DNA of 64,000 nt from a virus. Shown here one piece after another: positions 1-64,000 of the stretch (positions within the stretch are counted from its first letter, which is position 1; the number at the start of each line of letters is the position of its first letter). Where the stretch lies: the IMG/VR virus record IMGVR_UViG_3300037628_000643, positions 40,022 through 104,021 of that record; one strand, written 5' to 3'. The notes under the pieces are model-generated. The model was given only the letters and a program-made list of their open reading frames with translations. It did no database searches and was not told the DNA's origin. Both the position numbers and the translations under genes were made by a program.

Positions 1-7
1 TTATTCG

Positions 8-685
8 GTGGGCATAGGACATAACGTTTTGCGGGATGCATCAGGCGCTATCAGAACAACAGCAGTAGGTTATGGAGCTGGTGAAAGCGCTGCTTGCAGA
101 GATGGAGTATATTTAGGATACTTAGCAGGACAATATGAGACCCAGAACAATAAACTTTGGATTTCAAACGATACAAATAATTTGATAGAAGGTGATTTTT
201 TTAGTCAATGGGTGAAAGTACACGGTGATTTAGAAGTGACCGATAAAATTGGTATTGGAATACCTGAACCTTCTCAAAAAGTACATATTTGGGAGAACTC
301 TGTTAATCCTGTAGGTATGGCAATTCAGAACTCTGGTACTGGAGACCCAATTCTTCAATTCAAAACTTCTACCTCTACTTATGTTATGGGTATAGATAAT
401 GATAATGGAGACATCTTTAAGATAGATGTTGGTAGCGATATAGGAGTTGTGCCTGCTTTATCAATTGACTTAAATAGGAATGTCGGTATTGGGGTAGATC
501 TTCCAGATGAAAAATTAGAAGTTAATGGTACAATAAAGGCTGCTCAGAATGTTTTGTGTGGCACCTACTTTTATTTAGGTGATCCCGATACTGATGGTTC
601 AGGACGTATATTTATGAGCGGAGGGACTATGATGTTTGAGCATAGATCAGCAGGGCTTTGGGCGGCTATTGGCGGCTTTGGTTAA
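8..685 (+). CDS. Virion fibre-like protein, 3' part (gene probably starts before the window)
   Basis: Gly-rich beta repeats (AVGYGAG, YLGYLAG) and two KIGIG/NVGIG..P..KL motifs typical of fibre shafts. Confidence 0.6.
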   Translation: MGIGHNVLRDASGAIRTTAVGYGAGESAACRDGVYLGYLAGQYETQNNKLWISNDTNNLIEGDFFSQWVKVHGDLEVTDKIGIGIPEPSQKVHIWENSVNPVGMAIQNSGTGDPILQFKTSTSTYVMGIDNDNGDIFKIDVGSDIGVVPALSIDLNRNVGIGVDLPDEKLEVNGTIKAAQNVLCGTYFYLGDPDTDGSGRIFMSGGTMMFEHRSAGLWAAIGGFG

Positions 686-863
686 GAAGTACAGGTATTG
701 AATACACAATCAACAGCGGCTCGAACTGGATTAGCCTAATATAATAAATATGAAGCATTCTGTCCTGAAGGCCATATTCAGAACATTCAAATGGAATGAG
801 CGCAAGAAATTTAATGGTATAATTACAATAATTAAAATACTCTATTAATATTAAGGGATACAC

Positions 864-1652
864 ATGAAAAGATTCAGGCCTGCACATACACCAATAGAAG
901 TTGGCCCTACAGGAACGATGGGGGTTCCAACTTTCATTCAAGATCAGACGACATTTCCTCTTGACTTATGGTTTTTGGAGAGATTAAACGATGCAACAAT
1001 TGCAGTTGACACTGTTCTGGGAGCAGCTTCATTCACTGCAACTGCAGGACATGGAATTGTTGATGGAAATGTGATAGAGATAAATAACACTACTACGTTT
1101 ATTCAAGCGATTGTAACGAATGTCGCTACTAATGTAATTACCATTGATCAGCCAATCAATCATGTGTACTTGGCAGCTAGCCAATTAATTGTCAGCAATA
1201 AAAATATGAATGTACTTGGCACTCAAGGGTCTCCTAGGATATTCACTATAGCTCCCGAAGTCGGACAGAAAGGAGATTTTACTCGTATCATCTCTACGCT
1301 AAGTGATGCGTCAGCTATGGATTTCACTACGTTTGGCGGACAGTCTGCTCTTGCTAATGGATGCGTCTTGAGACTTAAACTTGCCGGAGGAGACTTTTTT
1401 AATTTATTTAACTGGAAGACTAACGGTGAGTTCATTGTACGAGCTTTTGACCATAGCTTCCAGACAAAAATAGGAGGCGGTGAGCATAGCTTCACAGCAA
1501 GAAGCACATGGGGTGGTCAAAGCAAAAGAGGCGTGGTTTTAAGGGTAGAAGGAACCCGACTGGAAGAGTTGCAAATACTAGTCCAAGATAATTTAACTGG
1601 CTTGACAGACTTTAATATGGTTGCTCAAGGCCATGCACTACAAGAAGATTAA
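864..1652 (+). CDS. Putative virion structural protein
   Basis: 262-aa beta-rich ORF upstream of the neck genes; AAGGGA RBS. Confidence 0.5.
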   Translation: MKRFRPAHTPIEVGPTGTMGVPTFIQDQTTFPLDLWFLERLNDATIAVDTVLGAASFTATAGHGIVDGNVIEINNTTTFIQAIVTNVATNVITIDQPINHVYLAASQLIVSNKNMNVLGTQGSPRIFTIAPEVGQKGDFTRIISTLSDASAMDFTTFGGQSALANGCVLRLKLAGGDFFNLFNWKTNGEFIVRAFDHSFQTKIGGGEHSFTARSTWGGQSKRGVVLRVEGTRLEELQILVQDNLTGLTDFNMVAQGHALQED

Positions 1653-1665
1653 AGGATAACAAATT

Positions 1666-2196
1666 ATGGCAGTCACGGCAGATAATGTTCCATCAGCAAC
1701 TGCGAACTCATACGCCAGCTTAGTTGACACAAAAGCTATCTGGGATAATGATCCGTATAAAAATGATTATACTGCTTTCCCAGATGATGATATTAGTCGT
1801 GCATTAATTTCGGCTACATCGCAACTTGACGGTGAGTATGGTCATAGATATAAAGGACTGCTATTTGATGATACCTTTGCGTTATTTTATCCAAGAACAA
1901 ATATCGTTGACTCTCGTGGCGTATCAATAACTGACTTTACTATATTCCCACCAGAGGTTGCTTTAGCGGCATCTACTCAGGCTTGGTATATACTACAGTC
2001 TGATAGGGAGGCAGAGGTAAGCGTGTCAGGAACAAAAAAGCAAAAAATGGATGGTTTAGGGGAACTCGTCTTCTTCTCTCCTTCAGAGCAACAATCTGTC
2101 AAGGTAGCATTAATTCATAGTGAAACAAGAGCAATTATTAATCCATACGTTACTGGTGGAACAAGTCAATATGTAACTTTGGTAGGTAGAGGCTGA
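1666..2196 (+). CDS. Head-tail adaptor (DnaT-like/connector family)
   Basis: ANSYASL, ALISAT..LD and L.YPR motifs typical of this adaptor family; synteny. Confidence 0.7.
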   Translation: MAVTADNVPSATANSYASLVDTKAIWDNDPYKNDYTAFPDDDISRALISATSQLDGEYGHRYKGLLFDDTFALFYPRTNIVDSRGVSITDFTIFPPEVALAASTQAWYILQSDREAEVSVSGTKKQKMDGLGELVFFSPSEQQSVKVALIHSETRAIINPYVTGGTSQYVTLVGRG

Positions 2197-2197
2197 T

Positions 2198-2578
2198 ATG
2201 GCTGGCGCAAATGAAATCTTTAATAATCTGTTTGATACTTTTCAGGCTACAGAATTCTTCCAAGATGCCATCTACCCGTTCTCGTGGACAGAATCCGTAT
2301 CTGGTGGAATAAATAGGGATACAGGTGCACAAGTAATTACAGATACAATTTATTCGTCTGATGCTTTTTTATTGAACCCATCAAAAAGTGAACGTCCAAG
2401 CCAGTCTATATTCAAAGATATTCAAGCAGGTGACGTTGTTGCTATGGTACAGACAAATGAGCTAATAAAGAAACCACCAATAGACACTACTGTGACATTC
2501 AATGGCGAAGATCATGTATGCAAAGAAATCGTCAGCGACCCTGTCGGTGTATCTTGGAAGTTCTTACTTAGGAGATGA
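2198..2578 (+). CDS. Head closure (stopper) protein
   Basis: 126 aa, IQAGD...DP..VSW..LRR pattern; follows the adaptor. Confidence 0.6.
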   Translation: MAGANEIFNNLFDTFQATEFFQDAIYPFSWTESVSGGINRDTGAQVITDTIYSSDAFLLNPSKSERPSQSIFKDIQAGDVVAMVQTNELIKKPPIDTTVTFNGEDHVCKEIVSDPVGVSWKFLLRR

Positions 2579-2579
2579 T

Positions 2580-2984
2580 ATGTTCAATATTGATGCAAGA
2601 GACTTATTGAATATCCCTGATGATATAATCAAAGAAATTGATCCTGCGATTCGCAAAGGTGCTATTATGGGTTCAAAATCAGTGGTCGCTAATAGTCCCG
2701 TATTAACAGGCTTATTCAAGGGAAACTGGAATGTTTCTCTAAACGAAACTTTTGATGGATCATTCTCAACTGAAGATCCATCAGGAAAATCAACACTTTC
2801 AAAAATGATTCAAAAAATAAATTCTTTCTCTATAAAGAAAGACAAGATGCTTTTTATACAAAATAATGTTTTAAATTCTGAAGAGCATGAATTTTATGCA
2901 GAGACAGTGGGCTACGACTTTAGCAAAAGCACTGCACTTAATATCGTAAAAAGCGCAGTCGTATCAGTGGATGCAATTAGATGA
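2580..2984 (+). CDS. HK97 gp10-like tail completion protein
   Basis: SPVLTGLFKGNWNVS motif; start moved to ATG 2580 behind AGGAG. Confidence 0.7.
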   Translation: MFNIDARDLLNIPDDIIKEIDPAIRKGAIMGSKSVVANSPVLTGLFKGNWNVSLNETFDGSFSTEDPSGKSTLSKMIQKINSFSIKKDKMLFIQNNVLNSEEHEFYAETVGYDFSKSTALNIVKSAVVSVDAIR

Positions 2985-3478
2985 ATTCATTTAAAAAAGA
3001 CCTTACAGCAATTTTCGTAGAGAATTTCAGTGAAGATATAATTGCTTATTTTGCTGATGGCTATCACAACGGGCCAACCGATTTCGGTAGTAGCTTTATT
3101 GATATGTCGGACTTCACCCCAACAACTCCAAATGAACAGCCTACGGAAGGCTCGTGGATGCGCATATCGATTGATGAAGGAGTGGTCGCCAATGACGCAA
3201 TTACGAATGGGGTAATAAAAGCAAAGCGAATGATTGGATTCGTTCAGTTCGACCTACTTTGGCATGAAGATGTTTCAAGCAAAGTTATTGATGAAACAAT
3301 AGAACCAGCGTTAGACCTGCTGTACCTAAATACAAGCTTTCGAGGTAGTGATGGAGATTCAGAAATATTTAATCAGCAGGATGTTCCCAAAGATACCATA
3401 ATAACAAGGGCCACAGGTAATAATGTCTGGAGTAAAAAGGAGCTCATATACCCATTTGTTTTGAGATATCTAGCTTGA
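2981..3478 (+). CDS. Tail terminator protein
   Basis: Size, WMRISI motif and position before the tail tube gene. Confidence 0.55.
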   Translation: MNSFKKDLTAIFVENFSEDIIAYFADGYHNGPTDFGSSFIDMSDFTPTTPNEQPTEGSWMRISIDEGVVANDAITNGVIKAKRMIGFVQFDLLWHEDVSSKVIDETIEPALDLLYLNTSFRGSDGDSEIFNQQDVPKDTIITRATGNNVWSKKELIYPFVLRYLA

Positions 3479-3502
3479 CATGAAATAGCTTTGTGGCATA
3501 AT
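3475..3502 (+). promoter_or_regulatory. Sigma70 promoter of the endonuclease gene
   Basis: TTGACA-N16-CATAAT. Confidence 0.6.
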
Positions 3503-3531
3503 TAATTATTATTTATGATTAGGAGTCATTA

Positions 3532-4620
3532 ATGCCAAAAAAACTTTCACAAGATGAAGTTATTGAAAAATTCAAGGAAGCCCATGGAGATGGTACTTAT
3601 GACTACTCTCTTGTGGAATATAAATCAAGTAAACTAAAGGTAAAAATAATATGCAAAAAACACAAAGGGGTTTTTGAGCAAGCTCCAGTGGCTCATTATA
3701 ATGGGCACAGGTGTGTGGTATGCTATGGGACACTGCTAAAAAACACAGAGTCATTTGTAGTTTCAGCGAGAAAAGTTCACGGTTATGAATTTGACTACGG
3801 CGAATCGAATTACAAGGGAAGTACCGAAAAAGTCATAATTACATGCAGCAAGGGACACAGGTTCAGTCAAACAGCGGCTGTGCACCTTTCTGGTAGTGGC
3901 TGCAAGGTATGTAACTTTGCTGGTAACTCACCTCCGATGATGACTCAGGAAGAATTTATCTCAAGATCTAAAAAAATACACAAAGGGAAGTATAATTACT
4001 CATCGGTAGTGTATCTTGGTTCAGCGTTAAACGTGGAAATACTATGTGATTGTGGGCATACATTTCACCAATCAGCAACCAACCATTTACAGGGGGCAGG
4101 TTGCGTCAAATGTAGAGATAAAAAAACTAGCGAAACAAGCAGGTTGACACAAAAAGAGTTCATAGATAGGTGCACCAGTGTTCATGGGGATAAATATAAA
4201 TACAACAAAACGAAATATAGACTATCTACAGAAAAGGTGACAATAACTTGTCGAGAGCATGGTGATTTCCGCCAAAATGCAAAAAACCATTATTCCAGCG
4301 GGGCAGGGTGTCCATCTTGTGCCAGCCATGGTTTTGATGGAAATAAAGACGGATACTTATACTTGATTCACTCTTTATGCGGTAAATATATGAAGATAGG
4401 AATTACAAGAGATATAGGTAGCAGACAAAAATCTATTACTAGAGACACTCCATTCGGAATTGTTCTTGTGGATAGCATAAAGATGGGCGGGTACGAAGCA
4501 ATGGATCTAGAGAAAACATTACACAAGCTATTTACGCCAGCGGGCTTCTCTGGATTTGACGGGTACACAGAATGGTTTAAACGAGACCTTGATGATCTCA
4601 AGGCATTATTCGTGTTATAA
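3532..4620 (+). CDS. Free-standing homing endonuclease: four Zn-binding DUF723-like repeats plus C-terminal GIY-YIG (T5orf172-like) domain
   Basis: Four repeats of HG..YDY....Y....KV.I.C..H..F.Q....H..G..CxxC; C-terminal GYLYLI...KIGIT...E..LH...GYTEWF. Confidence 0.85.
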   Translation: MPKKLSQDEVIEKFKEAHGDGTYDYSLVEYKSSKLKVKIICKKHKGVFEQAPVAHYNGHRCVVCYGTLLKNTESFVVSARKVHGYEFDYGESNYKGSTEKVIITCSKGHRFSQTAAVHLSGSGCKVCNFAGNSPPMMTQEEFISRSKKIHKGKYNYSSVVYLGSALNVEILCDCGHTFHQSATNHLQGAGCVKCRDKKTSETSRLTQKEFIDRCTSVHGDKYKYNKTKYRLSTEKVTITCREHGDFRQNAKNHYSSGAGCPSCASHGFDGNKDGYLYLIHSLCGKYMKIGITRDIGSRQKSITRDTPFGIVLVDSIKMGGYEAMDLEKTLHKLFTPAGFSGFDGYTEWFKRDLDDLKALFVL

Positions 4621-4658
4621 TCACACGATACATTAATTTTTTTCAAAAGGTGACTTAA

Positions 4659-5846
4659 ATGGCAGGCTCTTCTATCCAAGGAAACTCGATTGTCCACGCT
4701 ATGGTACTTCAAGCAAGTGCAGTTTCTGGGAGTCCTTTAACGCCTACGTTCGACATCCTTCCAAGGACGAGCGGTGACATTGATATCGCCAAATCGTTCA
4801 CTCAAAGTGAACTGGTAGATCCGACCAGACAGCCTTCGTTCAATGTGACCACAGGTTCTGAAATTGCAGGCTCCATCGAGAGTGAACTTGCGGTAGATAC
4901 TCCCGTGCTTCAGACGATAGTGCAAGGCACCATGCAGAATACATACGTTACTGCTATATCATTCAATGGTTCGGCGACATTTACCAACGGAACGTCAAGT
5001 ATTCTTGCAATCGGAGCATTTACTAACGCAGTCGTTGGTCAGTTTATCGGCGTCTTTGGAACTGTAAGCAATGACGGGGTATTCAAAATTACTACGGTTA
5101 CGGACAACGACAACGTGGTGGTGAGCGGAGCACCAACAGATGAAACAATCTCTTGTGATATAGTCTCAAAGGCAATCAGAAACTCCAATGTACAGCAAGG
5201 TTTAACGGTACAGAAACGAATTCCTACTGACTCTGGTATCATTTACAAGACTTTCGAAAACTGTCAAATAGGTACTTTAAATCTATCTATTACTACTGGC
5301 TCAATTGTTACTCTTAATTATGATCTTATCGGACTGGACAAAATCGCTGGCGATGCCATCGTCTCTGGCCAAACAGATAATCCCCTTGATGCATCTCGTG
5401 TAGCTGGTTCTGTTAATGATGTTGTTGAGTTCTGGATTGATGGAATCGCACAAACCACTGATTCAGTTTGCTTTACAGATTTTACGATTTCCGTCGACAA
5501 TTCAGCTCAGTCAAATCCAGCGATTGGCAAGGAAGGTGCTTGTTCTATCAGTTTCTCGCAAGCAGTAGTAACCGGAACTTTAGTATCTTATGTAGACGGA
5601 ACTGACACAACTACAGCAAATAGCGAAGTAGCAAAGCGTGATGCTGAAACACTCTTTAGTCTTGCAGTCGTAATGAAAGATGTTGATGGAAACATTCTTG
5701 TTATCTCAATGCCTTCTATCCAGTACACTGAACTTACTCAGTCTGATACAGCCAACGGCGATGTGCTGAAAAACAACGGAACCTTCTCTGGAAACGGAAA
5801 AGCTTCTGGGTACGCAATCGAGTTTGACTTTATCGCTGCACCATAA
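4659..5846 (+). CDS. Major tail tube protein
   Basis: 395-aa Thr/Ser/Gly-rich ORF upstream of the chaperone and tape measure genes; followed by a terminator. Confidence 0.8.
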   Translation: MAGSSIQGNSIVHAMVLQASAVSGSPLTPTFDILPRTSGDIDIAKSFTQSELVDPTRQPSFNVTTGSEIAGSIESELAVDTPVLQTIVQGTMQNTYVTAISFNGSATFTNGTSSILAIGAFTNAVVGQFIGVFGTVSNDGVFKITTVTDNDNVVVSGAPTDETISCDIVSKAIRNSNVQQGLTVQKRIPTDSGIIYKTFENCQIGTLNLSITTGSIVTLNYDLIGLDKIAGDAIVSGQTDNPLDASRVAGSVNDVVEFWIDGIAQTTDSVCFTDFTISVDNSAQSNPAIGKEGACSISFSQAVVTGTLVSYVDGTDTTTANSEVAKRDAETLFSLAVVMKDVDGNILVISMPSIQYTELTQSDTANGDVLKNNGTFSGNGKASGYAIEFDFIAAP

Positions 5847-5868
5847 ACATAACTGTAGTATACTGCTT

Positions 5869-5896
5869 TGGCGTACATATGTGCGCCATTTTTTTT
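5869..5896 (+). terminator. Intrinsic terminator
   Basis: TGGCGTACA-ta-TGTGCGCCA followed by T8. Confidence 0.75.
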
Positions 5897-5917
5897 ACCA
5901 AAACTAGGAGTTATAAT

Positions 5918-6256
5918 ATGAAAATTGCCATAACATCTCATACTGGTTTTTATGATGCACAAGATGAGCATGATTTCACTGGCGAAGGGTTTGTTATTAA
6001 ACCAATCGATAATACATCAGAGGAATGGGCTGAAGGCTGCATAACTGGAGTCTCTGAGTTAATGACCATATTATCTAGCGAACTAATGTTTATTGCAATT
6101 GACGATAACGAAATCGATGACTTCGTTGGGATTTCAGAAGAACTAGCAACAACTTTAACAGGGACTGCTTTTAGTGATATAGAAATCATTGATTGCAGGA
6201 ATAAAAATGCAAAAGAAACCGTTTCAATTTTACTTGCACAGGAAAAAACACAATGA
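5918..6256 (+). CDS. Hypothetical acidic protein
   Basis: ATG 5918 after AGGAG; ATGA overlap with the next gene. Confidence 0.6.
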   Translation: MKIAITSHTGFYDAQDEHDFTGEGFVIKPIDNTSEEWAEGCITGVSELMTILSSELMFIAIDDNEIDDFVGISEELATTLTGTAFSDIEIIDCRNKNAKETVSILLAQEKTQ

Positions 6257-6624
6257 AGAAAAAGTTAAAAATCGGCTTTAAAGATCGGAGTCCAAAAGAA
6301 GTAATAATCGATAAAGTTACTTTCATGGTCAAGCCAATGGCTCAAGAAACCATGACAGGACTGGCTCTTTATAGTCAAGGCATCAAAGACACTCTATTGT
6401 CATTAGGTATGAAAAAAGAGTTCGTAAAGACTCATATTACCGGATGGTCTGACCTTTACGATGAAGACGGAGACGAGGTTGAGTACACACAGGAGCTTGC
6501 TGTAGAATATCTAACAGACGATGATTATGACGATCTTCTTATGATGCTTTACTGGAAATCAATCGAGTCTGCAAACATTGATGCAGAGGAAAAAGAGAAA
6601 AATAAAGACAAAGCAAAAAAGTAA
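6253..6624 (+). CDS. Tail assembly chaperone (gpG-like)
   Basis: ITGWSDL.DEDG..V.Y motif; ends in slippery A AAA AAG. Confidence 0.8.
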   Translation: MKKKLKIGFKDRSPKEVIIDKVTFMVKPMAQETMTGLALYSQGIKDTLLSLGMKKEFVKTHITGWSDLYDEDGDEVEYTQELAVEYLTDDDYDDLLMMLYWKSIESANIDAEEKEKNKDKAKK

Positions 6625-6935
6625 TTTCCCAGCAGCTTTTTGAGGCAAATGTGAAACCGCATGAGCTTGCAATGCTAAAGTCTCGCGGAATGATAAAAGC
6701 CCCAGAAAGTAATGATGATGTTGACGAAGCTATAAGATGGTATTACTCAACAATCTCTGCCAGAGGCCACGATTATGCTGCTGGGCTTATTATGAAGCTA
6801 ACATGGGATCATGTAAAATCTCTGGTTGGATATGAACCTACATTCCTGTCAACAAGAGATTTGGCTTTTTATTGCTTTGTACTTGATTCTGTATACCTAG
6901 AATTCTTGGTTGAGAACAAAGAGAAGCCTAAATGA
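6615..6935 (+). CDS. -1 frameshift extension of the tail chaperone (gpGT-like)
   Basis: A_AAA_AAG at 6615-6621; the -1 frame is open (VISQQLFEANVKPH...) to 6935. Confidence 0.8.
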   Translation, partial: KKVISQQLFEANVKPHELAMLKSRGMIKAPESNDDVDEAIRWYYSTISARGHDYAAGLIMKLTWDHVKSLVGYEPTFLSTRDLAFYCFVLDSVYLEFLVENKEKPK

Positions 6936-6970
6936 TATAATAGGAATACCATTAACTGTGAGCATCTATA

Positions 6971-9667
6971 ATGTCTATCGAAAGAAAAATAAAAATAACT
7001 TTAGATGCCTCATCCGCTAAAGCGAGTATTGACGAGCTCGCAAAAAAGCTAAATACACTGACAGGATCAACTGGAAACTTAACTTCTGCTCAAAGAAGGC
7101 AAGCTAGATCTCAAACTAATTTAAATAAAAAAATAGTTGACACCAATAGATCTTTAAATGCCATGAATGGCCTATTAAGGAAAGTTGCTACTGCAGCTAC
7201 AATTTTTACTGGCATACGTTTAGCTGACGACTTTAACGAGTTACAAAACAGATTAAGAATCACGCTGCAAGAAGGTGAGAAATTAGTCGATGTCCAAGAA
7301 TCAATCATTGATGTATCGCTGAGAACAAGATCTGCACTTGCAGAAAATGCTCTGTTATATTTGCGATTATCTAACTCTGTTGACAGAACTGTAACGTCTC
7401 AAGCAGAGTTACTTAAGATAACTGAAACAGTTAACAAAGCCGTACAATTGGGTGGATCATCTGCGCAAGAAGCAGCTGGTGCTGTTCGACAGTTTACCCA
7501 AATTATCTCAGCTGGATTTTCTAGTGGATTCTCTCAAGAAATTAACTCCATATCTGAGCAGACTCCAGGCTTATTCAAATTAATAGAAAATGGATTAAGA
7601 GAGACATCTAAAGAATTTAGAGAGCTTGAAGAGTCTGGGCTTGGCGCTGTTAAAATATTGAAAACATTCTCGGAGGAAGGTATCGGTGACCTAGATACAT
7701 TGCTTGAAGCCATCAACTCTCAATTTGAAGTAACTAATGAAGAGTTCAAAAAGATTGATGTAACAGTATCAAAAGCTTTAGGAAACCTGAAGACAGGAAT
7801 AGAAGCTTACATTGGTAGAGCTGATGACGCATTAAACATAACACCAAAGCTGGCTCAAAAAATAAACGATCTAGCCATAAATTTTGACGATTTTGCATTC
7901 GAAGTAACGGTATTGACCGCAGCCATGGGAGCAGCACTTGCGGCAACAATATTAATCACTGCAGCAATGGGAGCATTTAATGCCGTATTGCTTGTTACGA
8001 AAAGAAACCTAGTTGGCGTATCCAAGATAGGATTATTATTCGTTAAGTTTGTTCGCATACTAACGCCTATCGGTGTTGCTTTCACCGTTATATCGTTAGC
8101 TGTTGTAGCATTAATAAAAGACATTGGTGTATTTGAAGATGGACTTATAACTGTTGGTGATAAATTCACCGATATAAGTGGTTTGGCAAAAGCCATATTC
8201 AAAACAATTGGAGATAGATTCAAGAATTTTGCATCAAATATAATTGGAACACTATCAGCCGTAGCCAACAACATAAGAATGCTATTGACTGGCTTTTATG
8301 AGCGGTGGTTTAAAAGAGATGTTGATTTAGTAATCGATGCATTCAATTTCCTTGGAAATAAAGTATCAGAGATATTCGGGTTTATATTGGACATAATTCC
8401 TTTTAAGGCTATGGCAGAAGCTGCCAGAGATAACATTAATACCGTAATAGGTTTTTTTGTATTGCTGGGACGATCAGTAAGTATCGTCTTTGAAGGATTA
8501 AAGCAAGGATTTAAAGATATATTCAACAATGGAATAAACCTAATAAAAGCATTGGGCCCAGCGCTTATTGCCGCAGGGAAGCTGAACTTTAAAGAAGCAG
8601 GAGAAATCTTGTCTACAGCATTTGCTGATAGTTTTTCTGGAAGTCTAATAGGTGATTTCGAAACGCTATTCTCCGAGGCAAAAGGTATTTTAGGTGACAC
8701 TGATTTTCTTGGTGAAATAATATCTCAAAGTGAAGTGTCTGTAGAAAAGTTTAAGCAATTTGTTTCTGCGATACCAGAGGCTGTAAGAGATAGCTTTGAA
8801 AGCTCTTTAGATTTCATAACCTTCGCATGGACTGAATTTAAAGAAGATGTAGAAAAAAATATAGACTCTCTGAATAAAAAAATAACAGGGACGCCTTTAA
8901 GTTTAGAGCTTGAAATTGATCCAGAGAAAATAAATCTTTTTGAACAAATTGAACTGAGACTACAACTTCTTGGCGAAAACCTAGCATTCCTTGGCAAGAA
9001 CATAGTGAAAAATTTAGGCAGCTTATTTTCAAAAGAATCTGCTGTTACTGCATTCGGAGGTTTCGCTGACGCGATTGAAGATATATTTAGTAAGATTGGT
9101 AAGTCATTAAACCTTGAATCTATAAAAGATAATTTTGCAGAAATAAGAGATGCTATGGCAGAATCAATCATATCTTTTACAGATCTTTTTTCCACGCTAT
9201 CCAGTATCAGGCAAGACAAGCTTGATGAAGAACTAAGGACATCTGTCAATTTGTCAGACGAGGAAAGAGCTGCTAAAGAAAAGAATGCCAAGGCATCTTT
9301 TGATAACAGCAAGAGACTGACGCTAGCTGGAATAGCATTACAAACTGGCTTAGCGATAATGAATGCTTTAGCCCAGACAACACCGAATTTTTTAATCAAT
9401 CTAGCAAACGCAGCTGGTGCAGCAGCTATGGGCGCAGCTCAATATGCAAAAGCTAATGCACAGCAATATAAAGCTCCAAGTGCTCCATCGGGCGGAGGAA
9501 TTAGTGCTGGATCTTCAAGCATATCCAACAACACTCAGAACGTTACTACCACAGTAAACATCACTGGCGGCGTAGGATTTTCTATAGAAGACCTGCAAAA
9601 GATTTTTGATGACGATGTTGTTATAATAAATAAAGACTCAGCGCAAGGTAGGCAGCTCCGTGGCTAA
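6971..9667 (+). CDS. Tape measure protein
   Basis: 898 aa, helical; N-terminal tape-measure domain (LADDFNELQNRL...EINSISEQTP); follows the chaperone. Confidence 0.9.
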   Translation: MSIERKIKITLDASSAKASIDELAKKLNTLTGSTGNLTSAQRRQARSQTNLNKKIVDTNRSLNAMNGLLRKVATAATIFTGIRLADDFNELQNRLRITLQEGEKLVDVQESIIDVSLRTRSALAENALLYLRLSNSVDRTVTSQAELLKITETVNKAVQLGGSSAQEAAGAVRQFTQIISAGFSSGFSQEINSISEQTPGLFKLIENGLRETSKEFRELEESGLGAVKILKTFSEEGIGDLDTLLEAINSQFEVTNEEFKKIDVTVSKALGNLKTGIEAYIGRADDALNITPKLAQKINDLAINFDDFAFEVTVLTAAMGAALAATILITAAMGAFNAVLLVTKRNLVGVSKIGLLFVKFVRILTPIGVAFTVISLAVVALIKDIGVFEDGLITVGDKFTDISGLAKAIFKTIGDRFKNFASNIIGTLSAVANNIRMLLTGFYERWFKRDVDLVIDAFNFLGNKVSEIFGFILDIIPFKAMAEAARDNINTVIGFFVLLGRSVSIVFEGLKQGFKDIFNNGINLIKALGPALIAAGKLNFKEAGEILSTAFADSFSGSLIGDFETLFSEAKGILGDTDFLGEIISQSEVSVEKFKQFVSAIPEAVRDSFESSLDFITFAWTEFKEDVEKNIDSLNKKITGTPLSLELEIDPEKINLFEQIELRLQLLGENLAFLGKNIVKNLGSLFSKESAVTAFGGFADAIEDIFSKIGKSLNLESIKDNFAEIRDAMAESIISFTDLFSTLSSIRQDKLDEELRTSVNLSDEERAAKEKNAKASFDNSKRLTLAGIALQTGLAIMNALAQTTPNFLINLANAAGAAAMGAAQYAKANAQQYKAPSAPSGGGISAGSSSISNNTQNVTTTVNITGGVGFSIEDLQKIFDDDVVIINKDSAQGRQLRG

Positions 9668-10097
9668 TGCAAGAATAGAATTTTTACCAAAAAGAAACCT
9701 TATTTCTCCAGCCCCTGACTTGGAGACCTTATATCCTATAGATGTTACACTAGCTACATATGGTCATGGAATAGACATTAATGTAAAAGAATCAAAAACC
9801 TTGAGTGGTATTGTGTCAAAGTCTCTTTACAGTATTAATGAGACAACCACTTATGAGATCATTCCTATAGCTGGAGAAGCAACTACCGAAGAAATTCAGA
9901 TGTTTCTATACTCTGTTGTCGCTGGTGAGGAATTTACAGCTACAGATATTGATGATCCAGCATTTGATATTGATGATCTGGCAAACAGCCCTACACTAAC
10001 ATTACAACTAACAGACAGATGGTCAAGAGACAGGAGAAGTAAAGTGGAAGTTGGTCAGTTTATTTATAGCTTTAATGGTCGAGAGGTTAATGCGTAG
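9660..10097 (+). CDS. Distal tail protein (putative)
   Basis: Position between tape measure and tail tip genes. Confidence 0.55.
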   Translation: MANARIEFLPKRNLISPAPDLETLYPIDVTLATYGHGIDINVKESKTLSGIVSKSLYSINETTTYEIIPIAGEATTEEIQMFLYSVVAGEEFTATDIDDPAFDIDDLANSPTLTLQLTDRWSRDRRSKVEVGQFIYSFNGREVNA

Positions 10098-13000
10098 TGA
10101 GACAGCTTTCTGATGCGTACAGACAGGCTAACACCGCTTATTCACGCGAGCCTAGGTTTTATGCAAAAATACTAAATGACACCAAAACAATATACATTAC
10201 ATCGCATAGTGACATAACTATTGTTGATGTTGGTTCAGAAATATTTAGTGGTGTATTAACATCGTCTGTCGGTAATTCACAAAAAATAACTCCTGAACGC
10301 GGATACTCTACTATTGGCGGAGCATCTTTATCACTTAAGGATCTTGGTTTTACAGAACTGTTGCGCGATCTTAAAGATAACTTTAATGATACGCTGAACA
10401 ATAACAAGGTAGAACTGTACACTGGGTTCAAGGATTTAGACACTGCAGACTATACACTGATCATTCCAATGTACGTCACTGGCATTGACAACAATGAACT
10501 TGACTACATCTTAAAATTAAGCGACACACAAAGATTTGTAAAAAAATCAATATTCAAGAACTTAGCATTAACAAAAGTCGTAACATCTCTCGGTTATGAT
10601 ACAGGTTCTATAGAGGTTGTATCTTCTGATGAATTTAATCGGGTAGAGCATGACTCAGGATGGACTGATGCCCCAAGCGCTACTGTTGGCTATTTTTCTA
10701 TCAGCGGAACGAATGAATACGGCGAAGACATAGAAGAGATAGCAAGATGGACTTCTGCTCCTGACTCTACACACTTTATTGTTGACGCAAGAGGGCTTTT
10801 TGGCACAAGACCTGTTGACATAGTAGGATCTATTGATGAGGGCAGTAGTGAGTTAAAAGAGCTTGTTTACCTTGATTTACCTGTACCTAAAATGATACTT
10901 GCTTTAATGACTGGAGACCTGCTTAATCAGGTTGGAGCTACACTACCAGATAGTTGGCATGCAGCTGTAGAGGCGTCACTAATAAGTTTATCTTCATTTG
11001 TAAATATAGGCGATGACCTTTCGAACTTTAATCTCCAATTCATTGGTGAATCTGATCAAGAGGCAAAAGGGTTTATAGCTAACCAATGCATGGCGCCAAT
11101 GAATTTGTTTACATTCATCAATCAAAACGGTGAGCTTAATTTAAAGCGTTTTTCTGCGCAATCATTAGTATCTCCAGGAAACTTAATATTAGATTACGAT
11201 AAATTAACAGCCATATCTCCAATCGAAAGAGACGCTAAATCGATAAGAAACATATTTTCTATAAACTGGGAGTGGCAGTTTAGCGGAGAATATTTCGCTA
11301 GAAGAGATATTTATATTGATGGAGATAGCATAGCCAGAAACAATCAGACATCTGTTGATTATCAGCTGGACTTGCGCGGCATAAGAAATTCTGGAAGAGA
11401 AGCAAAAACATCACTAGATAGTTTGGCAGAAGGAATTCGAGCCAGATTCAGCGAGCCAAGAGTTATCCCTACTGCATCATGCTTAATCAGGGATACTATT
11501 GAGCTTGAGGTTGGAGACGTTGTTCTTCTTGACCTTCCAAATCAACCTGACTTCGCGTCTCCAGATACGCTATTCTCTTCATTTGAAGTGCAAGGGATAA
11601 CATGGGATTTTCTAGCTGGAACATCTGTATTAAGTTTATTCGGATCTAGCGGTTCTGCTACACCAATAGGCTTGACTTCTGGAGAAGACATACCACTTCT
11701 TACTCATGATGGTTCATGGACTGATATAACCGGAGTTTTGACGGGAACAGACTCTGGAGGAACATTTACCGTAACTGCAAATGGAAACCTTCCTAGTGGA
11801 AAGTATTTCTATGATGGCAATATAGTTATTAATACTGGAATAACCGTTACGTTTAATGGCTCTACATGGATAGATTGTTTGGATTTCAGTATTATCGGCA
11901 CAGGGAAAATGGACGGCGCTGGTCGATCAGGTGTTCTTACGGCTGGGTTTTTTGGCGGAAATGATTCAGCACAAGAAGGCATGAAAAGAACTTTTGATGG
12001 CTCACTTTTTCCAGACTCGTACTATGTGAGACAAACACCTGGAAAAAATTCAGATAAAATAGCTGCATCTAATACAGTAGTACCGAGTGGTACTCTAGCG
12101 ACAATTGACGAAGCAAATAACTTAACCGGAATAGATTTCTCGGCTGCGCTGTACGGCAATGCTGGAGGGACAGGAGGCACGCTTGTATTCAGATCTCAAG
12201 TGCTTGATAGCGAAGATGATCATCTCGGCGGTGACAAGGTTTCTGGAGGTGCAGGTCTGGGTCTTATCTGTACAAATTTATTCGCTACCAATAAATCAAT
12301 AATAACGAATGGAAGCGACAATGACTTTACAGTAGGTAATGCAACTGCCGCTGGAGGAGGTAGCGGTGACTTCTATGCAGGAGCCGGTGGATTCGGTTGG
12401 CCTGGGGCTGTATTATGCTATCTAAAAGATAGAACCTCAGTTGTTCCGTCTATAAGAAATATCGTTGAAGCACGAACAGGCTCATGGGATGAAGCCGATG
12501 GATTCACTGTGGGATTTAGGCCGAAAACTAATGGGGCAAGAACAAGACAAAACAGATCCTCTGGCGACAAAATTGCACCTATATTCCCTAGCCAAGCTGC
12601 ACTAGCTGATAATGATTTCTCATCAGATGCATCAATTGTTTATCGAATAGCAAAAGCATCTGATCATGTTCCAGTCCCAGGTACGGACATAACACCAACG
12701 GCAAAACTTCCTACATTATCGACTATAGAAGAAGTTAACTTACCAAAGACACCACTTGGAAATCAAACAACAGTAACTATAACGGCAGTCGCAGCAATTG
12801 GAGATGATGCATATTCATATACACAATTCGCCTATAGATTAAAAGGGCAGCTACAGTGGGTTCCTATTTCTTATGGTATCAGAAATGAGTCTACCGTAAC
12901 TGTTGTCGCTGACGGTTCAACCTATGAATTTAGTGGTCAACCTGTAAATAATCAAGGGGTAGCATCCACTGGTCGATCAATTATTGAGCATACAGTAAAA

Positions 13001-14725
13001 TTAGTATCGAAAGATTCTGATGTCGGTGATGCTACGCCATCAATACCTCCAATACAACGCCTAGAGCTGGTTAATAGTGTTACAGGGCAAGGTGGTGATG
13101 GATGGGATCAATGGAAAGGCCCAGATGCTATTTTCAGATGGGCTAAATTATCTATAACAAATAGCGGAAATATTGTTACTCCAAACGGAATACTTGATCT
13201 TCATTTGGATGGATATCGTATTAGTATTTATGATTCTAGCGATAATTTATTGCGCGAAGAAATAGTAAGGGACAGTACCTTTACTTATACTTTAGAAAAA
13301 AATAGAAGAGACACAAATTTAAATCCAGTTCGTAATCTTAAATTTCAAATTCAAGCTGTTACTGTCAGTGGCTTCGAAGGTGAAGTGTCTGAACTGATTG
13401 TTTCTAATCCAGCACCTAGTGTTCCGGCTAATGTTACTTATAATCCTGGGTTTAGCTCTATTGCCATAAATTTTGACTTTCCAAACGATCTTGATTTCGT
13501 TGGTGTCAATCTTTATATAGCTGAAAGCCCTACAGACCCACTTACTATTGATCCTATATTGCTTACTGGCAATAACACAATTCGTGACGCGCTAGATTCT
13601 GGCACAACATACGGAATAGTGCTTGAATCGGTTGACCAATTTGGTATTGGTGCACAGACCACCCAAGCAAATATAGTTACAGACCTAATTAATGCCCAAA
13701 ACATTGGCGACCTAACCGGAACCATTACGCTAGATGAGAATGGCGGTCAGATAATAACTAATAACGATAACTTTATCTCTGTTATGGGAGCAGTTGATCG
13801 AGCTGGATTCGGTAATGGTACGCTAGTATTTCATACGTGGGATGGCAACACTGCTCCGTTTTGGGTGGACAGCGCTGGTGACGCTGCCTTTAGTGGAACT
13901 GTTACTGCCTCTACTTTTGTTGGCGGACTGGTGTCTAATGTGGAGGGAGCTTCCTTTGGAGATGACGGATATCAGCTTGGCGTGTTTGGTGGGATTCCTA
14001 AGTTTCATGTGGGTAATGGTAATAAATTTGTTCAGTTTGACGGCACTAATATTGTAACTGGAAAGGAGTCTGTTTTAAGGGGTGTTCGGTCATTCAATAC
14101 AGATCAGCTTATTTGGTATGACAATATGGTTGGGGTAGACGTAATTCAAAAATCAGCTGGTGCAACATTTTCTTTCAATCAGCAGCAGGGACTTATAATC
14201 ACCGTTCCTAGTAGCGCTCTTGATGAGTGGACTCACACTGTAGTCGGTCGAACAGGAGTATCCCTTACTGGGCAAAAAATAAACATGGAAAAGAATGGAA
14301 GACTTAAAGTTGGAATGACTGGTTCTGCAAGCACCAACGGTACTGTGTATGTATTAGCTGGCAGTAAAAATATATTAATAGACACTACTGGGTCATTTGA
14401 CAGAAATTGGGGCTTCAAGCTTGAAGGGAACGTTGCTTTTGCATACTACCAAGAGGGTAACACTAGGCGAATAGCTACAACTGGAATTACTGTTACAACA
14501 AATAAGTCAATTTTTGAGGTTGAGTACTTTGGCCTTGAAGGGCGGTGCTTAGTTACAGTTATAGATGAGTTTGGCGTTATTGTTGGTACATCACAAGTAA
14601 TCTCAACTCCTGCCACAGGTAGCGTCTTTGAGATATGGACTCATCAGATACATAGAAGTATCGCGCAAGGAGTTGTCTCAAGATCCACTATACTGTCCGA
14701 TATATTTATAGAACAAGATGCATGA
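10097..14725 (+). CDS. Tail tip / central fibre protein with FnIII-like domains
   Basis: 1542 aa; hub motif LEVGDVVLL, Gly-rich segment, FnIII-like NPAPSVP...YGIVLESVDQFG. Confidence 0.8.
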   Translation: MRQLSDAYRQANTAYSREPRFYAKILNDTKTIYITSHSDITIVDVGSEIFSGVLTSSVGNSQKITPERGYSTIGGASLSLKDLGFTELLRDLKDNFNDTLNNNKVELYTGFKDLDTADYTLIIPMYVTGIDNNELDYILKLSDTQRFVKKSIFKNLALTKVVTSLGYDTGSIEVVSSDEFNRVEHDSGWTDAPSATVGYFSISGTNEYGEDIEEIARWTSAPDSTHFIVDARGLFGTRPVDIVGSIDEGSSELKELVYLDLPVPKMILALMTGDLLNQVGATLPDSWHAAVEASLISLSSFVNIGDDLSNFNLQFIGESDQEAKGFIANQCMAPMNLFTFINQNGELNLKRFSAQSLVSPGNLILDYDKLTAISPIERDAKSIRNIFSINWEWQFSGEYFARRDIYIDGDSIARNNQTSVDYQLDLRGIRNSGREAKTSLDSLAEGIRARFSEPRVIPTASCLIRDTIELEVGDVVLLDLPNQPDFASPDTLFSSFEVQGITWDFLAGTSVLSLFGSSGSATPIGLTSGEDIPLLTHDGSWTDITGVLTGTDSGGTFTVTANGNLPSGKYFYDGNIVINTGITVTFNGSTWIDCLDFSIIGTGKMDGAGRSGVLTAGFFGGNDSAQEGMKRTFDGSLFPDSYYVRQTPGKNSDKIAASNTVVPSGTLATIDEANNLTGIDFSAALYGNAGGTGGTLVFRSQVLDSEDDHLGGDKVSGGAGLGLICTNLFATNKSIITNGSDNDFTVGNATAAGGGSGDFYAGAGGFGWPGAVLCYLKDRTSVVPSIRNIVEARTGSWDEADGFTVGFRPKTNGARTRQNRSSGDKIAPIFPSQAALADNDFSSDASIVYRIAKASDHVPVPGTDITPTAKLPTLSTIEEVNLPKTPLGNQTTVTITAVAAIGDDAYSYTQFAYRLKGQLQWVPISYGIRNESTVTVVADGSTYEFSGQPVNNQGVASTGRSIIEHTVKLVSKDSDVGDATPSIPPIQRLELVNSVTGQGGDGWDQWKGPDAIFRWAKLSITNSGNIVTPNGILDLHLDGYRISIYDSSDNLLREEIVRDSTFTYTLEKNRRDTNLNPVRNLKFQIQAVTVSGFEGEVSELIVSNPAPSVPANVTYNPGFSSIAINFDFPNDLDFVGVNLYIAESPTDPLTIDPILLTGNNTIRDALDSGTTYGIVLESVDQFGIGAQTTQANIVTDLINAQNIGDLTGTITLDENGGQIITNNDNFISVMGAVDRAGFGNGTLVFHTWDGNTAPFWVDSAGDAAFSGTVTASTFVGGLVSNVEGASFGDDGYQLGVFGGIPKFHVGNGNKFVQFDGTNIVTGKESVLRGVRSFNTDQLIWYDNMVGVDVIQKSAGATFSFNQQQGLIITVPSSALDEWTHTVVGRTGVSLTGQKINMEKNGRLKVGMTGSASTNGTVYVLAGSKNILIDTTGSFDRNWGFKLEGNVAFAYYQEGNTRRIATTGITVTTNKSIFEVEYFGLEGRCLVTVIDEFGVIVGTSQVISTPATGSVFEIWTHQIHRSIAQGVVSRSTILSDIFIEQDA

Positions 14726-14731
14726 AAACAT

Positions 14732-14768
14732 TTGACTACAATGCTTTATTATGCTAGCATTGTAGTCA
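14732..14768 (+). promoter_or_regulatory. Sigma70 promoter embedded in a 13-bp inverted repeat
   Basis: TTGACT-N17-TAGCAT; TGACTACAATGCT (14733-14745) / AGCATTGTAGTCA (14756-14768). Confidence 0.6.
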
Positions 14769-14787
14769 GCTAATCAAGGAGAAACAT

Positions 14788-15270
14788 ATGAAATCAATCA
14801 TTTTTTTAATGTTACTAAGCTTTAACTTAAATGCTGCAGAACTAAATCTAGGGTTTTATAGCTTTCACTTGTTTTCTTCTGGGCTAAATGAAAGTAACTA
14901 TCTTATAGGTATATCAACCAAACACGCTGAATTCGGAACCTATCAGAACAGCTATGACGTTAGATCATATTATGTTGCAAGAAAGTTTTCCTATAATGAC
15001 AAAATAAGCTTTATGGGTGGAGTGGTGTCTGGTTATAGCTCTGAATGCATTTTTGCATCTAATAAATCATCGCCAGTCCGAATTGATAAGAACAAAACAC
15101 CTCCAACACTGACAGGCGTCAGCGCCCCCGAATTACCCCCTGAAATCAATACATGCAATGAATCAGATTTATCCCCTCTTATAGCCATGGACATAACCCT
15201 AACAGACAATGTACATGTAATAGTTATGGGCGATGCATTCATGCTGGTACTAAAACTACCGATAAAATAA
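14788..15270 (+). CDS. Exported small beta-barrel-like protein (moron)
   Basis: Signal peptide MKSIIFLMLLSFNLNA; amphipathic strands SFHL, NSY, GGVVSGY; own promoter. Confidence 0.55.
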   Translation: MKSIIFLMLLSFNLNAAELNLGFYSFHLFSSGLNESNYLIGISTKHAEFGTYQNSYDVRSYYVARKFSYNDKISFMGGVVSGYSSECIFASNKSSPVRIDKNKTPPTLTGVSAPELPPEINTCNESDLSPLIAMDITLTDNVHVIVMGDAFMLVLKLPIK

Positions 15271-15314
15271 TTTGTGATACAATAGAGAACACTTTATTTT
15301 TCTCAGGTCTCTCC

Positions 15315-16847
15315 ATGTCACAAACGAAAACGGGTTTGTCTTCCCCAACAAATGCCTCTGCTACTGTTCTTGGTAATGGAACTTTGTGGCTCACTGAAGT
15401 CTCTATAGGCGACTTCTATATAAAAGCAGGTAACGCACTACCTATTGTCTACACTGTCGGAGGCATTGTATCCGATACAGAATTGACCTTAACAGCACCA
15501 TATGGCGATGCAACAGAAGTAGATATAGCATACGTCATTCATCGAGATTTTTTCCCAAATGGTAACGGACAATTATTTAGTACTGATGTAGAGACCGCTG
15601 GTATTTATAATGAGACGGCGAAGAGTGAAATTGTCCAAGGTGATCTGGGAACTGCTTCACTTGCAAGCGCAGAACGCTTATCAAACACACCTTATTGCAC
15701 AGATTCAGGTATTGCAGATGCTTACGTCCTAACGGTCGACTATACAAATGCAGCTGTTACCGCATACAATGACGGCGACCAATTTCGGTTTATGGTAACC
15801 AATACACCAACTGGTGGATCGACTATAAAAGTTGGTTCTGGAGCTGTCGTAGCATTAGTCAAAAAAGATGGCACAGCAATTACAGCGAGTTATTTTGCTG
15901 GTGGAGATGAACTTGAGATTCAATACGACCTTGCGAATAATCGGTTTTTTATTACAAGTGGAACATTGGCTCAACTTGATGGACAAATAACTCCAGCTGT
16001 TTCTGGAAACACAGTTGGTGATTTAACAAAAGTTGGCGATGACATTTCAAACTTTACTGGTATTGGTCGAAAGAATTTATTAATCAATGCAGGCTTTAGG
16101 ATTAATCAGGAAGAGTATGTATCGAGTGCAACTTTAGCTGCTGGTGAATACGGTCATGATATGAACAAGGCTGGTTCATCAGGTGGAGACTATACATTCA
16201 CACAATTAGCCAGCACTACTGAAATAACTATTTTGGCCGGCAAGTCTTTAATCAATGAAATTGAGTCCAAAGAAGTAGAGGGCGGCACTTATGTTTTGTC
16301 ATGGGAAGGAACCGCAAAGGCGCGAGCCGGTGTTGATTCATTAATTCCATTAGGAACATTTGTGGTTAGCCCATTAGTAATAAATGCTCAAACAGCATCC
16401 ACTGTAATGTCAGTTGAATTTGATGAAGGCACATTAAAGAAAAAGAAATTGGAAAGAGCGTCAGTACCAACAGAATATAGAGAGGTAAGTATTGGTAATG
16501 ATGAGTATGAATGTTTCCGTCATTTTGAAAGGATAAGGGCTGATGCTGCTGGATATCGTTTTTCTGTAGGGTATCAGGATACTACTATAGCTTTAAATTC
16601 AATATTATTTTACCGAGAAAAAAGAATTGATTCGGTAGTAATAAGCAGCAGTGCTGTATCTAATTTTACGATGATAACCGCTGGCGCAATTGCAAACATA
16701 ACCAGTTTAACCACCTCGAACGCATCACGAAGTCGAGCAAATCTAGCAGGCGGACACAATCCGTTTGGTGTAGCCGGAAACGGGTGTATGGTTCGAGCCA
16801 TAAGCGCTAGTGCATTTATTGACATAGACGCGAGGTTAATAACATGA
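15315..16847 (+). CDS. Side tail fibre protein
   Basis: ATVLGNGTLW N-terminus, KNLLINAGFRINQ motif, C-terminal CFRHFER...IDARL fibre tip. Confidence 0.8.
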   Translation: MSQTKTGLSSPTNASATVLGNGTLWLTEVSIGDFYIKAGNALPIVYTVGGIVSDTELTLTAPYGDATEVDIAYVIHRDFFPNGNGQLFSTDVETAGIYNETAKSEIVQGDLGTASLASAERLSNTPYCTDSGIADAYVLTVDYTNAAVTAYNDGDQFRFMVTNTPTGGSTIKVGSGAVVALVKKDGTAITASYFAGGDELEIQYDLANNRFFITSGTLAQLDGQITPAVSGNTVGDLTKVGDDISNFTGIGRKNLLINAGFRINQEEYVSSATLAAGEYGHDMNKAGSSGGDYTFTQLASTTEITILAGKSLINEIESKEVEGGTYVLSWEGTAKARAGVDSLIPLGTFVVSPLVINAQTASTVMSVEFDEGTLKKKKLERASVPTEYREVSIGNDEYECFRHFERIRADAAGYRFSVGYQDTTIALNSILFYREKRIDSVVISSSAVSNFTMITAGAIANITSLTTSNASRSRANLAGGHNPFGVAGNGCMVRAISASAFIDIDARLIT

Positions 16848-17155
16848 TTATTAACAGCGTAAAAATTAGAGGTGATGATTTCTCCGCTGTTATTTGTGGT
16901 CGAGAACACTTTGGTATAAAGAAAGGATCTAGCTTTTATCCAGAAGTAAAAGAATGGATTGAAGCAGGAAATACACCTGAACCAGAATTCACTAAAGATG
17001 AACTTGACCAGCAAGCGCAAGAGAAAGTAAATGCTGACGCAAAGAAGTATTTAGACGATACTGATTGGTATATAACCAGACGAACAGAAGCTAGCAAGCC
17101 AATTCCTAATGATATATTAGAAAAGAGACAACAAGCAAGAGACGCAATCGTATGA
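16844..17155 (+). CDS. Tail fibre assembly chaperone
   Basis: WIEAGNTPEP and YLDDTDWY...RQQAR motifs. Confidence 0.7.
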   Translation: MIINSVKIRGDDFSAVICGREHFGIKKGSSFYPEVKEWIEAGNTPEPEFTKDELDQQAQEKVNADAKKYLDDTDWYITRRTEASKPIPNDILEKRQQARDAIV

Positions 17156-17685
17156 CTAATTTTAGAGACAACACAATAAAAGAAATCATCCGCATAGAAG
17201 GCGGATACAGTAACGACAAAAATGACAGTGGAGGCGAAACCAAATACGGTATAGCAAAAAAATCACACCCGAACATTGACATTAAGAATTTAACAAAGTC
17301 AGATGCAACAAAAATCTATATTGATATGTATTGGAACTCTATAAGAGGTGATGACTTAACAGCTATCTCCACCCTTATTGCTAATGAAGTTTTCGATACA
17401 GCAGTGAACCTTGGCGTCAACCGTGCATCAAAAATATTGCAAAGAAACTTAAATGTATTCAATAACAGACAAGAGTATTATAACGATATACTTGTAGATG
17501 GAGACATCGGCAATGCGACAATAGTAACGCTACAATCTTATGCTAGAAAACGCTTCAACGATGGAGGCGAAGAAGTATTGCACAAGATGCTTAATTGCCT
17601 TCAAGGTGCGTTTTATGTCGATCTATGTGAGCGCAGAGAGAAAGACGAAAAATATATGTTCGGCTGGGCGAAGAACAGAACATGA
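17152..17685 (+). CDS. Endolysin, glycoside hydrolase family 108 with peptidoglycan-binding domain
   Basis: EGGYSND..DSGGETKYGI, FDTAVNLG, VDG.IG..T, GW.NR. Confidence 0.92.
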   Translation: MTNFRDNTIKEIIRIEGGYSNDKNDSGGETKYGIAKKSHPNIDIKNLTKSDATKIYIDMYWNSIRGDDLTAISTLIANEVFDTAVNLGVNRASKILQRNLNVFNNRQEYYNDILVDGDIGNATIVTLQSYARKRFNDGGEEVLHKMLNCLQGAFYVDLCERREKDEKYMFGWAKNRT

Positions 17686-17903
17686 GTCTTCCAACCAGAA
17701 AAAATAGAAGATTAATAGCTATTTGGACTATGGTACTAATTTCAATGGTAGTGCTTAGGACATTATTTTTACCTGATCTTCCACCACAGGCATCAGGCCT
17801 TCTTATGGTCATTGTGCCATCATTGATCACTATTATTGCTGTATTTATCTCAGGTGAGACATATAGTGATCATTCTGCTAGAAAGCATAAAGAGGATGCG
17901 TAA
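17682..17903 (+). CDS. Holin (2 TM)
   Basis: 73 aa, two hydrophobic helices, basic N-terminus, next to the endolysin. Confidence 0.6.
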   Translation: MSLPTRKNRRLIAIWTMVLISMVVLRTLFLPDLPPQASGLLMVIVPSLITIIAVFISGETYSDHSARKHKEDA

Positions 17904-18304
17904 TGGAAATCATACTGTCAATAACAATCATCCTCTCATTGCTTGGAAACTTTTTTCAGCATAATAAAATACAAAATGTAAAAGAAGACAACAAAATAAT
18001 AACAATTGCCGCAGAAAAAAATTACAACGCATACATTATCGCTATAAAGGCAAATGAAGAATATGAATATATTATTACTGATATGGAAAGTGCTAGCGAG
18101 TCCTGCAACAAAGATCTTGAGTTCGCTATTAACAAGTTCGACAGGTGGCAAGATTCTGAACGTCTCCAAGAGAGCATTATCAAAGATCTCGAAGAAAGAC
18201 TTAGCCATATTGATTATAGCGATAGCTGTGTCGTTCCCGCTTGGGTGGATTTTGAAGCCGGAGAAGCAAGTATTAGTAGTGTCGGAACCGGAGATGATCA
18301 GTAG
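17903..18304 (+). CDS. i-spanin (Rz-like)
   Basis: N-terminal TM, coiled coil, C-terminal C.VP motif. Confidence 0.65.
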   Translation: MEIILSITIILSLLGNFFQHNKIQNVKEDNKIITIAAEKNYNAYIIAIKANEEYEYIITDMESASESCNKDLEFAINKFDRWQDSERLQESIIKDLEERLSHIDYSDSCVVPAWVDFEAGEASISSVGTGDDQ

Positions 18305-18497
18305 GCCCGTATATGTAACTAAGATACAATATGAGATGCCACTTCTTTTGTGTCCAAAGCCAACAATTAATGGCAAAGTTGGTGGCATGACAATGGTCGA
18401 ATTTCAATTATGGGGACAGAAATCATGGAACTGGATTTCAACTTGTTATAATTCTATTATCACAGAAAGTGATATAATACGCATAAATAACTCTTAA
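18054..18497 (+). CDS. Overlapping Rz1/o-spanin-position protein (no lipobox visible)
   Basis: +1 frame overlap with the i-spanin; LLLCPKP...C motif; start uncertain. Confidence 0.5.
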   Translation: MKNMNILLLIWKVLASPATKILSSLLTSSTGGKILNVSKRALSKISKKDLAILIIAIAVSFPLGWILKPEKQVLVVSEPEMISRPVYVTKIQYEMPLLLCPKPTINGKVGGMTMVEFQLWGQKSWNWISTCYNSIITESDIIRINNS

Positions 18498-18514
18498 CAT
18501 TCAAGGAAATAAAC

Positions 18515-18937
18515 ATGCAGTCTTTAACAGCCTTTTTTCAAGGTATTTTTCAGCATAAAGCAACTACTCCAGCCAGTATTATTTTTGCAGTAATTGTTTA
18601 TTGGTCTGGATTTCAAACCACACAAGAAACAGCAGAAACAAATGCAATTGAGGTGTCACAGCTTGTTATCCAAGTATCTAGTCTTACCGATCAGATTGGC
18701 GAAATAAGCGATCAATTGTATGAAATGAAATATGAACCCGCGTATAAAATTATTAAACTCGGTCTCGCAGGAAAAAGCCATGACGAAGCAATTGAAAGGA
18801 TCAAATTTTGGGTCGATGAAGATTGGGTTGCAAAAATAGTAAATCTAACAGAACTATGCGAAGAGCCTAGTCGAAAATATCTAATGAAGATTGGCGGGCC
18901 ACAAGGCGCTGTAGATTATTGTAGGGCACTTTCTTAA
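18515..18937 (+). CDS. Membrane-anchored hypothetical protein in the lysis cassette
   Basis: AAGGA RBS, one TM, coiled segment, two Cys. Confidence 0.6.
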   Translation: MQSLTAFFQGIFQHKATTPASIIFAVIVYWSGFQTTQETAETNAIEVSQLVIQVSSLTDQIGEISDQLYEMKYEPAYKIIKLGLAGKSHDEAIERIKFWVDEDWVAKIVNLTELCEEPSRKYLMKIGGPQGAVDYCRALS

Positions 18938-18971
18938 AAAATTATGCCCACTATTATGTGGGCATTTTTTT
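18936..18971. terminator. Bidirectional intrinsic terminator between convergent modules
   Basis: A6-tt-ATGCCCAC-tattat-GTGGGCAT-T6. Confidence 0.85.
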
Positions 18972-18972
18972 G

Positions 18973-19206
18973 TCAATACTTAAATGTATCTATCGTTTTC
19001 CCAGACTCATTCATGATATAGACTTTTTCATCTTTGAATACAGTGTGATCTATTCTTCTCTGCATGCCTTCGCCATGATGCTCATACTGAACTATCGCCT
19101 GAACATCATCGTGCGCACTAATATTAAGTGCTTCAGCTAGTGGCTTAAAATCAATATGACCCTTTGCGGTAATATTTATACCTCCGTCTTTAACCTCGTC
19201 AATCAT
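18973..19206 (-). CDS. Hypothetical protein
   Basis: GAGG RBS before ATG 19206; VYIMNESGKTID motif common in small phage proteins. Confidence 0.6.
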   Translation of the reverse strand: MIDEVKDGGINITAKGHIDFKPLAEALNISAHDDVQAIVQYEHHGEGMQRRIDHTVFKDEKVYIMNESGKTIDTFKY

Positions 19207-19306
19207 TATTCCTCTCTTTCTTTCTATCTTTATAACAAACATATCTACTTCCTTCTTCTATGTGCGTTATTGCACGGTAATATTTAATCACAAACAAAAA
19301 CACTTG

Positions 19307-20935
19307 TCAATACTCTCTTGTCAACACCTTATGCCCCATGTAATTCCCTCCGCTCGTTATCTTTACTCCAGTGTAATCAACCGTCAAAGATGTAGCTTTC
19401 TTATACCCATGAGCTTTAAGTTCTGCTATCGCTGTCAATAACGACTTAGGGCAATGATCAATAAGATCATCCGATGATACTTCAGCCCACCATCTGCACG
19501 CATCTGATCTTCTATGAGGATTTCCTTCAAAATGAAAGTACTCATGAATCTTCTCTATGCCACAATGATAAGTGACACGTAGAGAGTTCTTTTTGCTCAC
19601 TCTTGAATGGTGATTATCAACGGTGACGTTGAGCACCTTGATATCTTTTATCGGTGATGCGCCTTCAATAATATCATCTGTTGATGCTTCAACACCGTGA
19701 TTTGGCGCTATATCTCCTCCGAATTTAGTAAAGCAAAACGGACACTCGGATGCGAGGTATTTTACTAGCTTGTCACAACATCCACACTTCTTAAATGGCG
19801 TTCTCTTTGCTTGCTTTTGAGCCTCTTTTGTTGGAGGTGGGCCCAATTTTGTAATATCTCTGAACCTAGAAATATTTTCTCCATAATCAAGCACCATGGC
19901 GTTTATTTTTGAAAAATGAGTACGAAGAAGTCTTCCAATTATCTGAAGCCATAAAGCCGATGACTGAGTTGCGCGAAGCACAATCCCACAGTCAATTGAC
20001 TTCACATCGAAGCCAGTTGTTAAAGTATTAATACTTATCAACCATCTTAATGAAAAATCTTCGAAGCGCTCTATAAATCCAGTTCTATCATCTAGCTCCG
20101 TATCACCTGTAATTACTTCTGAAATCTCACCCCTCTCAGCAAGAGCTGCCTTAATCTTGTATGCATGCTCAACTCCACAAGCAAAAACAAGAATGCTTTT
20201 TCGGTCAGAAGCATACTTCATTGCATCATCAAGTGCAGCTTCAATGAGGTAATCATCGTCCATTACCTGCTGCATTGCTTCGTCATTAAACTCTCCATTA
20301 GCGTTCAGCTTTATAGATGACGTATTTGCAGATAAACTAACCTCTGGAGTAATTAATGGACAAAGGAAGCCTTCATCAAATAAAGTTGTCATTGATATTT
20401 CGTAAACAATATCATCAACAAGCCAACTCCCTTCCAATGTTCCGCTTTCCATCTTCCAAGGACTAGCGCTTAAAGTTACAATTCGAACATGAGGATTTTT
20501 TTTCTTTAAATTCTCGAAAAATATGTAATACATCGAATCTTTTTTTAAGGAAACCCTATGGGCCTCATCAACATAAACCACTGATACATTTTCGAATAAA
20601 CTTGCTTTCCTGTATACCGATTGTATGCCAGCGAAGACAATATCTCCTGTGTGGTCTTTTGATTTATATGACGCAGAAAATACTGTAGTCTTAGCGCTTG
20701 GCCACTGTTCTAGCATAGCTAAATTGTTTTGTAAAATTAATTTGGTAATATCTGTCAAGACAATCTGCTGAAATCCAGAAGATATGTCATGTATCCTTTT
20801 TGCAAGCTCAGCTATAATTAAGCTCTTGCCACTTCCTGTCGGAGCTTTAATTAACGGGTTTTTATCCGTGGAAAATAGATAGTCAATCGTAGCGTCAACT
20901 GCTTCTTGTTGATAATAATGTGGCTTGTATGCCAT
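19307..20935 (-). CDS. SF2 DNA helicase (RadD/YejH-like) with Zn finger
   Basis: APTGSGKS, DEAH, SASP, TTGFD, QIIGRLLR, C-terminal Cys cluster. Confidence 0.92.
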   Translation of the reverse strand: MAYKPHYYQQEAVDATIDYLFSTDKNPLIKAPTGSGKSLIIAELAKRIHDISSGFQQIVLTDITKLILQNNLAMLEQWPSAKTTVFSASYKSKDHTGDIVFAGIQSVYRKASLFENVSVVYVDEAHRVSLKKDSMYYIFFENLKKKNPHVRIVTLSASPWKMESGTLEGSWLVDDIVYEISMTTLFDEGFLCPLITPEVSLSANTSSIKLNANGEFNDEAMQQVMDDDYLIEAALDDAMKYASDRKSILVFACGVEHAYKIKAALAERGEISEVITGDTELDDRTGFIERFEDFSLRWLISINTLTTGFDVKSIDCGIVLRATQSSALWLQIIGRLLRTHFSKINAMVLDYGENISRFRDITKLGPPPTKEAQKQAKRTPFKKCGCCDKLVKYLASECPFCFTKFGGDIAPNHGVEASTDDIIEGASPIKDIKVLNVTVDNHHSRVSKKNSLRVTYHCGIEKIHEYFHFEGNPHRRSDACRWWAEVSSDDLIDHCPKSLLTAIAELKAHGYKKATSLTVDYTGVKITSGGNYMGHKVLTREY

Positions 20936-21258
20936 TATTCCTCCATTCCCTCAAGCTTATCGCCAATAACTTCAGCTAAACTACCTCCGCCATTATAGTG
21001 ATATGTGAAAAAAGAAATAGACCCATCATTATTTTTATCTACAATAGCAAAGCCGAACTCGTCTCCGTTAAATTCCTCTATTTCAATTGTGTATGCGATA
21101 CCGTTGATGACTTCGATATTATCAATCTCATCTCTCGCCCAACTAGTGTATGTCTTATGCCATGAAGGTAGTCTTGATCCCTCGAACTTCTTTTCGAAAT
21201 ATTCTTCCGCATCTTTGATAGGTATTAACGTGCCTTTATTTAATTCCATGTCGCTCAT
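20935..21258 (-). CDS. Hypothetical protein
   Basis: ORF in operon; YNGGGSLAEV C-terminus. Confidence 0.6.
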   Translation of the reverse strand: MSDMELNKGTLIPIKDAEEYFEKKFEGSRLPSWHKTYTSWARDEIDNIEVINGIAYTIEIEEFNGDEFGFAIVDKNNDGSISFFTYHYNGGGSLAEVIGDKLEGMEE

Positions 21259-21272
21259 ATATTTTTCCTAAT

Positions 21273-21725
21273 TCACTTCGACAAATAATGAAGATTTGTA
21301 AATGTGTGGAATAACCCATTACTCTTTCCTTCCCACTCTATGACAATGTCTCCGCATGATGTATATATCTCATATACTGTATTATTAATCTGACGAACTT
21401 TTTTATGTGATCCAAATTGCTCACAGCTTGATTTATTGCTGTCCCAATAAAAATATTCGTCATCGTCATCGTCATCGCTCCAATCGGCATCTCCTTCAAG
21501 GTGTTTAAAGTTAATACCAGTTATGATATTTCCATCTTCAAATACCTCACTACAGTTAAAATCTTTTACTAGAGATGTTTCGCAACAATGCTGATGATGA
21601 AAAATAATATACTCCGAACCATTCTTCATAAAAATAGCTACTCTGTCTGATCCTATGAACAGCCCATCTATTCTTTCTATCTCTGCACCGAGGATACAGG
21701 TTAAATTGACTCTTTCTTCGCTCAT
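21273..21725 (-). CDS. Hypothetical protein
   Basis: H.Q.CCE motif; in operon. Confidence 0.6.
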   Translation of the reverse strand: MSEERVNLTCILGAEIERIDGLFIGSDRVAIFMKNGSEYIIFHHQHCCETSLVKDFNCSEVFEDGNIITGINFKHLEGDADWSDDDDDDEYFYWDSNKSSCEQFGSHKKVRQINNTVYEIYTSCGDIVIEWEGKSNGLFHTFTNLHYLSK

Positions 21726-22745
21726 TTATTTCTCCTGTTGATTATTCTTGAGTATAAATTCTTTTCTAAAGTCACGAGAATCACAATTAGTAATTTCTTC
21801 TCCATTATCCTTTCTATACAATACACTACCATCTTCATTCTGGCAAATCAAGTCATAACCTACGATTAAGCTGGGATGATATTTATGACAAGGTTTGAAT
21901 CCTTGCATGTCATATGGTTTAATTTCTTTTTTGCTCAAAAAACAATGACCCATTCCTGTTTCAAGAAAAGTTATATAACTACAATTAAAACAATCAGGCT
22001 CAGATATATCTTTACCAGTACAGAACTTGTATGCTTCACAGCTTTGATAGGATTCACTTCCCCAAATGCAAAGCGGCTTCGAAACGGCGAGTGCCCAAGA
22101 TGCTTCTGGCATTTTGTCTGTAGCGATAATGTTTTTTGCTTTTTCTTGGAGTTCCTTGAATTTAACCTCATCGAACAGTGTTTCAACGACAATGGTTCTA
22201 TAGTCACCTTTAGAGTTTTTCCTTTCGCGCCCTCCATGAGCTGAAGCGAATAGTATATGCTTATGAATGCCACTATAGCCCATGTAGAACTGTGATTGAT
22301 TGTAATATAAAGGAGACCACTTCTCAAGTGCTGAATGCTCGTCTTTCGCAATTAACTTTTCAAGCTTGTCTCTTTTTTGCTTGTCTGTTGATTTCATTTC
22401 CCAGACGTACTTTTCACCATCCCACACAAACTCGCCGTCTGAGTGTCCGCGAGTGAAACCATCAATAAACGTAAACTGATTACCGTCCTCATCTACTGGC
22501 TTGAAATCAAAACCAGCCGCCAAAAATCTGTCACCTATGGTTTTTTCTGTTTTATGGCCGTCAAAAAAATGACTAGCTGACTGATAGTTAATAAATGGCG
22601 TATATGCGTGCCTAAAGGATAGCCACTGTTTGCGATCACATCCCCCGAAAGATGACATACCTAAATAAGTTCTTTGGGTATTATCCTTATTAGCTTCCTC
22701 TTCCATAGATTTAAATAATCTATCTAATATTTTTTGATGCTTCAT
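21726..22745 (-). CDS. Cas4-like PD-(D/E)XK exonuclease
   Basis: GHSDG, WEMKS, Q.QFYM; one N-terminal Cys plus C-terminal Cys cluster (putative Fe-S). Confidence 0.85.
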   Translation of the reverse strand: MKHQKILDRLFKSMEEEANKDNTQRTYLGMSSFGGCDRKQWLSFRHAYTPFINYQSASHFFDGHKTEKTIGDRFLAAGFDFKPVDEDGNQFTFIDGFTRGHSDGEFVWDGEKYVWEMKSTDKQKRDKLEKLIAKDEHSALEKWSPLYYNQSQFYMGYSGIHKHILFASAHGGRERKNSKGDYRTIVVETLFDEVKFKELQEKAKNIIATDKMPEASWALAVSKPLCIWGSESYQSCEAYKFCTGKDISEPDCFNCSYITFLETGMGHCFLSKKEIKPYDMQGFKPCHKYHPSLIVGYDLICQNEDGSVLYRKDNGEEITNCDSRDFRKEFILKNNQQEK

Positions 22746-22755
22746 TTGTTTTTTC

Positions 22756-23052
22756 CTAAGATTTTGAAAGCCTACCCATTAAAGCTTCAGATATATTTAC
22801 AAGTATTCTTCCTTTTGCATGAATAACCTTTACTCTTTGAGTCGTTTCAATTAAGCCCATTCTAAATGCAAGAATACCAAAAAGCTCATCAGCGAAACCT
22901 GAGGACATACTCATTACGTTAGAAAAGTCTAACCCAACAGTGCTTAAATCAGATATCTGCAAATCCACCTGATCTCTGTATTTTATGGCTAGAACTCTTG
23001 TGCATGGGTCTGTTTCTGTGATAACAATTATGTTGTGAATTGTAGGATTCAT
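22756..23052 (-). CDS. STAS-like (DUF4325-type) protein
   Basis: LDFSNV..MSSGFADELFG.L motif; start moved to ATG 23052. Confidence 0.7.
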   Translation of the reverse strand: MNPTIHNIIVITETDPCTRVLAIKYRDQVDLQISDLSTVGLDFSNVMSMSSGFADELFGILAFRMGLIETTQRVKVIHAKGRILVNISEALMGRLSKS

Positions 23053-23486
23053 ACAGTTTCTCCATTTAGTCCTTCTCCGTTTTTGGAGTGCCACTCTATA
23101 TGGTGTTTGCTACATAACCATCGCACAGAAAGTGGATCTGAATAGTCATCATGGTGGGCATTAGTTCTATGGGTATTTCCGCAAATTTCACATGGTTTTT
23201 TCTCTAACTTACCGTCTCTCACTGCATTACCCACTATTATTTGAGCATTTCTTTTTAATGGATTATTTTTAATCCATTTTTGCTTGCACTTAGCGCCAGA
23301 CGCCTTTCCTTCTTTTGTCTTGCTGTATTCCTTCCTAGCAACAACCCTTTTCGGATTCATTGCCCTTGACTTGTCATATGTACTCTGGCACTCTTTGCAT
23401 TTTGGAGAAAGACCATCTGGACTAGCTGATCTCTTGCCAAACATTAATGATTCTTTTTCTTTGTTGCATGTCCTGCATAACTTCAT
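23049..23486 (-). CDS. HNH homing endonuclease
   Basis: N-terminal CxxC...CKEC; PCEICG...AHHDDYSDPLSVRWLC..HH. Confidence 0.85.
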   Translation of the reverse strand: MKLCRTCNKEKESLMFGKRSASPDGLSPKCKECQSTYDKSRAMNPKRVVARKEYSKTKEGKASGAKCKQKWIKNNPLKRNAQIIVGNAVRDGKLEKKPCEICGNTHRTNAHHDDYSDPLSVRWLCSKHHIEWHSKNGEGLNGETV

Positions 23487-23498
23487 ATATTCTCCTAG

Positions 23499-23525
23499 AA
23501 AAAAAGGCCTCACTTAGAGGCCTTT
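23499..23525 (-). terminator. Intrinsic terminator after the SSB gene
   Basis: Minus strand AAAGGCCTC-taagt-GAGGCC followed by T7. Confidence 0.8.
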
Positions 23526-23586
23526 ATATTACCCATCAGAAGGGAATTTCGTCCGAATCGAAATCATCAAAATCGTTACCAGTTAG

Positions 23587-24084
23587 CTAACTTTTATTTT
23601 GAAACGGATTAGCGCCCTGTTGAGCAGGAGAATTCCCCACCGCACCTTGAGCAGGAGCTGCAGTACCACCAATCGCCTTGGGGTTTTTAACCTCGTTTTT
23701 GTCTTCGTAGCCTTGACTCTTAACTACCTTGACCGTACCGGAGATCATTTTGCTAAGCAGATTTTTTGGGTCTAGCATCGCTTTTGGATCTGTTACGCCA
23801 CATGCGTTGCATAGACGTCCATATTCTGAGCGAGCAACCTTATTCTCTGTTCCGTCTTTTTTGACAAGGTAGTAGTTCATCCAGATCTTGCGACCATTGT
23901 ATTTTTCGCCTACAACGTCGAGTACAACCTCAACATAAATAGAACTTTCATTTCCCTGCTTCGACTCAGAGCTTGCAACAAGAAAGGTATTCTCATGCGC
24001 TTCCATCGCACCAAAATCACCGCCTTCCTGCATTTCTTGATCAATATTATCAAAGTTTGCGAAATCACCTAAATTAACTGTCAT
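23587..24084 (-). CDS. Single-stranded DNA-binding protein (DUF669-like); possible readthrough extension to 23536
   Basis: GEKYNGRKIW and LCNACG motifs, Ala/Gln linker; follows the Sak4-like gene. Confidence 0.8.
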   Translation of the reverse strand: MTVNLGDFANFDNIDQEMQEGGDFGAMEAHENTFLVASSESKQGNESSIYVEVVLDVVGEKYNGRKIWMNYYLVKKDGTENKVARSEYGRLCNACGVTDPKAMLDPKNLLSKMISGTVKVVKSQGYEDKNEVKNPKAIGGTAAPAQGAVGNSPAQQGANPFQNKS

Positions 24085-24131
24085 ATTTTATCTTCCTATT
24101 GCTTATTAAAAAATTATTTTGTTCTTTTTCT

Positions 24132-24917
24132 TTACCATGCTGCCAAAAGCGCATTAAGATCAAGAGGCATCTCATCAGGCAGACCTTTTTGCGATCTGTT
24201 CTTCGCAAGGAAAGATGGTCGCTCTGTCGTATGAATGACTCGCTCACCTGTTCCAACTGCTTTTGCAATACCGTCTTTATCCATTCCTCCTTTTACTTTT
24301 CGGATAAACTTCTTGTACTTAGCAAAAAGTAATGCATCGCAATTCTTTTGCAAAAATCCAACAGCATCTTTATGAAGCTCTGGAATATAGCGATCATAAG
24401 GCTCGTTCTCTGGATCATTAACAGTTTTTACCTGTGAATGACCAATAAGCCAAACATTGATTTTAAGTTCTGATCGGATAAACTCAATTAACTCGAAAAA
24501 CTCTCCCCAAACTTTCAGAGATCGCTTATAACCTCCTCCATAGCCAAAGTCTTCGATATTATCTTTTGCCACACCTTTTTCATCGCCTTTCTTACACACA
24601 ACGTCATGAATCAGTGGCTCTAATGCGCTAACACTATCGATGACCAAGTTCTCAATGCCAGATGCAGCACCTTGATTATAAATCATGGTCAAAACACCGA
24701 CTACCTCGTCATAGGTCTTAAGCTTAACTCGACCATCTTCAAAGACGTATTGCTGTGCAGTCTCAAGCTCTGCAGTACCATCTTCTACCGGAATAAAGAA
24801 CGTGTTCGGCAGGTTTGCGCAAGATGTTGTTTTTCCAATTCCTGGGACACCATAAAGAAAAATAATCTTCTTATGATCTCTTTTACCAATGGCTACATTA
24901 CCAAAATCAAAACTCAT
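24132..24917 (-). CDS. Sak4-like (AAA_24) ssDNA-annealing ATPase
   Basis: LYGVPGIGKTT, VIDSVS, GYGGGY, LIGH, AKNR. Confidence 0.88.
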   Translation of the reverse strand: MSFDFGNVAIGKRDHKKIIFLYGVPGIGKTTSCANLPNTFFIPVEDGTAELETAQQYVFEDGRVKLKTYDEVVGVLTMIYNQGAASGIENLVIDSVSALEPLIHDVVCKKGDEKGVAKDNIEDFGYGGGYKRSLKVWGEFFELIEFIRSELKINVWLIGHSQVKTVNDPENEPYDRYIPELHKDAVGFLQKNCDALLFAKYKKFIRKVKGGMDKDGIAKAVGTGERVIHTTERPSFLAKNRSQKGLPDEMPLDLNALLAAW

Positions 24918-24956
24918 AAATCTTACTCTCTCTTTTATTGAACGTGGGATTATACA

Positions 24957-25151
24957 CTACTTTTCTCCTGTTAATTTATCGTACTCTTCTTTTGTGATCA
25001 TAATGAAACTTGTTCCACTAATTAACTCAAAAACTTCATCTGCATCATCGTCGTACTCTTCTAAAAAATCATCCATCTCACTCCAATCCCATTCGAATTG
25101 TTGACTTTGATGATTACAGAAATCTTCAATGATTTCTTTTTTATCGATCAT
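24957..25151 (-). CDS. Small acidic hypothetical protein
   Basis: ORF with RBS in operon. Confidence 0.55.
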   Translation of the reverse strand: MIDKKEIIEDFCNHQSQQFEWDWSEMDDFLEEYDDDADEVFELISGTSFIMITKEEYDKLTGEK

Positions 25152-25429
25152 TTAACTACTCCTAGATTATATTGTTTATTGTAAATATCTACAGGATTTT
25201 CACCTGAGATATTTATTCCTAGCAACTCACTAACCTTATCTATAAACTCTTGATCATCTGACTTAACCACAAAATCAGAAGAATCTATCTCAATCTCAAA
25301 CTGAGACTCCTCACCGATATAGATACTTTTTCCATAGAGTGCTTCTATGTCTTTTTCTTCAGCTATAAACATACCTTCAAAGTCTACGTAATCTCCTTCT
25401 TCATGGTAAAACTCATATAGCTTTTTCAT
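25148..25429 (-). CDS. Hypothetical protein
   Basis: ORF with ATGA coupling to neighbours. Confidence 0.6.
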   Translation of the reverse strand: MKKLYEFYHEEGDYVDFEGMFIAEEKDIEALYGKSIYIGEESQFEIEIDSSDFVVKSDDQEFIDKVSELLGINISGENPVDIYNKQYNLGVVK

Positions 25430-27750
25430 TCTTCATCCTCCACATATTTACTCGCAAAATACCTGTAAGCCTTTCTCCCTCTACCTTCTCCTTCTGGCTT
25501 CATTCTCACCTGACAACTTTCATTTATCAGATAATGAATCATTTCAGACCTGTCTTTACTGTTCACTGATTTGAATGGCGATCTCATCATCAAGTCTTTA
25601 TTTAGGACACCTTTTTCCTCATACCTCTCGATTGCCTCATAAGCTTCTTTGTATCTCTTGTCCGTACTGTTCTCTACCATTTCAAACTGAATGTACTCTA
25701 TTAATTGCTCAAAACAAAAATCTACCAACATCACTGCAAATCTAACACTATGCTCTGTTATTTCTGTCGCATAAGGATCTCTTGATAATTCCATAATCAA
25801 GGATATTCTCATTGCTTTTTCGCGGTTACGAACAATCATTAGCTCCAAGCCATCTTTTCTTAATTCTTTTTTACGCTTAAGAATATTATCCTCATACTGA
25901 TCGAGAAGTTCATACGATTCTTCGTTAAACGGAATTTCAATCGGATTCAATGGTCTAGAGTACACGTTCCTACCTTGGCCTCCTCCACTCTTGTTATGAT
26001 GTAAAACTCTTCTTTCAATAGTCTCTATCCACGATAAAACCTCTTGAGGCACTGGGCTTGACAGCCTGTTCTTGCTCATCTTTTGATCACCCTCTTGGGC
26101 AAACATGATAATGAATCGATTAAGGAATCCATCGCTAATCATCATCCTAGTCATTGCTTCAGAAAGTTTTTGTGGTGTTGTAGCTCCCTTTAATGTCACT
26201 GATGGTTTTAATATCGTTATTGAATTTTCACCAATATCTTCTGCCTTACCCTTAAGAATTTCACTTAGATTTGTAAATGAGTCAGAAGAATACGTAGAAT
26301 CCTGCTTGCTAAATAACTCCATCCAAGACTTTACTTCTGACAGCTTATTTTCACTGGCATTCTTTGATCCAACAATTTGCATCCAGTGTGCCATTTCATC
26401 CTTATAGAACAATGCTCTTGGGTTGCTATAGAGCTCAGTAACAATCGCACTCTTGCCTGTAACCTCGCCTTTAATTAGCTGTGCTTGATTGGCAGAATAC
26501 ATAATTTTCGAGATCACCTTAAATGGGTGTTCTTTTCCTGTCCCTGTCTCGGCTACAGACATCACATATAGTGATGTGTAATTGTCAAAATCACTCACAA
26601 AATCACGACCAAGTATTGTAGAACATAGCGCAAGAGCTCCATTAATTGATGGCATATACAGTGGATATTTCGCTGTATTTAGAGTATATTTCACAATTTG
26701 ACCCATAACTCCAGAGATGTTTTGCAGGTCAATAGGAGTGTCATTTAATTCTAATGTAGAATCATCTTCTTTCTTTATAACAAACTTATCATGTTTACTT
26801 TCCTCAAATCTTCTTACAAATTCTGACAAATCAATATCTGCACCATAATCTTGTTCCCAACCATTGTCAAACGCAAATTTGAAAATAGTTCCTGCAGTGA
26901 ATGGTTTCGGAATATTTGATGTGCTTGAGAATGAATCCCATTTCATTGACATTTGTGCATAATCATGTTTTGAAGATTTTCCACTCCACTCATCCCATAG
27001 GGCAAATCCATTATCTGACGAGCCAGTTTCAAATGATAATGCCATACCGATACTTAGCCAAAAATCATAATCAACTGTTTCGTCATTTGGAATTGACATT
27101 AAAGCGCTCTTGAGTTCGTCTATATCGGATGATCCTGCTTCATACGATGACTCCTGTACCACTTCGGTTTTTTCAACATAAGCTATAAGTCGCTCTGGAG
27201 CTTCGCCTATTCTATCTATTGAAGATTTTTTAGCAGCAGTTATCTCATATTCAAATCCACTTTTATGCATTGATCCGCATCCGACAACAAAACTTCCTTT
27301 TGACAGAAAATCAATGCCTTTTAGCTCTCTTATGTTCTTTGAGATTTTTACGTCAGATGGCTTCTTGAAATAGAAATGCTTTCCACCACTACCTGTAGTC
27401 ACAATGAATTCACACTCACTCTCAATGTCAAAACCAACGGCTGCGTTTAAATCTTCTATTGCATTCTCATTATTTCTTGGGTCAAAATCAACAACAAAAT
27501 CTGTATCAGATAGCACAATACCATATGACTGAGCAAAGACTTTATTGTCTATCAGTGCTTGTATTTCATTTGCTGGCTGAACTGGTTTTTTTGTCCAACC
27601 TGATATTTTAGGATGCTTATATTGATTTTGACATTCTGGATGTCCACAAGAACATTCGCCATCACTCACAGATCGGATAGGCATAATGTTAAAGTTTTCT
27701 TCTGCAAAATCTAATATCCATTCGTACATTGTATCTGGATTAAATAACAC
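25426..27750 (-). CDS. Bifunctional primase-polymerase with PriCT-2 and DUF3987-type helicase domain
   Basis: VVDFDPRN, TGSGGKHFYF, WLSIGMAL...WDEWS, AETGTGKE, DGFLNRF. Confidence 0.88.
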   Translation of the reverse strand: MLFNPDTMYEWILDFAEENFNIMPIRSVSDGECSCGHPECQNQYKHPKISGWTKKPVQPANEIQALIDNKVFAQSYGIVLSDTDFVVDFDPRNNENAIEDLNAAVGFDIESECEFIVTTGSGGKHFYFKKPSDVKISKNIRELKGIDFLSKGSFVVGCGSMHKSGFEYEITAAKKSSIDRIGEAPERLIAYVEKTEVVQESSYEAGSSDIDELKSALMSIPNDETVDYDFWLSIGMALSFETGSSDNGFALWDEWSGKSSKHDYAQMSMKWDSFSSTSNIPKPFTAGTIFKFAFDNGWEQDYGADIDLSEFVRRFEESKHDKFVIKKEDDSTLELNDTPIDLQNISGVMGQIVKYTLNTAKYPLYMPSINGALALCSTILGRDFVSDFDNYTSLYVMSVAETGTGKEHPFKVISKIMYSANQAQLIKGEVTGKSAIVTELYSNPRALFYKDEMAHWMQIVGSKNASENKLSEVKSWMELFSKQDSTYSSDSFTNLSEILKGKAEDIGENSITILKPSVTLKGATTPQKLSEAMTRMMISDGFLNRFIIMFAQEGDQKMSKNRLSSPVPQEVLSWIETIERRVLHHNKSGGGQGRNVYSRPLNPIEIPFNEESYELLDQYEDNILKRKKELRKDGLELMIVRNREKAMRISLIMELSRDPYATEITEHSVRFAVMLVDFCFEQLIEYIQFEMVENSTDKRYKEAYEAIERYEEKGVLNKDLMMRSPFKSVNSKDRSEMIHYLINESCQVRMKPEGEGRGRKAYRYFASKYVEDEE

Positions 27751-28292
27751 TAAATTACCTCTATAATTTCATTGAGTTTCAATCGATCTTCATTAAGATA
27801 AAGATTGAATACTGGAATATCGCTACGCTCAGCTATTGCAATCGCAGTCGATGTTCCTCCTCTTGAATACGGATTATCATTAACCTCTGACCAGCAAATA
27901 ACGCACATTGACGGACTACATAAATCTTTCCCTAACACCTGAAATACATTTCTTGTATGCAATATTTTTGCAGGAGTGTCGATGACATCCCAAAACGGAT
28001 GCACACTTTTAGTTATAGCAATTGCCTTTCTGATATCCAATCCGTCATTAGGAATAATATTATGCAGGCTTCTTTCGTACCCGTTATATGTATTCCATGG
28101 GATAAATATCTCTCTAAAATCATTTTCTGAATCCATGCATCCAGCTTCAAATGCTGAATCTGATCCTACCGCTCCACCTGATCGAAGAATGAAATTTTTG
28201 TCAGCCATTATTTTTCCAATGACTTGCATTTCTTCTAGGATGTTATTTGGAGCTGCTCTTGAGCCTACTCCTGTGTAGTAGTTAGTCATCAA
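27750..28292 (-). CDS. DprA/SLOG-like protein
   Basis: YTGVGSR, LRSGGA.GSD.AFE.G, GGT..AI.IA, IPVFNL. Confidence 0.75.
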   Translation of the reverse strand: MMTNYYTGVGSRAAPNNILEEMQVIGKIMADKNFILRSGGAVGSDSAFEAGCMDSENDFREIFIPWNTYNGYERSLHNIIPNDGLDIRKAIAITKSVHPFWDVIDTPAKILHTRNVFQVLGKDLCSPSMCVICWSEVNDNPYSRGGTSTAIAIAERSDIPVFNLYLNEDRLKLNEIIEVI

Positions 28293-28525
28293 GATATCTC
28301 AATAAGTTTGGTTCCATGTTTTTTGTATTCAGACGAATCTTCGTCGTCCAAATCTTCCAGTGTATGTACTTCAATCATACGTTCATCCGGTTCTAAAGTA
28401 TACACAACAGTTGCATGGTCAGCATACATTGATTCCTGACCATGATCCGCCCAAACTAAAATATCAGAGTCACCTTCTTTGTTCACGATGTTTTGTAGCC
28501 TCTCAATCAATTCGCTTGCTTTCAT
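28289..28525 (-). CDS. Hypothetical protein
   Basis: MKASELIERLQ phage-type N-terminus; AGGAG RBS. Confidence 0.6.
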   Translation of the reverse strand: MKASELIERLQNIVNKEGDSDILVWADHGQESMYADHATVVYTLEPDERMIEVHTLEDLDDEDSSEYKKHGTKLIEIS

Positions 28526-28552
28526 TTTTTTCTCCTTTAAGTTCTTTTATAA

Positions 28553-29038
28553 TTAATTGGCAGCTATTGTTTCCAAAAAATACATCCTATCTTCTATGAA
28601 TTCACCAGAGCTAAGTATGCATTTAGCATTAACATTTAGATTTAGATCTAAATAAGTCCAGTTATCCCAATTGTTTATCATCGCCCTAATAAAGCTTTCT
28701 GTATTCCCGCGAACATAGCATCGACCAATCCACTCATCTCTCAGTGATCTATCAGGAATAACTATTGACCAACATAAACCAGACTCACTAAGAGCATTTT
28801 GTACATCAAAATGACTGCTAACAAAAATAATATCTACAGCTCCGATTAAGCTTTTAATATGCTCAATATAGTTAGCGGGAAATCTTGGGTTTCTTACACT
28901 TGTTTGTTGCCCATTACTGTCATATAGCCAACTAAAGCTACTCGAATCGCTATCGCTAATAACCAGACCTTCATATCCTTTGCCTGATAGATATGTTTTG
29001 CCTGTTGCTGGGAATGCGCTAACTATTCTGGTTTTCAT
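28553..29038 (-). CDS. P-loop kinase-like protein
   Basis: IVSAFPATGKT, DSDSSSF, FPANYI. Confidence 0.7.
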   Translation of the reverse strand: MKTRIVSAFPATGKTYLSGKGYEGLVISDSDSSSFSWLYDSNGQQTSVRNPRFPANYIEHIKSLIGAVDIIFVSSHFDVQNALSESGLCWSIVIPDRSLRDEWIGRCYVRGNTESFIRAMINNWDNWTYLDLNLNVNAKCILSSGEFIEDRMYFLETIAAN

Positions 29039-29104
29039 TTCCTTCTCCTAATCTTTCATTGGTTGCCATAATACACACTTGTTTTCATGTGTCAAACGCA
29101 AATG

Positions 29105-29287
29105 CTAATTAATTTTAGTTTTTTCCAGCGACCCACAAAAAAGGCACTCACCTTCGGAATCATCATATGTCTGACACTCATCGCATACATATAACTCTTC
29201 TTCATAAGAATCATCTGGCTTATTCTTTTTTGTGTGAAACCCGCCTTGGTTTATCCCTGCGAATTTTGCAACTGGATTATTCTTCAT
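29105..29287 (-). CDS. Small Zn-ribbon protein
   Basis: CDEC...CLFCG; GAGG RBS. Confidence 0.5.
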   Translation of the reverse strand: MKNNPVAKFAGINQGGFHTKKNKPDDSYEEELYVCDECQTYDDSEGECLFCGSLEKTKIN

Positions 29288-29323
29288 TTAAATTTTCCTC
29301 AATTAATCTCTTGTAGGCCACGT

Positions 29324-29588
29324 ATTATATACCCTTAATCAGAAAAGTCAATAAAAAGAATAAAAAGGAGGAAGTAGGGAGATATAGGGAAAGTATAAGT
29401 ATATCCTCTAACTGACAGAGAAGAGACTATAGAACTATACTATTTAATCATTTATTACTATTAAATTACTACTATTACTACTACCACTGGGTTCGAACAG
29501 TGTTCGATAAAAAGAATTTTTTATACTTTTAATTCATTTTTATTCTTTTTATTAAACCGCTTGACTAACATTATTTCTTGTGTATTAT
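29324..29588. promoter_or_regulatory. Divergent promoter region / candidate replication origin
   Basis: Minus TTGACT-N16-TATAAT (29351-29324) and plus TTGACT-N16-TATTAT (29561-29588); 17-bp inverted repeats, palindrome, TAC/TAT tandem runs. Confidence 0.65.
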
Positions 29589-29613
29589 CCTGAGCACACA
29601 TGAGGAAAGAGTT

Positions 29614-29775
29614 ATGGATAGATCAAAAGAAATGGCAGAATCATATTTCTGCACAGGAAGAAAGGTTCGTATTGGAAAGTCTGATGTTATGCAAACAGTT
29701 TCAGGAATCAAAAAACTTGAGATAGCTATAAGCGACAAAAGAAATCTTTTGAAGGAGTTAAGATTATCAAGTTAA
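29614..29775 (+). CDS. Small hypothetical protein
   Basis: First ORF after the rightward promoter. Confidence 0.5.
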   Translation: MDRSKEMAESYFCTGRKVRIGKSDVMQTVSGIKKLEIAISDKRNLLKELRLSS

Positions 29776-30326
29776 TAACAGTAGACCAGAAATTTTTACT
29801 CGATGCGTTTATTTTCGATTATGAAACAGGAATGATATATCATAATAAAAACAGACCTAGGAGTCACTTTAAGACCCAAGGAAGTTATGGGTCATGGCTA
29901 GTAAGACACGCTGGTGAGTTTGCAGGGTCTGTGCATAATGAGAATACAATAGGAGGTCTATGCTATTGCAGAATAAGAATTTACGGTAAAAACTATTTTG
30001 CACATAGACTAATATGGCTTTCTAAGTACGGTGTCAACCCTAAAATAATTGACCATATTGATGGTAACGGTTTGAATAACAAGCTTTCTAATTTAAGAGA
30101 AGTTTCTGCAAAACAGAATTCATTAAACCGCTCAGCGCCAGTTAATGGTGTGAAGATAAATGGAGTTTACCATAGAAAAAAGTGTAATAGCTGGGAGGCA
30201 TCAATAAAGGTTGATGGAACATATAAATATCTTGGAAGACACAAGACACTCCTCGATGCAGCCTGCGCAAGAATCTCATATGAAAACTTAGTTGGAGGAT
30301 ATAGAAGAGGTTTGAATAATGAGTAA
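29763..30326 (+). CDS. HNH-AP2 homing endonuclease (probable ATT start at 29763)
   Basis: AHRLIW, IDHIDGNGLNN..SNLR, AP2-like W.ASI...YLG; DYETG motif lies upstream of ATG 29832. Confidence 0.8.
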   Translation: MIKLITVDQKFLLDAFIFDYETGMIYHNKNRPRSHFKTQGSYGSWLVRHAGEFAGSVHNENTIGGLCYCRIRIYGKNYFAHRLIWLSKYGVNPKIIDHIDGNGLNNKLSNLREVSAKQNSLNRSAPVNGVKINGVYHRKKCNSWEASIKVDGTYKYLGRHKTLLDAACARISYENLVGGYRRGLNNE

Positions 30327-30816
30327 ATTCATATCGATAGACGCTGGGATTATCGGTGCCATAGCGTTCTTTGACGGAAAGAAACTAATCGGTGTCGAAG
30401 ACTTCATTTATGAAAAACATGGAAAAAATAATGTTATCGATGCTTTTGACTTGATTTCGAAAATAATTGATTTCAAACCAGAAGCAGCAATTATTGAGCA
30501 GGTTGGATTTATCCGTGGTCAAGGTGGAGTGAGTTCGTTTTCTTTCGGAGGGCGGTTCGCTGAGGTGTGTATGATCTCACGATTAGCAACCAAGAACCTG
30601 ATTTTTCTAACACCAATGAAGTGGAAAAAGTCAGTTGGCCTAATAGGGTCTGACAAAAAACAAAGTGCTATAGTGGCTGCAAAAGTGTATCCTGCGCTAT
30701 ATGATTCTTTTGTTCAAAAAAATAATAGATGCAAAGGCGGCATTAAATATTTCGATGGCAGAGGTGACGCAGTTATGATAGGATTGTCTGCAATTAAATT
30801 GGGAGAGGTTGGATGA
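30319..30816 (+). CDS. RuvC-like Holliday junction resolvase
   Basis: ISIDAG..GAIA, IIEQV, SSFSFG, P.KWKK, DGRGDAVMIG. Confidence 0.8.
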   Translation: MSKFISIDAGIIGAIAFFDGKKLIGVEDFIYEKHGKNNVIDAFDLISKIIDFKPEAAIIEQVGFIRGQGGVSSFSFGGRFAEVCMISRLATKNLIFLTPMKWKKSVGLIGSDKKQSAIVAAKVYPALYDSFVQKNNRCKGGIKYFDGRGDAVMIGLSAIKLGEVG

Positions 30817-30998
30817 CCAATATAGAAAAAATGGCTATAGGTAGAATTGAGGCAATAGCCGATGATCTAGTAAGCTTAACGTATACAAGACCAGAAGATA
30901 TGGGGTTGGTATCTGAAAGTGGCACGGTTGCTAACAAAATATCAAGCGGACTAAGAGAGATTTCTAGCTGGGCAGAAGCTTTAAGGAAAAACCAATGA
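30813..30998 (+). CDS. Hypothetical protein
   Basis: ATGA coupling on both sides. Confidence 0.5.
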   Translation: MTNIEKMAIGRIEAIADDLVSLTYTRPEDMGLVSESGTVANKISSGLREISSWAEALRKNQ

Positions 30999-31162
30999 AA
31001 ATAGTAGCTGGAGATTTAATTACGTATCTAGACTTAAAATCACAAGAAATTAGTGTGGATGCTCCATATTTTGATGGCGATGATTCGTCGCGTGCTGTAA
31101 TTGACGGAGTAGTAGATCTTGATGATTTGGCAGAATATTTAAATTATATAGCGGAGGAATAA
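30995..31162 (+). CDS. Small hypothetical protein (55 aa, not in the ORF track)
   Basis: ATG 30995 to TAA 31162 fills the gap; carries GGAGG RBS for the next gene. Confidence 0.55.
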   Translation: MKIVAGDLITYLDLKSQEISVDAPYFDGDDSSRAVIDGVVDLDDLAEYLNYIAEE

Positions 31163-31163
31163 A

Positions 31164-32477
31164 ATGATCGAAAGCTACATAGCATTTCTAAATGCCTTAA
31201 GCCAAGGTAACGATATGGTAGCCGGAGCTCTTGTTATGGCAAGTACTGGAGTCGGTTTGTATGTCGCAAGAGCGTTACCAAGCAAAATATTTAATTTTGT
31301 AAAAAGATTCTCTACGATAAGTTTGGTTTATGATAATACTACGCATGCATCTCGTGAACAATACATAGAGTTAGAACAATTTCTTTTGAACAATAAAGCT
31401 TTAGGAAATATAAGAACCTACTCGTTAAATACTATCTGGGATTCAGATAAGCAGGCAAATTCAACAAAATTGGGAATAGGATATGGCGCACACTTAATTC
31501 GACATAATCTCAGCCTAATACTTGCCGTAAAAGAACAATTAGATAGTAGTGGATCAGAACTTCAAAAAGAAAGAGTAACCCTGTATTGTGTTGGGAAGAA
31601 ACCGGTTTTCTTTAATGCGATAGTGGATCACCTTGAAAAGATGAGCTCAGGTTACGGAGCCGATGGGACGATACCAATATTGGATTGGGATAATCATAGT
31701 TGGAGAAAGACAACATCACAGCGTCCTGCGGGATTAGATTCTTTGGCTATAAACAATGACATAAAAGATAAATTTAAGAATGAATTTAAATTCTTCATGG
31801 AAAGCAAAGAAGAGTTTCATCGATTAAATCTACCCTATAAGATGACTTATCTTCTGCATGGAGTACCTGGATCTGGAAAAACATCGCTTATTCGAGCGCT
31901 CGCTAGTGATTATAGTTTATCTATAGCAAGGATAAATCTGAATGACTTTTCCGATGATGGTTTTTACAAGGCCATAACTAAAGTTCCAAAAAAGTCAATT
32001 GTTCTCATAGAGGATTTTGATAGTACCAGCTCAACAAAGAAACGAAAAATAAATAGAGATCTAATTGATTCTGACTCGGACACTAAAGATGACTTTGAAA
32101 CATTTAGTTTCTTAACATTATCTGGGATACTAAACACTTTAGATGGAATAGTTAGCCTGAATGAATGCATAATATTTTTAACAACCAACAATATAGGTGC
32201 CATTGATGAGGCTCTTTATAGAACGGGAAGAGTTGACGTTATACGAGAGCTTCCAAAAATTAATGAAGATGTTGTTAGTGAATATTTTGAAAAACTTTAT
32301 CCAAACATTAAAGATAAGGTCAAATTCAACAGTATGTCAGCCAAGGATATTAACGGAATTGTGTCCTCTGCTAAATCTGATAAAAATAAAGCAATAGAAT
32401 TGTTAAATGAAACGGGAGAAGAAAATGAACAGAGAAGAAATGTTTGCAAATTACCATTACAGAAGAGGCTACCTTGA
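31164..32477 (+). CDS. BCS1-like membrane-anchored AAA+ ATPase
   Basis: N-terminal TM; YLLHGVPGSGKTS, IEDFD, TLSGILNTLDG, TTN, ALYR.GRVD. Confidence 0.85.
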   Translation: MIESYIAFLNALSQGNDMVAGALVMASTGVGLYVARALPSKIFNFVKRFSTISLVYDNTTHASREQYIELEQFLLNNKALGNIRTYSLNTIWDSDKQANSTKLGIGYGAHLIRHNLSLILAVKEQLDSSGSELQKERVTLYCVGKKPVFFNAIVDHLEKMSSGYGADGTIPILDWDNHSWRKTTSQRPAGLDSLAINNDIKDKFKNEFKFFMESKEEFHRLNLPYKMTYLLHGVPGSGKTSLIRALASDYSLSIARINLNDFSDDGFYKAITKVPKKSIVLIEDFDSTSSTKKRKINRDLIDSDSDTKDDFETFSFLTLSGILNTLDGIVSLNECIIFLTTNNIGAIDEALYRTGRVDVIRELPKINEDVVSEYFEKLYPNIKDKVKFNSMSAKDINGIVSSAKSDKNKAIELLNETGEENEQRRNVCKLPLQKRLP

Positions 32478-32865
32478 TGGTAGCGGAAATGGAGATAGGG
32501 CGCATGGTAAGACAGGTAGAAATATTTTAGATGCAGTAATGACGGCTTCTGAAACGAAAAGCGATGTGTTTTTTGTTTGCGATAATGATCGAACAATATC
32601 AGTTGAAAAAAGAAAAGTTATGGATATATCTCAAATCATTGGGTTTGATTTTTGTAATAGAATGAACATGTTCGAATTTGAGAACGGATCTACCATTTGG
32701 TTTGTATCTAAGCAAAACATTAGGGGTGCAGCAGAAAGCATGCTCGGATGCCATTATTTGAGCAATCCAGTGGTAATACTTGATATTGACATGACTCAGA
32801 TATGCTGTAGGACTTATGATGATATAGGTGAATTTAAATATATGATACAAGCGAGAACGCGATGA
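32425..32865 (+). CDS. Hypothetical protein with degenerate P-loop (RAHGKT)
   Basis: GGAG RBS before ATG 32425. Confidence 0.5.
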
Positions 32866-33698
32866 GTAAACAATATCTAGATCTAATCCAAAGAACAATC
32901 GACACTGGCGAATGGATTGAAAACAAACGAACAGGAAAGAAATGTTTAACTGTTATTAATGCTAGCTTCGAGTATGATTTGTCCGAAAACAAGTTGCCCG
33001 TACTCACGACAAAGAAATCCTATTGGAAACCCGCTATTGCAGAGATGCTTGGTTATCTTCGAGGTTATACCAGTGCAGCTGATTTCAGGGGAATAGGTTG
33101 TAATACATGGGGGTCTAATGCTAATGAAAACGAAGCGTGGCTTAACAACCCTCATAGAAAAGGAAAAGATGATCTCGGCAAAATCTATGGCGCTATAGCT
33201 CGTGATTTTGGGGGGAAAAATCTAATAAGAGAAGTCTATGATGATTTACGCAATGGAATTGATTCACGAGGAGAAATAATTACATTCTATAAGCCGGATG
33301 ATTTCGACAAAGGATGCTTGAGGCCATGCATGCATACTCATACTTTCAGCATCATTGGCGATAAATTGTATCTTACATCTTATCAGAGATCTGATGACTT
33401 ACCTCTAGGTCATGGTTTCAATCAGATTCAAGTGGGGTGGCTACTAATGATTATGGCACAAATAACGGGATTAAAACCAGCTAAAGCATTTCATCATATA
33501 GTGAATGCTCATATATATGAAGATCAGCTGCCGTTCATTTATGAGCAACTTGAGAGAGAGCCATACGATCTTCCGACACTAAAGATTAATCAAAAAATAA
33601 AAACATTAGAAGACTTGGAAACATGGGTAACGCTTGATGACTTCGAATTAATTGATTATAACCATCATGAAGCAATCAAATTTCCGTTTTCAGTGTAA
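32862..33698 (+). CDS. thyA: Thymidylate synthase
   Basis: [27 protein letters not shown]. Confidence 0.95.
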
Positions 33699-33751
33699 AC
33701 GAACCACAAGGATGTGGTATTATTGTTAGACCATTCAAAGCAGGTATCACT

Positions 33752-34462
33752 ATGACCAGACATGCGAGCAAAGATAAAACTGTAACTGAACTCAAAAATT
33801 ACAATAATGCTAATGGTATCGATAGATGGGAGCTGTCAAACGAACAAAAAGAACTATCAAAAATAATCTCCATGAGCGATATGACGCTCGTCAGCGGAAA
33901 GGCTGGAGTTGGAAAAACAGCAGCTATACTTCATAATTACGTAAAAGAATACCTTTCAGATGTATCAAAGCACATAGTTATCATTAGAACGCCAGTTGAG
34001 GTAGGGCTGGATAAGATAGGGTTTTTACCAGGAGATTCAAAAGAAAAGCTTGAACCTCACTTTGCACCTTTCAAGAAAATTCTAGAGTTACTCATGTCAA
34101 AAGATAAGGTTAAGTGTGACCTTAATAAAAGAATACACTTTTCAATTCCTAACTTTTTGCTCGGAGATAGTCTGGACGATTCTCTTATCATTGTTAGTGA
34201 GGCACAACAGCTCCCCAAAGAGGTTGTAAGGCTTATTATGGAGCGAGTAGGAAACAATTCAAAAATAGTCTTTGAGGGAGATGAATCTCAAAAATATACA
34301 ACAACAGGAATTAGAAGCGGTCTTAGTCATGCTTTTGGTTTGTTTCAAAAACACCCAACGGAAGGTGTTGATTTCTATACATTTAGTGGAAATACAAATA
34401 TGAGGTCTGATTTTGTTGGAAGAATAAATAAAGTTTATGAATTAGAAGAAGACCGCGCTTGA
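33752..34462 (+). CDS. phoH: PhoH-like ATPase
   Basis: GKAGVGKT, IGFLPGD..EK, EAQ, GD.SQ, RS. Confidence 0.9.
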   Translation: MTRHASKDKTVTELKNYNNANGIDRWELSNEQKELSKIISMSDMTLVSGKAGVGKTAAILHNYVKEYLSDVSKHIVIIRTPVEVGLDKIGFLPGDSKEKLEPHFAPFKKILELLMSKDKVKCDLNKRIHFSIPNFLLGDSLDDSLIIVSEAQQLPKEVVRLIMERVGNNSKIVFEGDESQKYTTTGIRSGLSHAFGLFQKHPTEGVDFYTFSGNTNMRSDFVGRINKVYELEEDRA

Positions 34463-34519
34463 CAAGGCATATTTAATGTAAGATAATCCCTGTTGACAAT
34501 TAGTTAACGGGGATTTTTT
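34459..34519 (+). promoter_or_regulatory. Promoter overlapping a terminator hairpin
   Basis: TTGACA-N17-GATAAT; hairpin 34485-34515 followed by a T-run. Confidence 0.7.
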
Positions 34520-34535
34520 ATGTTTGGAGAATTAA

Positions 34536-34994
34536 ATGACAGATAAACACAAAGCAATATCAGTAGCTGATGAATTATGCGAAAAATATTCATTTACAGT
34601 TCTGCAATTAGTCGCATCAACTCTATTTCAGAGAACAATAGAATTTAAAAGTAAAACAAAATGGATGTCATCAGAGGATGATCTTCTGTCTACATTTTTC
34701 TATCTTTCATCAAAAGAAGAGTTATGCGAGGCATTACAGTGCACAATGGAGTCCCTTTATGTAAGAGCTAGAATGCTTGGTGTTGTGAGTCCGACTTTTG
34801 ATACCTTAAGTTCATATGATCTTGGTATGGCACTTAGTTTATTTCAGGAAGGAAAAACACAAGAAGAGGTATTATCTCTATTTGGAGTTTCAGCGACAAC
34901 AACACCGATAAGAACTTTAACTTTAAGTAATTATAATGACATTGGAAATGCATTGAATCCAAAAGATAGTTCTCAGATGGAGTTGTTTGAATGA
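34536..34994 (+). CDS. Hypothetical protein, possibly DNA-binding
   Basis: W...EDDLL and HTH-like ELCEALQCT..SLYVRA segment. Confidence 0.5.
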   Translation: MTDKHKAISVADELCEKYSFTVLQLVASTLFQRTIEFKSKTKWMSSEDDLLSTFFYLSSKEELCEALQCTMESLYVRARMLGVVSPTFDTLSSYDLGMALSLFQEGKTQEEVLSLFGVSATTTPIRTLTLSNYNDIGNALNPKDSSQMELFE

Positions 34995-35764
34995 ATGAAG
35001 GTGTATGGCTAATGCATGGAGACTGCTTAGAGAGAATGAAGGAAATACCAGATGGAAGTGTAGATTTAGTATTAGCCGATCCGCCATTTGGAACAACTCA
35101 ATGTAAGTGGGATTCTATAATTGATTTGGATTTAATGTGGGATCAACTAAAAAGAGTGATTAAGCCTAATGGTGCTATTTTACTATTTGGACAAACACCA
35201 TTTGACAAAGTCTTAGGCTGCAGTAACTTGCCTATGCTCAAGTATGAATGGATTTGGGAGAAAACAAGCGCAACAGGTCATTTGAACGTAAAAAGATCAC
35301 CGATGAAGGCACATGAAAATATATTGGTATTTTACAAGAAGCCACCTACATACAATGGACAAAAAACTACGGGACACAAAAGAAAAACAAGCAAAACAGG
35401 TAAAACATATAACAGCGCCTGTTACGGAGCCGAGTCAAAGAAGCCGGATTACGATAGCGATGAAAGGCACCCAAGAAGTGTTCAGGTGTTTAAAAGCGAC
35501 AAGCAAAAATCGAAACTTGTTCCAACGCAGAAACCACTTGCGCTAATGGAGTATTTAATGAAAACATATTCTAATGAGGGTGAAGTAGTTTTGGATTTTA
35601 CGGCTGGTTCATTTACAACTGGAGTTGCTTGTGTCAATCTTAATCGTAAGTTTATCGGGATAGAAATGGATGAAACTTATTTTAATATTGGAGTTAACAG
35701 GATTGAGGAACGTATAAAGTGCCTAGATTTAAAGACAGAACTAATGACAAGCACGGAAGATTAA
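34991..35764 (+). CDS. Beta-class N4/N6 DNA methyltransferase
   Basis: DPPFG (motif IV) precedes PTQKP and VLDFTAGS.TTG (motif I). Confidence 0.92.
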   Translation: MNEGVWLMHGDCLERMKEIPDGSVDLVLADPPFGTTQCKWDSIIDLDLMWDQLKRVIKPNGAILLFGQTPFDKVLGCSNLPMLKYEWIWEKTSATGHLNVKRSPMKAHENILVFYKKPPTYNGQKTTGHKRKTSKTGKTYNSACYGAESKKPDYDSDERHPRSVQVFKSDKQKSKLVPTQKPLALMEYLMKTYSNEGEVVLDFTAGSFTTGVACVNLNRKFIGIEMDETYFNIGVNRIEERIKCLDLKTELMTSTED

Positions 35765-36303
35765 CTGTGATATCTCATGCAGGTAAAGACCATAGAAATA
35801 AGCATCTATGGCTTTGTTTATGCGACTGCGGAAATGAAAAAATAGTCGTCTCTGATAACTTGTCTAGCGGAAAGTCAAACAGTTGCGGGTGCTTAAAGGC
35901 TGAGTTTTTGGCTAAAAAAGGAAACCAATGGGGTCTTTACGAAGATAGGGAGGTAGCATTATTAAAGGTTCAGTATAGCCACTTAAAAAGAAGAAATAGA
36001 AAGATGGGGTTTATTGGCGAGCTTAGCTTTGATTCTTTCTCATTAAAAGTGAAGTCTCCTTGCAGATATTGTGGTCTTGAGCACTCAAAGGAGGTTGAGG
36101 ATAGATTAAATGAAAGCCCTAAGCAGAAAAGGCTATCAGACCATGTTCTGAAATGTAACGGCATTGACAGAGTTGATAACAAAAAAGGATACGAAGATGA
36201 GAATTCTGTTTCTTGCTGTAAGTTTTGTAACTTTGCCAAGCACACAATGTCAGAAGATGATTTTTATTTATGGATAAAGAGGGTTTATGAATTTAACTTT
36301 TAA
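35719..36303 (+). CDS. Free-standing HNH-type homing endonuclease
   Basis: GRLTV...WLCLCDCG...SCGC; CRYCG...GIDRVDNKKGY..ENSVSCCKFCN. Confidence 0.85.
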   Translation: MPRFKDRTNDKHGRLTVISHAGKDHRNKHLWLCLCDCGNEKIVVSDNLSSGKSNSCGCLKAEFLAKKGNQWGLYEDREVALLKVQYSHLKRRNRKMGFIGELSFDSFSLKVKSPCRYCGLEHSKEVEDRLNESPKQKRLSDHVLKCNGIDRVDNKKGYEDENSVSCCKFCNFAKHTMSEDDFYLWIKRVYEFNF

Positions 36304-36412
36304 CAGCACAACTGGGGTAGCTGCAAAAAAGCTCAATAGAAAGTTCATTGGAATAGAAAAATTCGAAAAAGAATTCAATATCGCAGAAAAAAGAATTAAG
36401 GAGTCTAAATGA
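36287..36412 (+). pseudogene. Duplicated C-terminal fragment of the DNA methyltransferase
   Basis: STTGVAAKKLNRKFIGIEKFEKEFNIAEKRIKESK* matches the MTase end FTTGVACVNLNRKFIGIEMDETYFNIGVNRIEE. Confidence 0.85.
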
Positions 36413-37509
36413 AATTCACAATCAAAGTCGAAGACCTAAGATCAGCACTTTCTTCTTTATCTTCTATAATACCCAAGAAGCACTTCAACACATACATCAC
36501 CAATACGCTAGCATGTGTTAGTGATTCAGTTGTGGCTTTTACTGGTTACAATGAAGCTATACAGAAGACTGTAAGAGTGGAATGTACAGCGCAGGATTCA
36601 ATGGAAATACTGTTTGACTACAACAAGGTCAACAACCTTTCAAAGATGCTTCCAGATGGAAAAATGGTGACTTTTACTGTAAAAGACGGTAAGCTTGTGG
36701 TCTCGTGTGGTAAAAGCAGAAGCACGCTATCATTGTCTGATGTTAGTTCGTATCCAAGCATGACTATTGATGAGCTCACTGTTATTGATCATGATCCAAA
36801 GGAGTTATCAGAAAGTATCGATACTGTTTTTCATGCATCTGATCGAGATAATGCCAAGCACGAGATAAACGGCGTAGCAATGATATCTGGAAACGGAACT
36901 GTTGATGTGGTTGCCACAAATACAGCAAGATTATCAGCCTGCAAATTACCAACAAGCAGTAGCGAATCTTTTTCCATGATAATTCCGTACTCATCCGTAT
37001 CGTCTGTTTCAAAATCACTAGCTGCAGCAACTAATGTTGGTACTGATGGAAGGAATTTAGTGGTAGCAGGAGATGACTTTTTGCTTGTTTGTCAGCTTTT
37101 TGATGGCAAATATGTGCCATATGATAGGGTGATACCTAGTGATAATACCATCACTAATAAGTTAACTTTTAGCAAAGAAAATATGGTTAACGCATTAAAG
37201 AGAATTATTGCAATAGCAGAAAATTCATACGCAACAACGTGTGTTATTACAGCTGATACCGGAACAGTTGATGCAACGATTCAGGGTAACAACTCTTTAG
37301 GAGGTAAAGATGAAATTATTGAAGTTATACCAATGACAAACGATTCAAAAGAGTCTTTTTCTATTGGATTTAATCCAAGGTTTATTATGGATGCATTATC
37401 CAAGATAAGCAACGAGACTGTGAACTGTACTATTCATTCAGGTGGATTTTCTATGTTAAAGTTTTCTGAAGGAAATTTCGTAGCCATTATCACTAAAAAA
37501 ATAATTTAA
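36409..37509 (+). CDS. dnaN: DNA polymerase III beta sliding clamp
   Basis: 366 aa; YP, INGV, VATN.ARL, GKY.PY.RVIP, IGFN.RF..DAL. Confidence 0.9.
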   Translation: MKFTIKVEDLRSALSSLSSIIPKKHFNTYITNTLACVSDSVVAFTGYNEAIQKTVRVECTAQDSMEILFDYNKVNNLSKMLPDGKMVTFTVKDGKLVVSCGKSRSTLSLSDVSSYPSMTIDELTVIDHDPKELSESIDTVFHASDRDNAKHEINGVAMISGNGTVDVVATNTARLSACKLPTSSSESFSMIIPYSSVSSVSKSLAAATNVGTDGRNLVVAGDDFLLVCQLFDGKYVPYDRVIPSDNTITNKLTFSKENMVNALKRIIAIAENSYATTCVITADTGTVDATIQGNNSLGGKDEIIEVIPMTNDSKESFSIGFNPRFIMDALSKISNETVNCTIHSGGFSMLKFSEGNFVAIITKKII

Positions 37510-37554
37510 TATTAGTGGTAGTATTTAGCGTGTTAATTAATAATGGAGAACTAA

Positions 37555-38130
37555 ATGGAAGATAATAGAGCAGTACTTGAGCCATATAATGAGCCTGTTG
37601 AAATTAACAGGTACTCATTTCACTTAGACGAAGATATTGAAAGACCTTCTTATTACAGAACCATGATAGAGGTAATGACTGGATGCTCTCGCGCTGATGA
37701 AGTTACAATCTATTTTAATACTGATGGTGGTAGTTACGATGGAATGATTTCAATCATACATGCGATTAAGGCTTGTCAATGCCCAGTTGTTGGAATACTA
37801 TACGGTAAGGCATATAGTGCGGGAGCTGGAATACTGCTTAATTGCACTGATATCTATGTTGGAGAAAATGCCTCTATCATGGTGCATTCTGGATTTGACG
37901 GTATTGGAGGGAAGGTGTCTGACATTAAGGCTTATGTTGATTTTTCAAACAAAGAAAATACAAGGTTTATCAATAATGTTTATAGTGACTTTTTGACAGG
38001 TGACGAAATGAACAGGGTTGAAAGGGGTGACGATCTTTTCTTTGACTCTAAGGAATCAAAAGAAAAACTTGATTTAATGTTCAAGAAAAAACACGCAAAT
38101 GCTATTGTGAATAATGAGCCTGTTCATTAA
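37555..38130 (+). CDS. ClpP-like protease
   Basis: NTDGGS, AYSAG (catalytic Ser), IMVH. Confidence 0.8.
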   Translation: MEDNRAVLEPYNEPVEINRYSFHLDEDIERPSYYRTMIEVMTGCSRADEVTIYFNTDGGSYDGMISIIHAIKACQCPVVGILYGKAYSAGAGILLNCTDIYVGENASIMVHSGFDGIGGKVSDIKAYVDFSNKENTRFINNVYSDFLTGDEMNRVERGDDLFFDSKESKEKLDLMFKKKHANAIVNNEPVH

Positions 38131-38144
38131 ATTTAGGAGCGAAT

Positions 38145-38504
38145 ATGAGTACAGCAAGCGGAGCAGAAATATGGGTTGGCGTTGGGTATGATGTTTTGGC
38201 AGAAAATCTAGGATGGAAAAAAGAGGTTAACGAGTACAAGGAGGTAGAATGGGAAGTGCCAGAAGATTTTGACATGTATGATTATACTGAAGATATTGGC
38301 ATAGGTTACCCTGTATCTTATGATAGTCAAGATAATGAAGATAGGGTATACGGCATTGAAATCAAATCAGTAGAGTGGGGAGCAACTGAGTTTGATCCAC
38401 TTGAAATATTGAGAAAATCTGGCGCTGAGCGACTTAATGTATCAGAAAGACTTGGTATTGATATTAATAAAGTAGAAGTGTTCTTGGTTTCAACGTACTT
38501 TTAA
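38145..38504 (+). CDS. Hypothetical protein
   Basis: AGGAG RBS. Confidence 0.6.
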   Translation: MSTASGAEIWVGVGYDVLAENLGWKKEVNEYKEVEWEVPEDFDMYDYTEDIGIGYPVSYDSQDNEDRVYGIEIKSVEWGATEFDPLEILRKSGAERLNVSERLGIDINKVEVFLVSTYF

Positions 38505-38523
38505 TGTATTGGGAGTAATCCGC

Positions 38524-40116
38524 TTGGCAATATTTACAAATGACGAACTAATAGAAATAGAACGCCTCTCCGAGCAAGAGGGTCGTTCTAGCAGGTACAT
38601 AGCAACAGTTTTTGGATGTGGTAAGAGTACAATTTCTGATTTTCTCAGAGGCGATACGTATGCAGAATATCGGGAATCAAAGAAACCGACAGCCTCTGGA
38701 TCAATATCTGAGCCATACAAAAAAAGAAGACGACTGTCAGGAAGTAAGTTTGTCTTTACTTCTGCTCAAAACAATACGTATGTCCATGACAATTTTCTAA
38801 AATCACTCGAAGGATATTGTATTGATAATGATGCACAACTCATAGTCGGTACTTTTCATTATAATAAAAACGCCTATCAAAAACACGATGAGCAAGATGA
38901 TAATTGTTGGTTTGATCCAAAAATAAGAAAGTACATTCTTGATGAGGATATGGATATCGCTGATGATTTGATGTGGTGTGGAGAGCTTGATATTAATCCA
39001 ACGGCAGTGAATCCTATGACTGGCTTTCATAGCTATACAAAGCAGTCATGCGGCATTATTCCTCATGTAAAGGTGCAGCTAGAGAGCGTTCCTACTCCAA
39101 AGTACTTGGATGCAAAGATTCTTTATACTACAGGAGCGATAACGCAAAGAAACTATATTCAAAGAAAAACAGGGCAAATAGCATCTTTTCATCATATTTT
39201 TGGCGCATTGGTCGTTGAAGTTGATGAAGATGGAGATTGGTTTGCTCGTCAGCTTTCCGCAGAGTCAGATACAGGTGAGTTTTACGACCTTGATAGAAAA
39301 TATACACCTCATGGATCTGAGTTTTTAGATCACATTAAGGCTGTTAATTGGGGAGATATTCACGCTGCAAACCTAAACAAAACAGTTGCCAATGTAAGTT
39401 GGGGGTCAAACGACTCGATGCTCGACACACTAAAACCTAGACATCAGTTTCTACACGATGTATTTGATATGAATTATCGGAATCACCACAATATTAAGAA
39501 TGCTTATTTTAGATATAAAATGTTTATAGATGGGACAGAAAGTGTTCGAGATGAAGTTGAGATGACATCTAATGTTATGCTTGATATGACAAGGGACTTT
39601 TCAGAGATAATTGTCGTTCAGAGCAACCATGACTTGGCACTTAAGAAATGGTTAACCGAACAGGATTATCGAACAGATCCAGTGAACGCAGAGTTTTTTC
39701 TTGAGATGCAACTCGCTTCTTATCAGGCTATTAAAGGCGGCGGTAAGTTTGCCGTATTTGAGCATGCATGCAAGACGATAAATGAGAAATTAATTGACGT
39801 AAGATTCTTGGGTGAGGATGAGTCGTTCATTGTTTGTGGCGATATCGAGTGTGGACAACATGGCGCGAATGGAAATTCAGGAGCCAGAGGGTCTGTGCGA
39901 GCATTTCAGCTTCAAGGTCGCAGGTTCAATGTGGGTCATTCTCATTCAATTTCGATAAAAGATGGCGTCTATACAGCAGGCGCATGTATGTCTGCAGAAG
40001 AAACATCTTACGCAAAAGGAGGTGGAAGCTGGAGCTTTGGACACATCATTACCTATCCAAATGGCAAACGTGCAATTATTTCTATTAAGAACGGAAAGTG
40101 GCGAAAAAATGATTGA
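38524..40116 (+). CDS. HTH-fused calcineurin-like metallophosphoesterase
   Basis: HTH (SSRYIATVFGCGKSTISDFL); GDIH, HDVFD, SNHD, QHG, GHSH; TTG start after GGAG. Confidence 0.75.
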   Translation: MAIFTNDELIEIERLSEQEGRSSRYIATVFGCGKSTISDFLRGDTYAEYRESKKPTASGSISEPYKKRRRLSGSKFVFTSAQNNTYVHDNFLKSLEGYCIDNDAQLIVGTFHYNKNAYQKHDEQDDNCWFDPKIRKYILDEDMDIADDLMWCGELDINPTAVNPMTGFHSYTKQSCGIIPHVKVQLESVPTPKYLDAKILYTTGAITQRNYIQRKTGQIASFHHIFGALVVEVDEDGDWFARQLSAESDTGEFYDLDRKYTPHGSEFLDHIKAVNWGDIHAANLNKTVANVSWGSNDSMLDTLKPRHQFLHDVFDMNYRNHHNIKNAYFRYKMFIDGTESVRDEVEMTSNVMLDMTRDFSEIIVVQSNHDLALKKWLTEQDYRTDPVNAEFFLEMQLASYQAIKGGGKFAVFEHACKTINEKLIDVRFLGEDESFIVCGDIECGQHGANGNSGARGSVRAFQLQGRRFNVGHSHSISIKDGVYTAGACMSAEETSYAKGGGSWSFGHIITYPNGKRAIISIKNGKWRKND

Positions 40117-40148
40117 CAACAAGGCTACATTCGTGTAGCCTTTGTTTT
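40113..40148 (+). promoter_or_regulatory. Promoter overlapping a UUCG-loop terminator hairpin
   Basis: TTGACA-N17-TAGCCT; AAGGCTACA-ttcg-TGTAGCCTT. Confidence 0.65.
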
Positions 40149-40174
40149 AATTATTGAATTTGAGGAGGTTAATT

Positions 40175-40435
40175 ATGAAGATTGCAAAAGTGTACGATCC
40201 CAAAACTAACCAAGTGACAGCTTGGAGTCAGGTTTTTCATGTAAGTTGGTGGTGCGAATGGATATCAATAGATGCTGACGGAGAAATAGTTTTCTGGGAG
40301 GATAAACCGATAGCAAGGGCTGATAGCTGGGTTGGGTATGGAGACATAATATACAAAACAAAACACTACGGGAAAGCTGAAGATTTTGGAGATTGGCGCA
40401 AGTGCTTAGTGCGTATTGGTGACAAGGAATTTTAA
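40175..40435 (+). CDS. Hypothetical protein
   Basis: GAGGAGG RBS; WISIDADG...KP...W motif. Confidence 0.6.
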   Translation: MKIAKVYDPKTNQVTAWSQVFHVSWWCEWISIDADGEIVFWEDKPIARADSWVGYGDIIYKTKHYGKAEDFGDWRKCLVRIGDKEF

Positions 40436-40437
40436 TA

Positions 40438-40632
40438 ATGGCACTCCCATGCAATCGTGAGGCGACAGACTTTATTGTAAAGAAAATACTGGAAAACGAA
40501 TGCTTTTTTACAAAAATTATATCTCAAAGTTTTTATTTTTTCAGAGAAATATTTGACAAGACGCCCCATAGTGAGTTAAGGTGGGATTGTATGAGTAATG
40601 AAGCCATGAGAACAACGATGTTGGAGTTTTGA
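40438..40632 (+). CDS. Hypothetical protein
   Basis: ORF in operon. Confidence 0.45.
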   Translation: MALPCNREATDFIVKKILENECFFTKIISQSFYFFREIFDKTPHSELRWDCMSNEAMRTTMLEF

Positions 40633-40645
40633 ATAGGAGGAGATT

Positions 40646-41008
40646 ATGGATTTTGACGAAATTAGCGATGCACAAATAGCAAAATCAGTTGGCGAAAGTT
40701 TAGGTCATGTATGCGTAATTAAAGATGATGAATGCTTGATTATTAGCCGCCCTAAATCACGCAAGCCACTCAAAAGGCGAACAATAACTACAAAATTCGA
40801 TCCTTGTAATGTATGGAATGACGCTGGGCCTATTATCGTTAATGGCTGTATCGAGCTGACGCCTTTATTTCGAGGTGCGTGGTGCGCAAGCAAAATAGAT
40901 AATTATACATATGATGAAGCTCCAATATATGGCGACAACCAGTATGTTGATGAGAATCCATTGCGTGCAGCTATGATCGTTTTTCTTATGATGCAGGAAA
41001 ACAAATGA
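40646..41008 (+). CDS. NinX-family protein
   Basis: FDPCN.W.DAGPII and NPLRAAMIVFLMM. Confidence 0.75.
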   Translation: MDFDEISDAQIAKSVGESLGHVCVIKDDECLIISRPKSRKPLKRRTITTKFDPCNVWNDAGPIIVNGCIELTPLFRGAWCASKIDNYTYDEAPIYGDNQYVDENPLRAAMIVFLMMQENK

Positions 41009-41502
41009 GCACCGTATACTTTATCTCTGACACGCATTTTGGTCACAGAAACATTTGCAAGTACAGAACAGAATTTAACTCTGCCGAAGAGCATGATGAG
41101 TTTGTGTTCGACAATATTATGTCAACTGGAAGTAAGCGGGATACGCTCTGGATGCTAGGTGATCTATTTTTCACTGAAGAATCAATAAAAAAATTTGACG
41201 AGATAAACAATAAATTCAACTGTGTCAACGTTATTTTTGGTAATCATTGTACCGAGGGTAAAGGAAAAATTATTAGCAAATACATAGCTAATAATTGCAA
41301 TCGGTTTGGATCTATGTTTAAGTATAAGGGTTTCTGGTTGACTCATGCACCGATACACGCAAATGAACTGAGAGGAAAGTATAATATTCATGGGCATACG
41401 CATCATCATATTATTGATGATCATCGGTATATAAATGTTTCCGTTGAGAATATTAATTATAAGCCAATTTCATATAACGAGATAATGGAGAGAGTGAAAT
41501 GA
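41005..41502 (+). CDS. Calcineurin-like phosphoesterase
   Basis: SDTHFGH, LGD, GNH, THAP, HGHTH. Confidence 0.88.
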   Translation: MSTVYFISDTHFGHRNICKYRTEFNSAEEHDEFVFDNIMSTGSKRDTLWMLGDLFFTEESIKKFDEINNKFNCVNVIFGNHCTEGKGKIISKYIANNCNRFGSMFKYKGFWLTHAPIHANELRGKYNIHGHTHHHIIDDHRYINVSVENINYKPISYNEIMERVK

Positions 41503-41816
41503 AGAATATATTGTATGAAAATACACATGGACTAATAGAGTTTCTTATTGAGATAGGAGAGGATGTGGAGTACTCAATGCAATTTAAGGTTTTCGAAGTG
41601 ACCAGCCGGAATTTAGATGACTCTCCGTATGGTATGGAAGAATATTTAACTGGATCAGTTAAGTGGGACGGATGTTCGAATTTTAATTTCGGAGACGAGG
41701 GATATATTCATCTTTGTGGAAAGAGTGGGATTATTACTCATAACTTTATAGTCAGTAAAGTATTTGAGCTGGCTGAAAGCACTATAACCAATTTTGATAT
41801 GGATGTTGCGTATTAG
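41499..41816 (+). CDS. Hypothetical protein
   Basis: VKWDGCS...HLCG motif. Confidence 0.6.
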   Translation: MKNILYENTHGLIEFLIEIGEDVEYSMQFKVFEVTSRNLDDSPYGMEEYLTGSVKWDGCSNFNFGDEGYIHLCGKSGIITHNFIVSKVFELAESTITNFDMDVAY

Positions 41817-41840
41817 CAGGATATCGATAGGAGAATAATT

Positions 41841-42041
41841 ATGCGATTAATCGAAGATCTACACAATCAGATATTTGAAATACAAGACAAGATAAAGACA
41901 ATACAGAGCCAGTGTTCACATCCAGAGTCTGCTGTCGAGTCTAAAAATAGTTCTGCTACGGGAGACCCCTATAGTAATGATGAATATTGGACAGATAACC
42001 ATTGTCAGTTGTGCGGTAAAAAATGGCGCGGAAAACAGTGA
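41841..42041 (+). CDS. Small Zn-binding protein
   Basis: CSH...CQLCGK. Confidence 0.55.
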   Translation: MRLIEDLHNQIFEIQDKIKTIQSQCSHPESAVESKNSSATGDPYSNDEYWTDNHCQLCGKKWRGKQ

Positions 42042-42051
42042 GGAGGAAAAT

Positions 42052-42315
42052 ATGAGCTATACAATCGAAATGTACTATAAGGGTTCATTAGTGTTTCGTT
42101 TTCCTTACAGTAGCGCACAATCTATAAATGACGTTGAGATCTTTCGCGGTTCCGATGCAAGGGATTTTTATAATGATGTGCGGCGTAATAATATGCCGTA
42201 TACGAGCAATTGGTCTATATGGAGCGAATTAGCAGATGTTGATCTTGATAGACTTCGTCTGTTTTTGATGCCTATTCGTAAGATGCCGAATCGCAAAAGC
42301 AGGAGGCTAGTGTGA
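42052..42315 (+). CDS. Hypothetical protein
   Basis: GAGGAGG RBS before ATG 42052. Confidence 0.55.
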   Translation: MSYTIEMYYKGSLVFRFPYSSAQSINDVEIFRGSDARDFYNDVRRNNMPYTSNWSIWSELADVDLDRLRLFLMPIRKMPNRKSRRLV

Positions 42316-42692
42316 GAGAAATTAAATTTAGAGGTTGGTTCCAAGGAAAGATGTACTACAGGACATTACATGATCAATCTTGGGTCGCTGATCGAGATAG
42401 TGTTCTACCTGTAGTATATAGTGATGATGATAAATTTGAAATCATGCAGTATATAGGATTAAAAAACAGTAAGGGTGTCGAGGTATTTGACGGTGATATT
42501 ATAAAGATGGAAGGTGTAGAGCCTACTGAAGTATTTTATTCTAACCCTGATTTTGGGTATGTAGTCTGGATAGAGTCTATGCAGGCGTATATGTCTATGG
42601 CATTTCTTAATGGTTACAAAAATTTTGAAGTGATCGGTAATAAATTTGAGAACCCAGAACTGATAACTAATAATGATGATATAGGAGGCTAG
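42312..42692 (+). CDS. YopX-family protein
   Basis: REIKFRGW, MQYIGLKN.KG.EVFDGDII, EVIGN.FENPEL. Confidence 0.85.
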   Translation: MREIKFRGWFQGKMYYRTLHDQSWVADRDSVLPVVYSDDDKFEIMQYIGLKNSKGVEVFDGDIIKMEGVEPTEVFYSNPDFGYVVWIESMQAYMSMAFLNGYKNFEVIGNKFENPELITNNDDIGG

Positions 42693-42693
42693 C

Positions 42694-42918
42694 ATGGAAG
42701 AGAATGGTGTACACAAAGAAACATTTTTCCAAAGTGCCAGCGATGGAATCCCGTCTCATTGGGTTGTTTTCTATTGGCCTGAAGACTTACACCCAATGCA
42801 TGACACACATGAAGCTGAGTATTTTGGAGACTATAAAAAAGCGCAAGAGTTTGAGGCTTCATTACAGGCTTTTGATGATTGGTGTTCAGTTCAAGAAGAG
42901 CCGCTTGCAGTTCAATGA
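42694..42918 (+). CDS. Hypothetical protein
   Basis: AGGAGG RBS. Confidence 0.5.
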   Translation: MEENGVHKETFFQSASDGIPSHWVVFYWPEDLHPMHDTHEAEYFGDYKKAQEFEASLQAFDDWCSVQEEPLAVQ

Positions 42919-42934
42919 TATGGAGGAGAATAAC

Positions 42935-43135
42935 ATGAAACAAACACCAGTAACGCCTCAGATTTCAGATTGCTTTTGTGGCTCCAAAGCAAAAGCAATC
43001 GATTGGGATTTCAAAGATATGTGGCAAGTTATGTGCGATAAAAATCATACGCTTACAAAAGAATGCGGAACTAGGCATAGAGCGACCTGTCTTTGGAATA
43101 ATAGGATAGCAGAAATAATTGGTGTAGGAGAATGA
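42935..43135 (+). CDS. Lar-like (restriction alleviation) Zn-finger protein
   Basis: CFCG...V.C...A...WNNR pattern; GGAGGAG RBS. Confidence 0.55.
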   Translation: MKQTPVTPQISDCFCGSKAKAIDWDFKDMWQVMCDKNHTLTKECGTRHRATCLWNNRIAEIIGVGE

Positions 43136-43136
43136 T

Positions 43137-43400
43137 ATGACAACACATTATACAGTAGTTTATACAATCCATGATAGAGAAGCTTTTGAAGAAACGCGGA
43201 AAAGGCTGAATGCAGACATGAAACCTTCTGAAGGTGAGCCGTTCGCAATTACAGCTATTAGTTGTGATCATGAAATACAAAGATGCCACTGGTATGAAGT
43301 GGCTTCAGAGACAGTTGATGATGATTTGCTCAGGGACACGATGGATGACATTGCTTCTCGCGTAGATATTGGAAGTATCGAATCTTTGGATGACCTTTAA
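43137..43400 (+). CDS. Hypothetical protein
   Basis: AGGAG RBS. Confidence 0.55.
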   Translation: MTTHYTVVYTIHDREAFEETRKRLNADMKPSEGEPFAITAISCDHEIQRCHWYEVASETVDDDLLRDTMDDIASRVDIGSIESLDDL

Positions 43401-43426
43401 TTCATTTATACATAGGAGATAAAAAT

Positions 43427-43621
43427 ATGGGCGAGTATCTTAAAGAAATTAACCATAAATGGAGCGATAATAACATGTGTGGCTCTTACAAAGATGGTAA
43501 GGGCAAAAACTTTCGCCTCTTATTGCTTGGTAGTGGCAATCCTAATATGTCACTAAAGAAAAAGGATGTTATTGCTTTAGCCAAATATTTCAACCTCACG
43601 CAAGAGGATATAAGACAATGA
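43427..43621 (+). CDS. Hypothetical protein
   Basis: AGGAG RBS. Confidence 0.55.
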   Translation: MGEYLKEINHKWSDNNMCGSYKDGKGKNFRLLLLGSGNPNMSLKKKDVIALAKYFNLTQEDIRQ

Positions 43622-43896
43622 AATATTTACCTCACATAACAGATTGTGAGGACACCTGCTGGCACCTGCTGGAGATGCATTTTTGTATTGACTTCGGTGG
43701 AAGGCAGATACAGATGGAATTCCAGAGAGAAGAAGAAGGTAACTACATTACTAAATCAGCTACATTCTACTATCTTGAAAATTCATTTGAGACAGAAATC
43801 GATGTAGATAGATCATCAGATGAGACTCAGAAAATGTTTGGCATCTTTGATGCTGCTTTCGGTGCTTTCGCTGAATATGATGTTAAGGAGGATTGA
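43618..43896 (+). CDS. Hypothetical protein
   Basis: ATGA coupling. Confidence 0.55.
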   Translation: MKYLPHITDCEDTCWHLLEMHFCIDFGGRQIQMEFQREEEGNYITKSATFYYLENSFETEIDVDRSSDETQKMFGIFDAAFGAFAEYDVKED

Positions 43897-43898
43897 TC

Positions 43899-44075
43899 AT
43901 GAGTAACAAGGTAGTAAAGAGGCTTGTTGGAGCAATAGAGCACTCTTGTAGAAATTGTGTTTTTGACGATGACGATATTGCTTGTATTGCTACAGACTGT
44001 ACCGATGATGAATGCGAGTGTATTTATGTTTTCAGCGATACGGACAATCTCACACCAGAAGACATAAACCAATGA
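43899..44075 (+). CDS. Small Cys-rich protein
   Basis: AGGAGG RBS; CRNCVF...C...C..CEC. Confidence 0.5.
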   Translation: MSNKVVKRLVGAIEHSCRNCVFDDDDIACIATDCTDDECECIYVFSDTDNLTPEDINQ

Positions 44076-44266
44076 AGGATTGCAATAGCTGTAGATATAG
44101 GCCATGCACGTCCATCTCTGAGTATTGCTTGCAAATTTTAAGTAAGCAGCAAATAAAAGACGCATTAAGTGGAAAAGAATGCAGCTTGTTCAAATGGCCT
44201 TTAGACTCTGACGGTAATGAAGTCAAGGGCAGTGAAGCCTATTTGTATTATGAGAGATTAGACTAA
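44072..44266 (+). CDS. Small Cys-rich protein
   Basis: ATGA coupling; CNSC..PC. Confidence 0.5.
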   Translation: MKDCNSCRYRPCTSISEYCLQILSKQQIKDALSGKECSLFKWPLDSDGNEVKGSEAYLYYERLD

Positions 44267-44467
44267 CAATTTAACAGGAGAAACAAAATGAAAACATTTG
44301 AATGTATTGAAGATGGAGTTGTGCCAAAAGAATTTTATGAGGCAGAAAAGAATGGGTTGATTCAGGTTTTTACTGCAATCGGTTGGATTGATGTCGATGA
44401 AACTGAGTTTAGGAATTCACTGCTGTATAGAATTAAAGAAGACTAATATTTTAACAGGAGAAACAAA
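44260..44467 (+). repeat. 28-bp direct repeat (stop + RBS) flanking a 52-aa ORF
   Basis: AGACTAAcAaTTTAACAGGAGAAACAAA (44260-44287) and AGACTAAtAtTTTAACAGGAGAAACAAA (44440-44467). Confidence 0.85.
44288..44446 (+). CDS. Small hypothetical protein (52 aa, not in the ORF track)
   Basis: ATG after AGGAG; MKTFECIEDG...YRIKED*. Confidence 0.6.
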   Translation: MKTFECIEDGVVPKEFYEAEKNGLIQVFTAIGWIDVDETEFRNSLLYRIKED

Positions 44468-44808
44468 TGATATATATCGCATCACCGTACACATCGGTAT
44501 TGCCGAACAAGAACGGAATTAATGTAATGCAACGCCGTTATGAGGTTGTTATGGAATTCGTTGCAAATAATCTTGAGATGCCATTTTTCAGTCCGATACT
44601 CTATTGCCATGAAATGGCAAAGAAGTACGAGCTGCCAAAAACATTTGGTTACTGGCAAAAATTAAATCATCATTATATTGATATATCCACTGAGGTGTGG
44701 GTATTAAAAATGAATGGCTGGGAGGAGTCTAAAGGTGTTAGTGATGAAATACAATACGCAACAGAGATAGGTAAGAATGTTATTTACGTTAAAATGGAGG
44801 ATTTATGA
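44467..44808 (+). CDS. DUF1937 / nucleoside deoxyribosyltransferase-like protein
   Basis: IYIASPY, FSPI..H, GWEESKGV..EI. Confidence 0.75.
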   Translation: MIYIASPYTSVLPNKNGINVMQRRYEVVMEFVANNLEMPFFSPILYCHEMAKKYELPKTFGYWQKLNHHYIDISTEVWVLKMNGWEESKGVSDEIQYATEIGKNVIYVKMEDL

Positions 44809-45953
44809 GTTATAGAATTAAAAGCATTAATGAGGAAAAGAAGTTAGCAGCATTACTTTCGTATAATTCAGTTGAGCTTTTTAAGGAAGCAGGATGTATT
44901 ATTGCTGGAGGCGCGATAACTTCTGTGTTTACAAACCAAGAAGTTAATGATATTGATGTGTATTTTAAATCTGAGGAGAGCTTGTTTCGAACATTAGCTT
45001 CTATCTTTTGTGCGGAAGAATATCACAACTTTACAGAGATGGAACAGTTTGAATTTATCTATAATGGCAGTAGTCTTCGGACGCTGATGTTTCAGTGCGA
45101 AGGGCAGCAAGAAGTTCAGTTCATGACATTCAAATATTTTGATTCAGCAGAGGATATTTTTGAAGCATTTGATTTTACATGTTGTATGGGTGCTTTCGAC
45201 TGCGCCTCTGGCGAATTTGTGCTTCATGATGACTTTATGAAACATAACTCACAAAGATATCTTAAGTTCAATAATGGGACAGATTACCCGTTAATGTCAC
45301 TTTTGCGTGTTGATAAATACCGGAAAAAGGGCTTTTCAATATCAAAAGCTGAACTGCTTCGCGTTGCATTTTCATGTATGTCATTGAATATTTCGACATG
45401 GGAAGAGCTACGAAATCATATTGGTGGTATGTACGGGTATGATATGAGTGATGTTTTTGACGAAACTCAAGACTTTGATATCGCTAATGCTTGTGATCAG
45501 CTGAGCAACCTTGACGAGAAAGACATTAAGGTAATCGTTCTGGATGATAAAAACTTAAGTTTGTTTAAAATAGCTGAAAAGTTTTGTGATATCGAGATAG
45601 ACAATAAAGAGGAGGTTTTCGATGACAAGAAGTACATTTACAAATGCGTAAATTCAGCTTGGAAGTCACCGATATCAAGCTCTAAGATATCCTATAAGGA
45701 GGGCGATATTATTGACACGAAAAATACTGGCAAGCTGTTTTTTAATAAAAATTCAGATAACTTGTATTTTGAGTCATGTTATTGGGTTGAGGCCGAGATA
45801 ATATCTGGAGATTCAGAGCCTTTAGAAAATAATAATGAGAAAATAGTTATAAACGGGCAGATAAAAATAGTCAGGACTTTTATTTATGACCGTAGAAATG
45901 GTGAAAAAATACAGAAAATTATGGATAAGTATTTAATAGATTTTGATGAGTAG
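44805..45953 (+). CDS. Pol-beta superfamily nucleotidyltransferase (CCA/poly(A) polymerase-like head)
   Basis: IAGGAI...NDIDVYF, FDFTCCM, R..KY..KGF. Confidence 0.7.
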   Translation: MSYRIKSINEEKKLAALLSYNSVELFKEAGCIIAGGAITSVFTNQEVNDIDVYFKSEESLFRTLASIFCAEEYHNFTEMEQFEFIYNGSSLRTLMFQCEGQQEVQFMTFKYFDSAEDIFEAFDFTCCMGAFDCASGEFVLHDDFMKHNSQRYLKFNNGTDYPLMSLLRVDKYRKKGFSISKAELLRVAFSCMSLNISTWEELRNHIGGMYGYDMSDVFDETQDFDIANACDQLSNLDEKDIKVIVLDDKNLSLFKIAEKFCDIEIDNKEEVFDDKKYIYKCVNSAWKSPISSSKISYKEGDIIDTKNTGKLFFNKNSDNLYFESCYWVEAEIISGDSEPLENNNEKIVINGQIKIVRTFIYDRRNGEKIQKIMDKYLIDFDE

Positions 45954-45992
45954 TGTTATAATACACGACCAAAAAACAACATAAGGAACAAC

Positions 45993-46241
45993 ATGAACTT
46001 AATTCTTTTTAGTGCGCCTGCGTGGTGCACTCCTTGTAAGATGCTTAAAAAATACGCAGATGAGAATAACGTTGAGTTCACTGCAATATATGATATTGAT
46101 ACAGAAGAAGGTGCAGCTATCGCTCAAAAATACGCCGTGAGAGGTGTGCCAATGGTGATTAGGTTGGATGATGACGTGGAAAAAGGAAGGTTACTAGGTA
46201 TGGATATTAATAAGTTTAATGAATTGAGGAATGCAAGTTGA
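45993..46241 (+). CDS. Thioredoxin/glutaredoxin-like RNR reductant
   Basis: WCTPC, VRGVP; coupled to nrdJ. Confidence 0.85.
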   Translation: MNLILFSAPAWCTPCKMLKKYADENNVEFTAIYDIDTEEGAAIAQKYAVRGVPMVIRLDDDVEKGRLLGMDINKFNELRNAS

Positions 46242-47165
46242 GAACAGAGTTTACAAATGACTTCTCAGAAGAAGTATGGGCGTCAACATATAAGTACCAT
46301 AAAGATAAAAATGTTGACGATACATTAATGCGAGTAGCCAAGGCTGCAGCATCCGTAGAAAAAACAGAAGCAAAGAAGGAGGAATGGACTGAAAAGTTTT
46401 ACGATATGCTTGGTGGCTTCAAGAATACATCAGGTGGTCGCATATATGCAAATGCCGGTACTGATTATAATGGAGTCACACTTCTGAATTGCTATGTTGG
46501 CCCAGAGGTTACAGGCACTAAAGACAGCTTGGATGGCATACTTAAAGTCTTAAGAGATCAGGCGCAGACATTAAAATCAGAAGGAGGCTGGGGTTATAAT
46601 TTTAGCTTCATACGGCCCCGTGGAGCATTTATATATGGCGTTGGAGTAGAAACGCCTGGAGCCGTGCGATACATGGAGCTCTTTGATAAGTCCTCAGATA
46701 TTATAACTTCAGGAAGTGGGCTTAATGGCTCTGATAATAAGAATAAAAAAGGAAAGATTCGCAAGGGAGCTATGATGTCAGTTTTGGACTGTGCCCATCC
46801 CGACGTGATTGAGTTTATACAGGCGAAACAAACATCTGGCAGATTGTCAAAATTTAATATGTCTGTTAATTGCACTGATGAGTTTATGAATCTAGTTGCT
46901 AAAAACGATGACTCATTAGATTGGGATTTGATTTTTCCAGAAACAACACACCCTAATTATGACGAAGAATGGAAGGGTGATCTATCTGATTGGATAGAAA
47001 AAGGCTATCCAGTAAAGGTGTACAAAACAGTAAAAGTCCAGTGGTTATGGAATTTGATTATGGAGTCAACGTATAACAGAGCCGAGCCTGGAGTGCTTTT
47101 TTTAGATAGAGCAAATGATCTTAATGAGCTTAATTATTTGGTAAAAATAGTCGCGAGTAACCCGT
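46238..47165 (+). CDS. nrdJ: Class II (B12-dependent) ribonucleotide reductase, exon 1
   Basis: GGRI.ANAG, LLNCYV, GG.GYNFS.IRP.G, RKGAMM, HPD, EPGVLF.D, SNP. Confidence 0.9.
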
Positions 47166-47395
47166 TAAACCTAGCGGCCTGATGTAGTGATGCATCTTGA
47201 ATAACCCTGAATATCGGTGGAAGTCTGGAGGCAGATAATACCGAGACACAAGCGTAATGGCGAGGTCGTAGAGACTACCAAGGGGAATCTTTATAAGATT
47301 GTGGTATAGTCCGATCTGCATTTATAACCTAAAAAGAAGATGCAGAGACTAGCAGAGATGACTAGTCCACTCAGAGATGAGTAGTAACAATAATG
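47166..47395 (+). mobile_element. Group I self-splicing intron (230 nt, no ORF)
   Basis: Exon ends in U; P1 CCGUUA-aacc-UAGCGG with U.G at the splice site; GAGACUA and UAUAGUCC (P7); terminal G; splicing restores NP-C-GEQ. Confidence 0.92.
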
Positions 47396-48984
47396 GTGGT
47401 GAACAACTATTAAGCCCAGCAGGAGTTTGCAATCTTGGTAGTATGAATATTGCAAAATTTGTAAAGAATGGAAAATTAGACAAAGAAGGTATTGAAAAAT
47501 ATGCAAGATACCTAACAAGATTTTTGGATAACATAAACTCACTAACGCTTGCTCCTTTGAAGGAATATAAAGAGTTTGCAGAGAAGTCCAGAAGAATAGG
47601 TGTTGGTATTTTAGGTTGGGCTTCTGCTCTGTACCTAATGAAAACACGATTCGGCTCCGATGAAGCTCAAGCCATACGCGACGACATGATGAAATTAATT
47701 TCTCATACGGTTGTTGATGAGAGTATCAATCTTGCGGAAGAAAAAGGCATGTTCGAATGGTGTGATCCAGAAAAGCATGCAGAAGCTAAGTGGTTTAAAC
47801 AGATTGGATTGCCTCAGTCACAGATTGAAAGAATTAAAAAGGTTGGCATACGAAATAGCTCTTTAATGAGTATTCAGCCTACTGGAAATACTTCTATATT
47901 TGCCAATATCGTATCTGGTGGATTAGAGCCTATTTTTGCAAAAGAATACGTAAGAACAAGTATTGTTAATGATATTCCAGAGAACCTAAAAGGAAAGATG
48001 CCGTCGTACTGGGAAGGCGAATTCGAAGAGACCGATTGGTTTAAAATGGAGAAAGAGGGCGATGATGATATTCTTAAATACACTGATGAAAACGGTATCG
48101 TATTTAAGATTGACAAGTCAAGAGGGTTAACGAAAGAAACTCTTTGCGAAGATTATGCAGTGCATAAAATGAAAGAGTCTGGCGAATGGGATTCGGATGC
48201 TGACTGGGCTGTAGATGCTATGAGTCTGGATGCTGAGCATCATATTAATGACTTTAAAGGTTTTGCTAAATATATAGACTCTGCAATTAGTAAGACAATC
48301 TGTCTTCCATTTGATTACAGTTTTGAGGACTTTAAAAATCTGTATTTAGATGGATACAATACCGGATATATCAAGGGTTTGACTACTTACCGATCTGGAA
48401 CCATGGCATCTGTTCTTTCTGAGAAGAAAGATAATGATGCAAAAGGTATTGATAGTGAGGTTATTATTCCGACTGACGTTAAGCTGCCGGATGACTCTCC
48501 TGCTCGTGTGAAGGTGCTAAGGGCAGAAGGAAGGAAGTGGTACTTAACCGTGACATATCATAACGATACTGATCAGCCGTTTGCCTTGTTTTGCAGAACT
48601 AACAGTAGAGAGAAGTCTGCTCAAACAAGTGACGCTGTTGAGCGGTTTGAATCTCTTGCAAAACGGAAAGGAATCAATATTGAGCATATTGAAAAAACTG
48701 TCGAGAAAACTTCTCACGAGAACAATATCGATAAGCTGACAAGAATGCTTAGCTTACTTCTTAGGCATGGAGTATCAATAAAAAATATTGTTAAAGAAAT
48801 CGATTGCATGGATGACGTTTATGCTGGGTCGTTCCTTTTTCAGATAAAGAAGTTTCTTAGTCATTATATTAAGGATGGAGAAGCTGTCGAAGGAGTTAAA
48901 TGTGAGTCCTGCGGATCTGAAAAAATAGTGTACAGCGAGGGTTGTAGTAAGTGCCTAGAATGTGGGTCAAGTAAATGTAGTTAA
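47396..48984 (+). CDS. nrdJ: Class II ribonucleotide reductase, exon 2 (with C-terminal TSCPD/Zn-ribbon)
   Basis: GEQ.L....CNLGS.N, RRIGVG..G, IQPTG.TS, SGGLEP, DSAISKT, KG.TTYR.G, CESC...EGC..C..CG.SKC. Confidence 0.9.
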
Positions 48985-48991
48985 AAAGTAG

Positions 48992-49033
48992 TTGACTAAA
49001 CAGTAGAGCCCGCGTATAGTGGGCTTTATTATT
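48992..49033 (+). promoter_or_regulatory. Promoter whose -10 lies in a terminator hairpin loop
   Basis: TTGACT-N17-TATAGT; AGCCC-gcgtatagt-GGGCT-ttattattt. Confidence 0.7.
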
Positions 49034-49051
49034 TATAGGAGGAAATTAATC

Positions 49052-49393
49052 ATGGATCTTAAAGAGGAATTCAACAAGATTACTTGGATAAGTCATTTAA
49101 TTTTAGGTAATAGGGAATTATGTAAAAAAGTTAAGGCCACAGAAGGTTATGATATAGAAAATGTTGAGATTTCATTTAAGGTAAATGGAGTTGAGTTCGC
49201 TGTAGATGCGTTCGAGCAGATAACTAATGAATGGTCTGATCGAATTGAGGAAGAAGTAAAAAAGAAATACGACTTTCTTGAATCTGAACAAGCTGTAATC
49301 AAAAAAGCAGAAGAGTTAATAAAGGATAAATTAAGTGCTACTTGGGATATGCTTAATAATATCGAAGACAATCTTTGGAAGCTGGAGGAATAA
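49052..49393 (+). CDS. Hypothetical protein
   Basis: AGGAGG RBS. Confidence 0.6.
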   Translation: MDLKEEFNKITWISHLILGNRELCKKVKATEGYDIENVEISFKVNGVEFAVDAFEQITNEWSDRIEEEVKKKYDFLESEQAVIKKAEELIKDKLSATWDMLNNIEDNLWKLEE

Positions 49394-49466
49394 ATTATGG
49401 ATCACCAGTGGAGTGAAACGGATAAATCTTTGACATTAAGTATGTATGCATTTAGTATGCATACAA

Positions 49467-50114
49467 TCAATTAGGGCATGTTTTTAAGTGCTCTTTAATC
49501 TCTTTTGGTCTTCCATAAAAATCGCAGTTAACGCACTGCGATTTTGTCATCGCTTCTTTTATTCTAGCCCTTCTAAGCCTTCCTTTTTCGCCTTCCCATC
49601 CGTTTTCTGATATCTTCTTTTTTGTTTCTTCTGTATGTTTTTTGCCATAAAATGAATTTCCCGCACCAGTTCTAGTTCCTTTTCTTACTAGTGAAAGATA
49701 GTCCTTTGTTTTTTTGCTATGTTTCTTTCCATAGAATCCATTTAGCTCTCCAGAACATGCATCTGATATTTTTTTTCTTGTGTTTTTGCTAAACCTTATA
49801 TCAATAGGCGCATTATTCCAATTACTCCATCCTGTGGTTCCTCCTAAGTCTCCACCAAGAGCCTGATTATATGTGTCAGCCCTTTTTATGAATTCAATAT
49901 CAACTATTTCAGCTTCTTTCTTATACATTTCTTCTTCTGATTCAAATGTATAGAGAACCTCTCTCGCAAAGTCATTCTTGTTGTATTTCTTAAGTGCGTC
50001 TAGGATTCCTTTTCCAGAGCCGAGATATCCATCATTTATGTCTTCTGTTTTATGTACACCAATATAGATCTTCCCATTGATTTTGTTTGATGTTTTGTAT
50101 AGTATATATAGCAT
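49467..50114 (-). CDS. GIY-YIG homing endonuclease with NUMOD3 repeats (Seg-like), antisense orientation
   Basis: ILYK..N.INGKIYIGVH...DGYLGSG, YN...GG, FYGKKH repeats; extended -10 TGATATACT upstream. Confidence 0.9.
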   Translation of the reverse strand: MLYILYKTSNKINGKIYIGVHKTEDINDGYLGSGKGILDALKKYNKNDFAREVLYTFESEEEMYKKEAEIVDIEFIKRADTYNQALGGDLGGTTGWSNWNNAPIDIRFSKNTRKKISDACSGELNGFYGKKHSKKTKDYLSLVRKGTRTGAGNSFYGKKHTEETKKKISENGWEGEKGRLRRARIKEAMTKSQCVNCDFYGRPKEIKEHLKTCPN

Positions 50115-50286
50115 TATGACTTACCTTTTTCTATAGTATATCACTTTTAGTAATTTGTTTGCGACAATCTCAAGGTGATGTTATATCCGGTAATAATCAC
50201 AATGACAGATTTAATTCTGCAGTAAAGCTTGTAAATGGGCTTCTGAAATGATAGTATGTTTTTAAATATAATTTAGGAGAAAGACC

Positions 50287-50706
50287 ATGAACCTTAAATT
50301 CGAAGCTTGGGATACAGAAAATAATATTATGTATCGAGTTGGAGATGATTATGGAACGACATCACATCTAGAACCAATTAAATATCTATCCGAGGGTCAG
50401 CCGGTTATTGTGAGGCAGTATATTGGTATTGAATACCCTTGCGGCAGAGATATTTTTTCTGGAGACATTTGTCATATTGTAAAAGATCGCTTCGGAAAAG
50501 GCAAAGATGAAATATGGACTATTGAGTATGGATGCTTTGGTGATGCGAAGTATTATGTTTATAATCAGCTCAATTCATGCAGAGAGATAGAAACGGAATA
50601 TGGTGATGTTTATTTTATTGCATCAGAAGAAAGAGTATACATTGAGTATTTTGGTAATAAATATGAGAATAGCGGTATTATGAGTGGAGGAGTAAGTCAT
50701 GACTGA
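50287..50706 (+). CDS. YopX-family protein
   Basis: LKFEAWD, RQYIG...GRDIFSGDI, GN.YEN. Confidence 0.75.
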   Translation: MNLKFEAWDTENNIMYRVGDDYGTTSHLEPIKYLSEGQPVIVRQYIGIEYPCGRDIFSGDICHIVKDRFGKGKDEIWTIEYGCFGDAKYYVYNQLNSCREIETEYGDVYFIASEERVYIEYFGNKYENSGIMSGGVSHD

Positions 50707-51730
50707 CGCATACAAATTAAAAGCATACACATCAAAAGAGGGTGTTTTTGTAGCTGAGGTACAGAAGTATAGCTATGGATACTACCCAATTAAGTTTGAT
50801 GTTTATAGAATCAACGATAAAGACCCTAAATTAACAGCAAGCGGTTATTGGTTTTTCTTTCCAGATAAAGATATTTTTTCTGTCAAAAGAAAAGTTAATC
50901 CAAAGAATATTAATCATAGATACATCCTAAAAGATGATTCCATGAAGTCAAAAAAAATACCGTTAAAGCTATCGAGAGAAGATGTTGGGTATAGTCAAGA
51001 TAGTGACTATGATACATACTGGAAAAACTTTAGCAGCCTAAGATCATTGTATAAAGAAATATATGATACAACTGAAGGATCGTGGGAAGAGATTGATTTT
51101 ACCGTTGATGTAATCGGTGATATTGAAATTAGTGATTTATCTAAACCTGAGTCAATGGTGGTTTCTGTGCTTAATGATGAAAGTTGGACGCACCAAGGGG
51201 TAAAAGAAATAGATATAATGGATGTTGCTATATTTTCAGAGTTAGAGCAAATGCTCGTTCCAGAGTTTGCAATCCACAAGCGACCATGCTCTATTTCCTC
51301 AAAAATTACTTACAGTATCGTGCGACAGTATGTAAAAGATAATTTGAACTCATCAGTAGCTTTGATTACGTCTGATTATAAATTTTGCTTCACTGTTAAA
51401 AAGAAAGTAAAGATAAAGCCATACGAATTACGATCTGAACAAAAAAAATCAAACGGTAGAAGTTACGCAAAACCAAGAATATCTTCAAAGAATGTAGACC
51501 ATAAGCAAATTGAAGTATTTGCTATGACGCATGCTGGCGAAAATTACAAAGGATACATTCCAATTAAAGGATTCAAAGGTGAGTCCATTAACGACCTCAT
51601 TGAGAATGTTAAATTATACTTGGATGAACTAATGCAGCACATTAACTCAGACGTAAGCGAATGCGAGCATTGTAGTGGGTATGGGCACGTAATGACAGGG
51701 AGCCATAGTTTAAATGGAGAAAGAGTATGA
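50699..51730 (+). CDS. Hypothetical protein with C-terminal CxxCxGxG
   Basis: 343-aa ORF, GGAGG RBS; ITSDY.FCFTVKK. Confidence 0.65.
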   Translation: MTDAYKLKAYTSKEGVFVAEVQKYSYGYYPIKFDVYRINDKDPKLTASGYWFFFPDKDIFSVKRKVNPKNINHRYILKDDSMKSKKIPLKLSREDVGYSQDSDYDTYWKNFSSLRSLYKEIYDTTEGSWEEIDFTVDVIGDIEISDLSKPESMVVSVLNDESWTHQGVKEIDIMDVAIFSELEQMLVPEFAIHKRPCSISSKITYSIVRQYVKDNLNSSVALITSDYKFCFTVKKKVKIKPYELRSEQKKSNGRSYAKPRISSKNVDHKQIEVFAMTHAGENYKGYIPIKGFKGESINDLIENVKLYLDELMQHINSDVSECEHCSGYGHVMTGSHSLNGERV

Positions 51731-52161
51731 AAACACTAGAAAAGTTAAATGCCTTTGCCAAAAAGCATGAGGTTACTTTAATTGAAAAAGGAGAATGTGG
51801 ATTTGGGCGACCATGTGTAGGGTTCACCTCAGAGAGTGGAAATTATGTCGATTATAATCCAATACGCATGCATGGCGATTATGACTATATTCTTGAATAC
51901 GATGACAAGCTAGAGCCACCAGATAATATAGATGCATACCATAAGCACGAATGCTTTGCTGTATTGGTATCACACGATAATTATGCTACAGCACTGGGCG
52001 AACTTCTTGAATGGGTTGAGCATCTAGATTCGCAAGGTTCTTTATATCTATCTCCCTATTCAACTGGAGCAACTGGAATGCAGGCAATGATATCGGGAGC
52101 GACAGGATGGGCATTTAGATTTGAAGAAGATGATTTGAAATTGCCAGTAAAATTTGTATAG
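51727..52161 (+). CDS. Hypothetical protein
   Basis: GECGFGRPCVG and AYHKHEC.AVL motifs. Confidence 0.65.
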   Translation: MKTLEKLNAFAKKHEVTLIEKGECGFGRPCVGFTSESGNYVDYNPIRMHGDYDYILEYDDKLEPPDNIDAYHKHECFAVLVSHDNYATALGELLEWVEHLDSQGSLYLSPYSTGATGMQAMISGATGWAFRFEEDDLKLPVKFV

Positions 52162-52171
52162 GAGAAAGAAT

Positions 52172-52372
52172 ATGAAATTAGAAATTAAAGTAACTGGCCC
52201 TACTGGAAGCGGCACTGGATTCACTATTATTAAAATATTAGATTTTCTTAAAAATAGTGATGAATTTCAGTTGGCAAATCTTAAAGAGTGGGGAGATGAT
52301 GGTTATCATAATGAAAGTGTTGAGTGTGATATCTTGTGTCTCCTCGGTAATGAGAAGGACAATAAATCATGA
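52172..52372 (+). CDS. Small hypothetical protein with P-loop-like GPTGSG
   Basis: AGGAG RBS. Confidence 0.5.
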   Translation: MKLEIKVTGPTGSGTGFTIIKILDFLKNSDEFQLANLKEWGDDGYHNESVECDILCLLGNEKDNKS

Positions 52373-52806
52373 AAACACTAACAAACACAAACGCAATTGA
52401 CTACATGCTAGCTGATGATAATCGTGCTCTTTTGCATGTTGTTAATTGCAAATCTGTGATGGCCTCTGGAATCGCATTGGAAATCAAAAACAGGATTCCA
52501 GAGGCATATAAAGAGTACTTGAAAGCAAATCAAAAGCTTGGTAATATTTCCTTTGGTGGTCGAGTGGTCAATCTTTATGCGCAAGACCTCTACGGAATAG
52601 GCAGGCGTCAACTGAATTACGGTGCTTTATCTGCGTGCTTCTCTTATTTCAAAATGCTTTGTGAAAATGAAACTTTTGAAATCGTAATCCCTTACCTAAT
52701 GGGCTGCGATAGAGCCGGAGGTGATTGGGAGGTCGTCATGGAATTAATTGAATTTGGATTAAGTGATTTTAATGTGACTATTTGTGCTATTGGAGATGTG
52801 AAATGA
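52369..52806 (+). CDS. Macrodomain (ADP-ribose-processing) protein
   Basis: HVVNC..VM.SGIA..IK..P, VVNLYAQ, PY.MGC.RAGGDW. Confidence 0.88.
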   Translation: MKTLTNTNAIDYMLADDNRALLHVVNCKSVMASGIALEIKNRIPEAYKEYLKANQKLGNISFGGRVVNLYAQDLYGIGRRQLNYGALSACFSYFKMLCENETFEIVIPYLMGCDRAGGDWEVVMELIEFGLSDFNVTICAIGDVK

Positions 52807-53165
52807 GAGATATTTTATTCGAAATATACTTATGGATTCGTGTAACATTTAATCCTAAATATTGGCTGTCAAATTATTCAATATCAAAAGAATGGGATAT
52901 TCAAGTTAGGGCTGCAATATCCCATGGGGCCATAATTAAGAGGGTTGATCAGTACCGCATATCTATTGGTTGCTTGCAGGGTGTATGGGGTGCAAGCTAT
53001 CCTTGCGCATACTGTGAAGACCCTATAAAGAACGGTGTTCCAACAAGAAGAACAAGGCTGTTAGTTAGGATGCTTGAGGATAACTCTGAATCAGAAAATG
53101 CACAGAAGAAGCGGAGAGAGGATGTTTTTGATAAGATTATGGGGAGGCAAAATGAAACACGCTGA
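52803..53165 (+). CDS. Hypothetical protein
   Basis: ATGA coupling. Confidence 0.55.
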   Translation: MRDILFEIYLWIRVTFNPKYWLSNYSISKEWDIQVRAAISHGAIIKRVDQYRISIGCLQGVWGASYPCAYCEDPIKNGVPTRRTRLLVRMLEDNSESENAQKKRREDVFDKIMGRQNETR

Positions 53166-53310
53166 AAAAGCCATCTGCTGCATTGACGCAGCTCTAGCTG
53201 AAATTGAGAGCGCTATAAAAGAAGATCCTGCTCATATAGATTGGTACTTAGCTGCGAAGGAAAAACTTATTTCCGCAGATAGTTATCTTACATATTGCAT
53301 TGAAGATTAA
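53152..53310 (+). CDS. Small hypothetical protein
   Basis: GGAGG RBS before ATG 53152. Confidence 0.5.
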   Translation: MKHAEKAICCIDAALAEIESAIKEDPAHIDWYLAAKEKLISADSYLTYCIED

Positions 53311-53327
53311 TTAGGAGGAACTAATAA

Positions 53328-54197
53328 ATGAATTTCAAACTAATATGCACAACAAGAAATAATTATGAAATCAAATACAGCCGCAAGACATTTGCAGGAG
53401 GTGAGGTTCAAGTAAAGCTACTTAAGTATCCTGTCGGAGACACTTTTGGGCCAGTACTGATTGATGGCTTAATTAAGTCGTCTGATATGTTGATGGAGTT
53501 ATTACTGCTAGCTAATGCACTTCATCACTCAGGCAAGAGTGGGAAAATATCGGCTAATATTCATTATTTGCCGTATGCTAGGCAAGACAGGATATGTACT
53601 TTAGGAGAGTCTTTTGCATTAGAAAACTTCATGCATACACTGACTAATAGTTGCTTGGAGCACATTATAGTTGAGGATGTTCATTCTGACGTAGCCATAT
53701 TGTTGGCAAATAAAATTCACTCCGGTGGATGCTGGAGCTTTATCAGTCAGACGGATATAGTCTCTCCGCACATTCCGCAAGGAGTCACACTAATTTCTCC
53801 AGACAAAGGTGCTTTAAGAAAAACAATTGCATCCGCCATTGCTACTGATAATAATTTTGTCACCTTTAATAAAGTTCGAGATCCGCATTCTGGTTCTATT
53901 TCTGGTACAGAGATTATTGATGGAGAGGAATTTGTTGATGGCAAAGTTTGTTTGATACTGGATGATATTCTCGATGGAGGGCGTACGTTTGTGCCAATTA
54001 TAGAAAAACTGTTTGACAAAGGAGCTAAGGCAGTATATCTTTACGCAACTCACGCAATCCTTCCTTATGGGTTAGATGCTGTAATGAATGTAGGATGCGA
54101 TGGAGTCTTTTACAAAAACAGCTTTAGAGATGACACTGATGGAGAATTGTTCTATCATGTCTCAAAAATGAAATCAACACTGGAGGAAAAACTATGA
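53328..54197 (+). CDS. PRPP-synthetase-like protein; likely ADPR-PP synthetase (Adps) of NARP1
   Basis: FAGGE, YLPYARQDR, DVHS, SPDKGA, LILDDILDGGRTF, YATH; coupled to a Nampt-like gene. Confidence 0.88.
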   Translation: MNFKLICTTRNNYEIKYSRKTFAGGEVQVKLLKYPVGDTFGPVLIDGLIKSSDMLMELLLLANALHHSGKSGKISANIHYLPYARQDRICTLGESFALENFMHTLTNSCLEHIIVEDVHSDVAILLANKIHSGGCWSFISQTDIVSPHIPQGVTLISPDKGALRKTIASAIATDNNFVTFNKVRDPHSGSISGTEIIDGEEFVDGKVCLILDDILDGGRTFVPIIEKLFDKGAKAVYLYATHAILPYGLDAVMNVGCDGVFYKNSFRDDTDGELFYHVSKMKSTLEEKL

Positions 54198-55957
54198 CTA
54201 AAATTATTACATCGCCGATCTTTGACACCGATTTTTATAAAGTAGGACACGCCAGCCAATATCCAAAAGGCACTAAAAAAATCTACTCAAACATGACGCC
54301 AAGAAGCGCTCGGCTATTCAAGGGGAGTAAATTCTTTGACGATAAGGTTGTTGTGATTGGCTTGCAGTCATTTGTCCAAGAGTATTTGATTGATACTTGG
54401 AATAATGAATTCTTTAAAAAATCGAAAGAAGAGATTATAGAAGCATATATCGAAACCATGGATTTTTCCTTGGGCGAAGGAGTTGTTCTTCCAGATCACG
54501 TTGTAGCGCTTCACGACTTGGGTTATTTGCCGTTACGAATCAAAGCAATCGAAGAAGGTAACCGAGTCAATATCCGAGTTCCAATCACTACGATTACCGA
54601 GACTATCAGCGAGTTTTTCTGGCTTGTTAATTACCTTGAGACTCCAAAATCTTCAGAACTGTGGCACCCAATGACAAGCGCAACAACAGCCTTTGAATTT
54701 AAGCGTATCTTTGTAGATGCAGCCATTAAAACAGGATCTCCAGTTGATTTCGCAGCTCTACAGGGTCACGATTTTTCAGCTAGAGGGATGCAAAACAGGC
54801 AGTCTGCCTCTAAAAATATAGGACACCTACTCCCTTTTATTGGTACAGATACTATTTCGGCAATCCAATGGATTAAGAAGTATTACTTTCCTTCTGAAGG
54901 AGATCCAGTAGGGGTTAGCGTGCCAGCAACAGAGCATTCTGTTAGCTCTCTGAATATTGCGCTAAATATGATTCGAACAGGATGCTCACAACTGGAAGCT
55001 GAGCGTCAATTCATTAAGCGACTAATTACTGAGCAATATCCCACTGGAATTGTGTCAATTGTTAGTGATACATATGATTATTACAGCATTATAACCGAAG
55101 TAATTCCTTCGTTAAAAGAAGAAATTATGTCTAGACAGCCTAATGCTATTGGCTTGAACAAGGTTGTTGTTCGACCTGATAGCGGAGATCCAGTCAGGAT
55201 TATTTGTGGCGATGAATTCAAGACTATAAAGAACGAACCAGACACGTTAGATGAATGGAAGGAGTGGGTAGCAGAGTCTATGGACGACCAGTTCCGCACT
55301 AATCTTGATGCAGAAGAGCCTCATTCGTCAGAAACAGAGCTATGGCAGCGTGGAAATGAATACTACAAAGTAACATACGAGCCAGATCTAAATCGCCATG
55401 ATAAGCAATATTATTATGTTGATAACTACGGCTCAGCTGTTAGTAGGTGCGAATTCACTGGAATTACTCCAACACCTGAGCAAAAAGGCTCAATCCAGTG
55501 TTTGTGGGAAACATTCGGTGGCACAATTACAAGTACTGGGCATAAGTTGCTCGATGAGCATATTGGTCTTATCTATGGTGATTCAATCACTCTGGCGAGA
55601 GCTCAAGAAATTATGGATCGACTAGCTGATAAAGGTTTTGCTAGTGGTAACGTAGTTATGGGTATCGGGAGTTATGAATATGGGATGAAATCACGAGACA
55701 CCTTCGGCTTCGCAATCAAGGCAACGTATGCAGAAGTTGACGATTTAAAGATCGATATCTACAAAGACCCAAAAACTGGAGATGGAACAAAGACTTCGGC
55801 AAAAGGTTTGTTACGAGTTGAAAAAGAAGGCGATGACTATGTGCTTTATGATCAACAGGAAACAGATGAGGGCGGAGAGCTGAAGGTCGTCTTCGAAGAT
55901 GGAGTTGCGCACAACATCCAAACTTGGGATGAAATTAAAGCGCGATTAAATAAGTAA
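54194..55957 (+). CDS. Nicotinamide phosphoribosyltransferase-like protein; likely Namat of NARP1
   Basis: TDFYK.GH..QYP, HDFSARG, GTDT, VPATEHS, SIVSDTYD, VRPDSGDP, IYGDSIT, KDPKT. Confidence 0.9.
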   Translation: MTKIITSPIFDTDFYKVGHASQYPKGTKKIYSNMTPRSARLFKGSKFFDDKVVVIGLQSFVQEYLIDTWNNEFFKKSKEEIIEAYIETMDFSLGEGVVLPDHVVALHDLGYLPLRIKAIEEGNRVNIRVPITTITETISEFFWLVNYLETPKSSELWHPMTSATTAFEFKRIFVDAAIKTGSPVDFAALQGHDFSARGMQNRQSASKNIGHLLPFIGTDTISAIQWIKKYYFPSEGDPVGVSVPATEHSVSSLNIALNMIRTGCSQLEAERQFIKRLITEQYPTGIVSIVSDTYDYYSIITEVIPSLKEEIMSRQPNAIGLNKVVVRPDSGDPVRIICGDEFKTIKNEPDTLDEWKEWVAESMDDQFRTNLDAEEPHSSETELWQRGNEYYKVTYEPDLNRHDKQYYYVDNYGSAVSRCEFTGITPTPEQKGSIQCLWETFGGTITSTGHKLLDEHIGLIYGDSITLARAQEIMDRLADKGFASGNVVMGIGSYEYGMKSRDTFGFAIKATYAEVDDLKIDIYKDPKTGDGTKTSAKGLLRVEKEGDDYVLYDQQETDEGGELKVVFEDGVAHNIQTWDEIKARLNK

Positions 55958-55965
55958 ACAAATAA

Positions 55966-56004
55966 GTTGACACAACATGTATATAAGTATACTGTTGTGT
56001 TGAC
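55966..56004 (+). promoter_or_regulatory. Promoter within an inverted repeat
   Basis: TTGACA 55967 with TATACT/TACTGT -10; GTTGACACAACA ... TGTTGTGTTGAC hairpin. Confidence 0.6.
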
Positions 56005-56020
56005 TTAAATAGATAGGAGA

Positions 56021-56446
56021 GTGAATATGGGAAATAATGTTCCAATTGGAAAATCAATAAAAATTGGACTATCAGTTTTAGCCATTATATTGGTTATTTC
56101 AGTTACTGGTTCGTGGCTTGGTGTTTTCGGAAAAGCGCTATCTGCTCCAGCACGAGTAATCTCAAAAACGTTGGATACGGATAACATCCTACATAATTAT
56201 GAGTTATTTTTTGATCTGAATGCAGGGTATATTTCAAGAACTGGTCAGATTGATTCTTACAAGACATTAATGGCAGGAGAGACAGATAAGGGAGAGCAGC
56301 GTAAATTACGGATTGAAATGGTAGCTATGCAACAAACATGCAGATCGCTTGTGGTTAAATACAATGCAAATGCGGAGAAATTAAATAGAAAACTGTTCAA
56401 GGCGAATTCTTTGCCAGAGCAATTACAAATCGCTAACTGCGAATAG
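56021..56446 (+). CDS. Single-TM membrane protein
   Basis: N-terminal TM; helical domain with two Cys and YNANA motif. Confidence 0.7.
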   Translation: MNMGNNVPIGKSIKIGLSVLAIILVISVTGSWLGVFGKALSAPARVISKTLDTDNILHNYELFFDLNAGYISRTGQIDSYKTLMAGETDKGEQRKLRIEMVAMQQTCRSLVVKYNANAEKLNRKLFKANSLPEQLQIANCE

Positions 56447-56454
56447 GAGATTAT

Positions 56455-56994
56455 ATGAAGAAGATAAAATCTGGATTTACATTAATTGAGTTAATGGTCA
56501 CCGTCGTGGTTATTGGTATTTTAGCAGCTGTTGTGATTCCTCAGTTCACAAAAGAAAAGGCTCCAGTATCCACAAAAATTGAACAGTCGCAGAAAGCCGC
56601 TGAAGCCGCTGAAAGTATCTCCTTTTCAGCAAATGCTGAGATTGATAACATTAAGAGTCGTCTTGAGCTAACTAGCGATCCAGCTTTGACGGGATTTGTC
56701 TTGCTAATGAATGAAGCTGGTCAACCGATTATGTATTCTGGGGTAGTTGGAAAGATTACGTCTGGTGGTAAGCGATTAACAAAGCCATACAAGCTAACTA
56801 GAGGTGATAAAGGTCAATACTCAGGTGATTTTGTGACAGATGCCCCATCAGACGAAGGTACGTGGGGTAGCTCTTCGCCGTATATCTATTTTTGGACGCC
56901 TACTGGTCAATATATCCAGTGGAATGGAAAATACTTATACAGTGATCAGCCATTTAGAACAACTGTCGAGCCTTTAGTTATTAGTGTTCAGTAG
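56455..56994 (+). CDS. Protein with type IV prepilin-like N-terminal cleavage/methylation motif
   Basis: MKKIKSG|FTLIELMVTVVVIGILAAVVIPQF (G-1, F+1, E+5). Confidence 0.8.
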   Translation: MKKIKSGFTLIELMVTVVVIGILAAVVIPQFTKEKAPVSTKIEQSQKAAEAAESISFSANAEIDNIKSRLELTSDPALTGFVLLMNEAGQPIMYSGVVGKITSGGKRLTKPYKLTRGDKGQYSGDFVTDAPSDEGTWGSSSPYIYFWTPTGQYIQWNGKYLYSDQPFRTTVEPLVISVQ

Positions 56995-57003
56995 CATACC
57001 AAC

Positions 57004-57029
57004 GCGCACATATAGTGCGCATTTTCTTT
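57004..57029 (+). terminator. Intrinsic terminator
   Basis: GCGCAC-atata-GTGCGC-attttcttt. Confidence 0.6.
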
Positions 57030-57039
57030 GGAGGAAAAT

Positions 57040-57267
57040 ATGGCAAATCCGAGTACGACTATAGGTGAAAATATGTATATATTGAACATAGGGTCTGGCG
57101 TCATATTAAGAATGTATATGACGCATATATCTAAATCAGGGGATTCAGTTTTGACAGAATTCGGAGATGTACTCAGAACGCAAACAAAGTACAGGAAGAT
57201 ATTTTACAGTCTAGATATTGCAGAATTTGAAGCTGATTATCTTCTAGAAATGAGGAGAAAATTATGA
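57040..57267 (+). CDS. Hypothetical protein
   Basis: GGAGG RBS. Confidence 0.5.
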   Translation: MANPSTTIGENMYILNIGSGVILRMYMTHISKSGDSVLTEFGDVLRTQTKYRKIFYSLDIAEFEADYLLEMRRKL

Positions 57268-57506
57268 AAGTAGAAATAACTACACGCGCAGAAGAGTTTT
57301 ATGATGAGTACGATTATCGTAATTTTTGTCGTATAACTGTTAATGGTAAGGAGGAGTTTAGTGTATCTGATGGAGAGCCTGAAGATTCAAATCTTTCTCG
57401 TGACTTTTCAGAGGTTCATAATATTGACGCTCTTATGGAGATGGCATACGCGGCTGGAATGAATAAAGAAAAACTTGAATTCACATACACTCAAGCGGAG
57501 TATTAA
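57264..57506 (+). CDS. Hypothetical protein
   Basis: DGEPED.NL.RDF...AY.AG motif. Confidence 0.6.
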   Translation: MKVEITTRAEEFYDEYDYRNFCRITVNGKEEFSVSDGEPEDSNLSRDFSEVHNIDALMEMAYAAGMNKEKLEFTYTQAEY

Positions 57507-57508
57507 TT

Positions 57509-57688
57509 ATGGCAAAAGCAAAACAAAGCGAACCGACATTTACACTTGAAATAAATTCTTTAGAGGCTCATTTAATTATGGGTATGTGTCAGAATCCACC
57601 AGAAGATTTTGGTCAGAAAGAAAAAGATGCTATGGAAAGCATTTTTAATGCACTAAAACGTGCTAATCCAGATTGGGGGATTCGATAA
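57509..57688 (+). CDS. Small hypothetical protein (59 aa, not in the ORF track)
   Basis: GGAG RBS; fills the gap between neighbours. Confidence 0.5.
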   Translation: MAKAKQSEPTFTLEINSLEAHLIMGMCQNPPEDFGQKEKDAMESIFNALKRANPDWGIR

Positions 57689-57689
57689 C

Positions 57690-58169
57690 ATGAAAAGTAC
57701 AGATAAAAAAGACATAAAAAACACAATACTAGCGGCCCTTAGTGATATAGAATGCGCACTTGAGAGCGATAGGTATGAGCCATCAGAAAGAGGGGCAGGA
57801 ACTGCGCCGACCCAAACAGCATATGACAATGCTGAAGATGTCATCATCACCATGACAGAGTATCTCATGTCTAATTACGGAGTGTTTGATGTTAATAAAG
57901 CCATGCGAGATTATTCTTTCGAAGAAATACTTGCCATAATTAATGATCATAACGCTGATGATTTCGATGAGTTGAAAGAGATCGATTCATTTTCAGTGGA
58001 TAATGGTGAACGAAAATATAAATATGTTACTACTGTTTATGAATTTAAGAATACAGGAAGGCATATTGCTGTCAACGAACAAAGATCAGCTGATGGCGAA
58101 GAGGTTATTGCTTTTACTGGCGCTAACGAAACTGAAAAGAAAGAAATAAAAACTTACGAATGGAGTTGA
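57690..58169 (+). CDS. Hypothetical acidic protein
   Basis: ATG 57690 after GGGGG. Confidence 0.55.
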   Translation: MKSTDKKDIKNTILAALSDIECALESDRYEPSERGAGTAPTQTAYDNAEDVIITMTEYLMSNYGVFDVNKAMRDYSFEEILAIINDHNADDFDELKEIDSFSVDNGERKYKYVTTVYEFKNTGRHIAVNEQRSADGEEVIAFTGANETEKKEIKTYEWS

Positions 58170-58170
58170 T

Positions 58171-58683
58171 ATGAATAAAAAAATATTAATAGCAGGAATG
58201 GCTCGTCAAGGAAAAGACAGTCTGTGCGAAATCCTCCGTGACAAATACGGATTAACATTCGCAAGCTCAAGCTATACAGCTGCAGAAGAGTTCATCTTCG
58301 ACAAGCTTAAGAAAGAAAAACATTATCAGTCTGTCTCTCAATGCTTTAACGATAGGCATGCAGGAGAAAACAGGAAGCTCTGGTTCGACTTAATCACAGA
58401 GTTTAACCATGAAGACCCTGCGAGACTAGCGAAGATTATCACGTCAAAAAACGACATCTACTGCGGACTTAGAAGTAAAGTAGAGCTAGAAGAATGTATG
58501 AAGCAGGGCGTGTTTGATCTAACATTTTGGGTTGATGCATCAGATCGCGTCTCATATAGAGAAAGCCCTGACTCAATTACCATTTCAGCTAAAGATTGTA
58601 TGCATATTATTGATAACAATGGCACACTTGATGACCTTGAAGCTCAGGCTGATAAAATATATCAGATGATCAATTTGTGCTAG
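58171..58683 (+). CDS. Deoxynucleoside monophosphate kinase-like protein
   Basis: IAGMARQGKD P-loop, GLR...E, IIDNNGTLDDL. Confidence 0.75.
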   Translation: MNKKILIAGMARQGKDSLCEILRDKYGLTFASSSYTAAEEFIFDKLKKEKHYQSVSQCFNDRHAGENRKLWFDLITEFNHEDPARLAKIITSKNDIYCGLRSKVELEECMKQGVFDLTFWVDASDRVSYRESPDSITISAKDCMHIIDNNGTLDDLEAQADKIYQMINLC

Positions 58684-58717
58684 AATGTTTCTACGTTTTT
58701 AATGAGTAGAAATATTT

Positions 58718-58981
58718 ATGTTAGATTTAGAGTTAGAACACTTCCCTAATTCTGGGGATTCGGGTGATATGGCTTCAATAAGTTCGGATAATGATTTGAA
58801 GCTTGCCATGTATAGGCATAAGATTGATAACCATAATGATGAGCTTCCGTCTAACGGATTCTGTAATTATTGCGGAACTTCTGTTGAAAGTGGCAAATTT
58901 TGTCCTGCTGAAGAAAATGGCTCATGCGCTACGGATTATCAGCGCGAACAAGAGGCTAAGATGAGAAATGGCAGACGATAA
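58718..58981 (+). CDS. TraR/DksA-like C4 zinc-finger protein
   Basis: DSGDMA (DxxDxA) plus CNYC...C...C. Confidence 0.7.
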   Translation: MLDLELEHFPNSGDSGDMASISSDNDLKLAMYRHKIDNHNDELPSNGFCNYCGTSVESGKFCPAEENGSCATDYQREQEAKMRNGRR

Positions 58982-59141
58982 GAAGATTAGATTTAAAATT
59001 AAATTGAGATTTGGGTATATGCCTATGCTTTATTTTGTGTACTTCTTAAGTGAACTTAGGTTTATTGATATTGACAAAGGCGTAAATTTTGTTTGTAAGC
59101 ATTTTACGAAAATAGTTGTTGACAAAGATTTAAAGGCGTGA
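58968..59141 (+). CDS. Small hypothetical protein (57 aa, not in the ORF track)
   Basis: Open from ATG 58968 to TGA 59141. Confidence 0.4.
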   Translation: MADDKKIRFKIKLRFGYMPMLYFVYFLSELRFIDIDKGVNFVCKHFTKIVVDKDLKA

Positions 59142-59180
59142 GATGATAGCCTTAAATCAATCGCACATACGGAGATTTAT

Positions 59181-59414
59181 ATGTCATTCTATTCAACAGA
59201 CAGCCAAGAACATCAAGAAGCAATAGGTTTTTTACCAAAGGAACATGAGTGGATCGATGATTGGCTTGATGAGCCTGTTGGAGCTATTTTAAGTGAAGAG
59301 ATTCGTTTTGTAGAAAACGAACAAATATTAAATGACATTGATGATCAAATCGGTGATCCAGATAGGTTAGCAATTCATGATATATTGCTTGAACAAGAAT
59401 TTTTAGGAGGATAA
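59181..59414 (+). CDS. Small acidic protein
   Basis: GGAG RBS; TTGACA at 59119 upstream. Confidence 0.55.
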   Translation: MSFYSTDSQEHQEAIGFLPKEHEWIDDWLDEPVGAILSEEIRFVENEQILNDIDDQIGDPDRLAIHDILLEQEFLGG

Positions 59415-59416
59415 TA

Positions 59417-59983
59417 ATGAAAATTACACTAAGAAAATCAAAGGCACTTCAGAGTGCAATTCTGGAGCAAATGGAAGACATTTTTGCACCAGATTCTGTG
59501 AATATTGGTGAATTCGAAGATTTAGATTCCGTGATGGTTGTTGCAAAATCAGCTCATGAGAGTTACGTTAATCAATATACTGAGCTTAATGGTGTTTTTT
59601 ATGAGCTTCGTAAGTTGACATCTGATGAGAATTATCGTAGCGGCGTAAGTGAAACATTATCTAATGTTGCTATGGTCGAAAAAAGGATTATCTTCCTTGT
59701 GCAATTTTCAAAGGCAAAGCCAGCCTTAGAGCAGACTTTGTTGAGCGGTAAGATTGCAAAATTATCACTCGGAGACACAACAGGAAGCTACGGAAGGTCA
59801 GTTGATTCTGTGTCAACGGGGATTTTATCTCAAGGTGCCATTGATATTTTTAAGACAAATGTATCTGATCTTAAAAAAGAAAAGATTAAATTACAAGATC
59901 ACCTCGTAAATGTTAATTCGTCTGCCGAGATTGAAGTTTCTGAACATGTAGAAAAGGTGCTAACTAAGCACAATTTGATTTAA
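59417..59983 (+). CDS. All-helical coiled-coil protein of unknown function
   Basis: AGGAGG RBS; helical throughout. Confidence 0.7.
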   Translation: MKITLRKSKALQSAILEQMEDIFAPDSVNIGEFEDLDSVMVVAKSAHESYVNQYTELNGVFYELRKLTSDENYRSGVSETLSNVAMVEKRIIFLVQFSKAKPALEQTLLSGKIAKLSLGDTTGSYGRSVDSVSTGILSQGAIDIFKTNVSDLKKEKIKLQDHLVNVNSSAEIEVSEHVEKVLTKHNLI

Positions 59984-59989
59984 AAGGTT

Positions 59990-60248
59990 TTGCGTGTTTT
60001 GTTGTTTAAAAATGCGCCGTAGATAGAAGGTCTGGTCAAAAATATTCAGCTTTACAGCTGAACTAATGGAGATCGTGCTCTCTGGATATATAGGCTTAGG
60101 CCATGCTATTTGCTCCAGAATATAAGATCATGATGCTATTTGAACCTTGACTATTGATATTTGTCTTTTGCTTAGACTAGATCTTTTGTTTTCGTTAATG
60201 TATAATGTGACACGATTTAGGAGTCTCTCGCATATATCCAGATGAGCG
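59990..60248 (+). ncRNA. Candidate structured ncRNA with a periodic TTG-repeat loop
   Basis: GCTCTCTGGATATAT (60077-60091) pairs with ATATATCCAGA-T-GAGC (60232-60247); hairpin TTCAGC/GCTGAA; no ORF. Confidence 0.55.
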
Positions 60249-60286
60249 GTATATTTTGCCAAGCTCCATTTTTACAGGAGGCACTC

Positions 60287-60562
60287 ATGACAATAGTAAC
60301 CAAGCATGCTTTCGAAAGATGTAAAGAGCGCGTAGGATTGCCAAAAAGAGCAATACTAAGAATGGTTGAGTCTGCATATGTCAAAGGCAAGTCTCATTCT
60401 AATTTTCATGGTAGCTTCGGACGATATCTTGATGGTATATACCTGAAGGAAAGAAATGCAAATAATTTAAAAGTATGGAATTACAATGTGTTCTTATTCC
60501 ATGATGATGTTCTTATAACGGTTTTTGATGTTCCTTCTAAGTATAAGAAGGCTTCAAGGTGA
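60287..60562 (+). CDS. Hypothetical protein
   Basis: AGGAGG RBS; VTKHAFERCKER...LITV motif. Confidence 0.6.
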   Translation: MTIVTKHAFERCKERVGLPKRAILRMVESAYVKGKSHSNFHGSFGRYLDGIYLKERNANNLKVWNYNVFLFHDDVLITVFDVPSKYKKASR

Positions 60563-60566
60563 GTTC

Positions 60567-60643
60567 GGGCCAATAGCTTAATTGGTAAAGCAGACCCCTC
60601 ATAAGGGTAAGAAGGAGCGGTTCAAACCCGCCTTGGCCCACCA
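60567..60643 (+). tRNA. tRNA with CAT anticodon, probably tRNA-Ile2 (lysidine) rather than Met
   Basis: Cloverleaf GGGCCAA/TTGGCCC-A-CCA, loop CTCATAA, TTCAA T-loop; C4-G69 and C5-G68 TilS determinants. Confidence 0.85.
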
Positions 60644-60649
60644 TTTTCA

Positions 60650-60726
60650 GCATCTATAGCTCAATTGGACAGAGTAGCTGCCTTCTAAGCAGTTGGTTCC
60701 AGATTCGAATTCTGGTAGATGCGCCA
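60650..60726 (+). tRNA. tRNA-Arg(TCT)
   Basis: GCATCTA/TAGATGC-G-CCA, loop CTTCTAA, TTCGAAT T-loop. Confidence 0.92.
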
Positions 60727-60744
60727 CCAACTTAGGAGAGACTT

Positions 60745-60915
60745 ATGCAATGTTTAGATAGAGATAAGAGCCATAAGCTCTGCGGTTGTGATAGAAAAAC
60801 TTGTGAGCGCACAGGAAGAGATGTTCGTTGCAAACATCCAGAGGATATGGTTTTCTTTGATAATAAGTCAAATTATGTTTGTTTGTTGTGTGCAGAAAAA
60901 ATTATAAAGGAGTAA
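60745..60915 (+). CDS. Small Cys-rich protein (56 aa, not in the ORF track)
   Basis: AGGAG RBS; seven Cys. Confidence 0.5.
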   Translation: MQCLDRDKSHKLCGCDRKTCERTGRDVRCKHPEDMVFFDNKSNYVCLLCAEKIIKE

Positions 60916-60917
60916 AT

Positions 60918-61148
60918 ATGTTTCAATACAGAATTAAACCAACATCAGACTATATCCTTCTTGAGGGGTGGTATAGAAACCATTCGATCATGCGTGTATG
61001 GAATACTTTATCTAACTTAGGGTTTCGTTTTGAGATAGAAGAAGTAGAGGAGTTCATGGCAGCTCTAGATAAAGTTAAGCACCATAATGAACTTAGAGAG
61101 AGATGTATGAATGAAATTATCGCAAGAGCTAATGCATTGCCGTGGTGA
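60918..61148 (+). CDS. Hypothetical protein
   Basis: AAGGAG RBS before ATG 60918. Confidence 0.55.
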   Translation: MFQYRIKPTSDYILLEGWYRNHSIMRVWNTLSNLGFRFEIEEVEEFMAALDKVKHHNELRERCMNEIIARANALPW

Positions 61149-61277
61149 AAATCAACCTTGAAGAAGCGCTAAAGAAAAGAATAAAAGATCTTGAGTCTGG
61201 CAAGGTGTCGAAAGAAGACATAATAAAGACACTAATAAGGGCTGGGATATTAAACCATAAAGGAGGAGTAAAGCGTC

Positions 61278-61712
61278 TTGTCAAGATCGACTAAAAAGCA
61301 TTGGATAACAAAAGATTGCAATTCTTTTATGAAGAACTATGCCAACAGGAGACTTCGAAGGATTGCGATCAATGTTGATTGGAATAGGTGGTATGGACAT
61401 CCGTACGGATATATCGATCCTCACGGATGGTTTAATGACTGGCAAGAATCAGATGCAGAGGACGGCTACGCAGTAGAGACAAATATTCCTCTAAGTAATA
61501 ATTCATACAGAAAATATACTTCTCCATATGAGATTTCTGACCAAAAAGATAGGACATCTTTAAATGAAGTTAAAAGAGATGCTTATGAAGAGTTACATCC
61601 TACGGCAAAAGATTATTACTATTCATTTGTCAGGGTAAAAAGACCAGAGTCAAAGTTTAAAAGCGAACAGGATTACATTAACCACTACACGGTAATGTAC
61701 GGGAGAAAATAA
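61278..61712 (+). CDS. Hypothetical protein
   Basis: MSRS.KK...K..ANR..RR phage motif; AGGAGG RBS. Confidence 0.6.
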   Translation: MSRSTKKHWITKDCNSFMKNYANRRLRRIAINVDWNRWYGHPYGYIDPHGWFNDWQESDAEDGYAVETNIPLSNNSYRKYTSPYEISDQKDRTSLNEVKRDAYEELHPTAKDYYYSFVRVKRPESKFKSEQDYINHYTVMYGRK

Positions 61713-61722
61713 TGGAGGATTT

Positions 61723-62055
61723 ATGCTTGATAAAGTTAAAGAATTTTTCAGTACAGCTGAACCATTTGTGCCAACTGTAATATCACATTTTTGCCCGAAA
61801 GACAATTTCTGGGGAAACCACATCTCATGGAGCGAGTACAGTACACTTAGTTTTTATGGGCACAAAAATGTGTTGAAAGTAAATGATGTGTTTGCTCAAA
61901 AAATGAATAGTAACGAATATTGTGTTTTTCAGATTTTGAAAATAGGGTACAGTAGAGATCCGTCTGACATGTTTTTCGGTAATGCAAAAAACCTAGGGTA
62001 TATCAGTGATTTTCCTGATCTTTTGGCAAAATACCCACAACTTAAGGCTGGCTAG
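61723..62055 (+). CDS. Hypothetical protein
   Basis: GGAGG RBS; DPSDMFF motif. Confidence 0.6.
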   Translation: MLDKVKEFFSTAEPFVPTVISHFCPKDNFWGNHISWSEYSTLSFYGHKNVLKVNDVFAQKMNSNEYCVFQILKIGYSRDPSDMFFGNAKNLGYISDFPDLLAKYPQLKAG

Positions 62056-62057
62056 AT

Positions 62058-62714
62058 ATGGAACCACTTCAAAAATTCAAAAAGAACAGCTACGGAAATG
62101 ATTATGTTGTAGGCGATATTCATGGTATGTATGATTTGTTATTTGAAAAACTAAATAAAGTAAATTTTGTTTTTGACACAGATAGATTATTCTCTGTAGG
62201 CGATCTAATTGATAGAGGCCCAGATTCACAGAAATGCATGGATCTTTGTTATGAACCATGGTTCTTCGCAGTACGTGGTAATCATGAGCAAATGATGTTT
62301 GATGCTGTAGTTCATAAATTTGCAGATGGAGGTATGTGGATTGGCAATGGAGGTATGTGGTATATCGATGAGTGTTGTGATGATTTAGATGTCGTTATAC
62401 AGGACTTAAGTGAGAGGCTTCCGCTAGGTATTCAGGTTGAAACTGACAATGGGTTAGTTGGTATTGTGCATGCAGATGTTTATGTTAATGAGTGGGAAAA
62501 GAATTTTCAAGACATTGATTATAATCAAGCCCAATACATTCTTTGGAGTAGAAGTAGGATTGAGGGTCATAGTCATTTGACAGAAGTAATTGGGCTTGAT
62601 CGTTTGTATGTCGGTCACTCTGTCAGAAAAGAAAAAGTCATCATTGATAATGTTCATCATATTGATGCTGGATCATGTTTTTATAAAAATATTCATATTG
62701 AAAAAATATCTTGA
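62058..62714 (+). CDS. NinI/lambda-type Ser/Thr protein phosphatase
   Basis: GDIHG, GDLIDRG, VRGNHE, VHA, LWSR, GHS. Confidence 0.92.
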   Translation: MEPLQKFKKNSYGNDYVVGDIHGMYDLLFEKLNKVNFVFDTDRLFSVGDLIDRGPDSQKCMDLCYEPWFFAVRGNHEQMMFDAVVHKFADGGMWIGNGGMWYIDECCDDLDVVIQDLSERLPLGIQVETDNGLVGIVHADVYVNEWEKNFQDIDYNQAQYILWSRSRIEGHSHLTEVIGLDRLYVGHSVRKEKVIIDNVHHIDAGSCFYKNIHIEKIS

Positions 62715-62771
62715 CTTTTAAGATAAGGTAATTTAGAATCCTCTTAGATTAATATTTAAGAGGATTTTTTT
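62711..62771 (+). promoter_or_regulatory. Promoter overlapping a hairpin that contains the RBS
   Basis: TTGACT-N17-TAGAAT; AATCCTCTTA (62737-62746) / TAAGAGGATT (62757-62766) followed by T-run. Confidence 0.7.
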
Positions 62772-63731
62772 ATGACAGAGTTCAAGAAGTTTCCATCAAT
62801 AGAGCAGTTTCGCCATACAGTTAGAGCTGTAAAAAAGCATTGTGAGTACAATGAACTTAAGCTGCCGACTATCGAGTTTAAAGGCACAGTTAAACTTCAC
62901 GGGACAAATGCTGCGATAGGTTACGATCCAGTTGCGAACGAAGTGTTTGTTCAGTCAAGAAAGAATATCATTACGCCAGAGAATGATAACTACGGTTTTG
63001 CGGCTTTTGTTGAAGAGCGTAAGTCAAAAATATCAAAAGATATGTGGCTCGCATTTGGAAATGGCACAGAGACAGAGCATGTATTCGGAGAATTTTGCGG
63101 AGGAAATATCCAAGGTGGAGTTGGTGTTAGTGGGCTGGAAAAGATGTTTGTTATCTTTGATGCAGATCCTTTTGTGACGCAAAGCATGTGTATTCGACAC
63201 GAGAATATCCACTCTATCAATGACTTTACAACATTCAAATGCGAAATCGACTTCAATAACCCTGAATTTTCAATTGAAAAATTGCAAAAAATAACAGAAC
63301 AAGTTGAAGCGGAATGCCCTGTAGCCAAACACTTCGGTGTCGATAACGGAGTTGGCGAAGGTGTAGTCTGGAATGCAGAGTTCGAAGGTATGCATCTTTC
63401 ATTTAAAGTTAAAGGCGAAAAGCACAGCTCGTCAAAAGTGAAAAAATTAGCTTCTGTTGATGTGGAAAAAGTAAATTCCATCAATGAATTCGTTGAAAAA
63501 ACAGTGACAGAAAATCGCTTAAATCAAGGTGTCGAAGTGGTGTTTACTATGAATAACGAATCTCCAGACATCAAAAAGATGGGTGACTTCATTCGCTGGG
63601 TGTTTAATGATGTATTGAAAGAGGAAGTGGATACCCTGACTGAAAATGGATTGAGCAAAAAAGACATCGGGAGTAAAGTTTCATTAGCAGCACGAGATTG
63701 GTTTAAATCTTACTTGGATAAAAATCTATGA
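62772..63731 (+). CDS. RNA ligase (Rnl2-like)
   Basis: KLHGTN (motif I), QSR, FGEFCG, GEGVVW, FKVKG. Confidence 0.85.
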   Translation: MTEFKKFPSIEQFRHTVRAVKKHCEYNELKLPTIEFKGTVKLHGTNAAIGYDPVANEVFVQSRKNIITPENDNYGFAAFVEERKSKISKDMWLAFGNGTETEHVFGEFCGGNIQGGVGVSGLEKMFVIFDADPFVTQSMCIRHENIHSINDFTTFKCEIDFNNPEFSIEKLQKITEQVEAECPVAKHFGVDNGVGEGVVWNAEFEGMHLSFKVKGEKHSSSKVKKLASVDVEKVNSINEFVEKTVTENRLNQGVEVVFTMNNESPDIKKMGDFIRWVFNDVLKEEVDTLTENGLSKKDIGSKVSLAARDWFKSYLDKNL

Positions 63732-63967
63732 ATTGCATAAACTGCAAAGATGCAAGGAAGGTTGTTAACCGTAAGGATTCAGATAAGGTTGGATGTAGCT
63801 TGGCTCTTGTTGTTTCAAGAGTCGAGGAGGAAATAATAGCATCTGATATAAGTCATAAAAACGGATATATGTATGTGAACACGCTGCCATGCTCGGATGA
63901 TAAGGGTTTAATGAAAGTAGGTGTGCTTGTTCCTCATGATTATCTTTGTAGTATTCGTACACAATAA
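63728..63967 (+). CDS. Small Cys-containing hypothetical protein
   Basis: ATGA coupling; CINC. Confidence 0.5.
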   Translation: MNCINCKDARKVVNRKDSDKVGCSLALVVSRVEEEIIASDISHKNGYMYVNTLPCSDDKGLMKVGVLVPHDYLCSIRTQ

Positions 63968-64000
63968 TCATTTGTACATTAATAATGAACAGGAGGAAAT

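What the first reader, a model, noticed from the sequence alone, without database searches (positions are those of the whole stretch)
59417..60248. Helical protein gene followed by a candidate ncRNA whose loop carries 7-nt periodic TTG repeats
Seen: about 300 nt with no ORF follows gene 59417-59983 in an otherwise densely coded region. A 15-bp long-range stem (60077-60091 with 60232-60247, one bulge) closes a roughly 140-nt U-rich loop. The loop reads ctatTTG aaccTTG actaTTG atatTTG tcttTTG, with G at exactly 60142, 60149, 60156, 60163 and 60170, then looser units (cttag actag atcttttg ttttcg ttaatg tataatg). ATGCTATTTG occurs twice, and two small hairpins lie upstream. Known: evenly spaced triplets are how ring-shaped proteins such as TRAP wrap RNA. 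Inference: the upstream all-helical protein, whose termini loosely recall DIP1984-like proteins, oligomerises on this RNA as a protein-ncRNA module (autoregulation, RNA antitoxin or decoy against host defence). It sits next to tRNAs and an RNA-repair cluster.
Basis: partly seen in the sequence, partly recalled or inferred. Interest (0 to 1): 0.78.

Follow-up and report, generated by a model that had tools for sequence, protein, structure and literature searches.

The report
Heptad-UUG phage RNA with partner protein
The "empty" stretch behind this small helical-protein gene encodes a real folded RNA of about 210 bases that shows a row of UUG triplets every 7 bases. The same gene-plus-RNA pair recurs in many large tRNA-carrying phages, including cultured Caulobacter phages, is not catalogued, and its job is unknown.

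Summary
TTG sits at exactly 7-nt steps (G at 60142, 60149, 60156, 60163, 60170), ATGCTATTTG occurs twice, and the 15-bp inverted repeat exists.

Comparison with relatives settles what it is. Window 59984-60198 is a member of a conserved structured-RNA family. A covariance model built without the window finds it as the only significant hit in 64 kb (E 8e-6). The family always lies beside, and on the same strand as, the 188-aa protein gene. The RNA is downstream in 34 fetched loci and upstream in 54, there often behind its own promoter.

Helices covary strongly (90.5% of cells paired; 243 double-change cells against 78 in shuffles). The UG of each heptad is invariant in 79 distinct sequences.

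Its left arm forms a local covarying hairpin, and the true closing helix is 60018-37 with 60175-94.

No Rfam family matches, RAGATH-27 included. The protein has no Pfam family, is weakly DIP1984/3KDQ-like in fold, and is modelled as a symmetric dimer.

Binding of protein to RNA, and the function, are inferred, not shown. Earlier notes of this scan describe what seems to be the same kind of pair on other DNA. I could not confirm their RAGATH-27 and T5 links here.

The parts
59417..59983 (+). Partner protein gene. It encodes a 188-aa all-helical protein with the invariant N-terminus MKITLRK. The family has about 1,880 clusters at 50% identity.
   Evidence: ORF. No Pfam, NCBIfam or PADLOC family. 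AF2 model pLDDT 93. Family size. Homodimer model.
59984..60198 (+). The structured RNA element as a whole, about 210 nt, starting right after the stop codon.
   Evidence: MFE equals the centroid at -59.7 kcal/mol, z -3.53, and 0 of 200 shuffles fold as well. Model R2, built without the window, hits 60063-60173 at 32.9 bits, E 8e-6, the only significant hit in the window. There is one copy in the 104-kb genome.
59992..60017 (+). H1, a hairpin directly after the stop codon (59992-60000 pairs with 60009-60017), preceded by the conserved U-rich lead (G)UUUUG.
   Evidence: Relatives have a hairpin at the same position with different stems: GGCAGTT/AACTGCC, GGTAGTT/AACTACC, GGTGGTT/AATCACC, GCTAGTT/AACTAGC.
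60018..60037 (+). P1a, 5' strand of the long-range closing helix (purine-rich). It pairs with 60175-60194.
   Evidence: 17 consecutive pairs plus 2 in the MFE. Family-wide, cognate strands give -15.8 and non-cognate strands -9.2 kcal/mol, and 0 of 5000 permutations reach this.
60045..60062 (+). H2, a small hairpin (60045-51 pairs with 60056-62). In 36 of 55 relatives the matching hairpin region carries CYUGAM; the window has the loop UUAC instead.
60071..60129 (+). P3 domain. The outer helix P3a is 60071-74 with 60126-29. A conserved internal loop has GUGCU on the 5' side and AAUAU on the 3' side. The inner helix P3b is 60081-86 with 60114-19. Its loop holds two heptad units (AUG 60103-05, UUG 60110-12).
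   Evidence: RNAalifold gives 10 of 11 pairs with compensatory changes. On 79 distinct sequences 90.5% of cells are paired and 243 cells show a double change, against 78 in shuffles; slid controls reach 52% or less.
60133..60172 (+). Main heptad array: AUG at 60133, then UUG at 60140, 60147, 60154, 60161 and 60168, each followed by 4 variable bases. It is predicted to be mostly unpaired.
   Evidence: The family columns are invariant for UG at 7-nt steps, the next base is mostly U or C and never G, and the spacers vary.
60175..60194 (+). P1a, 3' strand of the closing helix (pyrimidine-rich).
60199..60206 (+). TGTATAAT, a promoter-like -10 box downstream of the RNA. It is a candidate start for the 91-aa gene and the two tRNAs.
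   Evidence: Many intergenic regions of this genome carry TG(n)TATAAT-type boxes without a clear -35. The consensus scan did not call it. This is inference only.
60232..60247 (+). It lies outside the conserved RNA, in an unstructured spacer.
   Evidence: The duplex with 60077-91 is -22.3 kcal/mol, z -4.0. No equivalent exists in 54 relatives. Region 60195-60300 folds with z +0.25.
60287..60726 (+). Downstream context, not part of the module: a 91-aa gene (phrog_16724) at 60287-60562, tRNA-Met at 60567-60643 and tRNA-Arg at 60650-60726.
   Evidence: No relative carries a homologue of the 91-aa gene near the module.

Best explanation
Window 59984-60198 encodes a structured RNA of about 210 nt from a widespread phage RNA family that is not in Rfam. 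The RNA is transcribed on the same strand as, and together with, the adjacent 188-aa helical-protein gene, inside or beside a tRNA operon.

Its fold is as follows. A hairpin sits at the 5' end. A long purine/pyrimidine closing helix encloses a junction. The junction holds a covarying two-step hairpin with a conserved internal loop, and a single-stranded track of (U)UG-Y-NNN heptads.

Shown here: the RNA family, its covarying helices, the invariant 7-nt UG periodicity, the near-obligate gene-RNA linkage in either order, and promoter and terminator signals that fit co-transcription.

Inferred: the RNA and the protein form a ribonucleoprotein. Symmetric protein dimers would dock on the evenly spaced UUGY units, much as HutP reads three XAG triplets spaced by 4 nt on each face. 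The particle would act on the phage's tRNA economy, for example by protecting, processing or decoying. What it does is not known.

The confidence of 0.55 is for the whole statement, including the inferred ribonucleoprotein. For the shown part alone (a real conserved RNA linked to this gene) I would say about 0.95.
For: RNA family:
- Model R1, built from 14 loci, finds one hit per locus in 89 of 100 sources (80 with E < 0.01). All hits are on the gene's strand.
- R2, built from 79 relatives without the window, finds window 60063-60173 at E 8e-6.

Structure:
- P3 pairs are 90.5% paired, with 243 double-change cells against 78 in shuffles and 52% or less in slid controls.
- For closing helix P1a, the cognate partner is best in 15 of 36 and in the top 3 in 24 of 36, with 0 of 5000 permutations as good.
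- The window element folds with z -3.53. The gap in Caulobacter phage CcrColossus folds with z -4.97 and shows the same layout.

Periodicity:
- UG is invariant at 7-nt steps in 79 distinct sequences: 2 units in the P3 loop and about 4 in the main array. Two more units follow a variable hairpin in most relatives.

Linkage:
- The RNA is downstream of the gene in 34 loci and upstream in 54, abutting it in most.
- An RNA-first pattern scan of IMG/VR gave 23 loci with the gene. All 23 have the RNA next to it on the same strand. Every model hit of 43.9 bits or more has the gene, except one at a locus edge.

Transcription signals:
- Upstream-type RNAs start about 7 nt after TTGACA/TATAAT promoters.
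- Several downstream-type RNAs end in intrinsic terminators or abut a tRNA.

Protein:
- The AF2 model has pLDDT 93.
- Homodimer model: score 0.59, best of 3 controls 0.00. This mark was reached by 20 of 30 proteins solved as pairs of one chain and by 1 of 23 solved as single chains. The runs agree in at least 96% of contacts, and the partner's pLDDT is at least 87. My own alignment was used, so these counts hold only roughly.
Against: - No experiment or RNA data: no RNA run holding this sequence was listed.
- Protein-RNA binding is inferred only from genomic linkage and from the analogy with proteins that read periodic triplets.
- The protein is modelled as a dimer, not a ring, and has no recognisable RNA-binding domain.
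- The window copy is a short variant. It lacks the second closing-helix step, the AGAUKAG / UUACUUGAC junction motifs and the variable hairpin after the array. My anchor search for P1a failed on it, so its P1a rests on its own fold.
- The alignments used for pair counts were fitted to the model, which favours the structure.
Confidence: 0.55

Rival explanations
1. The RNA is real but works without binding its neighbour protein. It could be a sponge or decoy whose UUG track soaks up a host factor, such as an RNA-binding protein, a ribonuclease or a tRNA-targeting defence nuclease. The neighbouring protein would then take part in the same pathway in another way.
For: The single-stranded periodic motif, the placement in tRNA operons, and RNA-repair genes nearby in this window (phosphatase 62058-62714, RNA ligase 62772-63731). 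No RNA-binding domain is found in the protein.
Against: The strict adjacency and co-orientation in both gene orders is what one expects of two parts that assemble. A host-factor sponge would not need the gene next to it.
Confidence: 0.22
2. The element is a cis-acting part of the transcript, a leader or 3' UTR. It would control expression of the partner gene or the processing or anti-termination of the tRNA operon, rather than being a stable RNA of its own.
For: It is always on the same transcript as the gene. In 54 loci it is the roughly 300-nt leader between a promoter and the gene. HutP and TRAP, which read periodic triplets, are attenuation regulators (PMC2425495).
Against: In 34 loci, the window included, it lies downstream of the gene, so it cannot be that gene's leader. 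In the upstream type the closing helix ends 15-25 nt before the start codon and does not cover the ribosome-binding site. An architecture of 210-330 nt with many helices is much more than known operators need.
Confidence: 0.15
3. One reading: 60077-91 pairs with 60232-47 and closes a 140-nt loop, perhaps as an alternative conformer that switches the RNA off or couples it to the downstream gene.
For: The duplex is strong (-22.3 kcal/mol, z -4.0 against shuffled partners). It appears in the MFE of the 186-nt sub-fragment.
Against: It is absent in 54 relatives (mean z 0.12). It excludes the conserved P3 hairpin. The MFE of the whole gap does not use it. The right arm lies beyond the closing helix, after a promoter-like box. 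One 11-nt inverted repeat among 13 in the window is not unusual.
Confidence: 0.08
4. It is an ordinary intergenic or promoter region with chance repeats.
For: Within the window alone, both the repeat run and the inverted repeat are only marginally unusual. A TATAAT box is present.
Against: The covarying structure and the invariant periodicity recur in about 100 distant loci, always next to the same gene.
Confidence: 0.01

Closest known systems
HutP with the hut terminator RNA (Bacillus subtilis; PMC2425495)
   Same: An oligomeric protein reads RNA triplets separated by 4-nt spacers, which is exactly a 7-nt period. The triplets come in two groups joined by a linker.
   Different: HutP reads XAG, is a hexamer of about 150-aa alpha/beta subunits, and acts on a short attenuator. 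Here the triplet is UUG followed by Y. The partner is an all-helical protein modelled as a dimer with no similarity to HutP. The RNA is a 210-330 nt multi-helix fold, and binding has not been shown.
TRAP with the trp leader
   Same: Evenly spaced triplets on single-stranded RNA are wrapped by a protein oligomer.
   Different: By my recollection TRAP is an 11-mer ring that reads (G/U)AG at 5-6 nt spacing. There is no homology, and the period and context differ.
RAGATH-27 RNA motif (Rfam RF03100), named in this scan's earlier notes as the only catalogued fragment of 'heptad-repeat phage RNAs'
   Same: According to those notes, it belongs to a phage RNA with 7-nt repeats next to a small helical protein gene in tRNA regions.
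   Different: RF03100 is not detected at E <= 10 in the window gap, in three relatives including CcrColossus, or in T5. This branch is therefore not covered by that model.
DIP1984 of Corynebacterium diphtheriae (PDB 3KDQ) and Pfam DUF6847 (PF20935)
   Same: 3kdq is the best PDB fold match (E 0.029, TM 0.43/0.51). A neighbouring ESM-Atlas cluster carries DUF6847 in 19% of its members (TM 0.61/0.74).
   Different: The window protein has no Pfam hit. Only 2 of 95 family members touch PF20935, and weakly. That family also has no known function.
GOLLD and ROOL, large ornate RNAs of phages often found near tRNA genes (my recollection)
   Same: Phage-borne structured RNAs of unknown function that are associated with tRNA genes.
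   Different: They are much larger, have no heptad track, have no obligate partner gene that I know of, and give no Rfam match here.

Membership tests
Heptad-UUG RNA family defined here (models R1/R2) | A two-step hairpin P3a/P3b with a conserved internal loop (5' GUG, 3' AAUAU) | tested here: met
   Window P3a is 60071-74/60126-29, P3b is 60081-86/60114-19, and the loop sides are GUGCU and AAUAUAA. R2, built without the window, scores 32.9 bits, E 8e-6.
Heptad-UUG RNA family defined here (models R1/R2) | UG at exact 7-nt steps: 2 units in the P3 loop and 4 or more in the main array | tested here: met
   Window: 60103/60110, and six units from 60133 to 60170. Family columns are invariant.
Heptad-UUG RNA family defined here (models R1/R2) | A 5' hairpin followed by a long purine/pyrimidine closing helix that encloses the rest | tested here: met
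   H1 is 59992-60017. P1a is 60018-37/60175-94. Family covariation. The window lacks the second step (P1b) and its junction motifs.
Heptad-UUG RNA family defined here (models R1/R2) | Lies next to, and on the same strand as, the MKITLRK helical-protein gene | tested here: met
   The RNA starts 1 nt after the stop codon of 59417-59983. Searches show the same for the family.
RAGATH-27 (Rfam RF03100) | Match to the Rfam covariance model | tested here: not met
   No hit at E <= 10 in window 59975-60295, L048, L110 or CcrColossus. No hit at the gathering score in 10 relatives.
DIP1984-like / DUF6847 (PF20935) | Match to the Pfam or NCBIfam profile | tested here: not met
   No Pfam or NCBIfam hit for the window protein. 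2 of 95 members reach E 0.0011. PF20935 finds nothing in CcrColossus.
DIP1984-like / DUF6847 (PF20935) | Same fold as PDB 3KDQ | tested here: inconclusive
   It is the top Foldseek PDB hit, but at E 0.029, TM 0.43/0.51 and rmsd 9.7 A. The Atlas neighbour has TM 0.61/0.74.
TRAP / HutP type RNA-binding attenuation proteins | Homology of the protein to TRAP or HutP, and ring or hexamer assembly | tested here: not met
   No Pfam match. The fold is all-helical. A symmetric dimer is modelled; higher oligomers were not tested.
TRAP / HutP type RNA-binding attenuation proteins | The protein binds the periodic triplets | not testable with these tools
   Needs EMSA, CLIP or a solved structure.
tRNA, tmRNA or another Rfam family | Covariance-model match in the gap | tested here: not met
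   Aragorn. Rfam at E <= 10 gave only noise hits.
Type III toxin-antitoxin (repeat RNA antitoxin) or a known defence system | Toxin or defence protein family next to the repeat RNA | tested here: not met
   No PADLOC match for either flanking protein. The repeats are 7-nt units inside a fold, not tandem antitoxin units of about 36 nt (the unit length is from my recollection).

The most novel reading that the evidence does not exclude
A widespread, undescribed ribonucleoprotein of large phages, and possibly of giant viruses. A scaffold RNA made from the tRNA operon presents 8-10 evenly spaced UUGY sites. Dimers of a dedicated helical protein load onto these sites. The resulting particle guards or manages the phage's tRNA supply, for example as a decoy for host tRNA-cleaving defences or as a processing or anti-termination device for long untranslated tRNA transcripts.
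Probability: 0.3. Interest if true: 0.9.

Novelty: categorically new. Interest (0 to 1): 0.82.

Why it matters
Phage tRNA arrays are usually read as plain codon-supply or anti-defence cargo. Here a conserved RNA with strong covariation, plus a dedicated protein, sits inside them. The protein family has about 1,880 clusters at 50% identity. Neither part has a name or a function.

The exact 7-nt spacing of an invariant UG gives a sharp hypothesis about how a protein reads RNA, and it can be tested by mutation.

Cultured Caulobacter phages (CcrColossus gp272, CcrPW gp307) carry the pair, so the question can be taken straight to the bench. It would also add a new class to the short list of large structured phage RNAs.

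Tried and rejected
The only close relative of the protein (P0002, 81% identity, contigs under 1 kb) could therefore not be examined.
- The look-up of sequencing runs listed one DNA holder, probably the source sample, and no RNA holder.
- blastn of the gap against phage records, against the fetched loci and against its own genome found nothing. The family is visible only through structure and periodicity.
The element is therefore not a mobile element bounded by that repeat.
- No sigma-70 promoter or terminator was called in the gap.
- Whole-region duplex folding was too noisy to test the closing helix. It was replaced by anchored strands, and the anchors failed for 27 instances, the window included.
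- T5 link from the earlier notes: RF03100, the A2 protein profile and PF20935 all failed to hit T5. A triplet-run scan and a lag-7 autocorrelation of T5 10-70 kb found nothing, but the latter also missed the window's own array, so it is uninformative.
- Complex prediction was unreachable four times before it ran.
- The idea that the gap holds decayed tRNAs was rejected.
- I first guessed that the window's TATAAT box aligns with the family's post-hairpin heptads. I dropped this once the closing helix placed the RNA's end at about 60194-98.

Full report
**Setting.** The window is the last 64 kb of a 104,021-bp IMG/VR virus record that CheckV rates complete. The only run that holds the sequence is a marine-sediment metagenome. 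The region is phage-like: a dNMP-kinase-like gene, a pilin-like gene, a phosphatase, an RNA ligase and two tRNAs. Gene 59417-59983 encodes a 188-aa protein with no Pfam, NCBIfam or PADLOC family. The next gene most likely starts at ATG 60287, behind an AGGAGG box. That leaves 303 non-coding bases.

**The observation.** These are five TTG at exact 7-nt steps, the twice-occurring ATGCTATTTG, two upstream hairpins, and an 11/11 inverted repeat that extends to 15 bp across one bulge. Judged inside the window alone they are weak. Such triplet runs occur 3 times in 64 kb against 0.23 expected in shuffles. There are 13 perfect inverted repeats of 11 nt or more. Rfam finds nothing.

**Relatives.**
- The protein has one close relative, on contigs too short to use.
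- It has many distant relatives, 27-38% identical, in large aquatic phages. I fetched 123 loci.
- A profile search counts about 1,880 clusters at 50% identity.
- The gene sits in tRNA arrays: 91 of 123 loci have tRNAs within 4 kb on the same strand.
- The gap has no DNA similarity to any of these loci.
- Even so, TTG at a 7-nt period recurs 157-273 nt after the stop codon in about 20 loci, and almost nowhere else in about 500 kb on either strand.

**Conserved architecture.** Aligning these regions showed the following.
- A U-rich lead and a hairpin (H1) come first.
- A purine-rich strand follows. It pairs with a pyrimidine-rich strand about 200 nt downstream and forms the closing helix P1a.
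- One or more variable hairpins follow. One often carries the loop CUUGAAA.
- Next is a two-step hairpin, P3a/P3b, with a conserved internal loop. Its apical loop ends in two heptad units.
- A single-stranded main array of four to six (U)UG-Y-NNN units follows.
- Most relatives then have a variable hairpin and two further units before the 3' strand of P1a.

**Tests of the structure.**
- Covariance model R1 of the P3-plus-array core finds one hit in 89 of 100 sources, 80 of them with E < 0.01. All hits are on the gene's strand.
- On 79 distinct sequences the 11 P3 pairs are 90.5% paired. 243 cells show changes on both sides, against 78 in shuffles, and slid controls reach 52% or less. This alignment is fitted to the model, which favours the structure.
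- For P1a, cognate strands pair at -15.8 kcal/mol and strands from different loci at -9.2. No permutation out of 5000 reaches this.
- The G of every heptad is invariant, the following base is mostly U or C and never G, and the spacers vary freely.
- Model R2, built from 79 relatives without the window, recovers window 60063-60173 at E 8e-6. It is the only significant hit in 64 kb.

**The window copy.**
- H1 is 59992-60017.
- P1a is 60018-37 with 60175-94.
- H2 is 60045-62.
- P3a is 60071-74 with 60126-29.
- P3b is 60081-86 with 60114-19.
- The main array runs from 60133 to 60172.
- The stretch 59984-60198 folds into exactly this layout, with z -3.53 and no shuffle as stable.
- The following stretch 60195-60300 is unstructured, z +0.25. 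It holds a TGTATAAT box similar to the TG(n)TATAAT boxes seen in many of this genome's intergenic regions.
- This copy is a short variant. It lacks the second closing-helix step, its junction motifs and the post-array hairpin.

Its left arm (60077-91) contains the 5' strand of P3b, so the two pairings exclude each other. The duplex is strong in this window (-22.3 kcal/mol). The equivalent pairing is absent in 54 relatives, where the mean z is 0.12. The inverted repeat is not found elsewhere in IMG/VR except by chance. I read it as chance or as a conformer specific to this window. The idea of a long-range stem closing a loop that displays the repeats is right, but the stem is P1a.

**Linkage to the gene.**
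- In 34 fetched loci the RNA follows the gene, starting at or near the stop codon.
- In 54 loci the RNA precedes the gene and ends 71-101 nt before the start codon in most.
- In many of the upstream-type loci the RNA begins about 7 nt after a TTGACA/TATAAT promoter.
- Downstream-type RNAs end in intrinsic terminators or abut a tRNA.
- Sampling from the RNA side gave the same picture. A loose heptad pattern returned 80 IMG/VR loci. 23 of them hold the gene, and all 23 have the RNA beside it on the same strand. Every strong model hit has the gene, except one cut by a locus edge.
- The genome has a single copy.

**Cultured phages.** Caulobacter phages CcrColossus (gp272) and CcrPW (gp307) have the gene followed by unannotated gaps of 284 and 292 nt. 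Both gaps match R1. The CcrColossus gap folds into the same layout with z -4.97.

**The protein.**
- The AF2 model is confident (pLDDT 93) and all-helical, with two short strands.
- The best PDB match is 3kdq, a C. diphtheriae protein of unknown function, and it is weak.
- Good viral matches include proteins of CcrColossus, Vibrio phage Vp_R1, Erwinia phage pEa_SNUABM_47 and two giant viruses.
- The ESM Atlas places a partly DUF6847 cluster nearby.
- A homodimer is modelled with score 0.59, against 0.00 for the best of 3 controls. This mark was reached by 20 of 30 proteins solved as pairs of one chain and by 1 of 23 solved as single chains. The runs agree in at least 96% of contacts and the partner's pLDDT is at least 87. 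My own alignment was used, so the counts hold only roughly. This supports pairing but does not show it.

**Mechanism.** Shown: a conserved, covarying RNA that displays invariant UG at 7-nt steps and is co-transcribed with one protein gene. Inferred: the two form a particle in which protein dimers dock on the UUGY units. The nearest worked example is HutP, which reads three XAG triplets separated by four bases on each face of a hexamer (PMC2425495). What the particle does is open. Its place in tRNA operons, and RNA-repair genes nearby in this window, point to tRNA supply or defence evasion. That is speculation.

**Earlier notes of this scan.** 38 notes in at least 30 genomes describe a 'heptad-repeat phage RNA with a helical partner protein'. 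They name RAGATH-27, T5 and DIP1984/DUF6847. The fold likeness to 3KDQ agrees with them. RAGATH-27 does not match this branch. I could not reproduce the T5 link with RF03100, my protein profile or PF20935. Whether this aquatic-phage UUG branch and those RNAs form one superfamily is therefore likely but unproven. I found no paper on either part.

Noticed in passing
L009, L010, L070, L073 (for example L010 about 4900-4960): The RNA is followed by an intrinsic terminator whose loop contains TTGACA. A TATAAT lies 17 nt further on. This is a terminator that overlaps the -35 of the next promoter, and it is conserved across several phages.
   Followed up: no
L119 2648-3031; L086 2362-2494 (- strand); L107 and L111 downstream of the gene: Several relatives carry tmRNA-like genes (permuted or alpha-type by Rfam, tmRNA* by Aragorn) within 1-2 kb of the module, in addition to the tRNA arrays.
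   Followed up: no
whole genome, many intergenic regions (for example window 686-863, 3479-3531, 18389-18514): Upstream regions repeatedly show TG(n)TATAAT-type extended -10 boxes, often right after a canonical terminator and without a clear -35. This looks like the phage's main promoter type.
   Followed up: partly
window 60039-60051 with 60245-60257, and 60058-60071 with 60264-60277: Two further imperfect long-range complementarities (85% and 79%) link the 5' part of the RNA to the spacer before the next gene. They cross each other and overlap H2. Their meaning is unknown and they may be chance.
   Followed up: partly
BFVD matches to the AF2 model of 59417-59983: Proteins of two giant viruses (Catovirus CTV1 at E 3e-6, Yasminevirus at E 7e-5) share the fold. 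The partner-protein family may therefore reach beyond phages. Their flanks were not examined.
   Followed up: no
The Shine-Dalgarno box supports ATG 60287 instead.
   Followed up: partly
relatives L048, L011, L045, L030, L064, L074 and others, 10-45 nt before the P3 core: A hairpin with the 7-nt loop CUUGAAA or CCUGAAA is present in 36 of 55 non-redundant RNAs. It offers another UUG or CUG in a loop context. The window has a UUAC loop instead.
   Followed up: partly
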